From Carpediemonas membranifera BICM (Eukaryota; Protista; Fornicata), in the NCBI GenBank assembly GCA_019828565.1, contig JAHDYR010000053.1:470214-534213 (forward strand): a stretch of 64,000 bases of DNA, written 5' to 3'. How positions within the stretch are numbered: the stretch's first letter is position 1; each line of letters opens with the position of its first letter. The position numbers and the translations under genes were made by a program. Under the pieces are notes generated by a model, which did not search any database, had not been told where the DNA came from, and worked only from the letters and a program-made list of their open reading frames with translations. Below are positions 1 to 64,000 of this stretch, in pieces.

Positions 1-1923
1 CATCGGTTGATGCACTATGGGCTATTGAGCACGCGAGACGTGGGTTCAAAGCGACCCACATTGGGACTCTGGACGTGGCTAAGGCCTTTGACCGTGTCCC
101 GAGGAGAGATGCATTGGACTCGTTGAGGGGGGAACAGAAGGGCCATTGAGATGTTGAAGGAGATGCATTTGCACACAAGGATCTCTATGCGAGGTAGCAG
201 CACTAGCGCCGCTACCAACACAGGAGTACGGCAAGGATGCACCACTGCTCCCTTCATCTTCACAAGATACCTTGCGGAAGTCCCTCACATCATTGCAAGC
301 TTAACCGCTCTAGGGAAGGAAGCAATTGAGAAGCTTCCTCCCGACATAGAGACCCTGAGACGAGTGGCAGCAAGGCCGTGCGTTCCCTGGATTGTCACAG
401 TCCTGTTCGTTGATGACATTACAATAGTAGCTCCCTCCCTTAAGTGGTTGGAGGCAGCACTTACGGCGGCATGGACATGCATGCTAGCGCTATCCTTGGA
501 GCCCAACGATAAGACCACCTATGTCTCAGAGGACGACACCCCCTCCCTCACCATCCATGGCAATCCAGTCATTAAGAGAGACGCGGTCAAGCTCCTAGGG
601 GTCCTCTTCGATACGTCCCGAGACTTCTCCACCCAGAATAGGACTATGGGCGAAAGGATAGACAGAGAGCTACGACTACTGAGAGCTAGCGGCGTGATGC
701 ACTCCAAGTTCTGTCCTCGCATTGTAGAGGTCTACACCCTCCCCAAGCTGCTGTACGGGTGGAGCGTCTGGGCTAATCATAAGGCTGTCTCCCAGGTAGG
801 CAAGCTTGCATCGGCAGCCCTAAGGATCAGCCCAACTGCATCGGAGGCGAAGTACCTGGAGCTAGGCTGGCTGCATCCAGAGGCAATGCTCCTGCTGGAC
901 AGATTCAAGCAAGGGGTGAGATGGGCGAGAATCCATCCGGGCAAGGATCTCCCAGACTGCATTGCTGAGGCACAAGGCAGCCTTGGCCTGTCCCACTCCG
1001 ACAGCCTTGACCTAGCAGCCTGTCGAGCAGCCCAGCTCTCTCACGACATAATCTGCCGTGGTAACAAAGTGGCTGTCAGGAGATACGTCACGGAGTCGGC
1101 ACTCACCCGCCCTTTTACCCGCTCTAACTACCCGGCCAGGCAGCCATACCTCGACCATCTAACGGCTGGGCCAGCGAAGCGCCTCGCGATGCTACGGCTA
1201 TCGTGTCTACCAATGCCAACGAGAGGGGCTCTTCCTGACGCGTGGCAGCCGGTCAGGGGAATCCTACAGGACCTGAAGGATGAACCGGAAGCCGCCGCAG
1301 CTCTTGAGGCATGTCCTCTCTGTCAGGGTGAGGCCATCGCCGCGGCTGTGATTGAGATCCTGACGTCCCCTACCAAGACCTTAGCAGTGCTGAGATCCAG
1401 GACGTGGGTTGTCCTGAACCAGACCCACTTGGCTAAGTGCGACCACTTCAAGATTAACCCCATCCTCCTTTTCAAGGACCCCCTGACCCTGAGCAGGCGT
1501 GACGACGCCAAGCTCACACATATGTTGAGTGTACTTTGTGACGCGTGACTGGTAGGTTCCCTCGCTTACATAGGAAAACGCCACCGTCCTCCCCGGTCTC
1601 AGGACCTCCTCGATCATCGTCCTGAGGGGAGCCCCATCGGGCTCGGAGCACAGAGTCCCGCAGCGCCAAGAGCTGGAAGTTGTGAGCTGGCCGACCCGCG
1701 TGGGTCATCTTTTTACCCTTCTTCGAAGGGGTTTTAGGCCCTCCTCTCCCTGCAGCTTCAGAACAGTACTCTTGGGCGCCGCAGCTCTGGCTTCCAATGT
1801 TATGAGAACCGTTGCCCTCCTGCGGCTGATCACCGCTCGTCTGGCTCGGGTTGTGGCCAGTGCCTGGAGGTGGACACCCCGGCACTGTATCAAAAAATAA
1901 ACTCAAAAACTCAAAAACTCAAA
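1..1923 (+). mobile_element. Non-LTR (LINE-type) retrotransposon, 3' portion (runs off left edge)
   Basis: RT motifs LDVAKAFD (frame 3, nt ~69-92), GVRQGC..P and LFVDD; C-terminal RLAMLRL/CPLC..H..C zinc knuckle; 3' UTR ending in AATAAA (1896-1901) then CTCAAAAA-CTCAAAAA-CTCAAA tail. Confidence 0.85.
3..1548 (+). pseudogene. LINE reverse transcriptase ORF, 5' partial, with a frameshift in the G6 run at 127-132
   Basis: Frame 3 carries DVAKAFDRVPR and stops at ~147-149; frame 1 (151..1548) carries QG and FVDD motifs; removing one G joins them. Confidence 0.75.
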
Positions 1924-3509
1924 GCTATCAAGCTCACCCCAACCCAGCGCACCAGGACCCAACTAGCTATCTTTTCGGACAACACCGCGGCCATCGCATG
2001 GGTCAACCGCCAGGGCTCCCCATGTCTCGCCGACACGGCCATTCGACTCCTGCAGGATATCTTCACCACGGCGAACACGAAGAATGTCGATATTCACTGC
2101 TTCCATATCGCAGGGCACCTCAATGTCCAGGCGGACCGGCTGTCGAGATTCGCAAAGCTCGATTGGCACTCACCCCGCGAGGTACTCGAGACGATAATGG
2201 CCAAGTGGGGTCCGGCGGAGATAGACGTCACTGCATCTCCGGACAAGAAGCTCGCACTGCCAGGATTCGTCAGGAAAGCTTGGTCCCTCGACGATCACGG
2301 CTTCCAGCGCTCCTGGACCGGCGCCAGGATCTATCTGGCTCCGCCGACAGCGCTTTTGGGAGCGGCACATCGTCGTCTGGAGAAGATTCGGACGCCTCAG
2401 ACCCCGACTACGTCCCCTCGGACGTGGAGGTCAGCGGCAATACTCCTCTTCCCCGATCTCAACTCACCCGAAGTCAGAGCGCTGAAACGGCTGTCCCAAC
2501 ACAAGATGTATCTCAGAGTCCACTCCTCGCACATGCTCAACACGGAGCTATCCTGGACCGAGAGGCAAGGAAAGATCAGAATGATTGCGATGATCGTCAA
2601 GACCCGTTCGACGAACTCCTCCGCCACGACAGGCTATCTCACTTCCGAAACGAGTCATCGCGCCGCTCAGCGGCTGGCTGGGTCTCTAAGTTCGTCCTAT
2701 CGCGACAGGCAGCCCTCTCCGACGCCGAACAACTCAGAGCATTCCTCCTCGCCGAGGGCGAGACCACTGGCCCGCAGAGTATCCACAGAAAGGGCTACTG
2801 GATCTGTCAAGCGGCTCCACTCGTCTCCAACTGGCGACCTCCGCCAGAAGCCAGGCAGATCATCAAGAGTGCGGAGAACGTAGCATCTCTCGACGGCCTA
2901 ACAGGAGGCGCACTACCGGTGACCAGAGCCCAGGTCCGCAAGGTCGTCGACAGGCGACGCTCCTCACCGAAAGCGTTCCAGGTAGCGCTGTTCGCTGCAC
3001 TTACATTCATCTCAGTCAGCCAGGGAGGCGAGATCTTCGGCCTGACGAGAGGCGACATCTCTTTCGATGAACAGGGCAACGCTATGCTCTGGTTCCCCCG
3101 CACCAAGACGGCCAAGGGCATCCATAAGCTTATTCCTAACAGGTCATGGGACCGCTTCAACCCGGCAAGAGCCCTCAAGGCCTGGGTCCCAACTGCGACG
3201 CGACACAATTCCGACTCGATCTGGCGCATGATCGGTCCATCGGGAGGTATATCACTCACGTGTCCACTTGCAGCGTCCACCCTCCGCACATGGATCCACA
3301 GCGCCTTCGGCCCGAGCGTTTCATGGCACTCCTTCCGCAAGGGGGCAGCTACTGAGCTGGCAGTGGCCAACACAAACACGGAGGTCCTCCTTTCAATGGG
3401 CACGTGGTCATCTACGAAGAGCATGCTGAGGTACATGGGTAACGGGGTACGCACCCATCCAGGGGTCCAGGGTCACCTGGCCTCAATTCTACTACAACCA
3501 CCACTCTAA
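1851..3509 (+). CDS. Tyrosine recombinase (DIRS YR), overlapping pol in another frame; true start uncertain
   Basis: RTKT, HSFRKGAAT, MGTWSS, LRYM motifs; first catalytic Arg position reads Q (SQGGE). Confidence 0.85.
   Translation: MWPVPGGGHPGTVSKNKLKNSKTQSYQAHPNPAHQDPTSYLFGQHRGHRMGQPPGLPMSRRHGHSTPAGYLHHGEHEECRYSLLPYRRAPQCPGGPAVEIRKARLALTPRGTRDDNGQVGSGGDRRHCISGQEARTARIRQESLVPRRSRLPALLDRRQDLSGSADSAFGSGTSSSGEDSDASDPDYVPSDVEVSGNTPLPRSQLTRSQSAETAVPTQDVSQSPLLAHAQHGAILDREARKDQNDCDDRQDPFDELLRHDRLSHFRNESSRRSAAGWVSKFVLSRQAALSDAEQLRAFLLAEGETTGPQSIHRKGYWICQAAPLVSNWRPPPEARQIIKSAENVASLDGLTGGALPVTRAQVRKVVDRRRSSPKAFQVALFAALTFISVSQGGEIFGLTRGDISFDEQGNAMLWFPRTKTAKGIHKLIPNRSWDRFNPARALKAWVPTATRHNSDSIWRMIGPSGGISLTCPLAASTLRTWIHSAFGPSVSWHSFRKGAATELAVANTNTEVLLSMGTWSSTKSMLRYMGNGVRTHPGVQGHLASILLQPPL
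1924..2883 (+). CDS. DIRS pol C-terminus: RNase H (5' truncated) plus Dam-like N6-adenine methyltransferase domain
   Basis: IFSDNTAAIAWVNRQG and HIAGHLNVQADRLSR (DIRS RNase H); DW..WGPAEIDVTAS..GF..W..IYLAPP (DIRS MT domain). Confidence 0.85.
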   Translation, partial: AIKLTPTQRTRTQLAIFSDNTAAIAWVNRQGSPCLADTAIRLLQDIFTTANTKNVDIHCFHIAGHLNVQADRLSRFAKLDWHSPREVLETIMAKWGPAEIDVTASPDKKLALPGFVRKAWSLDDHGFQRSWTGARIYLAPPTALLGAAHRRLEKIRTPQTPTTSPRTWRSAAILLFPDLNSPEVRALKRLSQHKMYLRVHSSHMLNTELSWTERQGKIRMIAMIVKTRSTNSSATTGYLTSETSHRAAQRLAGSLSSSYRDRQPSPTPNNSEHSSSPRARPLARRVSTERATGSVKRLHSSPTGDLRQKPGRSSRVRRT

Positions 3510-3643
3510 ATCACGACGGGAGTCGTGGGGCAGTGACGATTAGCACGGTACCGACATTCTTGGACGCGAACCCACGAGGGGTTGGTCGGGGGGCCCACTT
3601 GCGTGCCTGTGGGCCAACCATTAGCACGTTGCCGGCGGGATAT

Positions 3644-3692
3644 CCCCGTTGGTTAATGAAAAGAATGTCATGAGGCTAGGATAGCTAGCTGG
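3644..3692 (+). repeat. 49-bp direct repeat B1 of the DIRS/PAT element
   Basis: ccccgttggttaatgaaaagaatgtcatgaggctaggatagctagctgg, identical to 3956-4004. Confidence 0.95.
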
Positions 3693-3955
3693 CGCTACAT
3701 CGTCAGTAAGGTTACCTCGGGTAACGGGCCCGGAGCGGAGGGCGATGCGATAGCCTCACTCCGGGCAAAAGGTGTTTCGCCGGTCAGGCGAGTCACGCAG
3801 TTTATGCGGACAGAATGGCGCAGGGTTCGGATCCGCCGGATCCGACGGCACGGTACCAGTTACGACTGGTATACTCCTTCTCCCTCGGTAAGCGGAGAGG
3901 ACTTCACGTTTAACTTACACTAGCTTCCTCGTTAACATTGTGTAAATTAAGCGCC

Positions 3956-4004
3956 CCCCGTTGGTTAATGAAAAGAATGTCATGAGGCTAGGATAGCTAG
4001 CTGG
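3956..4004 (+). repeat. 49-bp direct repeat B2 (probable element right terminus)
   Basis: Identical to 3644-3692. Confidence 0.95.
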
Positions 4005-4067
4005 GCCATTTTCGAAGGCGGCTTAACCTGCGGGCCCGCCAAAAGTTTATCGCGCAATCCCAAAGTT

Positions 4068-4141
4068 TGCTCTGTGTGGGGCTCGAACCCACGACTTTCG
4101 GCACATAAGACCAACACGCTAACCAACTGCGTTAACAGAGC
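4068..4141 (-). tRNA. tRNA-Ile (anticodon UAU), intronless
   Basis: Cloverleaf GCTCTGT/ACAGAGC-A, D arm ACGC/GCGT, anticodon loop CT-TAT-GT, T arm GTGGG-TTCGAGC-CCCAC; TTTT terminator about 25 nt downstream. Confidence 0.93.
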
Positions 4142-5039
4142 CATCATCCGCGAAAAGTTCCGATTTTCAGATACAGTTGGTAAACTGTACGGAAACACTA
4201 CATTTGTTCACTTTGAGAAAGCGGTATGTTCAGGCCCAAGGGAGCCAACGTCAACTCGGCTAGCGTGGCCGACGGTATTTAGATTCGATTACGATTTGCC
4301 GGAGAGTGCAGGATCGAATCGCAGCGCCTCCTCAGTTGAGGAGAGCCATGGCAGAAGATGATAACGAAGCAATTGGCGGCAACGACGCCGCCATCTTCGG
4401 TTGCGGGCGACGCAACCCCTATCCGCCGCGAGGCGTGAGCCGGACGACCCTGGTACGGTCGCCGGCGCGAAATATATTCCGCTTACACAGACTCTAATCA
4501 GCGTAAAAATTTCTCCCTCCATGGTTTTAGAGCAGCGAGACTGCCTAGTCGTCTGCACGTCAGACTGAGCAATTTCGAAATTTTCGTTTTTTTGTCGTCT
4601 CACATAATCATCCAAGTTGTGCTGAGCCACAACCGTCCAACATACGAAATCGATTCAACTCTGCGAGTATTTCTAGTTATGGTTGAATTGATGCATCTTC
4701 AGCGTCTTCTTCCACAGGAAATCTGCCGACCTGGATTATGGCAAGACTGGCCGAGCCTCGCCACATACTCTCACCACAGCATCGAGCCACCACTATAATA
4801 GTCGTTTTCGACCCCCAAACGCAGCTTCTCTGGACACAACCGGCTGTTCTAGTTTAGCCGGATCAATGGCCTAAGCAACAAAAAAACACGCCATACGCCA
4901 GCTATACAGTCCGCGCATGCCTGCCAAGGCATTCAAACGCTCCAACTTGGCATGCTATCCACCTGAGGTTGGTTTGAGATTTTGGTCAACGCTGGTCCAC
5001 GCAGGTCACATCAGAGAGACGCGAATAGCTCAGTAGGTG

Positions 5040-6158
5040 ATGAATATTCCGATTATAAGCCCTCCTATGACGTCTTCGTCCGTTGTTTTCAGCTCTTCCG
5101 CTTCAAATCATCACGCGGCGCTGTATGGCGGTCTTCGTTCGTCCAACGAGCCGTCTTCTCTCGTCTCTTCTCGAGCCGTCAACGGATCAGAGGAGAGCTT
5201 TCCAATACTCGATGAAGAACAAGACGTGAACAACGCTAAGACGCCTCGCGGTAAGCGTGGGCCTTATTATTCTGCAGAAGTTTTGGCCGACGGCTACAAC
5301 TACCGCAAGTACGGCCAGAAGTTCAGCCGCTCGTCTCCATATCCCACTTGCTACTACAAGTGCGCCCATCCCGGATGCCCAGTGAAGCGCCAGATCTCCC
5401 GTGGCACTGATGGGAGGATCGTCAACTCATACCGCGGCACCCACAGCCACGTGCCTCCCCAGGTCCGCCGCGTCGAGGTCACGACCCAGGAGGAGTTCCT
5501 CGCCGTTGTCCGCGAGGAGAGCAAGTTCCTCGGCGAGTGGGACGGCCCCGCCGACCCCACGCAGGAAGAGGCGAACGCCCGCAAGCTCATCATCGTAGCC
5601 AAGGGGGATATCGTCACGGCAGAGGACGGGTGCCACTGGAAGAAGTACGGCTCCAAGGTCGTGAAGTCGTCGACTATTCAGAAGTCATACTACCGCTGTG
5701 CCCATGCCGGGTGCCACGCCAAGCGGCTCATCCAGAAGCCTGTGAATGACAATGATGAGACCACCGTGGTCTACCAGGGCGGCCACGACCATGCGTTCAC
5801 CCCCAAGGCTGTAGAGATCAAGCCAACCCCCGCCAACCCGCAGGTTAAGCCTGAGCCCAAACCCGAGATCAAACCCGAGATCTCCATGGGCTTCCCGCTC
5901 AACTCCATTACCCCCCTCGCGGCGTCCGATTCTACATTCGACTCTCTCGGCCAGCTCGGCGTCCTGACCAACGGCCAGCGGGTCCTCGTCGTGCCCACGC
6001 CCGACCAGAGCATGAACAGCGCCCTGCTGTACTCTACCGGACTAGGGTCGATCTGGGACAACTCTGTTTCGCACGCTGATCGCCCAGTGGAGTTTGGACT
6101 GGGTCTGGATGCCCTGCCCCCGATTCCCCCAATTTCCCTGGGGAACACGAGTATTTGA
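5040..6158 (+). CDS. WRKY transcription factor with two WRKY domains (group I-like)
   Basis: DGYNYRKYGQK..YYKCAHPGC..HSH and DGCHWKKYGSK..YYRCAHAGC..HDH. Confidence 0.92.
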   Translation: MNIPIISPPMTSSSVVFSSSASNHHAALYGGLRSSNEPSSLVSSRAVNGSEESFPILDEEQDVNNAKTPRGKRGPYYSAEVLADGYNYRKYGQKFSRSSPYPTCYYKCAHPGCPVKRQISRGTDGRIVNSYRGTHSHVPPQVRRVEVTTQEEFLAVVREESKFLGEWDGPADPTQEEANARKLIIVAKGDIVTAEDGCHWKKYGSKVVKSSTIQKSYYRCAHAGCHAKRLIQKPVNDNDETTVVYQGGHDHAFTPKAVEIKPTPANPQVKPEPKPEIKPEISMGFPLNSITPLAASDSTFDSLGQLGVLTNGQRVLVVPTPDQSMNSALLYSTGLGSIWDNSVSHADRPVEFGLGLDALPPIPPISLGNTSI

Positions 6159-6575
6159 GCAGTTTTTACTGCTGTTCATGTATATATGATAAATTTTGCT
6201 GATCAGTGAGATCGATATCGTGAGAAATGTCACCCACGAGTGTCGTTGGCAATTGGCCGCGAGGTGGGGGACACCCATGGGGGCACACAGCATGCATCCA
6301 AGGACCGGAAGGCTGCAAATGAAGGAACACACCCGCATATGACCATATACATCCCGTTGTGACCCACGATATTTTTGGTGACGGCGCAGTCTCGGGGTAT
6401 CCAACCGGATCAGTCTATTTGGGGACTGGTCGCCAGTATTCCAAAAGTATGTTGCCTGGCATGCTGGCATGGAGTGCGACACGATGCCGTGTTGAAGGAT
6501 TACTTGATCGTATCGAATGATGGTTAAACTGCGAAATAATTGGTCCAATCGAACAACTCACATCTTGAGTTTAGG

Positions 6576-8135
6576 ATGGAGACGCCGGATAACAGCGTCG
6601 CTATAGGTGAGATTGATAAGAATCTCCTACTGAAGAAGCGCTTTCGCCTAGTTCGCCAGATCGGCTCCGGGGCGTTTGGTTCAGTATATGTGGCCGTGGA
6701 CGTGCTTACGGCCCGAAAGTTTGCTGTGAAGATGGAGGCTAGAGATGCACACAAGACCTCTGTGCTTAGCGTAGAGCTTGGCGTCCTTAGGAAGCTGAAG
6801 AACCACTCTCGATGCATCCCGTCATACGTTTGCTGCGGAACAACACAGCACCACCACTACATCGTCATGAAGCTGCTCGGACCCGACCTCTCCGCCCTCC
6901 GCCGCAAGATGCCAGCGAAGAAGTTCTCTCTTTCGACGACTCTCCGTCTTGGCGTCGCGATGGTGGACTGTCTCGAGGTCCTCCACACCAACGGCTACAT
7001 TCACAGAGATGTTAAGCCCTCTAACTTCGTCATGGCCCGCCACAGCAGCCGCCTGTACATCATTGACTTCGGTATTGCCCGCAAGTACACGGACGCCATG
7101 GGCTTCGCTCTCCCACCCCGCCAGGACGTCGGCTTCAGGGGAACGGCCCGGTACGCACCCGTAGCCGCCCACCAGCGCCTCGACCTGGCCTGCCGCGACG
7201 ACTACTGGAGCCTGCTGTTCCTCCTGATTGACCTGTACACGGGGAAGCTACCCTGGTCCGGCATCAAGGACCGCGGCGAGATCGGCGAGGCCAAGACCCT
7301 CGCCATCGACTCAGGCTCCCTCATTGAGGGTCTACCCCACTGCTTTACTCAGCTAATGCACTATATCCAGGCCGTCAAGTTCATCGAGCCCGTCGACCAC
7401 GACTACGTCCGCCAGCTGTTCTTGGACCAGATGCAGGCCAACGGTATCGCACAGGACACCCCGTACGACTGGGAGAGCGAGGCGACGCAGCCCACGGCGA
7501 CGTCTGAGAGCTCAGGAGATTTCTCTCAGGGAATGCCAAAGGAACCACAGAAGGCGAACCAAGAGAAACCGGCGCAGTCAGCACACACCCAGCCCGGCAT
7601 CAGCATCAACACACAAGCGGCCATCCAACACAGCAGGGCGGAGGCCGAGCCGAGCCCTGGATCGGGCCAGGTCACCCCACACAGTCAGAGAATGGGGCAG
7701 CACGTGGAGCCGCACTCGCCGATGAGGGTGCCACCCAGGACCAGGGGGCGGAAGGAGGTTGCGGAGGACGATGCGGAATCGATCCTTTCGTTGTCTGCCT
7801 CGGCCAGGTCTGGGCCATCATTCCTCGCATCTACTAGAAGTGGCGTATCTAACATCAATTTCGGAGATACAGACCAATCAGGACTCAGGGCCGAGTCAAT
7901 CAGCCGCTTTTCACTCGCCTCAACCAATGCAATCGACGGAGTCACACCCAGGACGCTGGAATCAGACCCGGGGCGAGGGTCGAGCAGCCTAAACCCGACC
8001 CCGTCTGAGAGTAGGTCCCATGTCCCCCCGCGGACAGACTCGGACAACCCAGGGTTGGTGAAGAGCGTGTGGCAGGCGACGAAAGGGGCGCTGTTGAGCT
8101 GCTTCGCGGATTGCCAGAATTTGGCGCCGATTTAG
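6576..8135 (+). CDS. Casein kinase 1 / tau-tubulin kinase family Ser/Thr kinase
   Basis: IGSGAFG, AVKME, HRDVKPSNF, IIDFG, GFRGTARY; disordered C-tail. Confidence 0.92.
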   Translation: METPDNSVAIGEIDKNLLLKKRFRLVRQIGSGAFGSVYVAVDVLTARKFAVKMEARDAHKTSVLSVELGVLRKLKNHSRCIPSYVCCGTTQHHHYIVMKLLGPDLSALRRKMPAKKFSLSTTLRLGVAMVDCLEVLHTNGYIHRDVKPSNFVMARHSSRLYIIDFGIARKYTDAMGFALPPRQDVGFRGTARYAPVAAHQRLDLACRDDYWSLLFLLIDLYTGKLPWSGIKDRGEIGEAKTLAIDSGSLIEGLPHCFTQLMHYIQAVKFIEPVDHDYVRQLFLDQMQANGIAQDTPYDWESEATQPTATSESSGDFSQGMPKEPQKANQEKPAQSAHTQPGISINTQAAIQHSRAEAEPSPGSGQVTPHSQRMGQHVEPHSPMRVPPRTRGRKEVAEDDAESILSLSASARSGPSFLASTRSGVSNINFGDTDQSGLRAESISRFSLASTNAIDGVTPRTLESDPGRGSSSLNPTPSESRSHVPPRTDSDNPGLVKSVWQATKGALLSCFADCQNLAPI

Positions 8136-8268
8136 GTCATGGTAGATTAAAGACACATTTTTCATGGTGGGCGGGGCATTGGTCTCGGGTATACGTCTCT
8201 TGTTCGTATGTTGTTGGTTTTGTCAGAATAGACCAGCACGGAAGAAACGAGGCAACAAATAGACAGAA

Positions 8269-8907
8269 ATGGCCAGTTCGGCTGATTCAGAGAGAACTGC
8301 ACAGTTCAAAGCACGTGCTGTTCCGAAATCGGTCTACACAGGAGCGAAACTCCCCGAAGTTGAGTCAAAGCCAATCACCATTCCTGAAACACCACAATTT
8401 GCCCTCAAAAACCACGTTGAGCCCCGTCCTGCGCATGTGGAAGAGGAAGTAGCTCTGTTCAAAGCCCGTCCGGTCCCCAAGGAGGTCTACCTCGGCTCTC
8501 TGATGGCCGTAGTGGAACCCAAGCCCATTACCCTCCCAGAAACCCCGAAGTGTTTCGCAGGGGGCCTTGAGCGGACCATTCATGAGCCCGAGCCGGAGCC
8601 AGAGCACAAGTTTAAGGCGAGAGACATGCCCCGCGAAATTTACGAACACCCTGGGAAGCACGGTGTCCCAACGATCCCAAGGAAAGACGCCACAATTCCA
8701 AAGACCCCTAACTTCCCCACAGAGGCGCGTAGACTCGCGTGGGAACAGAAGAAGGCCGAGCAGGAGAGGAAGGAGCAGGAGGAGGCTGCCCAGAGAGCCG
8801 AAGAGGAGGCAGCAAAGGCCGTAGCAGAGAAGGAGGAGCTGAGCAAGCTGAGAGAGACCCTAGTGCACAAGGCGAGACCTGTGCCGAAGTTCTACCACCG
8901 GGAGTGA
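8269..8907 (+). CDS. TPX2-like microtubule-associated protein
   Basis: Three FKAR.VP..P.T.PETP.F repeats and C-terminal LRETLVHKARPVPKFY. Confidence 0.75.
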   Translation: MASSADSERTAQFKARAVPKSVYTGAKLPEVESKPITIPETPQFALKNHVEPRPAHVEEEVALFKARPVPKEVYLGSLMAVVEPKPITLPETPKCFAGGLERTIHEPEPEPEHKFKARDMPREIYEHPGKHGVPTIPRKDATIPKTPNFPTEARRLAWEQKKAEQERKEQEEAAQRAEEEAAKAVAEKEELSKLRETLVHKARPVPKFYHRE

Positions 8908-9208
8908 ATCCCGGGGGTGAAATTGTAAATGTGGCACACGCCGAGCCGTGCCGCGGATGATGGGGTTGTGGGGCTGTGAGTAGTGTGGGATTAGGCTGAG
9001 ACTTGACAGATTGGGACTGAGCTTGCCCGTTTCCTCTTTGTGTCAGCCGCAGCTTTGGGCGTTTGTGTTAGATAAACCGGAATTCCCACTGATTAACCCT
9101 GCACACGCCAGCGAATATCGCTTCAGCACCCATATATTCTCTGCCCGTCGACACTCGTCTGATTCGATTTCGCGCCGACTTCATCGACTCGCACTTTTAG
9201 GCAACGCC

Positions 9209-11779
9209 ATGTTCAGCGCTACGCCCCAGGGAAGCGCGCTCATGCCTGCTGAATACAGCACCCAGCTACAAAAGGCGAAGTTTCTGTATCAGCGGAAGCG
9301 TTACGACGTGTGTACGAAGCTTTGCGAGGACGTTATCCGCTCCACCGACGGCAAGCTCCAGCAACCGATGAAAGCCCCTTGGTATCTTCTTAAGGGCAAG
9401 TGTCTTCTTGCACTCAGCACTATCCAGCCCGCATATGAGGCCTTCTACCAGGCAATTACGCTTGATCCACAGAGCGTCGACACGTTCATCAATCTGGGCA
9501 AGCTGTTTGGCCTCAACAACCAGCACGAGGAGTCTGTCAACATGTATAAGCGCGCCTACGAGTTCCAACCCAACAACCAGGAGCTCCGTGAGCTGTACGC
9601 CATTGCCCTTTGCGACTGGGCAACAATCAAGAAGTCCCAGCGCGACGTCATGCGCGCCGTCGAGCTGTTCAACAAGTCTGTCGAGCTCAACCCACAGTAC
9701 GCCCCCGCCCATTACAACCTCGGCGTCGTGAACAACGAGCAGCAGCAACTCGACCAGGCCGAGCAGCACTACAAGGCGGCCCTCGCCATCAACCCCAAGT
9801 ACAGGGACGCCCTCTGCAACCTGGGTGTGATTGCCAAACAACGGGGGAACCTCCAGGAATCCGTCGCTTACTACGAGCAGGCGCTCGAGATTGACCCGAA
9901 TTTCCAGATTGGCCGCAACAACCTCGCCATCGTGCTCACTGACGTCGCTACAACCCTGATGAGCGAGGGCAACTTCGACAAAGCTATCGAGACGTACCAC
10001 CAGGCCCTTTACTTCAACCCGTGCTATCCAGACGCACACTACAACCTCGGCGCCGCTCTTGCCAAGCTCGGCAGGCGCAAGGAAGCCATGGTCTCGTACG
10101 AGCTTGCCCTGGCCTTCCGCCCCTCCTACGCCGAGGCGTACAACAACCTCGGTATCCTCTACAAGGAGGAAGATAACATCCAGAAGGCCATCATATGCTA
10201 CACACGCGCCCTCCAAGTCAAGCGGACCTTCATCCAGGCCCTCTCCAACCTCTCACTCGCCCATGTCATGCAGGGCAACCTCGATGGGGCCATCGAGTGC
10301 TGCAAACGCGTTGTGGACGCAGACTCCTCCTTTGCTGAGATTAGGAACCACCAAGGCATGATCCTCATGATGGAGGGCCAGATCAACGAGGCCATCAAGA
10401 CCTTCGACCTCTGCACTGAGCTGAACCCGGCAATTGTCGCCGCGATGCACAACAAGCTGCTTTCTATGACCCTCGTAGTCGCACCATACCGTGATCTCCA
10501 CAACTGGCACGTCGAGTGGGGCCAGCACCAGGCCTGCGTCAATACGCCCCGCCCCGCCTTCCCCCAGCCCACATCCGGCGGCCGGCTCCATATCGCATAC
10601 ATCTGCCCAGACTTTAGAAGCGACAGAACGAACCTGCTTGCCGCTATCGGGGCCCACACGGACGCCGTGGACGTCACGTACATCACCCAATCTCCCAGGA
10701 CGCCCTCGTGGCTCCCCCAGACCAAGTGTCTCAACCTAGGCGCGGCCATCCACGAGGACCAGGCCCTCCTCACTAAGCACGTCGCCGAGCTCCGCCGCAG
10801 AGGCATCTCTGTCCTCATCGACCTTTGTGGCCACACAACCCCTAACCGCATGGACCTCCTCATGGCCAGAGCCGTCCCGGTCCAGATCTCATACTGGGGC
10901 TACCCCATCAGCACGGGGCTGCCCACCATCGACGCCATGGTCACTGACGCCCTCCAGTCTCCTGTGGCAGGGGATCAGACCCACCCCGAGCTCGCCGTGC
11001 AGGTCGGGGTTGAGTGCGAGTTCTTCAATGAACGCCCGGTCCGTCTCCCCCGTATCGCCTTCGCATGCCCCAAGCCGACTGCCCCGCTCCCCACGAAGCG
11101 GACGGACCTCGATGTCTGCATCTCCTTCGGTACGACGGTTCCGCTGTCCCACGTGTCAGACTACTGCATCGCCCTATGGTCATCAGTGCTTCTCACTGTC
11201 CCAGATTCCCGCCTCATGGTCGTCACCAAGACCCTCGCCTCTGAACGCGTCCGCCAGAGCCTCCTCCGCCGCTTCCATCCGCACAAGGTCGACGTGTCCC
11301 GCATAGACACCTTTGACCCCGCCTCTGTGCCCGAGGGTGGCGCCTACGCTCACATGGACGTCTTCCTCGACTCGCATCCCCACTCTTCCGCCCAGCACGT
11401 GTGCGAGGCACTAGCTGCCGGTGTGCCCGTGCTTACCCTGGCCTCCCGGTACGACGGGAACGCCGAGCAGGCCCCGCTGCCCGCCTCTCGGGCCGGTGGG
11501 GCGATCATTGCGTCCATGGGTGAGGGACCATGGCGTCAAGGCATCGCCAGGTCGCAGGAGGGCCTTGCAATCGCCGCCCACCGCCTGGCTCAGCCAGAGA
11601 ACCGGCAGTGGCTTCGGAACTGCGCCCAGGACATCAGGGATGCGTTCGTCCGCTCGCCTGTGTGCGACGTGGAGGCTCTTTCGAGGGAGTTGGAGGGGGC
11701 GTACCAGCAGGTTTACCAGAACGTGAGCCAGGGCGGAGCACAGGGTATGCCTGTTATCGCATCGGTGCCCCCAATGTAA
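9209..11779 (+). CDS. SPY: SPINDLY-like TPR-GT41 protein (O-fucosyl/O-GlcNAc transferase family), catalytic motifs degenerate
   Basis: TPR array including NFQIGRNNLAIVLTD; GT41 DLCGHT..PVQISYWGYPISTGLPTID. Confidence 0.85.
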   Translation: MFSATPQGSALMPAEYSTQLQKAKFLYQRKRYDVCTKLCEDVIRSTDGKLQQPMKAPWYLLKGKCLLALSTIQPAYEAFYQAITLDPQSVDTFINLGKLFGLNNQHEESVNMYKRAYEFQPNNQELRELYAIALCDWATIKKSQRDVMRAVELFNKSVELNPQYAPAHYNLGVVNNEQQQLDQAEQHYKAALAINPKYRDALCNLGVIAKQRGNLQESVAYYEQALEIDPNFQIGRNNLAIVLTDVATTLMSEGNFDKAIETYHQALYFNPCYPDAHYNLGAALAKLGRRKEAMVSYELALAFRPSYAEAYNNLGILYKEEDNIQKAIICYTRALQVKRTFIQALSNLSLAHVMQGNLDGAIECCKRVVDADSSFAEIRNHQGMILMMEGQINEAIKTFDLCTELNPAIVAAMHNKLLSMTLVVAPYRDLHNWHVEWGQHQACVNTPRPAFPQPTSGGRLHIAYICPDFRSDRTNLLAAIGAHTDAVDVTYITQSPRTPSWLPQTKCLNLGAAIHEDQALLTKHVAELRRRGISVLIDLCGHTTPNRMDLLMARAVPVQISYWGYPISTGLPTIDAMVTDALQSPVAGDQTHPELAVQVGVECEFFNERPVRLPRIAFACPKPTAPLPTKRTDLDVCISFGTTVPLSHVSDYCIALWSSVLLTVPDSRLMVVTKTLASERVRQSLLRRFHPHKVDVSRIDTFDPASVPEGGAYAHMDVFLDSHPHSSAQHVCEALAAGVPVLTLASRYDGNAEQAPLPASRAGGAIIASMGEGPWRQGIARSQEGLAIAAHRLAQPENRQWLRNCAQDIRDAFVRSPVCDVEALSRELEGAYQQVYQNVSQGGAQGMPVIASVPPM

Positions 11780-11953
11780 ATGACGTTTATGCGCCGTTTG
11801 TGAGTGGAGCCTGAATGCTTTGTTGGATGCTGGCTGGTGGTACTACTACTATACTCATCTGCTTGAGCGTCTTTACTGGTAGAGGATCACAGGAAGTGTC
11901 TGTGATGCACTCGCAGGTCCAGTATCGCGTGATTTACGTTGATACATGAGTTC

Positions 11954-12580
11954 ATGTTTTTGTCCAACGTCGCGCAATCCATGTGGCGCAGTGCTGGAAT
12001 CGATTCCACCGACGAGTTTATCAACGAGAACAGCAACAATCAGGCCAAATATGGACATCGTAACATTGAATTGCGCGATGCTGGCAAAATGAGTGTGAGC
12101 GAATTCTCAACGCCAATTGAACAAGAATTCAAGCGGGAGAAGCGCCGCATCTTCCCAACATGGGATGAACACCTTCAAAAGCACCTCAAACCCGAGATTG
12201 TGCGCTTTATCATGGAAACTCGCGCCAAGCGTGGCCACCAATCACCACCCACCCGCACATCCCCGCCCAGGCCTAGCATACAGACTGATGTCGACCTAGC
12301 CCTCATGGACGAACCAGAACCCACCCCCACCCCGTCTCCGAAGGCCGTGGGTGCTCCAATGGAGCCGCTGTCGCCACCAATCGCCCAGACGCCACAGATT
12401 GAGCATTCCGAGGCCACTTCATGTGATGAGCAGGCGGTAGAACTCACTGAGAGCCAGACACGGCCAGCGAGCGACCCTATTGGGCTTGCGAGGTCCATTG
12501 TCCGTTCTCCTGGCGCGCTTGATCGGGGCAAAGTCGATGAGCTGCTTGAATTGGTGAGGCAGGGGAAGTGGACGCCATGA
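11954..12580 (+). CDS. Hypothetical protein, Pro-rich C-terminal half
   Basis: 208-codon ORF with host-like codon use; no recognisable motif. Confidence 0.6.
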   Translation: MFLSNVAQSMWRSAGIDSTDEFINENSNNQAKYGHRNIELRDAGKMSVSEFSTPIEQEFKREKRRIFPTWDEHLQKHLKPEIVRFIMETRAKRGHQSPPTRTSPPRPSIQTDVDLALMDEPEPTPTPSPKAVGAPMEPLSPPIAQTPQIEHSEATSCDEQAVELTESQTRPASDPIGLARSIVRSPGALDRGKVDELLELVRQGKWTP

Positions 12581-13145
12581 GAGGTTAGTGTGGACAGAGG
12601 AGGTTGGACGGATAAGGGCCGGACTATTGTACATACTGTGGTAAAGATTCTGAGCTGGAAAGATGCCCTTTGGGGATTGTAAAGAGCATAGGAGTGGGTG
12701 TGGTGGCTAAGTACATCGCTAGTGGGTTGTAACAGGTGCTCAGTCGTGGTCTGCTTGGTCTGGAGTCGGGTTGTGGCATCGCATCGTGCGCCTCGTGTAG
12801 CGAGTTCTACGGAACCTCGCGCGGCAGAAGGGGCAGACGAGTGAGATACTGCAGTCTTCCGATACTGATTTATATAAACTTCACAATGACTCAGTGATGC
12901 AGGGCAAATATGACCCAATCAATTGGTCACCACAGCTGCCTCCTCTCCCGGTGGTTGATGACCCCCGACGATGATGACTGACTATCGAAATATCACTCTC
13001 AAGAAGAAGGAAGGGAGAGCGGGAAGGGGTAATGAAGTATCATAGAGTTCACAGTGCAAGCAGTAAAGTAACGCTCAATCGTCTATAGCAGACTTCTCGT
13101 AGGTGATGTGCAGTTTATCGACAAAAAACACCCGCGAAGCGAAAC

Positions 13146-14186
13146 ATGGTCACAACATTTCAGAATCCATCAACAGGAGCCTCATTCTCTCTGAGCGATG
13201 CTCGTGCCATGCTCGTGGAGAAAAAGAAGCGAACGAACGAACTTGAACGCATGGTTGCGTCTCTCAAGAACGATTTAGCAGACCGAGAGCGAGATATCCG
13301 CCACAAAATAAGACCCCGCACGCCCGGACATCCTCTGAAGTCCAAGCTTTCGTCTATTGTCCCTTCCACACCGAACATGGAGAACACTCGCGATCAGCTC
13401 ATGGAGACTCCCGTTTTCCAGAAGCTACAGGGCCAGCTGCGGTCCATGCGCAAGGCCAACCAGATGCTAGAGAAGAAGTTAACCTCTGATCTGAACATTG
13501 TCGTTGAGAAGCTTCGGAACGAGCTTAAGGCCGCCGTGGACGCCAAGGAGGGCCTCGAGCAAGAACTAACCGACGTAGAGGGCCAAAAGTCCCGCGCCAA
13601 CGATGAGCTGAGCCGCCAGCTCGGCGACGAGTCCACCGGCATCCTCAAGGTCGAGCGCTTGAAGGGCGAGATTACTTTCCTCCAGACCGAAGCCGGCAGA
13701 CTCCAGCGCGAGCTCGACGCTACTCAGAAGCTCATGTCTGAGCGCGAGAACCACGACATCCACATGGCCCGGGTCCTTGGCGCGATCTGGACGAACATTA
13801 AGAGCCGCACGGCTCGGCCGAAGGAGGAATGGGACGAGGACGTCAAGGACGTCACTCGACGGGTGAACAGGCTGCTGGACTCCTTGGAGCAGGAGAACGC
13901 CATGCTCTCTGCGGCTAAGCTGAATATCGAGGCCGAGGTCGTCGAGATGGCAGAGGCACTCGAGGTGCTTGTGCGTGAGCGCGATGTCGCCCAGAGGGCT
14001 CGAGAGGCGGACAAGCGGAAGGCGGGCCAGGCTATTGGCGACATGCGGCGTCGGATAGCGACCCTTGAGTCGGCTAGAGCTGGGCTTGAAGAACAGTTGA
14101 CCACTGTCAAGCGGGTGTACAGCATCGCCAGCACCAAGGCGAAGGAGAGGGCGCGGCAGAGCATAGGGGATACGATGGTATGCTAA
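13146..14186 (+). CDS. Coiled-coil protein
   Basis: 346-aa ORF with heptad-rich E/K/L/R composition. Confidence 0.75.
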   Translation: MVTTFQNPSTGASFSLSDARAMLVEKKKRTNELERMVASLKNDLADRERDIRHKIRPRTPGHPLKSKLSSIVPSTPNMENTRDQLMETPVFQKLQGQLRSMRKANQMLEKKLTSDLNIVVEKLRNELKAAVDAKEGLEQELTDVEGQKSRANDELSRQLGDESTGILKVERLKGEITFLQTEAGRLQRELDATQKLMSERENHDIHMARVLGAIWTNIKSRTARPKEEWDEDVKDVTRRVNRLLDSLEQENAMLSAAKLNIEAEVVEMAEALEVLVRERDVAQRAREADKRKAGQAIGDMRRRIATLESARAGLEEQLTTVKRVYSIASTKAKERARQSIGDTMVC

Positions 14187-14550
14187 ACATAACATCTGGG
14201 GTTGTTTTTTGAGCTGATTGCGTGAGATTCCGATTTTTTATTCATTTCTTGGGGCACCCCGGAGGCACTGCAAAATCTACAGCGATTTGAGGAAGAGAAT
14301 TTTCCACTGGTAATGCTGCCGTTTGCCACAAGAAAAGGACTTTTCACACCGCAAGGTTCAAGTTGAAATTTTTGCCCAAATCTTTGGCGAATGGGTTTCC
14401 AGGATTTGTGGAAAAAAATGCAAGAAAAACGATTGCCGCTCAGATGATCATAGGCACACTGTAAGGCCATCTAGTGGCCTCTTTTTTGACCCGAATCTGG
14501 GGGACTTTGTACGAAAAAAAATATTGTATCAATTGCACCGCGATTACCAC

Positions 14551-15465
14551 ATGCAACCAATCCAACCGCTGCCTGTTGTTTTTGGAAACAGGCAGATTCA
14601 GAACAGCAACATGGTTGCGAAGGATCCTTTAGTGGCGCTTCAAGCGCCGGTTCCGCCATCAAAACACCACGTAAGCTCCAGAAAAGAAAGGGAGCACAAA
14701 AAGGCATCATTTAGATGCAACTGCATAATTGATGGCAAGCTCTGCGGCGAGACTTTCACCACAAAAGCAAGACGGGACGCCCACATTGGTTTGTTTTTCC
14801 GAGCGACACGTTATTAAGAAAGCACACACGATCTCATCGCATGCCTCAAAGAAAGCTGCGGGCTCGGTTTCCCCACCCGCGAGGACATGCTGCAGCACAT
14901 GATTGACGAGCACTCGAACCTCGTTTGCCCATGCTGCCACGAGTACGCCGCCCACGGCCCGGCCTTCATCCTGCGACACAGGATCTCCATCCATCCGGAG
15001 TCCCTCACGGCCGAGGAGAAGGCCAAGCACCAGTGCCCGCAGTGCAAGCGGTCTTTTTACGATTTGAACTCGCACTATGCCGCCGAGCATCTCGACCTGC
15101 TCCCCTTTGAACAACGCCACCGCTTCTGGTGCTCTGAGTGCAACAAGATCTACCCCAATCTAACGCAGCACATCAGAGACGTCCACAAACGACCCTACGG
15201 TTGTCCCATCGAAGGATGCGCCCAGCGGTTCGGCAAAGCCAACGATGTTCGGACCCACCTCTGCTCAAAACACAGTCTAGGCCACGAGGAGCTCGACCTG
15301 GTCATGCTTGTCGTCCGGCAGCTCCATTCGAGGCGCACGGGGTACACGGTCAGTCGGCAGGTGCGAAACCGGGCCATTCAGGAAGAGAGAGAGTGCAGGA
15401 AGACGGGGCAGAAGACGTCGTTTGCCACGGAGTTGTTTAGACTGATCAGCCAATCAGATCTTTAG
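14551..15465 (+). CDS. Multi-C2H2 zinc-finger protein (intron 14789-14818)
   Basis: Splicing a 30-nt GTTTGT..AG intron restores C..C..F..RDAHIESTH; about six further C2H2 fingers follow. Confidence 0.85.
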
Positions 15466-15569
15466 AAATAAAAGTTAGTTTGACGAAGTGTAGGGTTGGC
15501 CAAAGCAGAAGAGTTTTATATGTCGCCGGATCATGACATGCGCTCAAGAGACTGCACATGTCTGCACAA

Positions 15570-16091
15570 TCAGTGCTCCCCCGTCTCTTCACGCGTATAC
15601 ACCGCATTCGTCCGGGCCTTGCGCTTTGCCTTCTGGGCGAGGTGCTTCGTCTTGTCCTCGATGTTATACTTGGCCACTCGGCTATGAGTGTCGGTGAGGA
15701 GCGGGATCTTCTTCGTCTTGCCAGTCTCCTTGTCCTTGATCGTGTAGTACGACCCAGTGGCGATCGCTTCCACGTGGGCTTGGTGGCGGCGTTCCTTCTT
15801 GGCCTTGGCGAGGCCAATGCGGTTCTTGTATGGCATCTTTTGAGCTTTTGCGGGGATGCCGCCGAGTTCTGCGATGCGTAGATTCAGAAGACGGTCCTTT
15901 TCAGAGCCTGTGGCCTTGGCATACGTCATTTGGCGCACCTTCGCCAGCGTACGCTTCAAATCCACCTGGGAATTCACTTTTCCGATTGGTTTCCGACCAG
16001 AAGTGCTGCCTGTACGATCACCCTTGCCCTTAGCATCACGCTTAGCGCCCTGAGGCTTTCCTTTGGCGAAACCAGCCATCTCTAGACTCAT
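15570..16091 (-). CDS. Basic nucleolar protein, Faf1/C1orf131 (DUF4602)-like
   Basis: Lys-rich, LGGIPAKAQKMPYK motif; family call tentative. Confidence 0.5.
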   Translation of the reverse strand: MSLEMAGFAKGKPQGAKRDAKGKGDRTGSTSGRKPIGKVNSQVDLKRTLAKVRQMTYAKATGSEKDRLLNLRIAELGGIPAKAQKMPYKNRIGLAKAKKERRHQAHVEAIATGSYYTIKDKETGKTKKIPLLTDTHSRVAKYNIEDKTKHLAQKAKRKARTNAVYTREETGEH

Positions 16092-16369
16092 TTATGGTCA
16101 CGTAAAGGCTTCTGTATGTATATGGAGGTGGGCTAGACACTATCCCCCCGGACTACTCAGCGGCCTACTAAGAATCAACAGAGAGTCGTGGCAGACGGCG
16201 GAGCTTGTCTCCTTCTGGGTTCGACATCTAACAACCAGAATGTGCGGCACTGTGCATTTATACTGCTATGTAGTAACAGACTGGCTCCAGACACACGCTG
16301 TGGCGCGCATGATTGGGTGATGCTTGATGCTGAGGGAGACGGAATCTCGGCAGCATCATGGTCAAGAGC

Positions 16370-16600
16370 TCATCTCTTGATCAGTTCGAAGGAACTTGTG
16401 CCGCAAGAGCGAACAAGGTCACCAACTGGCGTCTCATCGTCAAGCTTCGTTTGGTATTTCCTGGGCTCCACGGCTCTATAGGCCAAATGATCGAGTTGCA
16501 GGCTTTCACAAGCAAAGCGGACGGCAACATGGAACGAAGAAGACTCAGGAACAGTAATCTTGCAGAATTCTTCGCCTTTTCTGATGAATTCGAGCTCCAT
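16370..16600 (-). CDS. Small ubiquitin-fold protein, UFM1-like, lacking a C-terminal Gly
   Basis: 76 aa; KITVPESSSF.VAVRFACE resembles UFM1 KVLSVPESTPF.AVLKFAAE; beta-grasp pattern. Confidence 0.6.
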   Translation of the reverse strand: MELEFIRKGEEFCKITVPESSSFHVAVRFACESLQLDHLAYRAVEPRKYQTKLDDETPVGDLVRSCGTSSFELIKR

Positions 16601-16615
16601 GACGAGATTTCAATC

Positions 16616-16791
16616 GTGTGCCGCGCAGGATTAGAATTGTTGAGTCTAAATCCGCTACCCTTCTGGTGTACGACAGGTGGGCCGTCAGACTGAACCTGTT
16701 CAGTCCTCTGGAGTTCATCCCAGGGGGGTCGACAACTTAAGTCACCTTTACATGAATCCTCCACATAAACCCCATAAACCCTCTAAATACC
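16616..16791 (-). repeat. Dispersed repeat: internally deleted inverted copy of 50111-50445
   Basis: 16651-16791 matches RC of 50111-50241 and 16616-16650 matches RC of 50411-50445; one substitution and a 10-bp indel. Confidence 0.93.
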
Positions 16792-17031
16792 CCAAATCGT
16801 TTGGACATAAACTGCGGTTAAGGCCAGCGTGCCATTTATATGCTATGTAGACGCTCATAAGCTCCATTATCACCACGGGGGGTTCTCCTCTTTCTGAAAA
16901 GACTCTCGAACGACGCTTCTATGCACTTTCAAGTCTTTTCATCGTTCTTGACTCAGCCCCAGAGCTGTAGACATGGGTCGCCCTTACAACCTCCCCGTCC
17001 ACTCCTGCTACATTTACATGCTACATTCTAT

Positions 17032-19428
17032 TTACAGACACATAACATCGGGTCCATCGTCGTCGTCCGACTCGCTCACGTCCCCGTCTGGCCCCACCAC
17101 CTCCACGGTCGGTACCACCTTCGACGTCTGCACTGCGGGTGACCCCACAGCAGCGGCGGACGAGTCGACCCGGTGGTACGGCTTCAGAAGCTCCTGGGCC
17201 TGGCCAGAGGCCATGTCGCTTTCAAGCACGGGTGACTTGACAACCGCAGCGTCTAGGTCGAAGGGAAGAGGGACGCGAATATCCTTCTTTCGCTTGGGCT
17301 TTTCCTCTGGCAATGGGGCGGGCGGCTGCATGCCCCAAGGCATCGGCATCGGCATGGGCGCCCATATGGGCATCGGTATCTGCATCGGACCGCCGCTACT
17401 ACGACTACGGCGACTGGAACTGTCATCGCGAGACTTACGGCCGTGGCTGCTGTGCTTGCCCGAGCGGCTCTTGCCCGACTTCCCACTGCGCTTCCTATGG
17501 CTGCTGCTGCTCGCCCCCGCTTCCGAACGCCCAGACGACCTCTTACTAGGCGCAGTCGACCCACCCTCCAACTCCTGCAGAAGCTGGGCGATCTGGTCAT
17601 TATCACCCGAGGCAGACGTGCCCTGAGTGATCACGGTGTTTCCCATCGTGACTCTGACCGTCGAGTCATCATCTTCGAACCGCGTGCTCGGCTTGAAACT
17701 CGGCTTGAGCTCAAGACTCTCAGTCGCCCTCAACCGCACCACCTTCTCAGAAGAGTCGGACCGACCTGACCCTCGCCTCCCCTCACCCTGACCACCGCGG
17801 CCTCGGCCTCGGCCTCGAGTGAACGGGGGCAGCGGTGGTGGGACTGCTGGCCGACCAGCTCGGGTCTGTGGTTCGTCGCCAGGCTCGTCGCTGAAGTCAG
17901 ACTCGGTGTCAGATGCGGAGTCACCAGCGCCGGGTTGTGACGTGTGGACCTTCGCCTTCTTGGGGACTTGGCACACCGGGTCGGCTTCGGTTCCGATTTC
18001 ACGGATGTACTTCTTGAGCTTATCCTGCTCCCAGATATGCGGAACGCCGGAAATGGCAGAAATCTTACGCCGGAGAATTCGCTCAGTGAGGCACTTCGCC
18101 CGAATCTGATACGGCATCGGCCTGTATCTTCCAGGAATCCCATAGACCGCTCTCAGGAACTCGCTGTCAACCTTATAATTATATCGCGTGACTTCCACAC
18201 TGTGCAAAGCCATAGCGGTCTTGGCTGCCGACTGCGGGGTCAAGTCCGCTCTGCCCAAAGGTACCTCGAGCATACTAGTGACAGAAGCCTCTCTGTCGTC
18301 ACTCTGCTGGCTGACTGCCGTCTGCAGACCGAGTAGACGAAGGAGGATTACGCCAAGGCCTATCGCGTGTTCCGGGCGGATGACACTTTGGTCGACCAAG
18401 GCTGCAATGAGGATGCATGGGGCAAGAGTGGCGAGCCAAATAGCGAGGTGGCCGTGCGATGTGTCTCTGAAGACGATGAGGGAGGCGATAGGCTGGATGG
18501 CAAGGCACAGGCAGCCCAAGACGCCGAGGACGAGGGCGTTTTCGGAGATATCGCCCAGAATCCTGTCGTTAAACCTGACTGTGAGAATGGAAGCCAGCGC
18601 TAGCACAGAGATATCTATAGTCCAGGGCGGGATGGCGGTAGGAATCGTGGGGTGGAGACTTGTACCGTCAGTCAGCGGCGAGTCAATCATATCGTCGACA
18701 CGGTTGGCAATGGCGTTCGACATGCCAGTGTACGAGGGCGACAGGATGTTGAAGGCGAGCCGGCCCGAGGCGGCAAGACCCCTGCCCGGTGAACGGAGGC
18801 CGATGACGAGTGTCATGAGCTTCGTGAGGACGGCGCGGAGAGAGCCTGCAGTAATGGCGACGAGGACACAAAGATCTGGGAAGAGGTCGCCTGGGCCATC
18901 GATGCTCATCAGCTGGATGTCACTGAAGCCCCAGTTGGCGGTCATGGCAAGAGCAATGACGTACGGGATGACGGAGAACACAGCGCTGAGACCCTGGTAA
19001 AAGGTCAGCGGACGACGGAGTAGGATAGTGCTGAGCACAGTGTCTATAGCCGTCTGGGCAGTCATGAGGAGGACGAGTCGACCCATGTTTCTTGCCGTTG
19101 CCAAGAACGCGACCCACACGAGGCTGACTATCTGGAGGGCGAAGAGCGTAGATAGGACCAACTGCATCACCGTTGAAGCCAGGAAGAGGGCCTTGAAGTA
19201 TTTGGCGGTCAGCATGTGGATCGCAAGAACTGGAACGGCGAGCAAGAGCAGTGGAGCAGTCATTCGCACGAGGAATTCGTCGAACGGGAGCTCTGTGGTC
19301 TGAGAGGCAACAAAACCAAGAGCAAAGAGCATGGCGGGTTGAACAAAGGGAAAGGCGCCGATACCAGCTGTGGCTTGTAGCGAGCCGGCGAGCTGTCCGA
19401 TAGATGGTGGTCTTAGAAGGGAATGCAT
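17032..19428 (-). CDS. Multi-pass membrane protein with long low-complexity (S/G/R/P) C-terminus
   Basis: About 9-10 hydrophobic segments in the N-terminal half. Confidence 0.75.
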   Translation of the reverse strand: MHSLLRPPSIGQLAGSLQATAGIGAFPFVQPAMLFALGFVASQTTELPFDEFLVRMTAPLLLLAVPVLAIHMLTAKYFKALFLASTVMQLVLSTLFALQIVSLVWVAFLATARNMGRLVLLMTAQTAIDTVLSTILLRRPLTFYQGLSAVFSVIPYVIALAMTANWGFSDIQLMSIDGPGDLFPDLCVLVAITAGSLRAVLTKLMTLVIGLRSPGRGLAASGRLAFNILSPSYTGMSNAIANRVDDMIDSPLTDGTSLHPTIPTAIPPWTIDISVLALASILTVRFNDRILGDISENALVLGVLGCLCLAIQPIASLIVFRDTSHGHLAIWLATLAPCILIAALVDQSVIRPEHAIGLGVILLRLLGLQTAVSQQSDDREASVTSMLEVPLGRADLTPQSAAKTAMALHSVEVTRYNYKVDSEFLRAVYGIPGRYRPMPYQIRAKCLTERILRRKISAISGVPHIWEQDKLKKYIREIGTEADPVCQVPKKAKVHTSQPGAGDSASDTESDFSDEPGDEPQTRAGRPAVPPPLPPFTRGRGRGRGGQGEGRRGSGRSDSSEKVVRLRATESLELKPSFKPSTRFEDDDSTVRVTMGNTVITQGTSASGDNDQIAQLLQELEGGSTAPSKRSSGRSEAGASSSSHRKRSGKSGKSRSGKHSSHGRKSRDDSSSRRSRSSGGPMQIPMPIWAPMPMPMPWGMQPPAPLPEEKPKRKKDIRVPLPFDLDAAVVKSPVLESDMASGQAQELLKPYHRVDSSAAAVGSPAVQTSKVVPTVEVVGPDGDVSESDDDDGPDVMCL

Positions 19429-19723
19429 GCTCTTTGGAACGAGTGCCGCGGTCTAACTCGCAAGTATTTCAAGCTGCCGATGATTACAGCCGGGTCATTC
19501 GATCTGACAACCTCGAACCGAGTCGATCCCACCACTGCGAACCGGGGCTGACCGTGTTTGGTTGGCTCAGACCGCCCAGCTTCAGCTGGATGTTGGATCA
19601 TATTTCATACAGTGTCTGTTTGAAATTCTGTGCTATCACCGTAATCCCGCATTTTATGTCAGACTCCAAAGCTAACCCTGAGCATTCCCCCACGTATTAA
19701 CCGCAATTTATAAGTCTCAATGT

Positions 19724-20686
19724 CTAAAGATGGAACCGTCTCCGCTGCTCGCCCTGCTGGTCGGCGTTCCACTCGTACTCTCCGCCCACAGGATCGAACG
19801 AGCCCCTGACAATGTACCGAAGCTTCAGAGAGAACTTAGGCCCGAGCTCTTGCAAGTTGACGGCCTCATCGCTGGCAAACTCGTAGCGGTGGAAGCGCAT
19901 AAAAATAAAGTCGCGCTTATTGTTGATGGAGATCACCTGACGCCCAGTCACATCCGGCTGGGCTGGGAAGAGTCCGCCAAGGATCTGAGCCACCCTCTTC
20001 CCAAGATGAGTGGTGAAGTTCTTCGCAATAACTTCAGGAGGATGAACGGTAGGCCAGCCGTGGTTCTTAATGCGCTTACGGAGCACGATCCCGTCCAGCT
20101 TGAACCAGGCCGTGGGGCCAGTGGGGAGGTGACAGACCATGATGCCAGTGGGGTCGGCACCGTCGGCGTGGACGACAACCACGTCGGTGGCACCCTGCTC
20201 TGTAGCGTATTCGCACATAGCGGTAATCGTCCGCTTGCCACGCTTCACATACTTGGCGGCGGGGATCATTGTGAGAAGATCCTCGACGAACGAGAGGACC
20301 CGACGACCCTTGGGGCGAGGGCTGGTAGTAACCCACACGACGGGGACCTTGCCCTCGCGGTGGTCTTCGTATTCGTCCTGGAGGACAATATCCTCCTCGT
20401 CGGAGAGAACGGCGTCGTCGTTGGCGACGCGCATATCGTCGATCGTCTTGGGAAGCTCTTTGGGAACTTCTTCCTCGCCCAGCTTCTCACGGAGCTGATT
20501 GCGGGTGCGGCGGGCCTTCTGCTGCTCTTTCTTCTTCTCGGCAACGAGGTTAGCGCGCACAGCGGACCGACGAACACTGTTCTTCAACGATCTAGCCTTC
20601 TCCATCTTATCTGCGTACTCAGCAGTAAAGATGAGCGGAGTCTTGTTCGTCCGCTTCACTCCCTTGCCCTTAGAAGCGCGTTCCAT
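19724..20686 (-). CDS. RPF1: Ribosome production factor 1 (Brix domain)
   Basis: PKTIDDMR, CHLPTGPTAWF, PEVIAKNFTTHLG, LQELGPKFSLKL. Confidence 0.92.
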   Translation of the reverse strand: MERASKGKGVKRTNKTPLIFTAEYADKMEKARSLKNSVRRSAVRANLVAEKKKEQQKARRTRNQLREKLGEEEVPKELPKTIDDMRVANDDAVLSDEEDIVLQDEYEDHREGKVPVVWVTTSPRPKGRRVLSFVEDLLTMIPAAKYVKRGKRTITAMCEYATEQGATDVVVVHADGADPTGIMVCHLPTGPTAWFKLDGIVLRKRIKNHGWPTVHPPEVIAKNFTTHLGKRVAQILGGLFPAQPDVTGRQVISINNKRDFIFMRFHRYEFASDEAVNLQELGPKFSLKLRYIVRGSFDPVGGEYEWNADQQGEQRRRFHL

Positions 20687-20842
20687 GCTATATCACTGGC
20701 AACGCTATTTCGCAGAATAAGGCTCTCTCGTTTTCTGCTGGAAACGGGGATATGAAGAGGATGCCATCCAGGTCAATAGTCAGCTTTCGTCACTTCAACG
20801 CCTGCGCCGCGGCAATCGGTCGCAGTTTATGGCAAGAACGAC

Positions 20843-21480
20843 ATGGATCAGTTCTCAGTAATTAGAGTTCCTGATCAAGTTCTAGAGGGTGTTACACGCC
20901 CATTATACGTCAGGAAATACATACCCGTGAAGAATGATGAAGTGAGTTCATATTCCACGAAGAAAACGATTGTCGTCTTCAATCTCCCAATTAGAGCGAG
21001 TTTGTGCAACCCAAGTTATCTAACACAGCAGAAGAGTCTATTGAAAGCGCGTTCAGCACCATTGGCAAGCTTTCATCCATTGAGTTGAAGCCCATGATCA
21101 TGGCTGATACCACTCTTGCCGATCCAAACGTTCCCATCGAAGATATGTCCCTCGCCTCATATACTATAGCCTATGTAACCTTCAAACACAGCAAGGACGC
21201 CGATTCCGCTGTCCAAACCGCCACTCTTCCCTCCCCAATCGTCTCTGCCGGCTCATTCGGAGCAGACCGAGCCACCTCCGCCCTGGCTGACCTGCTTGTC
21301 AACGAGAAGGAGCTGCTGAAGACTGCCAGTGCGGCAGTGGAGCGGTACGATGACCGCCAGGAGGAGAAACGGACCAGGGCATACTCGAACGAGCCAGATG
21401 ATGAGGGCTGGATGCTCGCCGTTCCCATGCCGGGCAAGACACACGTGCGGGCGGGCAAGTACACGATCGGGGTGTTCTAG
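20843..21480 (+). CDS. RRP7: Ribosomal RNA-processing protein 7-like (intron 21000-21028)
   Basis: Spliced FNLPIRATEESIESAF RRM-like segment and NEPDDEGW motif; 29-nt GTTTGT..CTAACACAG intron. Confidence 0.75.
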
Positions 21481-21866
21481 AGGCGCTGTAAAAATTTGCG
21501 GATAAAAAGAGAGACGATGTTTTCTGGCACCAAGTGTTTCAGCCGCTTGCGGCAAGCGAGAGCAAAGTGTCGGGTTGGCGTTGTTATGTAACATACGTAA
21601 AGGGCTAAAGTGACCAAGACTCAAGTCAAGTCAGCACTTGCCATCGCAACGTTGGTTGTAAGCGGCCACTGGGCCATCAAGGCCTGGTCCCGCGGGATCC
21701 CTGGTCTGCTCGAGATGATGTCGGAAGGCGGTGTGAGAGGCGCCGGCCCCGCCTCGGTCTGCGGTAGACTTAGGGTCCCCTGTTGCACGGCTGCTCTCAA
21801 CGTGCATCAGACGTTGACCCGATACCAACAGGGTAAAAATTCCGACAGCGAGGAAAACTGAGAGCA

Positions 21867-22208
21867 TTAATGCCATACTTCATCAGCGACACCCATCAAG
21901 TCAGCCTCAGTCATGCTGGGCAATTGAGGGAGTCGATACAGCTTGACGTAACTGTGTCCACAGCCACAGAGCAGAGTCGACCCGTCCGGGGAGAAGGCGA
22001 TGCCCCGCACAAAGCCGTCACAATCGATTGTATTGAAGCACTCGCTGCTCTCAATATCCCACAGCTTGATGGTATTGTCATAAGACCCGGATGCGAGGAC
22101 CCTGCCGTCAGGTGAGAAGGCGACAGAATAGACAAAGTCATGATTGTCATTAAGTACATCGACGCAGCCTGATTTACAAACAATGGCGCAATAACATAAA
22201 ATCTGCAC
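21867..22208 (-). pseudogene. Orphan WD40 C-terminal fragment paralogous to the 3' end of 52730-55831
   Basis: AFSPDG..LASGS.D..LWD..AFSPDGSTLLCG..KL.RLPQL shared; directly abuts the stop codon of the upstream gene. Confidence 0.7.
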
Positions 22209-25200
22209 TAAATACCAGGAATCGACTCCACCAGAGTCAACGTCCGACTCCGAGGCCGCTTCACCTCGACCTTCTTCTCCGGCAACGGCTTCGGCCTCGT
22301 ATAGTCCAGCCTCTGCCTCTCAATCTCCTCAAGCCGTGCGGCCTCGGCGTTCTTCCAGGTCTGGAACATGTACTTCGCCCGATCAGCGTCGTCCAGTCGT
22401 TGGGCACGGAGTTCTTGCACCTTCCTGGTCTGGAGCTTGGCGGTGGTCTCTTTCAAAGCGTTATACTGCTTCTTAGAGGCTGTGCGAGCTAGATACGAGA
22501 GAGATCTGGCGAAATCTGTCTCGGACCCCAGATGCGCTTTCACCGCGGCCATGCGAACGGAAGTGCGAGTAAGTGGCCAGACTGGCTCATCGTACACCGG
22601 CGCCTGGTGCACAGAGGCGCGGGACTGGGGCCGCTGGACATACTTCTTCGTGTACTCGTCGCGCTGGCGGAGGATCTCGGCTTTTCTCACAGGTCTTGGG
22701 GCATTGGGAGTGCGGCCGCCGGACTGGGAATGGGAAGCGGGGCCAGGCACTTTGGTCACTGCCTCCAGACGCTTCATTACCTCTGTTACTTCATCCGCAT
22801 CTTGTCGACTCCGCCGGCCAGTCGGGTCATAAACTGCACGTTGACGATCAGCGCGGGCACGACTCTCCGCCTTCCTCTGCTGGACTGCCTGTCGTGTCTT
22901 GGCGAGCTCCCTGTCCCGGACGTCCTGGTCCTTCATTCTGTATCTGATCTCATCGATCCTGAGATTGAATTTCTCATCCGCCTGGGAGTTCCGGATGGTT
23001 GAGAGATAATCAACCGGCCGGGCCTTTGTCGGGATAATCGTGAGCTGGTCGGCCTGCTTCTGGACCCGCTCCATGGCGATGCTGAGCGTTTCTGGACCCT
23101 CGGCAGACTTGGCGGGCGCTGCAGACCTACGAACGAGCGTGGCTTCCTTCCAACGGAAGAGGGAGTCGAGCTCCCTAATTCCAGGCGGGCCCCGACTTGC
23201 CGGAGTAACTGCGACTCGAATCCCGACTCCAGCAGTGCCTACTCCGGCAGTCTGGATGTGGGGCGTCCGGGCGGGGCGGGTTGGGTGCATCGAGCGGACT
23301 ACGAAGCCGCGCCACGCAGCCTGGATGAGAGCTGCGGCCTCCTGGCGCTTGACTTCTGAGAGAGAGATGATGGGCAGGCTAGACATCGTCCGACCTACGA
23401 AAGTGTGCAGGAAGAGGAGCAGGGCACGACGCTTGGCCTCATCCGTGTCTGCGAACGAGACCCGCGTGTACCCGTAGAGGCTGCGGGCGACGAAATTCAT
23501 CTTTCCGAACCATGGAACCTTAAACTGCGAAATATTGGAAATGGGCTGGATGACTGAGCCCGAACGGACCAAGGACACTGCCTGCCCCGCTGTGAGTCCC
23601 GCTGCCTTTGTGGTATGTACTGGGAAGGCAGGAACGGTGAGTCTAATACAAGCTGCCTTTGTAAGAATATACTTCGACGCCGGCGGCAGGAGAAACACAG
23701 GAGCGTTTGACGGATCCGGTGTAATATCAAAGGAGAACCTGTAATCGGCCTCCTGCACTGTCCTATGAGTAAACGCCCTCGTCCCCTGAGCAACTACGGC
23801 CCTACGCCAGTCCGACTGGACCCACGGCATCGACTCCGCTGCAGCCGGGGCCGAGCGGAGGGGCAGAGGCTCGGGTGGGGCGGCGCATGCTCTGTCGAGC
23901 ACTCTCAGGTCGGAGGACCGAATAAAGAAGAAGCCGTCCGTGCCGACTCTGCGGCAGACCTCCTCCATGCCAGTGTATATCCTCAGTGCTTGCAGTGAGC
24001 GGTGGGATCGGAAGGCTGCCTGTATCCGACTCGCGGCGTGCAGTCTAATGCGCTCCTCGATGAAACCATGGGGGAAGAGTACCTTGGATGAATACACGGC
24101 AGCTCTCGTCCTATGTGCCCTGAACGTGGACTGGATCTTCACGGCTGCGGCCTCACGGATGGCATCGTGACATCTTATGGCTTGGATGCCAGCCGTGCCC
24201 TCCAGCATGGCTGCTAGGTGGCGGAGGAAGGTAGGGTCGTTCGGACAGCGGACAATGGAGCATGAGCGGCGGATGTCGCCCTTAATCGTGTCTACACCGC
24301 TGTATGTCTCGAACGAGGAGGTGTACGCTGTCCGTTCGATGCCTGTGACATGGGGCCGCATGAACACGAGGCGAAGCTGGGCGAGTTTGCCCAGGTCTGC
24401 TCCCACTACAATGCGGTGGCGCTTCAGAGTTTCAGGTGGGGCAGGCCGTCGGATCTGGAGCACGGGGCCCTTGCCGATTGGGCGATCATGTCTTGCCAGG
24501 TAGGCTCCACGCCGCTCTCCGAGCCACTCAAAGGGGGAGTCAGCCCTTACCACCCGGATCTGCTCCGATCCATGGGTAACCGAGGCCAGAGCAGCAGTCA
24601 CAGTCGACATGAAGTCAGACATGCCAGAATCTGGTACAATAAACCAGCTAGGGTTGGTCAGCATTGTCTCGCGGAACTTCATGAGTCGTTTGACTCGCTG
24701 AGCGCGCCAGGCACGCTGGATGGCGCGGGCTGAATGGTGCAGGAAGAACATGTCGATCAGCTGGCGGCGGCGGGCCTTGAGAGCGAGTGAGCGGCGGATG
24801 AAACGCTGGATCAGTCGGGCGGCGATCATCCGGTTCAGATGGTGCAGTTTTAGGTCAGGACCGACTCTGACGCGGGTCTGGTGGCCGCGGACGACGGCCT
24901 GGATCACTGTAGCGGCCTTGCTCGTGGCTTTCTTGTACTCGGCGGCCTCTCGTCTGCCGAGCCAGCCTCGGACCCAGCGCTGGATGATGACAACCGGAGA
25001 CCGGTGCCGGAACATGGCGTCCACGCGATACAACTCGTCCCTTAGCACATCATACATCAGTTGGTAAGTCACAAAGGGGTCGGTCGACTGCTCGACTGCC
25101 CGCGATACACCAAGAGAGGACCTTGGGCGCGACTTGGGCGTTCGTGCGCGGACTACAGGCATGTAATCTGACATCAACGCGTGTTTCAGTGCCGACCGCG

Positions 25201-25705
25201 GCCTATCAAGTCTTGATTCAGTCGAATCAGGGAACGAATCTGCCGAGTACTGGAAGATCATTTCTCGCGAGCACGCGGCCCACCTTGAGAACTGAGCGCC
25301 GTCAATGCACTCCTCGTCTGAAATGTTATGGTTGTCAAGCACTCTTAACACAGGCAGGGTATTGACAAGGAAGTTTCGATAGCCCGGGTGGCGGGCGATG
25401 GGGTTGTCGTAAAGTGTCAGAATGGTTAGTGCGGGGGCGCCTATGAGTCCAGCTACCCCTGCGAGGTCCGAGATCTTGTTGGAATGGAGGAATAGAACGC
25501 GTAGGGAGGTCATCTGGGCCCAAGAGTCGGGTCCGGGGAGTTCGGTGAGGTTGTTGGAGTGCAGGTCGAGCTTACGGAGTGTGACGGAGAGAGGAATGCT
25601 GTCAAATGACTGGGTAAGAGAGTTGGGAGGGGCAAACGTTGAAATGGTTGTGTCCCGCAAAGAGATACTCGAGTATTCCGCATTCCATGAGAGCATCGCG
25701 GGCAT
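22208..25705 (-). CDS. LRR and IQ-motif protein (LRRIQ3-like)
   Basis: N-terminal LRRs (LDLHSNNL, LFLHSNKI, LTLYDNPI, LRVLD) and multiple IQxxxRG motifs. Confidence 0.85.
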   Translation of the reverse strand: MPAMLSWNAEYSSISLRDTTISTFAPPNSLTQSFDSIPLSVTLRKLDLHSNNLTELPGPDSWAQMTSLRVLFLHSNKISDLAGVAGLIGAPALTILTLYDNPIARHPGYRNFLVNTLPVLRVLDNHNISDEECIDGAQFSRWAACSREMIFQYSADSFPDSTESRLDRPRSALKHALMSDYMPVVRARTPKSRPRSSLGVSRAVEQSTDPFVTYQLMYDVLRDELYRVDAMFRHRSPVVIIQRWVRGWLGRREAAEYKKATSKAATVIQAVVRGHQTRVRVGPDLKLHHLNRMIAARLIQRFIRRSLALKARRRQLIDMFFLHHSARAIQRAWRAQRVKRLMKFRETMLTNPSWFIVPDSGMSDFMSTVTAALASVTHGSEQIRVVRADSPFEWLGERRGAYLARHDRPIGKGPVLQIRRPAPPETLKRHRIVVGADLGKLAQLRLVFMRPHVTGIERTAYTSSFETYSGVDTIKGDIRRSCSIVRCPNDPTFLRHLAAMLEGTAGIQAIRCHDAIREAAAVKIQSTFRAHRTRAAVYSSKVLFPHGFIEERIRLHAASRIQAAFRSHRSLQALRIYTGMEEVCRRVGTDGFFFIRSSDLRVLDRACAAPPEPLPLRSAPAAAESMPWVQSDWRRAVVAQGTRAFTHRTVQEADYRFSFDITPDPSNAPVFLLPPASKYILTKAACIRLTVPAFPVHTTKAAGLTAGQAVSLVRSGSVIQPISNISQFKVPWFGKMNFVARSLYGYTRVSFADTDEAKRRALLLFLHTFVGRTMSSLPIISLSEVKRQEAAALIQAAWRGFVVRSMHPTRPARTPHIQTAGVGTAGVGIRVAVTPASRGPPGIRELDSLFRWKEATLVRRSAAPAKSAEGPETLSIAMERVQKQADQLTIIPTKARPVDYLSTIRNSQADEKFNLRIDEIRYRMKDQDVRDRELAKTRQAVQQRKAESRARADRQRAVYDPTGRRSRQDADEVTEVMKRLEAVTKVPGPASHSQSGGRTPNAPRPVRKAEILRQRDEYTKKYVQRPQSRASVHQAPVYDEPVWPLTRTSVRMAAVKAHLGSETDFARSLSYLARTASKKQYNALKETTAKLQTRKVQELRAQRLDDADRAKYMFQTWKNAEAARLEEIERQRLDYTRPKPLPEKKVEVKRPRSRTLTLVESIPGI

Positions 25706-26456
25706 CGGTGAGTTCCCTGTGTTAATGTGCTCTGTTGGGTACAAACATGTCGGATATGTTGGCACAAAGTGCGTCGTCGGTGCCGATCCCGGTAGAGTCA
25801 CACCGTTTGATCAGTTCGCGGAATGTAAGCGCCTTGTGAGGCTTATTACCCGTGTTTGCATGGACATGTTGCTCTTGCAACGTGTCTTCAGCGCTCATGG
25901 ATCAAAAGGCCAGTTGTTTGCCAATTCTCGATATTTCGATCCTTAAAGTGCGCTATCATCGCCCAGCCGCCTATGACGGTGAACGACCCATACTACGACC
26001 ATACGGACGTGTAAACGAGTAAACAATCATCCTGTTGTTATGTCATCTCTTGCCTCGAGTGGCCGGTGCGACTGGACCTACACCGCTGACCATGGAATGC
26101 AGTGTTGAATCACCCGTACCCCGGGCCCAGTGCTCTTAGTTCATCCAGACTCACACTACAGGAGCGCTCACTCAGCTGATGGTGCGGACAAATCAAGAAA
26201 GCTTGAACAAGGTGGACCCCCATCACGATGGGGGCTGACTGAGGTCAGACTGATCTGTGGCCTTTGGGTCGCTGTTTGGCCGTCATTCACTGGGCTCGGC
26301 TGTTCCAGCAGGAAGGACTGCGGGCAGACTTCCGTGACTGGTGCAATCCCGGCGAGCTTTTCATCCTCAGTTGACAACGCCTACACTACTACGTCCACTC
26401 TGGAACTCAGTACAGTACATGGATTTACGTAAACACCCGACCCGAACCTACTTTAC

Positions 26457-27587
26457 CTAAATGTGGTACCCGGTACTGTTGTTCGAGCTCGCGGGGGCCC
26501 CAGCCCCGCCGAACAGACCGCCCAGCATCCCGCCAAGGCCACCAGCACCGCCGAGAGAACCCATGACTCTGGAGATGATGGGCTGGACGTCTGGGTCACT
26601 CATAAATCTCAGAGCAGCCATAGGCCCACCCTCCTGGACAGCCTGGGCGATCTCGTTGAGTTTTCCGGACTGCCGGAGTCTGATAAAGGCAGGGTCGTCT
26701 TGCAGAGAACGGAAAGCAGGGAACGCCTCAAAGAGAGAGTCAATGACTCCGTCGACGTTGGGGGAGCCGGCCGCGGCGCCTTCAGAGGGAGCAGAGGGAG
26801 TTGTGTCCTCAGCGGCAGCGGGGGAGGCGGCAGCCGACTGGCCGCCGCCCATGATGTTGGACATCATGCCCTGGATGGCGGGGTTGTTGAGGAGGTTGCC
26901 CAGCCCGCCAAGGCCCTCAGCGGGGGGTGCAGTGCGGGCCTCCTGCTCGCGCTTGTTGGCCAGGCGGACCTTAGCGATGTCGAGGTTCTTCTTGAAAGCC
27001 TCGTTCTCGGGCTCAAGTGCGAGTGCGCGGCCGTATGCAGAAACTGCGGTTTCGAAGTTGCCAAGCTCGAAGGCGACGGCACCGAGGCGGGAGTGGCCCT
27101 TGGAATAGCGGGGGTCGAGCTCAACAGCGCGCTCGGCGTCGGCCTTGGCCTCGGCAAGGGCACGCTTCTGGACATAAGCTGCAGCCCGGTTGCAGTAGTA
27201 GATCGCGTTGGTGTTGTCGATCTTGATGGCCTGAGAGTAGAAGTCAATGGCTTCATCGAGGCGGCCGCCGCGGATGGAGTCGTTGCCGAGCATCTTCAGG
27301 CGATCAGCCTCAGTCTTGTCCGTGGAGGAAGCCTCAGTGTCCTTGGGCGCGGTAGGGAGCGCAGAAACACCAGCGTTGTAGATATCATCAAGAGTATAGC
27401 CCTGGATCATCTTGCTACGATCATCAGAGGTCATGGAGGCAATGAATGCATCTTCAAGAGCCTCGACGGCAACCTCGAGAGACTCCTGGGCGGAAACATC
27501 AGAAATGCTCTTCTTCAGAGAGTCCAGGTATGCGTGAATGTGCAGGAGAAGCTGATTGTTGACCATCAGGTTCGAATGATCAGTCAT
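26457..27587 (-). CDS. SGT2: SGTA/Sgt2 TPR co-chaperone
   Basis: ESLEVAVEALEDAF dimerisation motif, three TPRs (YYCNRAAAY, YSKGHSRLG), STI1-like C-terminus. Confidence 0.88.
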   Translation of the reverse strand: MTDHSNLMVNNQLLLHIHAYLDSLKKSISDVSAQESLEVAVEALEDAFIASMTSDDRSKMIQGYTLDDIYNAGVSALPTAPKDTEASSTDKTEADRLKMLGNDSIRGGRLDEAIDFYSQAIKIDNTNAIYYCNRAAAYVQKRALAEAKADAERAVELDPRYSKGHSRLGAVAFELGNFETAVSAYGRALALEPENEAFKKNLDIAKVRLANKREQEARTAPPAEGLGGLGNLLNNPAIQGMMSNIMGGGQSAAASPAAAEDTTPSAPSEGAAAGSPNVDGVIDSLFEAFPAFRSLQDDPAFIRLRQSGKLNEIAQAVQEGGPMAALRFMSDPDVQPIISRVMGSLGGAGGLGGMLGGLFGGAGAPASSNNSTGYHI

Positions 27588-27875
27588 AAACTGCTCGCCT
27601 GATTGATCGGCACACTACGCCCCTTCTGGGCATGAATAGGTGTGAATAGGTCTGTTAGAGTACTTGAGGAACTTTCATCTCCAGCAGAGCTCTGAGTGGT
27701 TTAGCCTGCCACATTCTTCGATGGTCCGGACGAGTGTCAGACAAATTCGCGGCCAAATCGGGACCTGTTGAGCAGTTGGATCTCTAGGAGGGCATTTCCA
27801 GCTCGTCGCCGCCATCACGAATTTGAGTAATTCAAACAGCCGATCAAAACAGCACCTCATAACTCATCAACTAGA

Positions 27876-28295
27876 ATGCTTAGTACAGAAAACGGAATAG
27901 ATTTGGCTGGTTTCGGCGATAGACTCGTGGAGCAGCAGTATAGTACTGGTCTAGGAGAGCCCACATCCCCAGGAACGGATCCAACAAACGCACAGACCAC
28001 TAGAGCAGCCAAGGAGAGCGAGCAGTATGTCCCTATCGCTAATGTGAACCGTATGATGCATACTGTTGTCGGCGACGACGTTAAGATCATGCGAGACACA
28101 AAGGAGCTTCTTCAGGAATCCGTCTCCGAATTCATCCTCCTCCTCACCGGAGAGGCCACAGAAGTGTGCAACGCGGACGGGAGGAAGACCATTTCAGCCG
28201 AAGACGTGCTGACAGTGGTCCAGAATGTCGGGTTCGAGCGGTATGAGCCCTATCTCCGGGCCATGCACCAGTGCATCAGGAAGAAGGGCCATTGA
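27876..28295 (+). CDS. NF-YB-like histone-fold protein
   Basis: PIANVNRMM..KELLQESVSEFI..GEA..RKTISAEDVL..GFE.Y. Confidence 0.88.
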   Translation: MLSTENGIDLAGFGDRLVEQQYSTGLGEPTSPGTDPTNAQTTRAAKESEQYVPIANVNRMMHTVVGDDVKIMRDTKELLQESVSEFILLLTGEATEVCNADGRKTISAEDVLTVVQNVGFERYEPYLRAMHQCIRKKGH

Positions 28296-28513
28296 AGCAT
28301 GGGCGCGATACATGGTTTACAGCTGGTATAGCTAAATTGATTCTTCTTCGCTCGTTTTTCGAGTTTGGGCAGGGTTGAGGGGCAAACGGCGAACTGGAGG
28401 TTCACTATGGTGCAAGCATGTGGTCAGTGGTGGCGGTGGGGTGTGATGCTGCCCTAGCTCCACATATCTTCGTCAAATTTGGACCCGCACTTTTACCACT
28501 TTCACTACGGCCG

Positions 28514-30817
28514 ATGTCTGACGCAGATCAGAAGGAGGAGTCTCTGGCGTTATCATTCAGCAAGAGACTCGAGAAATGGCCAGAAGACGCCACAGATCGG
28601 ACGAGATGGAAGGATGTGGGTTTCCCGAAGGAGGGCCGCAAAAACGGCGCCATCAACCGTGCAAACATCTTTCAATACAAGGTTTTCCGGGAAATGAACA
28701 AGGAAGCCATCAGAATCATCGAGATGTTGGATCCTTCCGTTGATCTTTCCGACGAGCAGATTTCTTCTATGCGAAAGGTGTTTGAGACACTAATCCTACC
28801 GTTTCGCAACAAAGCCGTCCTCCCCTTCTCCAACCTGGACGAATTCATGCGCGATGAGATGTCCAAGCATCTCGATAAGGACATGAAGGCCGCCATCACG
28901 GCAATCTATGGCCCCGACGGCCCTGACCTCTTCCCCGGCTTCGTCGCCTTCAACTTCCTAGTATTCAGAGCCCACATGGAGATGAACGCCCTGAGACCCA
29001 CCAACGAGCAGCTAGCGGCCATGAACACGCACAAGCAGGACCAGTTTGTGCGACGCTGGGCCGAGACAACTGACAGATTCGGGCCGACGGCCCCTTTCCC
29101 CATAATCAGACACAGGATCGCCCAGGAGGCGGCCAGAGAGGAGAAGAGGCGGCTCAAGGAGAAGAGGGACGAGGAGAGACGTGCGAACGCCCGCCACCGT
29201 CGTAGGGCTGTGAGAGACTACGACTCCCTCACACTGAGCGCCCAGAGTGCGAGGAGCGTCCGAATGCCGAAGCAGCACGCCAAACTCACAGGATCCGCCG
29301 CGGATGACAAGGCTGAGCAAGCAAGAGTTGCTCGGGAAGCCAAGGCCCAGCTCGAGTATTGGATCTCGAACCCGGTCAAGCCGGCCGTAGAGTCGATTCC
29401 GGCACAAGTCTTGAGTCAAATGGAGTCGGGTGAAGTTTTCCGGAAAGCTGCCGACCACGACTTCAAGCCCGAGGACGTTCCCGATCTGGGCATTTATTAC
29501 ACGGAGTATGTCAGATTAGACACTGCTCTGACTCGTATCCAGTCGATCTTGGAGAATCTTTTCCTATCCCCGGACGAGATCCAGAAGAAAATTGACGACC
29601 GCGCCGCTGCCGGAAAAGAGCCAATCGAGTACGACCCAGAGACTCTCCGGAAGTCCCAGGTTTCAAAGATCATGGCGGTCGTCGGAGGGGCGGTTGAGTC
29701 TGAATTCCGGAAGGTTGAGATCGACGCCGACGTGGTGAACAGTGGGTCCGGGCATAAGCCAAGCAGGGACGCCAGCAAGCACATGATTGACTCCGTCGAC
29801 GGCGTATTGTCCGGCTGGACTGCTTTCGCTGACGGAATTGTCCGGAATCGACTCCTGGGGCGAGTCAGGGAGTTGCTCCGGCAACACCTCGAGGCAAGGG
29901 GCCTGGTTCCCCGGAAAGAGACTATCGACACAATGTTCGACTCCGGATCCGACTCTGACTCTGAGGAAGTCGTGCCGGAAGTCGAGATTTCTTTAGACGT
30001 CCCTCTAACATCTCCTGGTGCAATTTGTGTCATTTTCGTACATGCTCTCAAAGAACTCCATGACGAGATCTGGACGCAACTCGAAGCTGTCCAGCCAGAG
30101 CCCCCGGTCGGCGATGAGGTGTTAGACGAGTTGGCAAGGCTTCAGGCTGAGTGGAAGGAGGTACACGGTTCGAATCTCGAAAAAATGCGCAGTTTTGCCG
30201 CGCGCGGTGCCCAAGCTAGCGAGGTGAGGCGTATGCAGCGTGACGACGACGTCTCAATGGGTTTCCTATACGCCCATGACAAATGGACCAACGCCCTCAA
30301 GGACATGAAGAAAAAGAACCCCGCCACCACCATTCGAACCCGGAACCACATCTTAGGCCGGCAGATTCTTAGCGATTTGGCTAGGGAGCTCGGTTGGATG
30401 GGTATTGGCATTGGCGAGCTCGGCCGAATCCACACGATTGGCGTGATGGGCCAGATCGAGCGGCTGGCAGTCGAACCGGGGCCCGTCGAGGTTGCGCAGG
30501 TCGAGGTCAAGACTGAAGTTGCCGGCGAACCTAGTTTGCCGGAAACTGAGAAAACTGAGCCTGTTGCCGGCGCGCCGGAACATTCAGCCGCACCTGACCA
30601 GGCCACTGCCCCAACCAAGTCAACCCGCCCAACCCCACCGGTGGTGGACGCCGAATGGGTCCGGTCCCGCTGTGTGGCGCTGGAGAAGCAGCACCGGGCA
30701 GTTTTAGGTGAGAAGAACTTTGTCCTTCGGTTTGGACGAGACGACCCTGCCGGGGGCAAGCCTGGGGCTGGCGAGGGGCTCAGGAAGGGTGTGAAGGTCA
30801 TGAAGAAGAGTATATAG
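28514..30817 (+). CDS. Hypothetical protein
   Basis: Long ORF (may start at 28418); no recognised motif. Confidence 0.75.
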   Translation: MSDADQKEESLALSFSKRLEKWPEDATDRTRWKDVGFPKEGRKNGAINRANIFQYKVFREMNKEAIRIIEMLDPSVDLSDEQISSMRKVFETLILPFRNKAVLPFSNLDEFMRDEMSKHLDKDMKAAITAIYGPDGPDLFPGFVAFNFLVFRAHMEMNALRPTNEQLAAMNTHKQDQFVRRWAETTDRFGPTAPFPIIRHRIAQEAAREEKRRLKEKRDEERRANARHRRRAVRDYDSLTLSAQSARSVRMPKQHAKLTGSAADDKAEQARVAREAKAQLEYWISNPVKPAVESIPAQVLSQMESGEVFRKAADHDFKPEDVPDLGIYYTEYVRLDTALTRIQSILENLFLSPDEIQKKIDDRAAAGKEPIEYDPETLRKSQVSKIMAVVGGAVESEFRKVEIDADVVNSGSGHKPSRDASKHMIDSVDGVLSGWTAFADGIVRNRLLGRVRELLRQHLEARGLVPRKETIDTMFDSGSDSDSEEVVPEVEISLDVPLTSPGAICVIFVHALKELHDEIWTQLEAVQPEPPVGDEVLDELARLQAEWKEVHGSNLEKMRSFAARGAQASEVRRMQRDDDVSMGFLYAHDKWTNALKDMKKKNPATTIRTRNHILGRQILSDLARELGWMGIGIGELGRIHTIGVMGQIERLAVEPGPVEVAQVEVKTEVAGEPSLPETEKTEPVAGAPEHSAAPDQATAPTKSTRPTPPVVDAEWVRSRCVALEKQHRAVLGEKNFVLRFGRDDPAGGKPGAGEGLRKGVKVMKKSI

Positions 30818-31086
30818 AGCCGTTGTGTCATTCAGATTTTAAATTTTTAAAGGCAGCATTTTTTGGATAAGCGAATCATTTGGCGTTTCTCAGCTCGAGA
30901 GATTGTGATAAAGTTGGCAATAGCATGGCCCTTCCACATATGCTTTCCCAATTCATTGTTTCCACGTTGGTTGGCAGGCTCTATTGCGCAGTATAAACAC
31001 ATTTTTCGACGATTCAATAGCACAGGCTCGACTCGATTAAAGTGCGTCCGACTGTGAAATTTTGGTAGAATTCCACAGTTGGAGAC

Positions 31087-32225
31087 ATGTACCGCAGCAA
31101 GAACGCTCAGCAGAACACTTACGTCCCCTCATACGCGAAGTCATACGGAAGAGTACTTCCTACTGGTCTTTCTACGGCCGCTAACGGCGCTGGGCTCGCA
31201 CAATTCGGTGCCAAGCCCCAAAAGGCCGAGCACAAGGCCCCTCTTGGCGATATATCAGTATTTGCCAGGCCGCACATGGAGCACAGCAAGCCTGCTCTCT
31301 TCAACACCAACGATAATGCCCGCATTGCCCCGGATCACAAGAAGGCTCCTGTGAAGTCCACCGTTGTCGACGCTCTCAACTCGAACGACCTGGAAGACAT
31401 CGACCTCGTCGACCAGGGCAATCCTCTGGCTGTCCCCGTCTACGTCAAGGAGATCTATGCCTACCTTCGTCAACAGGAGAAGTCTGCTGAATACCGGGTT
31501 TCCGAGGACTTCATCTCTCGCCAACACGGCATCAAGGCCGAGAGCCGGGCCGCCATGGTTGGTTTGTACCCCCCTACTCCTGCTCTTATCCAGACTTCAT
31601 GGTCGACGCCCACTACCGTCTCAAACTTGCCAACGAGTCGATCTTTCTCGCCGTCAACATCCTCGACAGATTCCTGGCCAAGAAGCAGGTTGCCGAGGCC
31701 AAGCTCCAGCTCGTCGGCATCACCTCTCTCTGGCTCGCCTCCAAGTTCGAGGAGAGCTACACACCCTCGGTCCGTTCGTTCGTCCGCATGGCTCCTGGGG
31801 TCGACCAGAAGTCGATGTTCTCCATGGAGCGCATGCTGCTCAAGGTCACGGGCTTCAACCTCTCGAACCCCACGTCCATCACCTTCCTCCGCCGCTTCGC
31901 CAAGGTCGCCGATATGTCGACTCGTGACAGATACCTCGCTTTCTACCTCGCGGAGCTCGCCAACCAGGAGGCTGGCATGGTCAAGTACCTCCCCTCCGAG
32001 GTCGCCGCCGGCTGTGTGATGCTGGCTCACAAGATTGTCCGCAGGCCAGCAGTGTGGACACCTCTCCTGACCAAGTACAGCGGCTACAGCCAGGACGACC
32101 TCAGCGCCGTCGTCAACGACCTCAAGGGCATCGTCAACCGTGTGCCCAGCAGCGGGCTCAAGGGCATCTACCGCAAGTACAGCGGCGACAGGTACGTCCA
32201 GGTCTCGCGCCTCATTTCGTACTAA
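31087..32225 (+). CDS. B-type (mitotic) cyclin (intron 31562-31593)
   Basis: Spliced cyclin box RAAMVDFMVDAH; LQLVGITSLWLASKFEE; D-box-like KAPLGDIS. Confidence 0.92.
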
Positions 32226-32725
32226 TCAGATGATTGAAGTGCCGGCATTGTATGGCGACACGGGTTTGTAAATCTTATCGTATAGTCAACAGAGCTGGAT
32301 GGATGCTTGTGAGCCAGCGATGCGCCTTTCTGTCTCATCTATGAGAGGCCAACTTGTGTGATAGATTGAATTCACCATTGGCCAGAAGTCAGGGGCCCTA
32401 CATCCGCAATATGGCGGAAATCCTCCTTGATCTACAGATGAGACGAGCATCTTTCCCCCAAGCCGATGATGCCGAGAAAAGCACTGGCAGGAAGTCTGCT
32501 TCCACAAGGTGGTGTACAATGTGTCGACCACAAGGGAAGCAACATGGCGTGTGCTTGCCACGGTATCAAGCGAATTATCATCGATCAACATTGTCAGAAG
32601 TTCACCCGATCGCATCATTCAGACTTGCCACACAAACACATGCCGCACAACCCAACAAAATCAAAAATCAACAGCGGTTCTTTAAAATCGCGAAACGAGA
32701 TCTACCAATCATCAAACTCCAACCC

Positions 32726-34892
32726 CTATGTCCCAACAGCATCCCGCAGGTCCTCTGACAGGCCCATGTCGCCGTCGCCCATCTCCGATCCGACCACCAT
32801 TTCGGGCTCGGGCTCCTCCAACAGCCGAGTGAAGAGCGAATGATGGGTCATCTCGACAAGGGTGGCGCGGTGATCAGTGACGAGCACGGCGTTGAGGTAT
32901 GCAATGCGATGTGCAGTTTTGAGCAGGGCGAGGCATGCACTCTGGACCATCGGGGAAGAACATGGGCTACCGGGGGCCGTCCGCTTCGCCAGGGCCAGGA
33001 TTGCACCGAGAACGTTACACCTGATGATCATCTGGGAATAAAACTCAGTCTCTGCAGCTGGGGTTGGCGCCGCAGTCGCCTCGACAATGACCTTGAGCAG
33101 CCTGACCGCGGCAATAACACAGCCCACGTCCGCCCACTCGAGAGAAGCCACGAGCTTAGGGAAAAGAGAGTGGCCGGCGATGAGGTAGCTTACCCTCAGG
33201 GCGTGCGAGGGGATGCATGCGGCCAAGGTCGTCAGGGTGTGGGCCGTGGTGGTGCGGGCAGACCTGCTCATGCTCTCAGTGGGCGGGCGGATGAGGGCGA
33301 GCAGGGCTGAGGAGCAGCGGACGTAGAAGAGGTCGAGGAAGCCTTCTCTCAGGCGTGAGTTCGAATCCGGCGAGGAGATTTCAAAGCCCACCGCTGCTTC
33401 AGAGCCTTGTTTCACGCCACCGACCTTGGGTGGATGAAGCAGCGCGCTGATTGCCCCGATTACCGCCTCAACGACGTCCTCGGGCGGGTCCACTGTTGTC
33501 AGGAGAGTCATGAGACGACTCAGCGCGTCGATGCTCTCGGGCGGGTCAATGAGCGCCTGTCTGGCTGCACTAGTGCTCGTAGTGCATATGAAATGGATGA
33601 TCTCCGCGGCCCTTCTGCCGTGGGGCATGGGCATCTCGACCGATGCGACCAAGAAGGGCAGAACACCCGCGGAGAGCAGGGACTCGGTTACACGCCTGCC
33701 AGTGCCGTCTCCAGTGAGCATCAGATAGAACTTAGATCTGACGTTGAACTCGTCGAGAAAGGCAAGCATGGATGCCCGCTCCTCCAAGGAGTGCGGCCCG
33801 GCGAACCAGGCCTTGAACGCGGCCATTTCCCCATTGAGCATGTTAAGGACGGTGCGTGTGGCCAGGATATGCTGGCCAGTGACGATGGCCGCGCTGTAGT
33901 CATCCAAGAGGCGTGCGAGGGCAACGTCTCTCATGAAAGACATCCTCGCAAGTCTCTGCATCGCTTCAGAGACCGCGGGGTTTGTCCATGCTACGATGGA
34001 CGGGATGCCCTCCACTAGCCTGTCGAGCTCAATCTTGAGCTGTCTTCCAGGTGACGCAGGGCCGTATTCAAGGCATGCAAGGGTGAGTGGGAAGTGGGTA
34101 TCGTCCATGAGTGCTACGGTGATGCGTCCGTTACCTAGGTTGAACAGCCCTCGGACAAGTCTAAAAAGTGCGGGACGGAGGTGGGAGGTGCTCGGGGTAG
34201 TCGGGGCAGTATCGGCGTCCTCCCCCTCCCTGGGCTCCATGTCATCATCACTGTCGTCTTCCTCTGCAACAGGCTCAGCCTGGGCAAGGGCTACTAAGTT
34301 GCGGAGGCCGTCGACAGTCGAGTCCTGCTCCACCCAGTCCTCCATGCCCTGGGGGACTGACCCAGCGCCCTCTATGATATCCGCGATCTGGGCGATCGTG
34401 TCTGCAGTGAGTATGGGCACGGTCGGGGATCTGAAGGCAGAGCATGCTTCGACGATTTGATTCCAGATGAGCTGCATGTGATCTGAGCTGTAGAAGGACA
34501 TGGAGAAGGCCATGCCCGTGTTGTCTTCCCAGATGACTGTGTGAGGACGCATGGGGTGCGGTGGGGGACGTACAGTGTGCTTGGTCGTGCACGAAGCAGC
34601 GGGCCCATTCAAGAATGTTGATGCGGCGTATTTCGGGGGTTACGGGGACCATGTCGTCTTCACCGGGCGGTATTTCGTGTACGCTGAGATAGAGCTCGTT
34701 CTGGCTGGCCTTCTGGTCAGTTTCTTGCGATTTGTCAGTTACATGGAAAACGACGATCCCAGTGGTCTCATCAACCCACTGGTCACCACTAGTTCCTTCT
34801 AAACGATAGATCTTTGCCTTCCAGCTCCGTCTTAGCTGGTTAGAAGCCGTCATCAGCAGCCGCCAGCTTTCGTGCTTCCTTGAACTCGTCAT
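32726..34892 (-). CDS. PP4 regulatory subunit 3 (SMEK/Psy2)-like (intron 34537-34573)
   Basis: EVH1-like KIYRL..QWVDETTG; ACLEY, FMRDVALARLLDD, FLDLFY; 37-nt GTACGT..CAG intron joins the two ORFs in frame. Confidence 0.82.
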
Positions 34893-35091
34893 TTCTCAGT
34901 GCCGGCGACTCCGGTGACAGTCGACGACGATGCGCCGCACTGTGCCTTGGGCATGGTCTTTCCTGAAGCGTCTCCCCTCGATATTCTCGACAGCGCTGGC
35001 AGATTCGAATGCGAATCTACAAAAGTCAACGCCTAACAAAAATCCATAAATTTTCGTCCAAGCGCCAGATTTTATCGCAATCCCAAGCCGT

Positions 35092-36156
35092 TCAAGTCAG
35101 AGTGAGGCTCAGGTTAGTCGAAGGCACCCTCAGTCTTACGATCTCGTCGTCCCCGCTCTGCTTGGGCTTCCTCCGCTTCGTCCGCGGCCCCTGCTTCTTT
35201 TTTGGACTCCCGCCCCAAGCTGAGCTTAGCATGGATGTGTTCCCGTCATTCTGGGTCTGCCCCGGACTCATCTGGTACTCCTGGTAAAAGCTCTGGCCGC
35301 CAGAGTCGTCCAAGTACGACAGTCCGAGGTCTCTAACCCCAGCCACGCCTGGAGACGCGTACTGGGCGCTCGGATGGTACATGTGGTCTTCCCCACTGGT
35401 TTGGTAGCCCCCCTGCGGCTGCTGGGAACGTCCCTGGGCGACCTGGGCGGTCGGCTGGGCCGGGGCCGCCACACCGCCCTGGGGTTGGATCGGGCCCAGG
35501 CCAGAGACGATGGAGGACGCCCTCTTGACGAGCTCCTCCAGTTTTGAGGGGATGAGCTGGCGCAGGGATGTTACTTCCTGCTGCAGGCGTCTATTATCGT
35601 TGTCGAGGACGGCAATACGTTGAAGCTGGCTATTCATCTCCTCATGGGCGGACTTGTATTCGATCCTTGCGGTCTCTAGATCTGCCTTGAGGCGATCGAG
35701 CTCTCTCTTGGACTCTGCATGGGCCTGGCGCTCAGACTCGAGCTCTTGGAGGGAAATCTCGTACGATGTTTTCATCCGGGACACTACGGACATAGAAGGC
35801 GCTTGGGACTCGCCGTATGTATGCAATACACTCTGTGGGCGGCCAATCGTGCTCATATACCCGATACTTTGGGTGTCGTAGGGTGTTTCGTGAGAATACA
35901 CCATCGGAGTGGACCCAAGCGACTGCCTGGATCCTCTATGCTCATCGCGCATACGTCGAAGCAGTTTGGAAGGGTTAAATGGCTCATCGCCGCTGTTTCC
36001 CGGCGATGCCATCGGAAATTGTGTTCTGAACTTGCGACTCGACACTGTACGGCCTTCCAAGCTGGCACCAGATCTGCCAGCGACTCGGCACGTTCGTGGA
36101 TTAGCCGCCACAGCCATGCTACTGATGATGTCTGCTTCAGCCAAATCATGTTTCAT
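35092..36156 (-). CDS. Hypothetical coiled-coil protein
   Basis: 354-aa ORF with a central coiled coil; start may be at MASPG. Confidence 0.7.
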   Translation of the reverse strand: MKHDLAEADIISSMAVAANPRTCRVAGRSGASLEGRTVSSRKFRTQFPMASPGNSGDEPFNPSKLLRRMRDEHRGSRQSLGSTPMVYSHETPYDTQSIGYMSTIGRPQSVLHTYGESQAPSMSVVSRMKTSYEISLQELESERQAHAESKRELDRLKADLETARIEYKSAHEEMNSQLQRIAVLDNDNRRLQQEVTSLRQLIPSKLEELVKRASSIVSGLGPIQPQGGVAAPAQPTAQVAQGRSQQPQGGYQTSGEDHMYHPSAQYASPGVAGVRDLGLSYLDDSGGQSFYQEYQMSPGQTQNDGNTSMLSSAWGGSPKKKQGPRTKRRKPKQSGDDEIVRLRVPSTNLSLTLT

Positions 36157-36341
36157 CCATGACTGATGATGAGTAGAAATTTATCGAAAGAGCAGCGATG
36201 AGCAGGATGGCCAAAACGCAGAGGGTAACATGACATAGGATGAGAGCAAAAGGCAGACCAAGGCCCAGACTCGCATAGACCAGGGTCCAACGGACTGACT
36301 CGACCAGACTTCAGTCAACGACAGTCAAACCAACCCTGCCT

Positions 36342-36890
36342 TCACATCCCCTCGCATTTCTCCCGCCGCTCGTACATGAGCACTCTTTGAGTCACGAACT
36401 GGCTGGTAAAGTCCTTGACGTTGATCTCTCCAAACAGCAACCGCTTGGAAAGCTGAGCCGTGTCAGCCTCGTTCCTCGCCGCCATCTGACCCAGTTGCTT
36501 GCGTGCCACGACCTTCTTTGCCTTGAGAAGCGCCTCAGATTCCCCAATGTGTCGGGCCAAGACCCTGTTCTGGTCATGGAGAGAACGCATGGCGTGGCTA
36601 TTGGAGCTTAGCTCAGTAGATTCGTTCATGTAGACCAGCTGGGACTGCGACTGAGCGGCCTCGAACCTACGATGGACGGAGGTGAGCTGCTGGTTGATTT
36701 GGGTTTGACCGAGGAGAGCGGCGTACGCGTTTGGATCATTCAATGCGCGTTCCAAGGTAGTGTAGTCCGCATTCTCGAGGTTCTCGAACCTCAGTGGGAT
36801 TTCCGGGATGATCGACGCACTAGATCCACCAGAGCATGAGCTGGTCATCGGCGACGGCGTTGCAGAATACACGGGGGAACAAGCAGCCAT
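36342..36890 (-). CDS. VPS37/Mod(r)-like ESCRT-I subunit
   Basis: C-terminal L..GEINV..F..QF..R..Y.RREK Mod_r pattern. Confidence 0.6.
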   Translation of the reverse strand: MAACSPVYSATPSPMTSSCSGGSSASIIPEIPLRFENLENADYTTLERALNDPNAYAALLGQTQINQQLTSVHRRFEAAQSQSQLVYMNESTELSSNSHAMRSLHDQNRVLARHIGESEALLKAKKVVARKQLGQMAARNEADTAQLSKRLLFGEINVKDFTSQFVTQRVLMYERREKCEGM

Positions 36891-37177
36891 TTGTACATTA
36901 GTACCCGGCTTCTGTTTCTTCCAACCAAGCCCCATTTGCTGTGGAAGTGTCGTGGAGCTCACTCATGCTCAAATCTCGGTCTTCGACCCGATCCTCGTGA
37001 TCCACTCAAATCTACATCAAGGCTCTTGAGATTGCGGAGAGGTGCTATAGCGGCTGCGGAACGGTATATGACTCCCGCACACGGTGCTCGATCCAGGATT
37101 CAATTCTTCTCACTCGCACAGTCACTTTACCAAACTGAACCAACCCTCTCCGTCGTCGAAATTTAATATACAGATGG

Positions 37178-39154
37178 TCACGCCTCAACCTCTTTGCTGA
37201 CCAGCACCGCCTCGTGTTGCAGCCGCTTGCCCTTCTCCACCTCGCCCTGACTTAGTGCAATCACACTGAGATTAGTCAACGCTGCCGCCTCCGCCGTCCT
37301 GTCTCCATTCTCCCTAGCAAGATCAACACACAGCTGGAGCCGCTCGACAGCCTCTGCGTCTTTCCCCAAGGCCATGAGACACCGCCCGTGGAGGCATAGC
37401 CCGTCGAGCTGGAGCTCGGGCCGAGAGGAGCTCATGGAGGCGTCGAACCCGAAGACGGAGGAGTCCACCTTACCCGCACCGGGCTCCTTGGGCGACATCG
37501 GCTCATTGAGAACAGCACAGGCGTTCTCAGCGTCCTCGCATGCCTCAGAGTATCGCCCCAGAGCATAAAGTGCACGGCCACGCTGGAGGAGAGCTTCACC
37601 GAGGATGTATGACGGCGGGCTGATAGCATCCGGGTTCACCAGCTTGGAGGTCACCGCAATAGCCATTTCAGAGTCGTCGAGGCGCACATAAGCGTTCGCC
37701 AGCTGCCTAAGAGCACGAGCATGGCCCGACTCAAAGCCGCTCTCGAGACTGATGTCGAGATCTTTCTTAAAGTGCCCGACAGCCGGACTTGGGCGATCGA
37801 GGGCCAGATAAATCGTACCCAAGATCGAGTGTGTATCTGCGACCACTCTGGGATGATCTGGCACCTCAAGTGTGGCAAGTCGTGCGAGCAGACCCTTAGC
37901 AAACTCCAGAGCGAGGTCGGGGGCCCCTGTTTCTAGGGCCTCCGTGGTGTTGGCCATGACTCTGGCGACGTAGTGTGTCGCCCTCATGTACTTCTTCCCC
38001 TCAACCAGGGCAGTCTTGCTGGTCCTGGTCTTGTTGGCAGGCTGGGTCGGTGCTTTCGTATCCATGCTCTCGTCTGCCGTGGTCGACCGGTGGTGCTGGA
38101 TCTCGTGGATTCTGACATTCCCGTCGCTGGAGGACCGGGCGTGTTGGACTCGGCCCGATAGCCCAGAGGATCCTGACGCAGTTTTAGGCGGGACTCTGGC
38201 GAGAACTGACCGGGGAACGGCTGGGACAGTCTCAGGGGAGAGGGTCTTCTTCCTCGGCTCACAGGCGGTGCGTGGTGCCCTTGGCGGCTGGGCTGACCCC
38301 CCGACCCTGACAATGAGCTTGCTTCCCCTCGCCCCAATCGTCCTGGCGGGCGACTGCGGGGGTAGAGACCTGCCGCGCCGACCCATGCTTGCAGACATGG
38401 TCGGGGGTCTGACCGAGCCGGTGGTTGGCCTACTCGGGGTGGGTTTGACCGGCGACTGTTGCTGTCTCCAGAACTCGGTCCGAGAGTCGATGAACTTCAG
38501 GCCCTTTTCCACGGCTTGGGCCATCCCTTTGTTAGTCTTGCACGCCATCTCACCCTGCAGCTTAATGAGGAACTCGTGATCATCGAATAGATCGCCCAGG
38601 AGGCGCCGGGAGGTGGTTTTGCCTCCCGCAGTTGGTGGGGGAGTAATGGGTGGCGTGTTGCCGTCTGCCACTATTGTTACAGTCACCCCTGTGTCGTCGG
38701 CCATGGATACGTTCAGGCTATTCGTTGCTGTGATGATTGGCAGTACGCCGTCCTCGCCGAATCCGATCGCTCGGTGGATGGCGGATTCCGACTTGCGGAT
38801 GCCAAGCTGGTAGTCCATGATATCTGGGCGGATGCGGTGGGCGCGGTGGAAGTGGACCAAGGCATACTCGAAGTCTCCGGCCGCATAGAGCGCTTCGGCT
38901 TTCGCCATGAGGCCTGTATGGAACTTCTTGTCGTTATGGATGCTCTTCTCTGCGTCCTTCAGCGCAAGATCGTACTGACCGAGTCGGACATAGCACTTGG
39001 AGCGATTAAGCAAAGCATTCCTGTTATCTTCCTGAAGGGTGATCGCGCGAGAATAGGAGGTCACCGCTCGTTCGAACTCCTCCTGCCGAATGAAAGTATC
39101 ACCTTCAGACATGTAGATATGAAACAAGTTCTTCGCCGAGTGTCCTTGTTCCAT
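37178..39154 (-). CDS. TTC25: Outer dynein arm docking complex TPR protein (TTC25/ODAD4-like)
   Basis: KAEALY.AGDFEYALVHFHR..RP, RLLGDL.DD.EFL, FIDSRTEFWRQQ. Confidence 0.85.
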   Translation of the reverse strand: MEQGHSAKNLFHIYMSEGDTFIRQEEFERAVTSYSRAITLQEDNRNALLNRSKCYVRLGQYDLALKDAEKSIHNDKKFHTGLMAKAEALYAAGDFEYALVHFHRAHRIRPDIMDYQLGIRKSESAIHRAIGFGEDGVLPIITATNSLNVSMADDTGVTVTIVADGNTPPITPPPTAGGKTTSRRLLGDLFDDHEFLIKLQGEMACKTNKGMAQAVEKGLKFIDSRTEFWRQQQSPVKPTPSRPTTGSVRPPTMSASMGRRGRSLPPQSPARTIGARGSKLIVRVGGSAQPPRAPRTACEPRKKTLSPETVPAVPRSVLARVPPKTASGSSGLSGRVQHARSSSDGNVRIHEIQHHRSTTADESMDTKAPTQPANKTRTSKTALVEGKKYMRATHYVARVMANTTEALETGAPDLALEFAKGLLARLATLEVPDHPRVVADTHSILGTIYLALDRPSPAVGHFKKDLDISLESGFESGHARALRQLANAYVRLDDSEMAIAVTSKLVNPDAISPPSYILGEALLQRGRALYALGRYSEACEDAENACAVLNEPMSPKEPGAGKVDSSVFGFDASMSSSRPELQLDGLCLHGRCLMALGKDAEAVERLQLCVDLARENGDRTAEAAALTNLSVIALSQGEVEKGKRLQHEAVLVSKEVEA

Positions 39155-39616
39155 GAGTGATGTTGGCTCGAAAAATCGTCGAGTCTTAAACTGCGGGAAA
39201 GGAAAGGACGGCTGCCGGGCGGTATATCTGGGCCTGGCACTGCCTGTAGTCTCTTATGTGCGGCAGCTTGATATCCCCTAGCCGCTCTAAAATTCTTTGA
39301 GAGTGAGTGCGGCATCGAGAATGCCTTTCAAATTTACGATATTTACCACTCCTCCTGCAAGAACCAGAAACACGCCAATGTGCCAACCTACCTGACATAA
39401 CTCTCTAAACAGGTTTGCCTCAGACCTACCTCTGTTAACCCGCATTTACCTTTCATTCACCAGCCGATCTATCCAGCCAAACACACCGAAGCTTACCCCA
39501 CCGCACCTAATGAATGCATAGAAGGGATGCCTGTAGCATAGTGTGAAGATACAATGAAATATGACATTTTCATTTCGTACACAATATGATCAGATCAACT
39601 GGAGATAGTCATCCCT

Positions 39617-40273
39617 TCACTCCATGGCCGGCGGATGCAGGATGAAGTCATCCAACCCGCTGTTCTCCAGGGCCTTGGTGATGGCCGTGCACCCCTCGTC
39701 CTTGAGCTTCTTGACGATTCTCCCAACAGTTGCTTTGGAGACTACGAAACCTTGTTCCTGAAGCTGGGTGTGGATCATCTTAATGGTGGTCCGCTTGTTA
39801 GAGAGGATGATCTGCCGCACTGCCTCCACAGCCTGCTCTGTTGTTGCTGTGACCGGCCTGCCCTTCTTGACCTTCTCTGGAGCGGTGGTGTACTTCTTCT
39901 TCCATCGCATAACGGTGGTCTGTGGGACACCCGTGGCCATGGCTACTGCGCGCGTGGACTTGCCGCTCTGGAGCATGTCTTGTACTTGCTTCTTCTTATC
40001 GTTCAGGTCGGCATCGGTGGCAAGGGCTGGTTGGAAGGGAATAGCCCCAGTATCGGTCGGAACGATCATTAAATTAGGAATAGAGCTGTTGCTGGTGGAT
40101 AGGCCGGTTGGAGAAAGGCTTCTCATCGGCATATCGTCCTCATCTGGTAGAATGTCGTCGTGGGATAACGGAAAATCGAAACTGAAAGAACGTCGTCCCC
40201 GCATTGTCTCACCAGTATCCAGTAGCGATGGGATTCCAAGCTCAGCGAAGAGGGCTTCGGAAATCTCGTCCAT
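39617..40273 (-). CDS. Tc1/mariner-type bipartite HTH (paired-like) DNA-binding protein without a DDE domain
   Basis: GKSTRAVAMATGVPQTTVMRWKK - GRP linker - second HTH VSKATVGRI; acidic N-terminus. Confidence 0.75.
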   Translation of the reverse strand: MDEISEALFAELGIPSLLDTGETMRGRRSFSFDFPLSHDDILPDEDDMPMRSLSPTGLSTSNSSIPNLMIVPTDTGAIPFQPALATDADLNDKKKQVQDMLQSGKSTRAVAMATGVPQTTVMRWKKKYTTAPEKVKKGRPVTATTEQAVEAVRQIILSNKRTTIKMIHTQLQEQGFVVSKATVGRIVKKLKDEGCTAITKALENSGLDDFILHPPAME

Positions 40274-40594
40274 CTGACGAACTTGAATATGACCCGCGAA
40301 GTCGGGCCGGTCGACGTCGGCTGGACATGAATGCATGTTGGGACGCGCATCTTGGGCTGGGCATGTGCTTCAGGTTGCGTGTCTGGCCGAGTGCGACTGC
40401 GGGGATGATGTAATCAGCGACGCTCGCCTCGGAGACACTACATGCCATGATCCTGCTACCGCCACGACTCGCCACAGTGTAAATGACCGAGTTACCTGCC
40501 ATAAAGCTCTTCTTACAAGCCCCCACGAGCCCACTCCCCCAACAACCCCACCGCCAGGCATGGCATGCACAATTTATGTCGACCCAACCCAAAC

Positions 40595-41119
40595 TCAGGG
40601 CCGGGGCTTCCGCTCAAGCGTGCTCACCTCCTTGTCCAGCCGACTCACGCTGTCTCTGATCCACTGGAGCGAGCTGAGGTGGTTGTTGAGAAGGTCGAGG
40701 AGTCCGTCGCCGCCCTCCACGGGCTGAACACGGCCAAAGACAGAGTACAGCGTTGCTTGAACACGGCGGAGTTCGTCAAAGAGCTCTTCGACGGAGTTCA
40801 GAGCTTCTACACGGGCCTTGGAGCTCTTGTCCGAGCCGATGGCGCCGAGCTTCTTGGAAAGGCTCTCCTGAGCAGTCTTCAGAGATGTAGCGAGGTCCTT
40901 CTGTGAAGCTTCGATGCCCTGGAGCTGGTTCTCGAGGTTTGTCGCCTGCTCTTCCAGCTTCAGCACCGCTGAGGCAACGCTATTGGTATCCTCGGCGATC
41001 CCGACGAGCTGCGTATCCCAACGCGAGACCTGATTTGCTTGGTTCTCAAACGCTCCTTTGAGCTCCTGAACGCGCTTGTTCCAATCACCTACGACCTGGT
41101 CTAGAGTTTTGGCCTCCAT
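40595..41119 (-). CDS. Nup62/Nsp1 coiled-coil domain protein
   Basis: KTLDQVVGDWN..F..QA.QV..WD..L and LLNNHLSSLQWI Nsp1_C motifs. Confidence 0.8.
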   Translation of the reverse strand: MEAKTLDQVVGDWNKRVQELKGAFENQANQVSRWDTQLVGIAEDTNSVASAVLKLEEQATNLENQLQGIEASQKDLATSLKTAQESLSKKLGAIGSDKSSKARVEALNSVEELFDELRRVQATLYSVFGRVQPVEGGDGLLDLLNNHLSSLQWIRDSVSRLDKEVSTLERKPRP

Positions 41120-41268
41120 CTGCGAAGGGTCCTAAAATGCGAAACCAATACTACATCGGCGGGGTGCGTAGAGGGCCGGTCAACGTCAGACAGAGTCCCG
41201 CTGGCCATATTTTCCGACATCGCAGGTTAGCCGTGAAAATCGAAAGCTCGGCCCATTTATCGCAGCGA

Positions 41269-42630
41269 ATGGAGTGTTCTGACCTATTCGAACGGGGTAG
41301 ATGCATTGCACTCTCACCAAACGGCCAATTCATTTCAACTTCCATGAAATCTGCTGTTATAGTGATCGAAACAGAAACGAGCGAGCAAATATACTCCTTC
41401 TCCACGCCTAAGCCCGCCAAATCCCTCACCTTCTCTCCAGACTCTATGTGGCTAGCAATCACGTTCAAGGACTCCGACCTCGTCCGCATCTACAACATGG
41501 AAGAAGGTCGCGTTCACACAGACTTCCACTGTGGCCCTGCCCTGTGCCATGGCGTCGTCTGGGCCCCGTCCTCAACACACATACTCATTGCTGTGCGGTT
41601 CTTTGTGCAGGTAATCATCTATTCTCTCGATGAAAACGCGCCAGTGAGTATCATCGAGAACTGCAAGTCGATGAACGGGATGAAATACTCGGAACAGGGC
41701 GATGTTCTCGCAGTATTGGAGCGTACCAAGGGCGTGGACTACCTTAACGTCATCAACACAGCTTCATACGCCGCCAGCGATAGGATCCAGCTCCCCACCG
41801 TCGACGCCGCAGGACTCGCGGTTTGCTCGTCATTCATCGCTGTGTGGGACGATCCGTGCGAGCGCATGGCCCTGCTCTTCACTGCAGAGGGCACAGAGGT
41901 CGGCAGGCTCAGTATCAGCGAGGAGTCCGAGCTTGGCGTCAGGGCAGCTTCCTTCTCACCAGACGAGGCCACTCTGGCACTACACGGGTTCGACGGATCA
42001 GTGTACCTCTTGCCGACACAGTCGGATGCGGATAGTGCAGTTTTAGACCATGATCCGATCATCGCGACGTCATGCCGCGCCCCAGTCTACCAGGAGGTCG
42101 AGGTTGAGGCCAGCGGTGGGTCGACGATGAGTAGATATGAGACTGTCGCACCGCCTCTAAGCCTGCACTCTTTCTCCGGCAACGGGGTGTCAAATGTCGC
42201 GTGGTCGCCCTCCGGCACCTTACTCGCGACTCGGTCAGAGTCGGTCCCGCACGCAGTTTATGTCTGGCGTCTTTCTTCCGAACCAGTGCTCGTCTCGATC
42301 CTCGCCCACTCGTCTCCGGTCCGCACCGTTCGTTGGATGCCAGACGTTGATGTACTCTGCCTGACGACGTCGAAGAGTCCGTTGCCAGGGTCCGGAATGC
42401 AGAACAGTGTGCTTGACGGGGGTAAGTCCCTCTTTTTCTGGTCAGAACAGGGCGCTTCTGTGGTGAAGATCGCCGTGTCTGTGCAGGATAGGGTGTTTGG
42501 AGGGAGGCAGGAGCGGCCGTTTGTCATCGAGGAGGTGGTCATGCCTGCGGTCGGGTCGGATCTTCTGTTGTGTGATTCGAATCACTACACGGTCTGCTCG
42601 ATCAAGGAGCCGACAGATTTGTTCGAATAG
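41269..42630 (+). CDS. WRAP73: WD40 protein WRAP73/WDR8-like
   Basis: WSPSGTLLATRSESVPHAVYVW, IAVWD, LG+RA.SFSP pattern. Confidence 0.75.
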   Translation: MECSDLFERGRCIALSPNGQFISTSMKSAVIVIETETSEQIYSFSTPKPAKSLTFSPDSMWLAITFKDSDLVRIYNMEEGRVHTDFHCGPALCHGVVWAPSSTHILIAVRFFVQVIIYSLDENAPVSIIENCKSMNGMKYSEQGDVLAVLERTKGVDYLNVINTASYAASDRIQLPTVDAAGLAVCSSFIAVWDDPCERMALLFTAEGTEVGRLSISEESELGVRAASFSPDEATLALHGFDGSVYLLPTQSDADSAVLDHDPIIATSCRAPVYQEVEVEASGGSTMSRYETVAPPLSLHSFSGNGVSNVAWSPSGTLLATRSESVPHAVYVWRLSSEPVLVSILAHSSPVRTVRWMPDVDVLCLTTSKSPLPGSGMQNSVLDGGKSLFFWSEQGASVVKIAVSVQDRVFGGRQERPFVIEEVVMPAVGSDLLLCDSNHYTVCSIKEPTDLFE

Positions 42631-43174
42631 GTGTATGATAAAGGCGAGCCGCTTCTGTGAGTTAGTCGTGAGGTCAGAGTGATGCTTTCAATGGGCTATG
42701 CTGCTTGAACCGATCGCCCAGTATCTGATCCCGACTCAGTACAGCCATCCCGCTCAGCATGTCGACTGGCCCAACCCGCAAGACCTGCCTCGCATCTGCA
42801 GTGATCATGCCATAGCCAAGACTCATTTCGCGAGTTCTCATAAACGCTTGTGTTCAAGGGGCGACCCGTTCACCTCTATCCACGGGACCATCAGATCGTG
42901 TCATCCCGCACCTCAAAGCTCATGCTGCTGACGAATGAGGGCGACACGCTCGACGTGATCGTAAATATGTCCTGGCCGGAGTCAGCGCTGGGCGATCCCG
43001 CAGTGTCTGCGTCCCTCAGGGTGCGGCGGTGAGGTGGGTCGTATTCACGCTGGATAGGGTCATGCTCTCTCGCGACTACCGTAGCTTCTCGAGCTCCTTG
43101 CCCCTTAAAACGTCGAGGGCATGTTGCCGACAAGCACCCCCCCATTGTCATCAGTGGCTTTACTACAACACGTA

Positions 43175-44227
43175 TCACAGCTTCAGGTTCCTGGTCATCG
43201 CCCTCCACTGCCGGTCCGCTTCCATGAGCTCTTGCATCAGCGCATCGGTGCTCTCGAACCCGTCCGGAACCGCAGGCTCAGAGGCCTTCACTGCCGCGGC
43301 AGACACAAGCATCGGTTCGGGGGCGAACTGGCTGACTGTGAGACTCTCTGGGCGCTCTGGGCGATCGAGATACGACTCGACTTGACTCAGTCGAGCCCGC
43401 GAGTGCTGAGCAGACGAGGCACGGGACATCTGACGCGAAAGTGGGCGGGGGCGGGTCGTAGCGCCATGCCGCTCCGCCCTCTCATTCTCACGCCCTGCCC
43501 GCGGGCCGGTGTGGACGGCAGTCTTAGCCTGCGTTTCGTTCATCGACTCCGAGGGCTCATAATCGCCGCCCCGGGATATGGGCCGGGAGAGAGGGCGTGT
43601 GCGGTACCTAAGCGGGGGCGTCATCAGCTTCTTTAGGCGCACGTCCTTGTCAGGAGCGAAGTGGCGCTTGACGCATGAGTTTTGCTCCATGACCGATGCC
43701 CGCATCTCTCTCTGGTCTTTCTCGTGCTGTCTCTGGCGCGCAATGCGCTCCTGGTCTGCCCTGATGGACTCTAGGGCGGATGAAATCAGCCTGTGCCTCT
43801 CCCTCAACACCTGAAGCTCGTTTTCTTTGATTGGCGTGCGGCCGCGGACTCTCATGCTTTCAGACATCTCCCGCGCTGCTGTGGCTGCGAGACTGTCTAC
43901 ACGGTGGGCTGTGGAGAGCGACTTGCGGCGCATTTGGATGCTTTCGCGGTTGCTGTCGCCTAAACGAGGGAAAGTCCAGTCTGTGCCAAAGCCCTGCCGC
44001 TTAGGAGCTCTTCTAGGACCCGCAGAGCGGGAACGCGTCCTTGATGGGGTTCTAACTGGGCGATATTCTTCTACTTCGTCCGGAACTGGCTCAGGAGAAG
44101 GTTCTTTGGTTGCTGTGTCGTCAATAGCTTGAATCGAAGCATCACACATCACAATTGAAGGACTTAGAGCTTCATTGGAAGTATTTGCATCTTCTTCCGC
44201 TGGCAGAAATGGCAACCGATTTCCCAT
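43175..44227 (-). CDS. Hypothetical R/S-rich protein
   Basis: 350-codon ORF, low complexity. Confidence 0.65.
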   Translation of the reverse strand: MGNRLPFLPAEEDANTSNEALSPSIVMCDASIQAIDDTATKEPSPEPVPDEVEEYRPVRTPSRTRSRSAGPRRAPKRQGFGTDWTFPRLGDSNRESIQMRRKSLSTAHRVDSLAATAAREMSESMRVRGRTPIKENELQVLRERHRLISSALESIRADQERIARQRQHEKDQREMRASVMEQNSCVKRHFAPDKDVRLKKLMTPPLRYRTRPLSRPISRGGDYEPSESMNETQAKTAVHTGPRAGRENERAERHGATTRPRPLSRQMSRASSAQHSRARLSQVESYLDRPERPESLTVSQFAPEPMLVSAAAVKASEPAVPDGFESTDALMQELMEADRQWRAMTRNLKL

Positions 44228-44513
44228 CGGTGCAAATGCTTGCAAATTTCTCGGCTGTTGGCAGGTGTAACGCGCAGTTTAAGACATCAGTGCAATCATG
44301 CACAGAGTGATCCCCCTGCAGTATAGAACATGTTATGGATGTTTTAGACTGTTTGCCAATTCATGCGACCTGGGTCAAATGTGATCACATAATGCGGGCC
44401 AGAATAAAAAGGATGTTCACATCGCAAAAGGTCGTGAGGCGGTGGCTCCCAGAGTCCCGTGTTTTCGGAGATGGTTCGTGTGCACGAATTGCTGGAGTCG
44501 ATTTGGAGTCGAG

Positions 44514-45332
44514 ATGAGCACTGAGGAGAGAAAGCGCGTCAAGAAGGGCAAGAAGCCGAAGAAGAAGTTCAACTGGGAGTCTATGGAGACCACTACTACC
44601 GCTTCCGAGCCCGTCAAGGTTCAGCCGGAGGAGGAGAAGGATGCTGACGCGATTGCCGATGATCTTGCCAAGCAGATCGGCGAAACAATGATCCAGCAGA
44701 CCACAACTACCAAGAACGAGAACAAGGACATCCTCGATCTCGATTTCAAGCGCACCTACAAGCGCCGCTTGAAGCGCGCTCCCATCACCGACGACCAGAT
44801 CAAGGAGATGTTCGGCGACATCGCCGACGTCATCGAGAAGCCCAAGACCACCTGGGCTGATGGTGAGATGACTTATGACGATATGCTTTCACGTATCATG
44901 GGCATCCTCCGCGAGCGGCACTCGGAGCTGATGGGCGGGTCGAAGAGGATCGTCCTCCGCCCTCCCCACGTCACCCGTGAGGGCTCCAAGAAGACTGCGT
45001 TCACCAACTTTATGGAGATCTGCAAGGACCTGCGCAGAGACCACGAGCATGTGCTCGCATACCTTCTTTCCGAGCTCGGTGCTACTGGCTCGATTGACAG
45101 CAACAACGTGCTCTCCATCAAGGGTCGTTTCGTTTCCAAGCAGATCGAATCTGTGCTGAAGAAGTACATCATCGAGTTCGTCTTCTGCCAGGGCTGCAAG
45201 TCTAGCGACACCCTCCTCGTGCGTGAGAACAGGCTGTACTTTGTCCAGTGCGAGAGATGCGGTGCTCATCGCTCGGTTTCCTCCATCAAGGCCGGTTTCC
45301 AGGCCCAGGTCACACGGAGGCCGCGGAAGTAA
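44514..45332 (+). CDS. EIF2S2: Translation initiation factor eIF2 beta
   Basis: Lys boxes, REGSKKTAF.NF, ELG..GSID, IKGRF, C2-C2 zinc finger. Confidence 0.96.
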   Translation: MSTEERKRVKKGKKPKKKFNWESMETTTTASEPVKVQPEEEKDADAIADDLAKQIGETMIQQTTTTKNENKDILDLDFKRTYKRRLKRAPITDDQIKEMFGDIADVIEKPKTTWADGEMTYDDMLSRIMGILRERHSELMGGSKRIVLRPPHVTREGSKKTAFTNFMEICKDLRRDHEHVLAYLLSELGATGSIDSNNVLSIKGRFVSKQIESVLKKYIIEFVFCQGCKSSDTLLVRENRLYFVQCERCGAHRSVSSIKAGFQAQVTRRPRK

Positions 45333-45466
45333 GCAGAGTAAAGAACGGCGGAGTAGACGATGATGATTCCAACATGCGGCTGTTGATCAGCTGTTTCATG
45401 TTGTGTTTAGAGCAAGAGCCCTGGGGCATCGTCGGTTCTTTATTGCTGACTTCCGGACTCATAGCA

Positions 45467-46810
45467 ATGGCTCCTTGGAACCGGCGCGATCGCTGCACGG
45501 AGCAGAAAGTTAACAAGATCGCCTTCGTTGTACTCTCCGAGTGGTCTGATCTCTCTGGTATTACTATCAAGTGGTCCACCATTAGTGAGGAAGACGCCGC
45601 TAATGGAAAGATCATCGCCGATCACTCCTTCATGGGCTGCCACGTGGAATCCAGCATGTCAGTTCAGATGAGCAGCGATGCGTTCGATCCTTCTAACCAG
45701 GAGAAGGTCACATACGCCAACGTTCCTCGTTCTGCCCAAGGCGCCGCTGTTCCCGGCTTCCTAACCTCCGTGCAGTCCTTTAACCTCACCGTAGCGGGCA
45801 AGACGAAGCTGTACATGTGCATCTCATGCCAATTCCAAGTCAACGAGATCTTCCATGCCCTTGCCGTTGTTTGCCCCGTTACCCCAACCATACGGCATAT
45901 CGTAGCTCCAATCCAGACTGTCATGCTGGACAAGGCGATGTACATCCAGCACGCGATAGCAGAAAACATCAAGAAAGCGCCCAAGCGAGGGCCCAAGTCA
46001 GCCCCGCTCGACCAGTCCCTCAAGGACAGACTCGAACGACTGCTGCTCGACCTAAGGACAGTTACCAAGGTCAACCAGACGCTGCCCGAGCCTTCAGACC
46101 TTAGTCCGATCCCCCCAGACCTCGACGAGAAGTTCTTCAATCGGGCAGTCACTGCGTTCGTCAAGTGTCGTTTCAGCGCTATTCTTTTCGTGAGCAATAA
46201 GCGGCGTGAGCCGATTGCCCATTATCTGCAGAGCCTGTTTGTTCATCTATCGCCCCGGCCGGAGCCACACGCGAACGTGATCGACCAGGTCATCGACTAC
46301 ACACCCGGCCTGACCTCCTGTATATTCACCCAATATTATCCCGATCTCAAGCGCGAGATTGTCCAACTTTTCATGACAAACCCATACCAGGTCGCATTTA
46401 TTGACGTCGACCGCGGTACTGCGTTTACGCCTCAGTTTGCTGACGATTGCACGGATGAGGCTGCCAGGCTGAGCTATTTGAAGGATCACCATTCTCTCAC
46501 AGATAAGTCGATCAATCGGACGCAGACCGGCGTGTCTAACATGGCTGCGGGGCTCTACCATAGCTTGAAGACTGCCCGGCCGACGCTCCAGGATTCGGTC
46601 GCCAAGAGGTGGACTTGCCTTATTCTGCACAATGCGACTCGAGCAGAGTCGCTGGAGCGGGTGAAGCAGATCAAGGCGGAAGAAGACAGGCTGATGACTG
46701 TAGGGGCGGCTCTCGCCATGTCTGTGCGCCCTTCGCTGCTGGATTTGGACTTCACCCTCACTTACAAGACAAGAGTGCGGATTGCGTTCAATAGCGACAT
46801 GGCGATATGA
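45467..46810 (+). CDS. C9orf72-like DENN-domain protein
   Basis: LSEWSDLSG uDENN start; FFNRAVTAF, YTPGL, PY..AFIDVD resemble C9orf72 motifs. Confidence 0.6.
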   Translation: MAPWNRRDRCTEQKVNKIAFVVLSEWSDLSGITIKWSTISEEDAANGKIIADHSFMGCHVESSMSVQMSSDAFDPSNQEKVTYANVPRSAQGAAVPGFLTSVQSFNLTVAGKTKLYMCISCQFQVNEIFHALAVVCPVTPTIRHIVAPIQTVMLDKAMYIQHAIAENIKKAPKRGPKSAPLDQSLKDRLERLLLDLRTVTKVNQTLPEPSDLSPIPPDLDEKFFNRAVTAFVKCRFSAILFVSNKRREPIAHYLQSLFVHLSPRPEPHANVIDQVIDYTPGLTSCIFTQYYPDLKREIVQLFMTNPYQVAFIDVDRGTAFTPQFADDCTDEAARLSYLKDHHSLTDKSINRTQTGVSNMAAGLYHSLKTARPTLQDSVAKRWTCLILHNATRAESLERVKQIKAEEDRLMTVGAALAMSVRPSLLDLDFTLTYKTRVRIAFNSDMAI

Positions 46811-47092
46811 GCGTCAGATATATAGATGGCACGGATGCATAATATTGCTTGGAGCTTGTAAATTTAGGCTAGATGGGGCCAGTCTGTGGTTGGTCGTGGG
46901 CGAATTCGGACTTGACCTAAAACCTCGTTTTTCGATTTAAAAATTGCGCTACACCCCGTTCTCCAGTATTTCATGGTTCGGCAGCATATTTTACTGCTCT
47001 GACAGGGCTCCAATATATTCGTCGACACAACGTCGACACCCCCTCAATTTTTTTATGGCAGGAAAAAAGCTGTCGCGACGAGTTTGCTAGCT

Positions 47093-47693
47093 ATGGAGAA
47101 CCAGCTTCTTTTTGGTAAGTGGTTTGTTGCTTTCTTTGCGTAATTCTTATTCTAGGAGCTTTGAGGATATCAAGTGCGAGGACCTCTCCCTTGAGGACTA
47201 CATCACCGTCACTCCCCTTCGCGTTCCCCACTCCGCTGGTCGCTGGAGCACTAAGCGCTTCAAGAAGGCTTCCTGCCCCATCGTTGAGCGTCTTACCAAC
47301 TCCATGATGTACCACGGCCGCAACACCGGCAAGAAGATGATGGCCATGAAGATCGTCGAGCACACCTTCGACCTCATCCACCTCTTCACCGGTGAGAACC
47401 CCCTCCAGATCCTCGTCAACGCCGTCCAGAACTGCGGTGCCCGTGAGGATTCCACCCGTATCGGCCGTGGTGGTGTTGCCCGTCGCCAGGCCGTCGATGT
47501 CGCTCCCCTCCGCCGCGTTAACCAGTCTCTGTTCCTCCTTTCCAACGGTGCTCGTAACGCTTCCTTCCGCAACATCAAGACCATCGCTGAGTGCCTCTGC
47601 GAGGAGCTGATTGCTGCCGCCAACAACGACACCAAGTCCTACGCCCTTAAGAAGAAGGATGAGCTCGAGCGTGTTGCTGTCTCCAACCGTTAA
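47093..47693 (+). CDS. RPS5: 40S ribosomal protein S5 (uS7) (intron 47122-47155)
   Basis: Spliced [15 protein letters not shown]; [40 protein letters not shown]. Confidence 0.97.
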
Positions 47694-47766
47694 ATTGATG
47701 GTTTCGCTTCGTTTAATCGGGTTTGGGGGTTGGCGGTGGGAAGAGAAGAAACGACGATCACAAGAA

Positions 47767-48270
47767 ATGTCTGAGGGAGACATACACAAAGCCGCCGCGG
47801 GTTTCTGGCTCAGTAGGCCTCTTGTGAACATCATTCAGTTCACATATCCCGCCTATGCGTCCTTCAAGGCTCTCCAGACTGACGAACCAGACGATGATCA
47901 GCAGTGGCTGTCCTACTGGATCATTGTCGGCATATTCAACATCCTAGAGTTCTTCCTGGACATCATCATGCGGTTCCTGCCAGTTCCTTTCTACTACGAG
48001 TTCAAGATCCTCTTCCTTTTGTGGGCTCAACTCCCCTTCACCAAGGGCGCCTTCCACCTCTACAAAACCATCGTAGAGCCGTGGCTGAGGAAGTATGAGG
48101 GCTCTATTGATGAGGCCCTCGCTTCTGCTGGCTACAAGGGCAAGGTTCTTATCAAGAAGGGCCTGCATGAGCTCCTCGCTAGAGGTCAGAAGCTCACTGC
48201 CACCCAGAGCCAGCCGGGCGTGCAGTTCCAGGGTCTGGATGAGATAACAGAGTCGGAAAAGGACCAGTAA
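47767..48270 (+). CDS. REEP/Yop1/HVA22 (TB2/DP1) ER-shaping protein
   Basis: YPAYASFKAL..DDQQWLSYWII..PFYYEFK..W..LP...GA..LY. Confidence 0.92.
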   Translation: MSEGDIHKAAAGFWLSRPLVNIIQFTYPAYASFKALQTDEPDDDQQWLSYWIIVGIFNILEFFLDIIMRFLPVPFYYEFKILFLLWAQLPFTKGAFHLYKTIVEPWLRKYEGSIDEALASAGYKGKVLIKKGLHELLARGQKLTATQSQPGVQFQGLDEITESEKDQ

Positions 48271-48568
48271 ACTTATTGTACACGAATCCACAGGGTGATG
48301 AGATTGCTCCTGTGGAAGCAGATGGGTAGGGTTCTTTAGTCTCTGGTTGTCAGCAGCAAGCTGATACACTGTGAAGAGGTGGCAGCATGACTCCCGCTTC
48401 AAGGATCATCGGCCTCATTCGCCAGATTTGACCACCCCACCCGAGTCCTGGTAATTGGCTGGAATTTTTGGCACGTGAAGCAATGGATGTGTAAGATTGA
48501 TGAAGAGTCATGCCGTTGCGGTTTTGGCTCTCGACCTTTGATTCTTTCATTTTCGACAACTTTGCGGC

Positions 48569-49795
48569 ATGGAAGCGAGGTGCCAGCGGTTGGAGAGCTG
48601 CCTAAAGGAAGCACTAATAGAGAGAAACAGGCTTAGTGAATCCATTTTGGCGCATCAACAACGCACGAAGCAGCTGCAGCGACAGATCGCCGATAGTAAG
48701 GCCCGCCAGCAGCTCCTAGAGCAGCAGCAAGCAAGATCGTTTGCCCAGGAGAATTTAGAACTGAAACAACAAGTAGACCATCTTCGCCGACAGCTATCAG
48801 AACAAGCTCATCAAGTTGGGTCACGTGACGACCAAATTACGGACCTCATCGAGCAAAATATCCATCTCCAGGCAGACCTAGAGGTTTGCAAGGAGCAGAA
48901 GGAACGGAGGACTCTCATCCCAGTCAAGGAGGCGGACCTAGACCCAGACCATGTCCTTTCAGTGCTCCAAGCAGCAGTTGACCGCGCCCAGCGTCGGAAT
49001 GGGCTCGTCCAACTCAGCCCGCGTCTCCTCAGCATGCATCTAGCCTCATACACATCAATGGAGCGAGAATTTACTCGGATCAAGACTGTTTACGACGTGG
49101 CTGAAGAACAGTGGCGGAAGTACAAGAGCGAGGCAGATCACCTCCGGGGAAGTTCTACTGAAGAGCTGAATGAGTTGAGGAGCAAGCTGGACAGAGAGAC
49201 AAGGCGTGCTGCCGAGTTTATGGAACGAGCCCGAGTGGCCGAGTGTCGGGCCGAGGACTTGGCCAGTAAGTTCGGGCGGCTCAAGTCACAGCTGCGCCAA
49301 CTCATGGCGAAGAAGCCGGCCGGGCATGAGAGGGAGCGACCGACCCAGGACCCGCCCCTGCCCCCAGCCCGGTATGATCGACAGGCAAATGTACCAAGCT
49401 CTCGAGATGTGAAGCCGAGAACGTTCGAGCCTCCAGCACATAGTCACCCCACGATAGCTGCACAGCAGGCAAACTTCGCGGCACCAAGGTCGCCCTTGGC
49501 CACAAGCTTGACCAAGCCGCGCAGAAACACCCGGCCTACCGAGCCTCAGATCGCCAACACAGCCTTTGGGCCAAACGAGCATGACTTTGACTCCCAGGCT
49601 GACGAGATGTTTGAATTTATCAACGGACTCGAGACGCCGGAGTCAACCATGATGGAGTCACAGTCGCAAGTCAAGTCGCCGGGTCGACCGGATCTTGGAT
49701 ACATGCAGTGGGATGGGGACGCCGGGGCCAGGCAGTCGGGGGGCAGGGGGCGGCGGAGTAGTGTGGCATTCTCAGAGTTCAACCCAGACGTCTGA
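48569..49795 (+). CDS. Coiled-coil protein
   Basis: 408-aa ORF with an N-terminal coiled coil. Confidence 0.75.
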   Translation: MEARCQRLESCLKEALIERNRLSESILAHQQRTKQLQRQIADSKARQQLLEQQQARSFAQENLELKQQVDHLRRQLSEQAHQVGSRDDQITDLIEQNIHLQADLEVCKEQKERRTLIPVKEADLDPDHVLSVLQAAVDRAQRRNGLVQLSPRLLSMHLASYTSMEREFTRIKTVYDVAEEQWRKYKSEADHLRGSSTEELNELRSKLDRETRRAAEFMERARVAECRAEDLASKFGRLKSQLRQLMAKKPAGHERERPTQDPPLPPARYDRQANVPSSRDVKPRTFEPPAHSHPTIAAQQANFAAPRSPLATSLTKPRRNTRPTEPQIANTAFGPNEHDFDSQADEMFEFINGLETPESTMMESQSQVKSPGRPDLGYMQWDGDAGARQSGGRGRRSSVAFSEFNPDV

Positions 49796-50110
49796 GGTCG
49801 GTCCGAAAATGGGGCGTGCCTTATGATACTTAACAGCAGCCGTGTCGCTGGTGAGATCGCGCCGTCTGTCAGGCCGTTAACATGTGCATGGCATATACGT
49901 ACTACATATCGAGACACGGTGTATGTGGAGAATCAGGCGGCTGGACTGTGTAGCCAGTTTTATTATGTTAAACTATGGGGACGAGGGTTGGGATCAAGCA
50001 GAGCGTCTACTTCAGGGATGGCAAAGAGGACATCGACGTGAACACCGTGCTCTGGACAGAGCTGCTTGCCGATCATTTGATGAATGTGCAGTTTATGTCT
50101 CCACCAATGT

Positions 50111-50445
50111 GGTATTTAGAGGTTTATGTGGAGGATTCATGTAAAGGTGACTTAAGCTGTCGACCCCCCTGGGATGAACTCCAGAGGACTGAACAGGTTC
50201 AGTCTGACGGCCCACCTGTCGTACACCAGAAGGGTAGCGGACATGAGGGCGTCGACGATGGTAAGAGCGATGGTTCTGGGTGGGATCTTGGTTCTCGCTC
50301 CAGCAGAAACTAGGAATGCGGCAGCTTTGGACGCGCACATTGGGATGTTGGAGCCATCCGGCCGCGGATTGATCACAGTTGGTTTGACGCGATAGTGCTT
50401 GTACTGTTCCTTTAGACTCAACAATTCTAATCCTGCGCGGCACAC
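50111..50445 (+). repeat. Dispersed repeat immediately upstream of the Fanzor (longer copy of 16616-16791)
   Basis: Near-identical inverted match to 16616-16791; contains the hairpin GACTGAAC-AG-GTTCAGTC. Confidence 0.9.
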
Positions 50446-52291
50446 TACCTCCACTCACCCACTTCAGCCCTCGTCTGTACCATCTGGCTTTCGTGCTTTC
50501 AGTCGTCGGTCTGCACGAAATATATACACATTCACTTGCCTGCTTGCGTACGTCGCTGCATCTGCGCACGCGTTGACCCCACCGAGGACGGTCAACCTGT
50601 TCGACGAGGAGGTCCTCAAGCAGATCGTCAGCATTGCTCAGCAAAAGGTGTCGAAGGCAAAGGCAGCGGATCGGTGCAGGTGGATTGGCGACCTGGCGAT
50701 TTGGAGGGACCCTGACATAACCCCACTCGTCCGGGACTTCAGGGAAGCCTACGTTGGAATTGCAGCGCCATTTCAGAGCTGGTTGGGTGAGTACTCCACA
50801 GCCACCCGGGTCTGGCTCTCGCGCGCGTCACCCGGGTACCTGACCCGTCTTCGTGCTGGATTAGAACGGGTGCGTCCGCTCCTCCATGATCGGCCGGGTG
50901 TTCGACAGGATTTTCTCGACACCCTAGGCGAGCTCGACACTGAGGTTGCCGCCATAGCCGCCGATCATGACAGGTATCATCCTCAAATACATGCATTGCC
51001 CGAGGGGCAACGGGTGGGTCGCACTGGTACCGTGGCCGAGGCCCTCGTCGGTGTGCTGTCGTGCGTCACGCGCATGAGTGCTGCAGTGACCAAGCTGGTC
51101 ACACTCACTCGTGCCGTGAACCTCGAGCTCAGTCAGGCCCTGCCAGAGCCGAAGCTCGTCCCGTTCGTGCCGATGGCACCGGTCAGGCCTGGGTTCATGA
51201 CCCTCGAGCGCGGAGTAACAGCGCTCACCCCAGCGATGAAGAGGCGCCTCCGTGTGCACGTGAATTGGTCAGCAACTAAGAACTAGACCACTGAGCAGGT
51301 TGATAGATACGAGCGTGATCACGGCGACATCACCAAGCTCCGCAGAGTGCTCTCTGTAAAGACTGACGGGGTCTCTGTTGCTGTGACAGTTTGGGTGGGT
51401 CGCGAGAAATACCGTGGCGGTCGGGTGGCTGACCGGCCCACGTACAAAAAAGGTAGCAGCAACAAGCGGGCTCGGCTCGGTCAGGATGACGCCGAGGCTA
51501 CTCCTGCCCCGGACATTCAAGCTCTCATGGGCTTCGACCCTGGTGCTCGGTCGCTGGGCGGCTACACGATCCGCCGCCCAGACGGGCATAGTGTATCTGG
51601 CGTACTCGCTAAGTGTGGCTACACTGCCACCCCCTCTTTCCGCGTGAATATGAGCGCAGCATCGTTCAAAACGACAAGTCTAGAGGCTCTCAAACAGTCG
51701 ATTAGGTTTGTCCATGAGAATATCGTTCAGATCATCAACGAGGGGACGAGAAAGTGTTTCCGCCGTGCGACTTTTTGCCAATCACTGTCTGCGCCTGAAG
51801 CACTTCGCCCGGGCTGGACGTCAACTCCTGGATGATCTCGGCGGGCGCCCCCGGAGCCCATTCATCTCGAAGTCGCGTATGGGGCTGCACTGTTCGGTTC
51901 CGCCGGCACTCCCTCCTGTGCACCGTACCGCCACTTTGCTCGAGCACTTCCTGGCATAATGCTCCGGCACAACGTCGTCGTGAGTGTCACGATGGTCTCG
52001 GAATTCCGCACTTCCATCGTGTGCCCATACTGCAAAGCACACTTCAGACGTGTGGTGCACACACACCGCACCATGCTCTACCAGAATCCTGCGTGCGAGG
52101 GAGCTCCATGGCGCGTTGAACGGCTACGTCGGCATCCCGAGCAGAGAGACATACATCTCAATCTCTCTCACCGAGATAAGAGCGCCAGCGAGAACATCCT
52201 TTGGTGCACCTTCGATGCAACTTCAGATCAGATAGAGCAATCTCCTTTCCATTACGGCACCCAGAGAGGTGCTCTTCCTCGCTATCATTAA
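50399..52291 (+). pseudogene. Fanzor (Fanzor1-type TnpB homolog) RNA-guided endonuclease, disrupted by TAG 51284-51286 and TGA 51833-51835 (or a compensating frameshift pair)
   Basis: ORFs 50399-51286, 51347-51835 and 51959-52291 share one frame (~630 codons): KTDGVSV, GFDPG (RuvC I D 51536), EVAYG, VSEFRTSIVCPYC (RuvC II E 52001 plus Zn finger), NPAC, HRDKSASENI (RuvC III D 52175). Confidence 0.88.
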
Positions 52292-52372
52292 CTTGCTAAG
52301 TTGAGCAAGCACGCGCTGCAGCGCGCGTGATATGCTGCGCATGATTGATAGAGTATGATGAACCACACTGCG
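52280..52372 (+). ncRNA. Candidate Fanzor omegaRNA scaffold plus guide
   Basis: Stem CTATCA(52282-87)/TGATAG(52346-51) encloses hairpins CTTGCT/AGCAAG, CACGCGC/GCGCGTG and ATGC/GCAT at the 3' end of the Fanzor ORF. Confidence 0.5.
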
Positions 52373-52729
52373 ATCCTGATGCTGCTCGGATCACTCTGTG
52401 TTTTGGATTCAACAATTCTACGACGGAGCGAACTTGGACACAGTCGCAGCGACCCTTCACAAAACACTCAAGGCTGCTTCTGGTCCCCGCCCGCCCAAGA
52501 AGGCGTACATTCGCGCCGCCATCGCCGGACCCTTCATCCTGGACATGGTCCGCACCATCCACTCCTACAACCACACCGCCCAACAGGACATCTCGTTCTG
52601 CCTGAGGCAAGGCTACTCGGCCGTTGATTACTAAGCACCCCACCCGCGCCTTACCCTTTACGTGAGTTGGCTCATAAATGGATCATTCTAATCCTGCGCA
52701 CAACCAAGTATCATCGGCTCATTTGTTTC

Positions 52730-55700
52730 ATGGGCATCACACCTCAGTTGAGCACTGGGATGAGTTATACCAGTGAAGAGTTATGGTCTGATGGAAGGGC
52801 TGTTATCGTCGGCGTTCTAGTCGCCGTCATTTCGACCGCGATCATCTCTTGCTGTGGCTGTGGTGTTGCCGTTTACAAATATCGGTCCCGCCTAATCCAT
52901 TTTGCGAAGCGAATCTGGGCAGAGAAGAAGAATCCTGCTGGACGCCCAGACCCAGCCACTCAGCCAGCCCTCGACCCAGATCCAAATAGGACTCGAAGCG
53001 TCCTTGCTAAGCTCTCCACCGCTCTCGGTTGTTGTCGTATGCGTGCGCTCATTCGACACCGGGTCGATTTAATCAGCGCTCTTGCGTGCGAGTGGCTGAC
53101 GGAGACTGAACACGACGGGCCACTGATGGCCGAGCAGGCCAACGAGATCAAGCAATATGCTCGTAGTCTTACTAGGCTAACGCTAGCTAAAGGCTGGCCC
53201 GAGGACTGGCAGACTGTCGACGCCAAGAGGATCAACGAGCTGGACGAGTGCATCAACAAGTTCGCCGAGTCGCTTAACGATTCAAGGCGTGCCAAAGACG
53301 CCGCTCGGTCCGACTTCTACAGACTGGAGCTTTACTACTCACCCCCCGCTCTGTCTCCCCCTCTCGATCCCGACAAGTGTTACCAGCTCTACAATTTTGA
53401 TTTCCGAAAACTCTACAACATCGCGGACGAGTGCCAGGCTGGCAAAAATTTGGAGGTATTCAGGTCAACCCTGCCTCTTCGTGACATCACTAGCGCCGAC
53501 TATACCGGCCACGCCAAGTTCTACAGAGGTGTGTACTTCAAAGGGAAGGAGGGCAAGCTTACCAGCACGGATGTCAGTCTCGTTCCGGTCCTCATCAAAC
53601 TCCTCTCCGTACCTGGTGGTCTCGAGAATGAAGCGAGAGAAGAGTTGGCGCGCATGATCGATAACCGCATGTACTTTCCAGGAGCTCACCTATCCCCGTG
53701 GTACTACGCCGTTGGTAAGACCAAGGTGCTGTTGGTGTTCAATGACATCGTTCTTAACACCCCCAAGGCCAACGATTTCTACAACGACTGGCCTCGCCCG
53801 GCGGACAATGGCACCATTCCTGCGGGTGGATTGAGTGTGCCTCTCGTTGAGATCGACGCCGACGATTTAAGCCCTCCCGTCTCACCGAAATGGGGCGGAT
53901 CAACTGACAAGACTCGATTCCGGCGATCCGATGATATGCTCGGTAGTGGGTCCTATAAGATCGTATACAAGGCAAGGGATCACGAGGATTGTGTCGACGT
54001 GGCCTGGTGTGAGGTTAGGGTGAAAGACCCCAGTAATGAGCGCGAGACCGAGCGGATACACCGGGAGATGACGCTGCTGTCTACTCTTGTCCATCAGAAC
54101 ATCATCTCATACGTTGACAGCTGGACGGATGGTGACCACATCATTCTCATCACCGAGCTTATGTCTGGCACCCTGCGCCAGTACGTCATGCAGATGAAAG
54201 AGATCGGGTCCACTATAGAGGTCAGCGACATCGCCAAGCACTGTCGCCAGATCCTATTGGGCCTCAGCCACATGCACGGGCAGACGCCACCCATCATACA
54301 CCGCGACTTGAAGGGCGATAACATTTTAATCGACAGTAACCGCAGTGAGGTCAAGATCGGCGACTTCGGGGTCTCGCGCATCCTCGAGGAAACTCACGCC
54401 GAGACATTTGTTGGTACACCGCAATTCATGGCCCCTGAGATGTTTGTGGGGACATACGATGAAGGCGTCGACGTCTATTCGTTCGGGATGTGCGTCCTCG
54501 AGATGGCCACGGGCACGATTCCTTATGGAGAGTGCGGAAACTCGTTTCAAGTGTATGAGAAGGTCTCCCAGGGCATTCTTCCCGAATCACTAGCCACTGT
54601 CACAGACGCCACCGTCCGGGACTTCATCCAGCGCTGCCTTCTCCCGCGCGACACCCGCCCCTCCGTCGAAGACCTCGCCACCCACCCCCTCATGCTCGGC
54701 GACCGTCTGGAGGTCCAAGCGGACGGGACCTTTATTGTCACACTCAACCTGACCATCGCAGGCAAGCCTCGGGAAGTCGAGTTCTGGTTCGACGAGACGG
54801 AAGACAGAATTGAGAGTGTCGTCCAGCAGCGTTTGGCCGAGCTTCGTTTGAACGAGGCAGACTCTGACGTTGCGGCTGTCCGGATTCGTGCCGCCCTTCG
54901 TTGCCGCCCACAAGCTGGCATTGCTATGCCCCCACCCGTGGCCAACCTTGATCCTACAAACCTTGATCAGGCAGGTCTGATGGCGTTGCCTGACGGTGAT
55001 GATCGTATCAATGGCGTCGCCTTCCTGACGAACAACACCATGCTCACCGCAGCCGGTAGATATATCAAGCTTTGGGATCATGCAGGCAGGTGCATTGGTG
55101 GGCTGGATCAGTTCCGTTTTGTTTCCTGCATCGCTGTCTCCAAGAATGGGTTGATCGCATCAGGTGACGAGTCTGGCAAGGTATGCTTGTGGAAACCCGA
55201 TGGCCTGCCACTTAGGGTCTTCAAAGGACACACAGGGTATGTTACCGGCCTCGCCTTCTCCCCAGACGGCAAGACGCTGGTGTCCGGATCCTTGGACAAC
55301 AAGGTCAGGGTGTGGGACGTCTACAGCGACGAGTGCATGAAGTTGAAAGGGCACAAAAAATGTGTACTCTCCGTCGCTATCTCCCCTGACGGCAAGACTG
55401 TTATTTCTGGGTCCAGTGACATGACGATCAGGGTGTGGAAGTCATGCTCACGCAGTCTCGTGACGACTCTGAAGGGACACACTGATTGTGTTGCTAGCGT
55501 CGCCTTCTCGCCGGACGGTACACTGCTAGCCTCTGGATCGTACGACAAGACCATTAGACTCTGGGACACCAGGAACTGGAAGTGTGTCCGCGAACTCAAC
55601 GGCCATGATGCCCAGGTCTTCTGTGTCACCTTCTCACCTGACGGCAAGACCCTCGCCTCCGGGTCATGGGACCAGACGGTCAATCTGTGGGATACTGTGA

Positions 55701-55831
55701 GCCGCAAGTCCTTCAAGATAATTGGGTTTGATGACCTGGTCCTCAGCCTCGCCTTCTCCCCAGACGGGTCGACCCTGCTATGTGGGTTTGAGGAAGATAC
55801 GACCAAGCTGTGGCGACTCCCTCAATTGTAA
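52730..55831 (+). CDS. Membrane-anchored WNK-family kinase fused to a C-terminal WD40 propeller
   Basis: N-terminal TM (AVIVGVLVAVISTAIIS); LGSGSYKIVYK..VAWCE (WNK), IIHRDLKGDNI, KIGDFG, GTPQFMAPE; about 7 GH..V..VAFSPDG..LASGS.D repeats. Confidence 0.9.
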   Translation: MGITPQLSTGMSYTSEELWSDGRAVIVGVLVAVISTAIISCCGCGVAVYKYRSRLIHFAKRIWAEKKNPAGRPDPATQPALDPDPNRTRSVLAKLSTALGCCRMRALIRHRVDLISALACEWLTETEHDGPLMAEQANEIKQYARSLTRLTLAKGWPEDWQTVDAKRINELDECINKFAESLNDSRRAKDAARSDFYRLELYYSPPALSPPLDPDKCYQLYNFDFRKLYNIADECQAGKNLEVFRSTLPLRDITSADYTGHAKFYRGVYFKGKEGKLTSTDVSLVPVLIKLLSVPGGLENEAREELARMIDNRMYFPGAHLSPWYYAVGKTKVLLVFNDIVLNTPKANDFYNDWPRPADNGTIPAGGLSVPLVEIDADDLSPPVSPKWGGSTDKTRFRRSDDMLGSGSYKIVYKARDHEDCVDVAWCEVRVKDPSNERETERIHREMTLLSTLVHQNIISYVDSWTDGDHIILITELMSGTLRQYVMQMKEIGSTIEVSDIAKHCRQILLGLSHMHGQTPPIIHRDLKGDNILIDSNRSEVKIGDFGVSRILEETHAETFVGTPQFMAPEMFVGTYDEGVDVYSFGMCVLEMATGTIPYGECGNSFQVYEKVSQGILPESLATVTDATVRDFIQRCLLPRDTRPSVEDLATHPLMLGDRLEVQADGTFIVTLNLTIAGKPREVEFWFDETEDRIESVVQQRLAELRLNEADSDVAAVRIRAALRCRPQAGIAMPPPVANLDPTNLDQAGLMALPDGDDRINGVAFLTNNTMLTAAGRYIKLWDHAGRCIGGLDQFRFVSCIAVSKNGLIASGDESGKVCLWKPDGLPLRVFKGHTGYVTGLAFSPDGKTLVSGSLDNKVRVWDVYSDECMKLKGHKKCVLSVAISPDGKTVISGSSDMTIRVWKSCSRSLVTTLKGHTDCVASVAFSPDGTLLASGSYDKTIRLWDTRNWKCVRELNGHDAQVFCVTFSPDGKTLASGSWDQTVNLWDTVSRKSFKIIGFDDLVLSLAFSPDGSTLLCGFEEDTTKLWRLPQL

Positions 55832-56555
55832 CACAAATTTTTTGAACAAATGATTCTTGCTGTTGTGGTGTATTAATATAAGATTCTTTTGTTGTTCCGG
55901 CTGTTGGAAGGGCGAGATCCATCAGACACGAGCCGGGACGTTACCTGTTCTTTCAGATGCCGCTTGTTCGGTCTGCCTTCAAGTACCTTGATCCATATTT
56001 CTCTTTGACAGAGTTGTCAGCATCATGAATAGCGCCTTGTCTTAAGAGTTTATCAAAGACCCTCTCCGGCGCCGGCAGACACTCTGGCAAAGACCGACTG
56101 AGTTGACTCGAGGTACAGGTACCACACGAGGCCACCACACACCAACAATAGAGGAGTTGTCGCCCCTCCTTGAGTCTGATGTGACCAGCACGATACCGCT
56201 CGCTATCGCATCCAAGAACGAGCAAGTCTCGGCAACGACCTCATGAGTCGGACAGAGCATGTGTGTGTTTTATGTCCATTCAGCTTATATAATCTTCCTT
56301 GACCCTTGTCCATCGTGCCCATCTCTGATCAGAGGATGACGAATACGTAGCCGGGCCCACCGGTCGAACACTGACAGCGGCTCGACCGGGTATACAGGAG
56401 CGGGTTGTTGTTGCGCAGTATAAACATCGAAACATCGACCCTTGTTGTGCCACGCAGGATAAGAATACTTGAATCGAGCCAATCAGCAGCGCACCGGGGT
56501 CCGATACTCACGTCTCACACCTGCACACTCTCACATATTCTGCACCAACGAAACC

Positions 56556-57683
56556 ATGAGCGGCCGCTTCTCCAAGGCCGAACAAGCAAGTATACCGACA
56601 CTCTAATGACATAGGTTATTCAAGAACTGGATTCGACACTTCTTCGCTCCACTAGAGATGCTAGAACGTTGTCTTCAAGAGTTCATGACCTTAAAGACGG
56701 ACAGGAGGAGATTTGGCAAGAAATAGCACGCAGCAAGCGTTCAAACGCGCTTCTATCACGGCAACTACAAACAGCGGAGTCCAGAGCCTCCAAGGCATCC
56801 ATCTCCCGTCAGGCTGTCGAGAGCCGTGCAGCCAAGAGCGACGTCTTAGAGGACGAAATTGCAGCTTTGAAACGCACAATCGGTCTCATGAAGTCCACAG
56901 AAACGCGAGACTGCAGATTTGCGTCGTACCATTATCCACAAGCAACCCTATGACGAAGTCAAAAACAAGGAGGAAATTCGCAGGCTACGGTCTGTACTAC
57001 ACGGAAAGGGCAAGCTGGTCGACTACAGAGGAGTTAGAGGAGTCAAGCGTGAACTGACAACGATCAAGGACCAGAATGCCTCGATTACAGCCATGCTCGC
57101 CGACATCATGGACCGACGCGAAGGCAGAGGCAAGGAAACGACAGAGGAGGACGACGTGGAGCTCTTCATCAACGGGGCCGTGTTCATCGGCCGTTCAGTC
57201 GTCCAGCTGACGGAGACGTTGGCCTCGAGTGTGAACGACATCATCGCGGATGCCAAGGCTGAGGGCAGCAGGTCGGCCCTGTCCAAGGGGATGAAGGAGA
57301 TCAACGCCCAGATCGAGGAGTGTCAGGCCAAGGCCCGGGCCGCGCTGGAGGATGTCTTGAACGCCGCCACCACCGCACTAGACGGGGATCAGCTGAGCAA
57401 GCTGGACATGCTTGGTACAGAGGTCGACCTCAGCCCGACTCGACGACTCGCCAGTGTACATAGAATGAGCCAGCGGGTTGGGTCGATTCAACAGAAGTCT
57501 GCGGCGGAGGGATGGTCGAGTGGGAGGAAGATGCACCTGTCGCTGCTTGAGGAGGACGACGGAGAGTATGAGAGGGTGAGACCGAGGCGGAGTCGTGCTC
57601 ATCGGCCCTCGAGGTCTTCGTCGTCTCGAGAGCACCGTTCGTCGAGAAGACACGAGCTTGATATTCAGGACTTGGCAATATGA
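56556..57683 (+). CDS. Coiled-coil protein; GC-AG intron 56586-56614 and an unresolved +1 frame change near 56890-56940
   Basis: MSGRFSKAEQ joins ORF 56669 only via GCAAGT..CTAAT..TAG; ORF 56919-57683 continues in another frame. Confidence 0.55.
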
Positions 57684-57789
57684 GTGGTGTAGCCATGCGC
57701 TGCTTTTGTGCATTTACTTGATTTACGGTGGTCATGTATCGATGGGACTGGGCTGACGAAATGCCACGTCATGCGACAACTGGATACTG

Positions 57790-59274
57790 ATGGCCGTTGG
57801 GCGGCTAACCAGCACTCTATTCCTCTTCACTTTGTTGATATGTCTTGTTATTGCCGAAGAAACTGTTTCTAGTCTTGTTACGGAAGCAAGCGCGGCAATT
57901 GATGCCCGAAGGTTCGACACAGCCGAGACACTGTACTCAAGGGCAATCAAGCTCGACGAGGAGCATGCTGGCGTCCTCTACTGCCAGCGTGCGCTCACTC
58001 GCCGCGTCCAGCAGAACTACGAGGGCGCCTTGTCTGATCTCGACACCTGCCTGGCCGATAAGGGCCTGTCGGACAGAGATTATGTATACTACCAGCTCAA
58101 GCAGCACTGCGAGGTTCTTCTAGCCACTGGAAACGTTGACCGTGCCCTTCGCGAGCTCAAGAGCCTGAAGAAGTTCGAACTATCCTCTGCCGAGCAGCAG
58201 CGCAAGACCGACCTTCAGAGCAGAATCGAGGCCGCCAGAAAGATCAAGAAGCGCCTCCCATCCGCTGATCTTGCTGCTGTCAAGGAGCTCCTCACCCTCA
58301 CGCCGTACGACCTCAAGCTGCTCAACCAGCTCTGCGCCAAGGCTATTGAGGCCAAGAATACGGCCCTGCTAGTTGAAGTATCCCGCAAAATGATCGATTC
58401 ATTCCCGGGAGACGGGCAGGCCATGCTCTACGGGGCGCAGGGCAAGATGCTCTTGGGGGACGTGCAGTCAGCGTACAAGCTTGCTCGAAGGGCGATGGAC
58501 CTCGATCCTGACAACAGCGATTATCTCAAGATCTTTAGACCCATCACTCAGACCAAACGTAAGCTTGACAAGATCGCCAAGGCTATGGAATCCGGCAAGT
58601 ACGATCTTGTGGTCAACGAATCTTTTGAGGGGCCAGACATCATCAAGATCTCGGTCGAACGGTCACGCTGCCAGGCAGCAGTGAAGTCGAAGCACAGCGG
58701 CGCCGTCTCCATTTGTACCGCCGCTCACCGCCTTGCCGAGCGTCTTCGCGACACCGAGGCCATCATCGAGATTCTTCTCGAGCGTTCCACTGCGTATGAG
58801 AACGCAGACGACCTCGACAGTGCCATCGCCGACGTCCAGACCGTCCTCCAGCACGACCAGACCCACGCCACCGCCCGGGACCGCCTATCCTCGCTCCAGA
58901 CAGCCAAGCAGCTTGCAGACCGGGTCGACCACTACAAGGTGCTGGGGGTGAGTCGGGGCGATGACGACAAGACGATCAAGCGGGCGTACAAGAAGCTGGC
59001 GATGAAGTACCATCCTGACCGGGCTGAGACCGACGAGCAGCGGACCGAGTTCACAGTCAAGTTCCAGGAGATCGGGCAGGCGTACGAGATCCTCTCTGAT
59101 CCGGAGAAACGCGCAGCTTATGACCGCGGTGACGACTTGAACCAGGGTGGCCCTGGCGGTTTCCCCGGTGGTTTCCCAGGCGGATTCCCTGGGTTCCCAG
59201 GCGGGTTCCAGTTCTTCTCATCATCGGGCCCTCAGGACGCTGGGAGTCAGGGGTTCCGGTTCCAATTCAGATGA
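57790..59274 (+). CDS. DNAJC3: ER DnaJ co-chaperone DNAJC3/P58IPK-like
   Basis: Signal peptide, TPRs, J domain with HPD, GGFP repeats, FRFQF end. Confidence 0.88.
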
Positions 59275-59763
59275 AGACGCACGAATGTTGCTGGTGATTG
59301 AAGTAAAGATGGGGCATGGGATGTTCGCTGGGTGTGTCTGATTGGATACCGTGTTTTTTGAGATCAGATTTTGTTGACCGACAGTCTCAAATCTTCTCTC
59401 GCAAAATAGACCATTCTTGACCGACAGATCAATCTGTTGAACGATAATACGTGGGGCGCTGTGGAGCCGTAAAAATGAGCAGATCGGGTGGTAGGCGGAT
59501 TGCAGACGATGGACACAAATGATCCAAAGATCGAACCGCGATTTGCCCGATTCGATCCGCAATCCGAATTTTTGTGATACAGGCAGTGGGTGACCGCCGT
59601 GGCTGAGACACGGTCTAGCAGATCCTGTGACCCTCTTCTATATCTGTGAATAGATTTAGCTGCGATCGTGACCGTCTCAAACCACTTTAAATGGCTTTTT
59701 ACGGCGCTTCTTCCACGAGGTCAAAAATCTCAGAAAACCGCGCAAAGCGAGAGATAATGCGCG

Positions 59764-60903
59764 ATGATGCTGAATTCACCGACCTCCTGTGGCTTTGGTA
59801 GCCTAATTGATGTCGCTGATGATGCAATGTCCACTGATGACTATCAAGCGCGTTCCGTCAACGCAGAACCGATATATATCGGCCCAATCCCACACGACGA
59901 GAGCATGGATGATCTAGAGATTGAGTTCAGTGCAATGTCTCTTCCGGAGGATCAGATCGATTCTTTCCAGCCCCATGTCCACGTCTCCTCCCCCCTCTCG
60001 TCCGACTCCTTCCCCATACTCCCCCCAGAGCATGCCTCAGCCCACTTCCAGCCCCACTTCGCTGAGCCACTCAGCTCTTTCCAGCCCATGGTCCATGTGC
60101 CAGCCGTATCCTCCCCCCTCTCCATGGAGGACAGCCCCGCCTTCCCGGAGCCCCAGGGAACTCAACTCCAGCCCCCGCTGTTCCAGCCATACTTTACCGA
60201 CTCCTCCTCCTTCCAGCCGGCAGTACACGTGGCCTCGGTCGGTTCCATGGGGCACTTTCCCATGTCGCTGCAGACTTCATCCGCACCAACCACGCAGTTC
60301 CAGCCGCACTTCGGGGACCATCCCTCGAGGACCCTGTACGTCCAGCACTCGGCGATAGGAATGCTATCAGTTGATGAGATCCAGCAGCTCTTCGGTCAGT
60401 TCGGCGACATCAGAGCGGTGTTCACCGAGTGTGCCTCCCAGGGATACGTCCTCGTCTCCTATTACGACATTCGACACGCCAAGGCCGCTGTGCGCCGTCT
60501 CTCGGGCTTCCGGTACCGGAACATTCGCCTCGACATCCACTACTCCATTCCGGTCGGCATCGAGGCGCTCCAGAACCAAGGGACAATCGTCGTCTTCAAC
60601 CTCGACCCAGCCAGCACGAACGAGGAGCTGGCGCGGCTGTTTGGGGACTACGGCGAGCTCAAGGAGATCAGGGAGACTCCCAACAAGAAGCACCACAAGT
60701 TTATCGAGTTTTTCGACGTCAGGCACGCAGACGCGGCCATGGCCGGCCTAAACAAGCGCGAGATCAGGGGAAAGCGCATCAAGATCGAGCCCAGCCGACC
60801 CGGCGGGGCCCGTAGGAACATGGTGCAGCGGGTGCAACCATCAGGCCCCCGCCCCAGTGTACAGGTGCGGCACGTCGACGGGGTCCTGCCTCGGTGGGAC
60901 TAG
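59764..60903 (+). CDS. Mei2-like RRM protein (RRM1 and RRM2 only)
   Basis: PSRTL, YYDIRHA, LDIHYSIP, NQGTIVVFNLD, EIRETPNKKHHKFIEFFDVR, IKIEPSRPGG. Confidence 0.88.
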   Translation: MMLNSPTSCGFGSLIDVADDAMSTDDYQARSVNAEPIYIGPIPHDESMDDLEIEFSAMSLPEDQIDSFQPHVHVSSPLSSDSFPILPPEHASAHFQPHFAEPLSSFQPMVHVPAVSSPLSMEDSPAFPEPQGTQLQPPLFQPYFTDSSSFQPAVHVASVGSMGHFPMSLQTSSAPTTQFQPHFGDHPSRTLYVQHSAIGMLSVDEIQQLFGQFGDIRAVFTECASQGYVLVSYYDIRHAKAAVRRLSGFRYRNIRLDIHYSIPVGIEALQNQGTIVVFNLDPASTNEELARLFGDYGELKEIRETPNKKHHKFIEFFDVRHADAAMAGLNKREIRGKRIKIEPSRPGGARRNMVQRVQPSGPRPSVQVRHVDGVLPRWD

Positions 60904-61048
60904 TATATAGTTAATAATGATTATAAACGGTTGATTGCGGTATTCAGCGCGTCAGTTGGTCAGAGATGATGGGCTTGTCGTCGTGGTTGGTTGGGTTTGT
61001 GACAGGGGGGTAGACGAAAACAACAACGAATGATCAGGCCAGCTTTAC

Positions 61049-61552
61049 TTAGGCGATGGGCACGGTGGTGATGGTGCTCTCCTGGGGCGTCGTCTTGGGG
61101 AAGGCCATCGTCAGGACGCCGTTCTCGTGGCGAGCGGTGCAGTTCTTGCCATCGACGTTGCCGGGCAGCTGGACGCAGCGGCGGTAGGAGCCGGCCTGAC
61201 GCTCCATCAGGAAGTAGTTGGCCGTCTCGTCGCGGCGCTCGGTCTCCTGGCGCGTCTCGATCGTGAGAACGTTCTCGGCGGTCACGTTGACGGTGATGTC
61301 ATCCTTGGAGATGCCGGGCAGTTCCACCTGGACGGTGAGGTTCTTGTCGTCCTCGGTGATGTCCATGACGGGGCGCGAGATCGTGAGCGAGCGCTGCATG
61401 GGCTTGGCGGAGCGGTTGGCAATGCTCAGAGACTCGGGGCGGCGCATCAGCGAGCGGCGGTCCTGGTGGGGGCGCTGGTGCGTCCAGTCCTGGAAGACGT
61501 GCTCAAAAGGCTGCTGGAAGTCCTGGAAGAAGTCAGAGAGATCGGAAAACAT
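61049..61552 (-). CDS. Small heat-shock protein (HSP20/alpha-crystallin domain)
   Basis: MDITEDD, ELPGISKDDI.V, ER..GSY.R..LP..VD, ENGVLT. Confidence 0.95.
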   Translation of the reverse strand: MFSDLSDFFQDFQQPFEHVFQDWTHQRPHQDRRSLMRRPESLSIANRSAKPMQRSLTISRPVMDITEDDKNLTVQVELPGISKDDITVNVTAENVLTIETRQETERRDETANYFLMERQAGSYRRCVQLPGNVDGKNCTARHENGVLTMAFPKTTPQESTITTVPIA

Positions 61553-61770
61553 GTTTTGGCAAACTTTGCTGCTCAAGCGTGGATTGTGCCAGTGACATGC
61601 TTGTCGTGGTTACTTTTGAGACGCTGTAGAGCGCTGTAGGTCAAAATGACATGTGCTTGGCCTAAAAGTGCGAAATCGTAAAAATTGCCCAGATCTCTCA
61701 CCGGCCTTTCCGCCGCTCGACACAGCCGCCCTTCTACCACAGGCCTCTATTTCAACCCAACCACGCTGCT

Positions 61771-62838
61771 TTACCTCGTCCGGCTCTTCCCGAAGCTCGT
61801 ACTTGTATGAGTCTTCCCCGACGACCCAGAGCTGCTCTTCGTCTTATTCTTTGTCTTCGCGTCCTTCACCACAGTCTTGACCACAGTTCTCGTCTTATTC
61901 CTCCACGTCGGCCTGTCTCTCACGACAACTGTCGGACCAAACAGACTTGGCCGGCTAAACATGCCCCAGCCCCATGTGGGGGTGCCCCAGGCTGAGCCCC
62001 AGCGGTGCCATGGCTTGGGGTAGTGGTGGTAGTGGTGCACCTGCGGGTCGGGTGTCGGGGCCGGCTCCGCGTACCTAGCCTGGGGCTGGGGCCGCGGTTG
62101 GGGCTGGGGCGGGGTGTTGGAAGCATGGTTCTGGTTGCCGTATGAGGGGCTCGGCTCGGTGCTGACGTACGGTCCCGTATAGTCTTGACCTTGGGCCCGG
62201 CCTGGCTCTTCGGGGTAGAACTCGGACGCCTGGGGGGCTGAAGGCGGGGCGAGGGGTTCTTCAGAGACAGGCTGGCGCCTGCGTCTCTCCTTGAAGAATC
62301 GGATGAGCTTCCGGACAACGAAGATGGTCAGCACAATCATGACCACTCTCTTGATGATGGGAAAGAAGTAGTGCTCGCGGTCTACATCGTCTATAGCTGT
62401 GGACATATACATTTTAGCCTGCCCCTTTCCCTTGGCGGGGCGGCCGTTCAGCTCATACTCGATGTTGCAAGACCCGGGGACAATCCTCGAGTCACTCGGA
62501 CCCGACCAGCCCTCGCAGATGATCTCAAACCTACCGAGTTCGACTCCTTGTGGGAGTTGGGCCGAGCAGCGCCAGTTGACGTTGTTCCGGTCATCCGTGC
62601 CGACGTTTGTGCATTGGATTGACGATGGAGCGAACTTGGTGCCCTTGGGCGTGGTTCCGCCAGTGCGGACCAAAGAGGGGAATGTCTTGCCGCGAATAGA
62701 GGCGGTTGTTTCGCCATCAATGAACGTCAGTGCGTCGATGGTGCGCAAATCGACGGGCTGAAGGCCACTGTTAAACCTTCGCGCCAGAACCATAGCTGTT
62801 AGCAGTAGCAGGATCGATAGCTGCACGTTTAACTGCAT
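61771..62838 (-). CDS. SARAF: SARAF/TMEM66 (SOCE-associated regulatory factor)-like
   Basis: Signal peptide; IQCTNVG.D..NWRC.AQL, CEGW..P.D..VPGSC.IEYEL; TM; terminal TSTSFGKSRTR. Confidence 0.85.
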   Translation of the reverse strand: MQLNVQLSILLLLTAMVLARRFNSGLQPVDLRTIDALTFIDGETTASIRGKTFPSLVRTGGTTPKGTKFAPSSIQCTNVGTDDRNNVNWRCSAQLPQGVELGRFEIICEGWSGPSDSRIVPGSCNIEYELNGRPAKGKGQAKMYMSTAIDDVDREHYFFPIIKRVVMIVLTIFVVRKLIRFFKERRRRQPVSEEPLAPPSAPQASEFYPEEPGRAQGQDYTGPYVSTEPSPSYGNQNHASNTPPQPQPRPQPQARYAEPAPTPDPQVHHYHHYPKPWHRWGSAWGTPTWGWGMFSRPSLFGPTVVVRDRPTWRNKTRTVVKTVVKDAKTKNKTKSSSGSSGKTHTSTSFGKSRTR

Positions 62839-62906
62839 TCTTTGTTGTGGCTCGATGACGTGGCATCCATGTCATCGCCAAGGATAGACGGAGATTTTTG
62901 ACTCAA

Positions 62907-63554
62907 CTAACGCTCCTCCCATGCCTTATGCGCCGCCTCGAGCGCCCTCTCAGTCTCTAGCCTTCCGCGGATTGCCCCTTCGAGCGAGTTGAGGCCCTTG
63001 CCCTCGGCGACCTTGTAATGCACGAACCAACGCTTCAGCCGGTTCAGTAAACCAGGGAATAACGCCTCCACATCCTCAGTATCGTCCATCAGACGTGCCA
63101 GCTTGTGATCTATGTCTACCGCTACACACTTCCAGTCAGACTCGCCGCAGTCAACCAGTGGGATCGAACAAAGCGGCTTAACCTGCACGACATCGCCAGT
63201 CGACGGGGCAGGGACGGCGTCTGAGATACAGAGACAGTCCATCGGGTCGGCATCTCCTGGGAAGGCACTGCCGCGGGGCGAGACGAACTTGGTCTGCGGG
63301 AACGAACCATACGCCAGTGGTATGGGGCCGTATTTGTAGAACCGTGGCGTTCCTATCGATGTTGGACTCATATTAATCATGTCTTGGCGGATATCTTCTT
63401 CGTTTGCCTCCATTTTGGCGGTATGATGCTGTGGTATCTCAATGAGGCAGTTCTTGGCCCCGTCAACGAGTGCTTGGAGAGGTATATCGTTGATTGGCGA
63501 TATGGCGTGCAGAGTTGTTGGCGAGAGCAGCTGAATTCGCTTAACCAGGTCCAT
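62907..63554 (-). CDS. Family I soluble inorganic pyrophosphatase
   Basis: EIP..AKME, YGSFPQT, GDADPMD, D.GESDWK, WF..YK..EGK..N. Confidence 0.92.
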   Translation of the reverse strand: MDLVKRIQLLSPTTLHAISPINDIPLQALVDGAKNCLIEIPQHHTAKMEANEEDIRQDMINMSPTSIGTPRFYKYGPIPLAYGSFPQTKFVSPRGSAFPGDADPMDCLCISDAVPAPSTGDVVQVKPLCSIPLVDCGESDWKCVAVDIDHKLARLMDDTEDVEALFPGLLNRLKRWFVHYKVAEGKGLNSLEGAIRGRLETERALEAAHKAWEER

Positions 63555-63632
63555 TCAGGCCGAGTCAAGGCGAATCCAAACACGCCCAGGATGACGATAA
63601 CAGCCTGCTACGGCGGCGGAAGGGCGACACGC

Positions 63633-64000
63633 ACAACGAATGATCAGGCCAGCTTTACTTAGGCGATGGGCACGGTGGTGATGGTGCTCTCCTGGGGCGT
63701 CGTCTTGGGGAAGGCCATCGTCAGGACGCCGTTCTCGTGGCGAGCGGTGCAGTTCTTGCCATCGACGTTGCCGGGCAGCTGGACGCAGCGGCGGTAGGAG
63801 CCGGCCTGACGCTCCATCAGGAAGTAGTTGGCCGTCTCGTCGCGGCGCTCGGTCTCCTGGCGCGTCTCGATCGTGAGAACGTTCTCGGCGGTCACGTTGA
63901 CGGTGATGTCATCCTTGGAGATGCCGGGCAGTTCCACCTGGACGGTGAGGTTCTTGTCGTCCTCGGTGATGTCCATGACGGGGCGCGAGATCGTGAGCGA
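63633..64000. repeat. Direct duplication of 61023-61390 (offset 2610 bp)
   Basis: No differences seen over 368 bp, including 26 nt past the stop codon. Confidence 0.95.
63659..64000 (-). CDS. Second HSP20 copy (5' part beyond the window)
   Basis: Identical to 61049-61390. Confidence 0.95.
   Translation of the reverse strand, partial: SLTISRPVMDITEDDKNLTVQVELPGISKDDITVNVTAENVLTIETRQETERRDETANYFLMERQAGSYRRCVQLPGNVDGKNCTARHENGVLTMAFPKTTPQESTITTVPIA

Follow-up and report, generated by a model that had tools for sequence, protein, structure and literature searches.

A dead Fanzor gene copy of Carpediemonas membranifera lies in a probably LTR-derived element that is interrupted by two nested non-LTR retrotransposons

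The window analysed here is a stretch of 64,000 nucleotides from the genome of Carpediemonas membranifera (24.2 Mb, 69 contigs). An earlier note, made from its letters alone, had read three open reading frames as a hidden Fanzor, a eukaryotic RNA-guided nuclease related to TnpB. It was found that the frames at 50399, 51347, and 51959 do form a single frame, 631 codons long and containing stops at positions 51284 and 51833, that all of the Fanzor motifs named in the note are present in the read-through frame, and that the RuvC acidic residues are D 51536, E 52001, and D 52175 (+ strand), as claimed, with a zinc finger at 52022-52096 (+). Intact siblings had been suspected elsewhere in the genome, and copy L044 has an unbroken frame of 642 codons. 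Relative to L044, the decayed coding region of the window occupies 50528..52291 (+) and covers residues 54-642, the pieces being 91, 94, 100, and 96% identical. A coding start at 50399 had to be abandoned because 50399-50524 consists of repeat, purine tract, and leader and is non-coding. The lack of a 5′ ATG was noted correctly; alignment of the copies showed that it was lost in a 416-bp deletion together with the leader and about 52 codons, leaving 4 nt at 50521..50524 (+).

Alignment also located the other breaks in the coding region (+). The TAG at 51284, which is common to the window copy and L033, is a stop, but the TGG origin suggested for it was not upheld, as most copies have TTG (Leu). 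The TGA at 51833 is present, but it is an out-of-frame reading inside a frameshifted piece and not a true break. The segment at 51775-51850, thought to read better in the +1 frame, is in that frame 100% identical to residues 471-495 of L044, and comparison with 15 full copies placed the suspected compensating frameshift pair at 51772 (one T gained) and 51847 (one C lost). At 51772 and 51847 both the minority and majority forms also occur in public short-read contigs; homopolymer indels in the window copy may in part be assembly errors. A zinc-finger cysteine has become tyrosine at codon 52079, corresponding to C573>Y of L044. The stop, the frameshift pair, the 5′ deletion, and the lost cysteine confirm that the Fanzor copy of the window is real but dead.

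The assignment of the family to TnpB/Fanzor is well supported. L044 fits the Bao-Jurka motif D-X(125-275)-[TS][TS]XX-C4-X(5-50)-RD, with D392, TS at 550, C554/557/573/578, and RD at 604-605. Its triad D392/E547/D605 is conserved in families 1-3, at 45-51% identity, and E547 is in the rearranged position described for the RuvC glutamate of Fanzors. Protein searches used the window pieces singly and the natural sibling L044. In the ESM Atlas, the clusters nearest to the unbroken protein are TnpB/Fanzor proteins of algae and giant viruses (features 0.97, TM 0.57-0.61), and its feature-matched clusters carry PF07282 and PF26935. The profile check proposed in the note gave a divided answer: Pfam yielded nothing above cut-off for the window pieces or the unbroken sibling, and only a sub-threshold Cas12f1-like zinc ribbon in the last window piece (E 0.039), whereas the ESM Atlas placed the sibling with TnpB/Fanzor. 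A sequence search of the PDB returned weak Cas12f zinc-ribbon matches only, and no homologues outside Carpediemonas membranifera were found at E 1e-3 in protein searches and viral contigs. Two AF2 models (pLDDT 37 and 33) were too poor to judge the active site; the top five Foldseek matches of these low-pLDDT models were SpuFz/GtFz, without significance. The protein is likely a Fanzor1 rather than a Fanzor2, because of its size, its non-IS607 carrier, and the weak SpuFz/GtFz fold ranks. One family member, P0001, is annotated by NCBI as a cytosine deaminase, apparently a mis-annotation.

The coding region is part of an element at 50108-52702, larger than the earlier call, which had missed the element ends, the duplication, the target motif, and two nested retrotransposons. 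The element has TG...CA ends and is flanked on both sides by the 5-bp duplication ACCAA (50103..50107 and 52703..52707, +); exact 5-bp duplications were found at 18 of 24 loci. Its left end consists of the first 13 bp (50108..50120, +) of a 41-bp LTR-like unit, 7 bp of which equal a Ty3/gypsy U5 end, and the remaining 34 bp, R1, were placed by repeat comparison at 50411..50444 (+). Abutting R1 is a purine-rich tract (50445..50460, −) in the layout of the junction of polypurine tract (PPT) and LTR in a complete Ty3 of this genome (L068), which from its sequence we infer to have a PPT role. The right unit, R2, has an inner part at 52395..52420 (+), located by repeat comparison, and an outer part at 52685..52702 (+) that ends in ...GCACA and is 3 bp shorter than usual. 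The two 41-bp units are alike over their last 29-34 bp, and their first 12 bp differ in all copies. The Fanzor gene is antisense to this LTR-type layout, in which the purine tract abuts the left unit on the minus strand.

The left unit is interrupted by U (50121..50410, −), identified by homology as the 5′-truncated 3′ end of a non-LTR retrotransposon encoding a reverse transcriptase (RT) and a restriction-like endonuclease (RLE), inserted at TTTAGA with duplication of this 6-mer. U is 99% identical to L064 and 97% to L065, a near-full copy. The RT of L065 matched RVT_1 (E 5e-10) and, in the PDB, best matched R2 proteins; in the U element the RT is followed by a CCHC knuckle and the RLE (motifs recognized by eye), with a zf-RVT cluster at 0.94. 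The 3′ end of U is present in 75 copies, nearly always inside a left unit, and about 90% of left repeats hold U, with about five clean left units lacking it. The 5′ break varies by copy, and the junction is always at the duplicated TTTAGA, often with extra bases. L064 is a U-family element in a Gypsy LTR, where a similar 7-mer is duplicated and two copies of the empty site exist; U is therefore an independent target-primed insertion. The idea that U is a transposase remnant was rejected on its identity as an RT-RLE 3′ end, and truncation of U by Fanzor cutting was rejected because the break is on the wrong side of the predicted cut. Three left ends (G000 C4:650151, C4:667016, and C8:827850) have an identical 10-bp host flank and at least two U lengths, which can mean that U changes after insertion or that paralogous promoters were struck twice. 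At the left junction of L025, from which R1 is gone, a short AAGGT-type repeat lies between two TTTAGA copies, possibly a scar of templated repair.

The right unit is interrupted by V (52421..52684, +), which is likewise a 5′-truncated 3′ end and comes from a second non-LTR retrotransposon; ATTCTA is duplicated on either side of it (52415-20 and 52685-90). Members of the V family also interrupt about five other units, and at L067:1-10000 the 3′ part of this family forms a tandem array with a period of 1084 bp, near the complete Ty3 (L068).

Outside the element, 10 bp before its left end, is the promoter-like host motif GYGCASWTTAWG (50086..50097, +). This motif is found 9-11 bp before the left end at 25 of 26 loci, and the combination of motif and left end gave 26 strict matches genome-wide, with none in the control. 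As GCASWWTAWG it occurs 17 times in the window (1.0 expected), in either orientation and before many genes, several copies being 11-47 nt before host ATGs. The host motif is probably a promoter element, and GCASWWTAWG is a candidate bidirectional core promoter of Carpediemonas. A host ATG lies within 50 nt downstream of many elements; 27 nt past the window element begins a gene (52730-55831, +) for a 1033-aa protein with a WNK-like kinase domain and, after it, a WD40 propeller, placing the element in a promoter region. A solo unit, comprising left end, U, and R1 without Fanzor, was found at 16617..16794 (−); it has its own 5-bp duplication, lies at a distance of 11 bp from the motif, and precedes a host ATG by 11 nt. 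Other solo units with their own duplications are L052 and L053, and a tandem arrangement is present at L054.

With the last Fanzor piece as query, at least 150 matches were obtained in the genome. The genome search that the note had proposed yielded about 60 near-full copies at 92-97% identity, and there is a second group near 50%; in all, three Fanzor families with more than 100 copies are carried in LTR-derived shells. Among the approximately 60 copies that scored best, a single one retains a full frame, and singleton variation among the copies is near neutral (44 synonymous to 91 nonsynonymous). Two runs labelled as other organisms (X4 and X6) contain low-depth element pieces at 95-99%, possibly by contamination or co-culture.

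The complete Ty3/gypsy element (L068:346-4649) is 4.3 kb long, with identical 94-bp LTRs, a purine tract, a 5-bp TSD, and an 8-bp palindrome where a tRNA primer site is expected. The end of its U5 equals the first 7 bp of the left end of the Fanzor element; its insertion is not motif-targeted. A related 43-bp unit, M, is present in 233 copies, sits 11 bp from the host motif, lies by its coordinates on both sides of family-2 Fanzors, and in 17 cases precedes a palindromic primer site of the L068-Ty3 type. No gag-pol among the matches listed was tied to M by coordinates, and no helper combining the exact left unit with a palindromic primer site was found. After the left repeat there is no tRNA primer site, and after R2 there is only half a palindrome of the resident-Ty3 type. 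Standard LTR copying was rejected, since the right-type start occurs at 0 left ends compared to 26 for the left type and the LTRs are never identical; left and right repeat alleles within copies are uncorrelated or weakly correlated (p 0.06). As the note had stated for the window, no partner transposase is visible, and none was found in any element copy. A Ty3-type integrase is the likely agent of integration. In its derivation from an LTR element and its promoter targeting, the carrier resembles a Ty3-dependent non-autonomous element, but its LTRs are not identical.

Downstream of the coding region, fold prediction gave a candidate omegaRNA scaffold (52292..52420, +), the 5′ arm of which (about 52331-52341) is predicted to pair with the last bases of the element in intact copies; V breaks it in the window copy, and so the RNA stem is destroyed here. 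The predicted folds of L036 and L040 have z values of −3.2 and −4.6, the closing stem is present in 28 of 30 copies, and family 3, with a different sequence, has the same closing stem at the element end (z −5.7). An Rfam search of the RNA region gave no match. If the RNA works like known omegaRNAs, a stem closing at the right end of the element would make the host flank the guide, and the right ACCAA duplication (52703..52707, +) is the putative guide start in intact copies. The five bases before the duplication have no conserved letter (24 sites), and therefore an adjacent TAM would not be possible at empty sites. The element's own end as TAM would be alike in filled and solo alleles, and the promoter motif about 5 nt upstream would be the only feature parting empty from filled sites. 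The idea of a constant guide within the repeat, TTTAG serving as its TAM, was rejected, as the repeat is in the closing stem and lesions are not enriched in R1. Because integration is fixed 10 bp from the motif, the motif might serve as a spaced TAM, with the Fanzor of a Ty3-integrated element driving its spread by cutting element-free alleles; this proposal is tentative and we consider it doubtful. If it is true, such a TAM would be in every empty site and missing from the filled right flank.

Comparison of the bodies of the copies showed that they are mosaic: four-gamete conflicts stand at 18% for distances up to 20 bp and climb to 70% once the distance exceeds 500 bp. Pairs on the same contig are more alike (36 loci, permutation p 0.0016), and pair identity is 99.3-99.4% for copies 19-52 kb apart but has dropped to 95% by a distance of about 1 Mb, in a test made on the element family alone. 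In close pairs, U is of unequal length, and the left-end variant and the duplication are not the same. Chimeras of families 1 and 2 exist; L008:1180 and L015:1187 have an identical family-2/family-1 junction on two contigs, L008 with an open frame of 580 codons. Internal deletions have junctions with 0-3 nt of microhomology or short inserts, on which grounds their interpretation as spliced introns was rejected. The mosaic bodies and the decay with distance indicate DNA-level rewriting after, or instead of, retrotransposition. The host is haploid, has sex genes, lacks NHEJ, and relies on homologous recombination (PMC8516963), and DNA-level exchange of bodies is fitting for such a host.

We favor, with a probability of about 0.55, the interpretation that the window contains a dead copy of a non-autonomous element of about 2.4 kb, in which one Fanzor gene is antisense between 41-bp repeats derived from mini-LTRs and which would depend on Ty3 for its integration. 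The resident Ty3/gypsy integrase would make new sites in trans, directed to them by a factor that sits on the promoter motif, and the left end would come from the LTR of the helper and not from the element's own right repeat. The site-specific RT-RLE element would then fill the left repeat, and homologous recombination would shuffle the bodies afterwards. An intact Fanzor would bind the RNA with its stem closing at the right end and use the host flank as guide; most plausibly, an element-free allele would be cut after mating (allelic homing), and no excision would be needed. This interpretation is backed by the TG...CA ends with their duplication and motif spacing, the U5 match to the complete Ty3, unit M, the catalytic triad, the solo units and tandem, the predicted RNA fold in two families, the absence of a transposase from all copies, and the haploid host with its sex genes and homologous recombination. 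The unequal repeats, the lack of an exact helper, the half palindrome after R2, the lack of a gag-pol tied to M among the matches listed, the untargeted L068 Ty3, the missing adjacent TAM, the near-neutral variation, and the single full frame count against it.

The ends alone, with a 4-bp terminal inversion and a 5-bp TSD, could also belong to a DNA transposon, cut-and-paste or replicative, moved in trans by a Ginger-like (Gypsy-integrase-derived) transposase that needs only TGTG...CACA, with Fanzor restoring excised copies as in known Fanzor1 elements. Many internal deletions keep both ends, identical deletions or chimeras occur at sites on different contigs, L041 and L044 have a common U junction, and nearby copies are most alike, all as such a transposon would have it. 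However, direct repeats with a purine tract, the existence of solo units, and a primer palindrome of Ty3 type at M do not suit it, most close pairs are unlike in U and left end, and no such transposase was seen in a genome-wide search that was swamped by Gypsy integrases; we regard it as unlikely. Ranked just after it is the possibility that Fanzor bodies are copied by homologous recombination into pre-existing solo mini-LTRs of a Ty3 family during break repair, possibly Fanzor-triggered, so that each site would retain the duplication and the U length that it had before. In L035/L038, L004/L013, and L034/L037, near-identical bodies are combined with different U, left end, repeat alleles, and TSD; this, the decay of identity, and the rise in four-gamete conflicts agree with such copying, which also accounts for the unequal ends. 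L034 and L037, though, are alike only in an internal tract of about 1.5 kb, as in ordinary patch conversion, the RNA fold places the guide in the flank and not the repeat, R1 shows no concentration of lesions, and homology on the right would be only about 15-29 bp.

The least probable of these alternatives, in our estimate, makes the RT-RLE element itself the agent that inserts the cassette, by priming at TTTAGA of a solo mini-LTR, copying a truncated piece of its own RNA, and jumping to the 3′ end of the antisense Fanzor RNA. R2-type enzymes do jump templates, all junctions fall at TTTAG, where extra or untemplated bases occur, the length of U varies, and nearly all of the 75 U ends are in these left ends. 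Truncated cassettes with a TTTAG-type repeat would be expected, but the one examined has a right-type repeat; simple insertion into existing elements accounts for U, and one broken near-full copy of the RT family is left.

TRIM/LARD-type elements and the promoter-targeted Ty3/Tf1 group have TG...CA repeats, a purine tract, a 5-bp duplication, solo units, and tandems. The Fanzor element resembles them also in its fixed distance from a promoter-like motif, but its repeats are only 41 bp and never identical, there is no tRNA primer site, and it carries an antisense nuclease gene. The nesting of U and V in terminal repeats is comparable to that of Xenopus Tx1 in Tx1D. U and V are like R2, CRE, and Utopia (PMC4640811) in RT, zinc knuckle, RLE, 5′ truncation, short duplication, and target preference, whereas the latter target an RNA gene or microsatellite and not the terminal repeat of another mobile element. 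Fanzor1 (SpuFz1, GtFz1; Bao and Jurka 2013, PMC3627910) is alike in its length of about 640 aa, the D...TS..C4...RD motif, the rearranged RuvC-II glutamate, the structured RNA (in our element a predicted one) between stop and right end, and the non-autonomous, multi-copy carrier; it differs in having TIRs and a fixed TA/AT-rich site usable as TAM, in contrast to the direct repeats and random 5-bp duplications found here. The TnpB/Fanzor2 systems of IS200/IS605 and IS607 share a TnpB-type nuclease and an RNA (predicted in our case) reaching the right end, but they have no TSD and a conserved left-end TAM, neither of which is true here.

A 2026 review found no evidence of a retrotransposon encoding Fanzor and saw no advantage in one (PMC13565253), Jiang et al. 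described only proximity of Fanzors to Gypsy, and our literature search found no paper joining Fanzor with Carpediemonas. New here are a variably truncated RT-RLE retrotransposon in the great majority of left repeats, with a second in this right repeat, and empty sites without a conserved adjacent TAM but with a motif about 5 nt away. Also new is that in two families the predicted 3′ RNA has a stem that closes where the element ends, which would make the guide host flank, as is the finding that the copies are mosaics and grow less alike the farther apart they lie on the chromosome (p 0.002), and hence DNA exchange of bodies. These features raise the question of the role of an OMEGA nuclease in an element that never excises, and of how empty and filled sites are told apart where no fixed sequence adjoins the insertion site. 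With its naturally unbroken gene, the family offers a very divergent and compact eukaryotic nuclease that is predicted to be RNA-guided, and its copies document how breaks have been repaired in nature by a host that lacks NHEJ. Elsewhere in the window, at 151-3500, there are ORFs in which RT and RNase H motifs of the kind usual in DIRS-type retroelements were recognized by eye.
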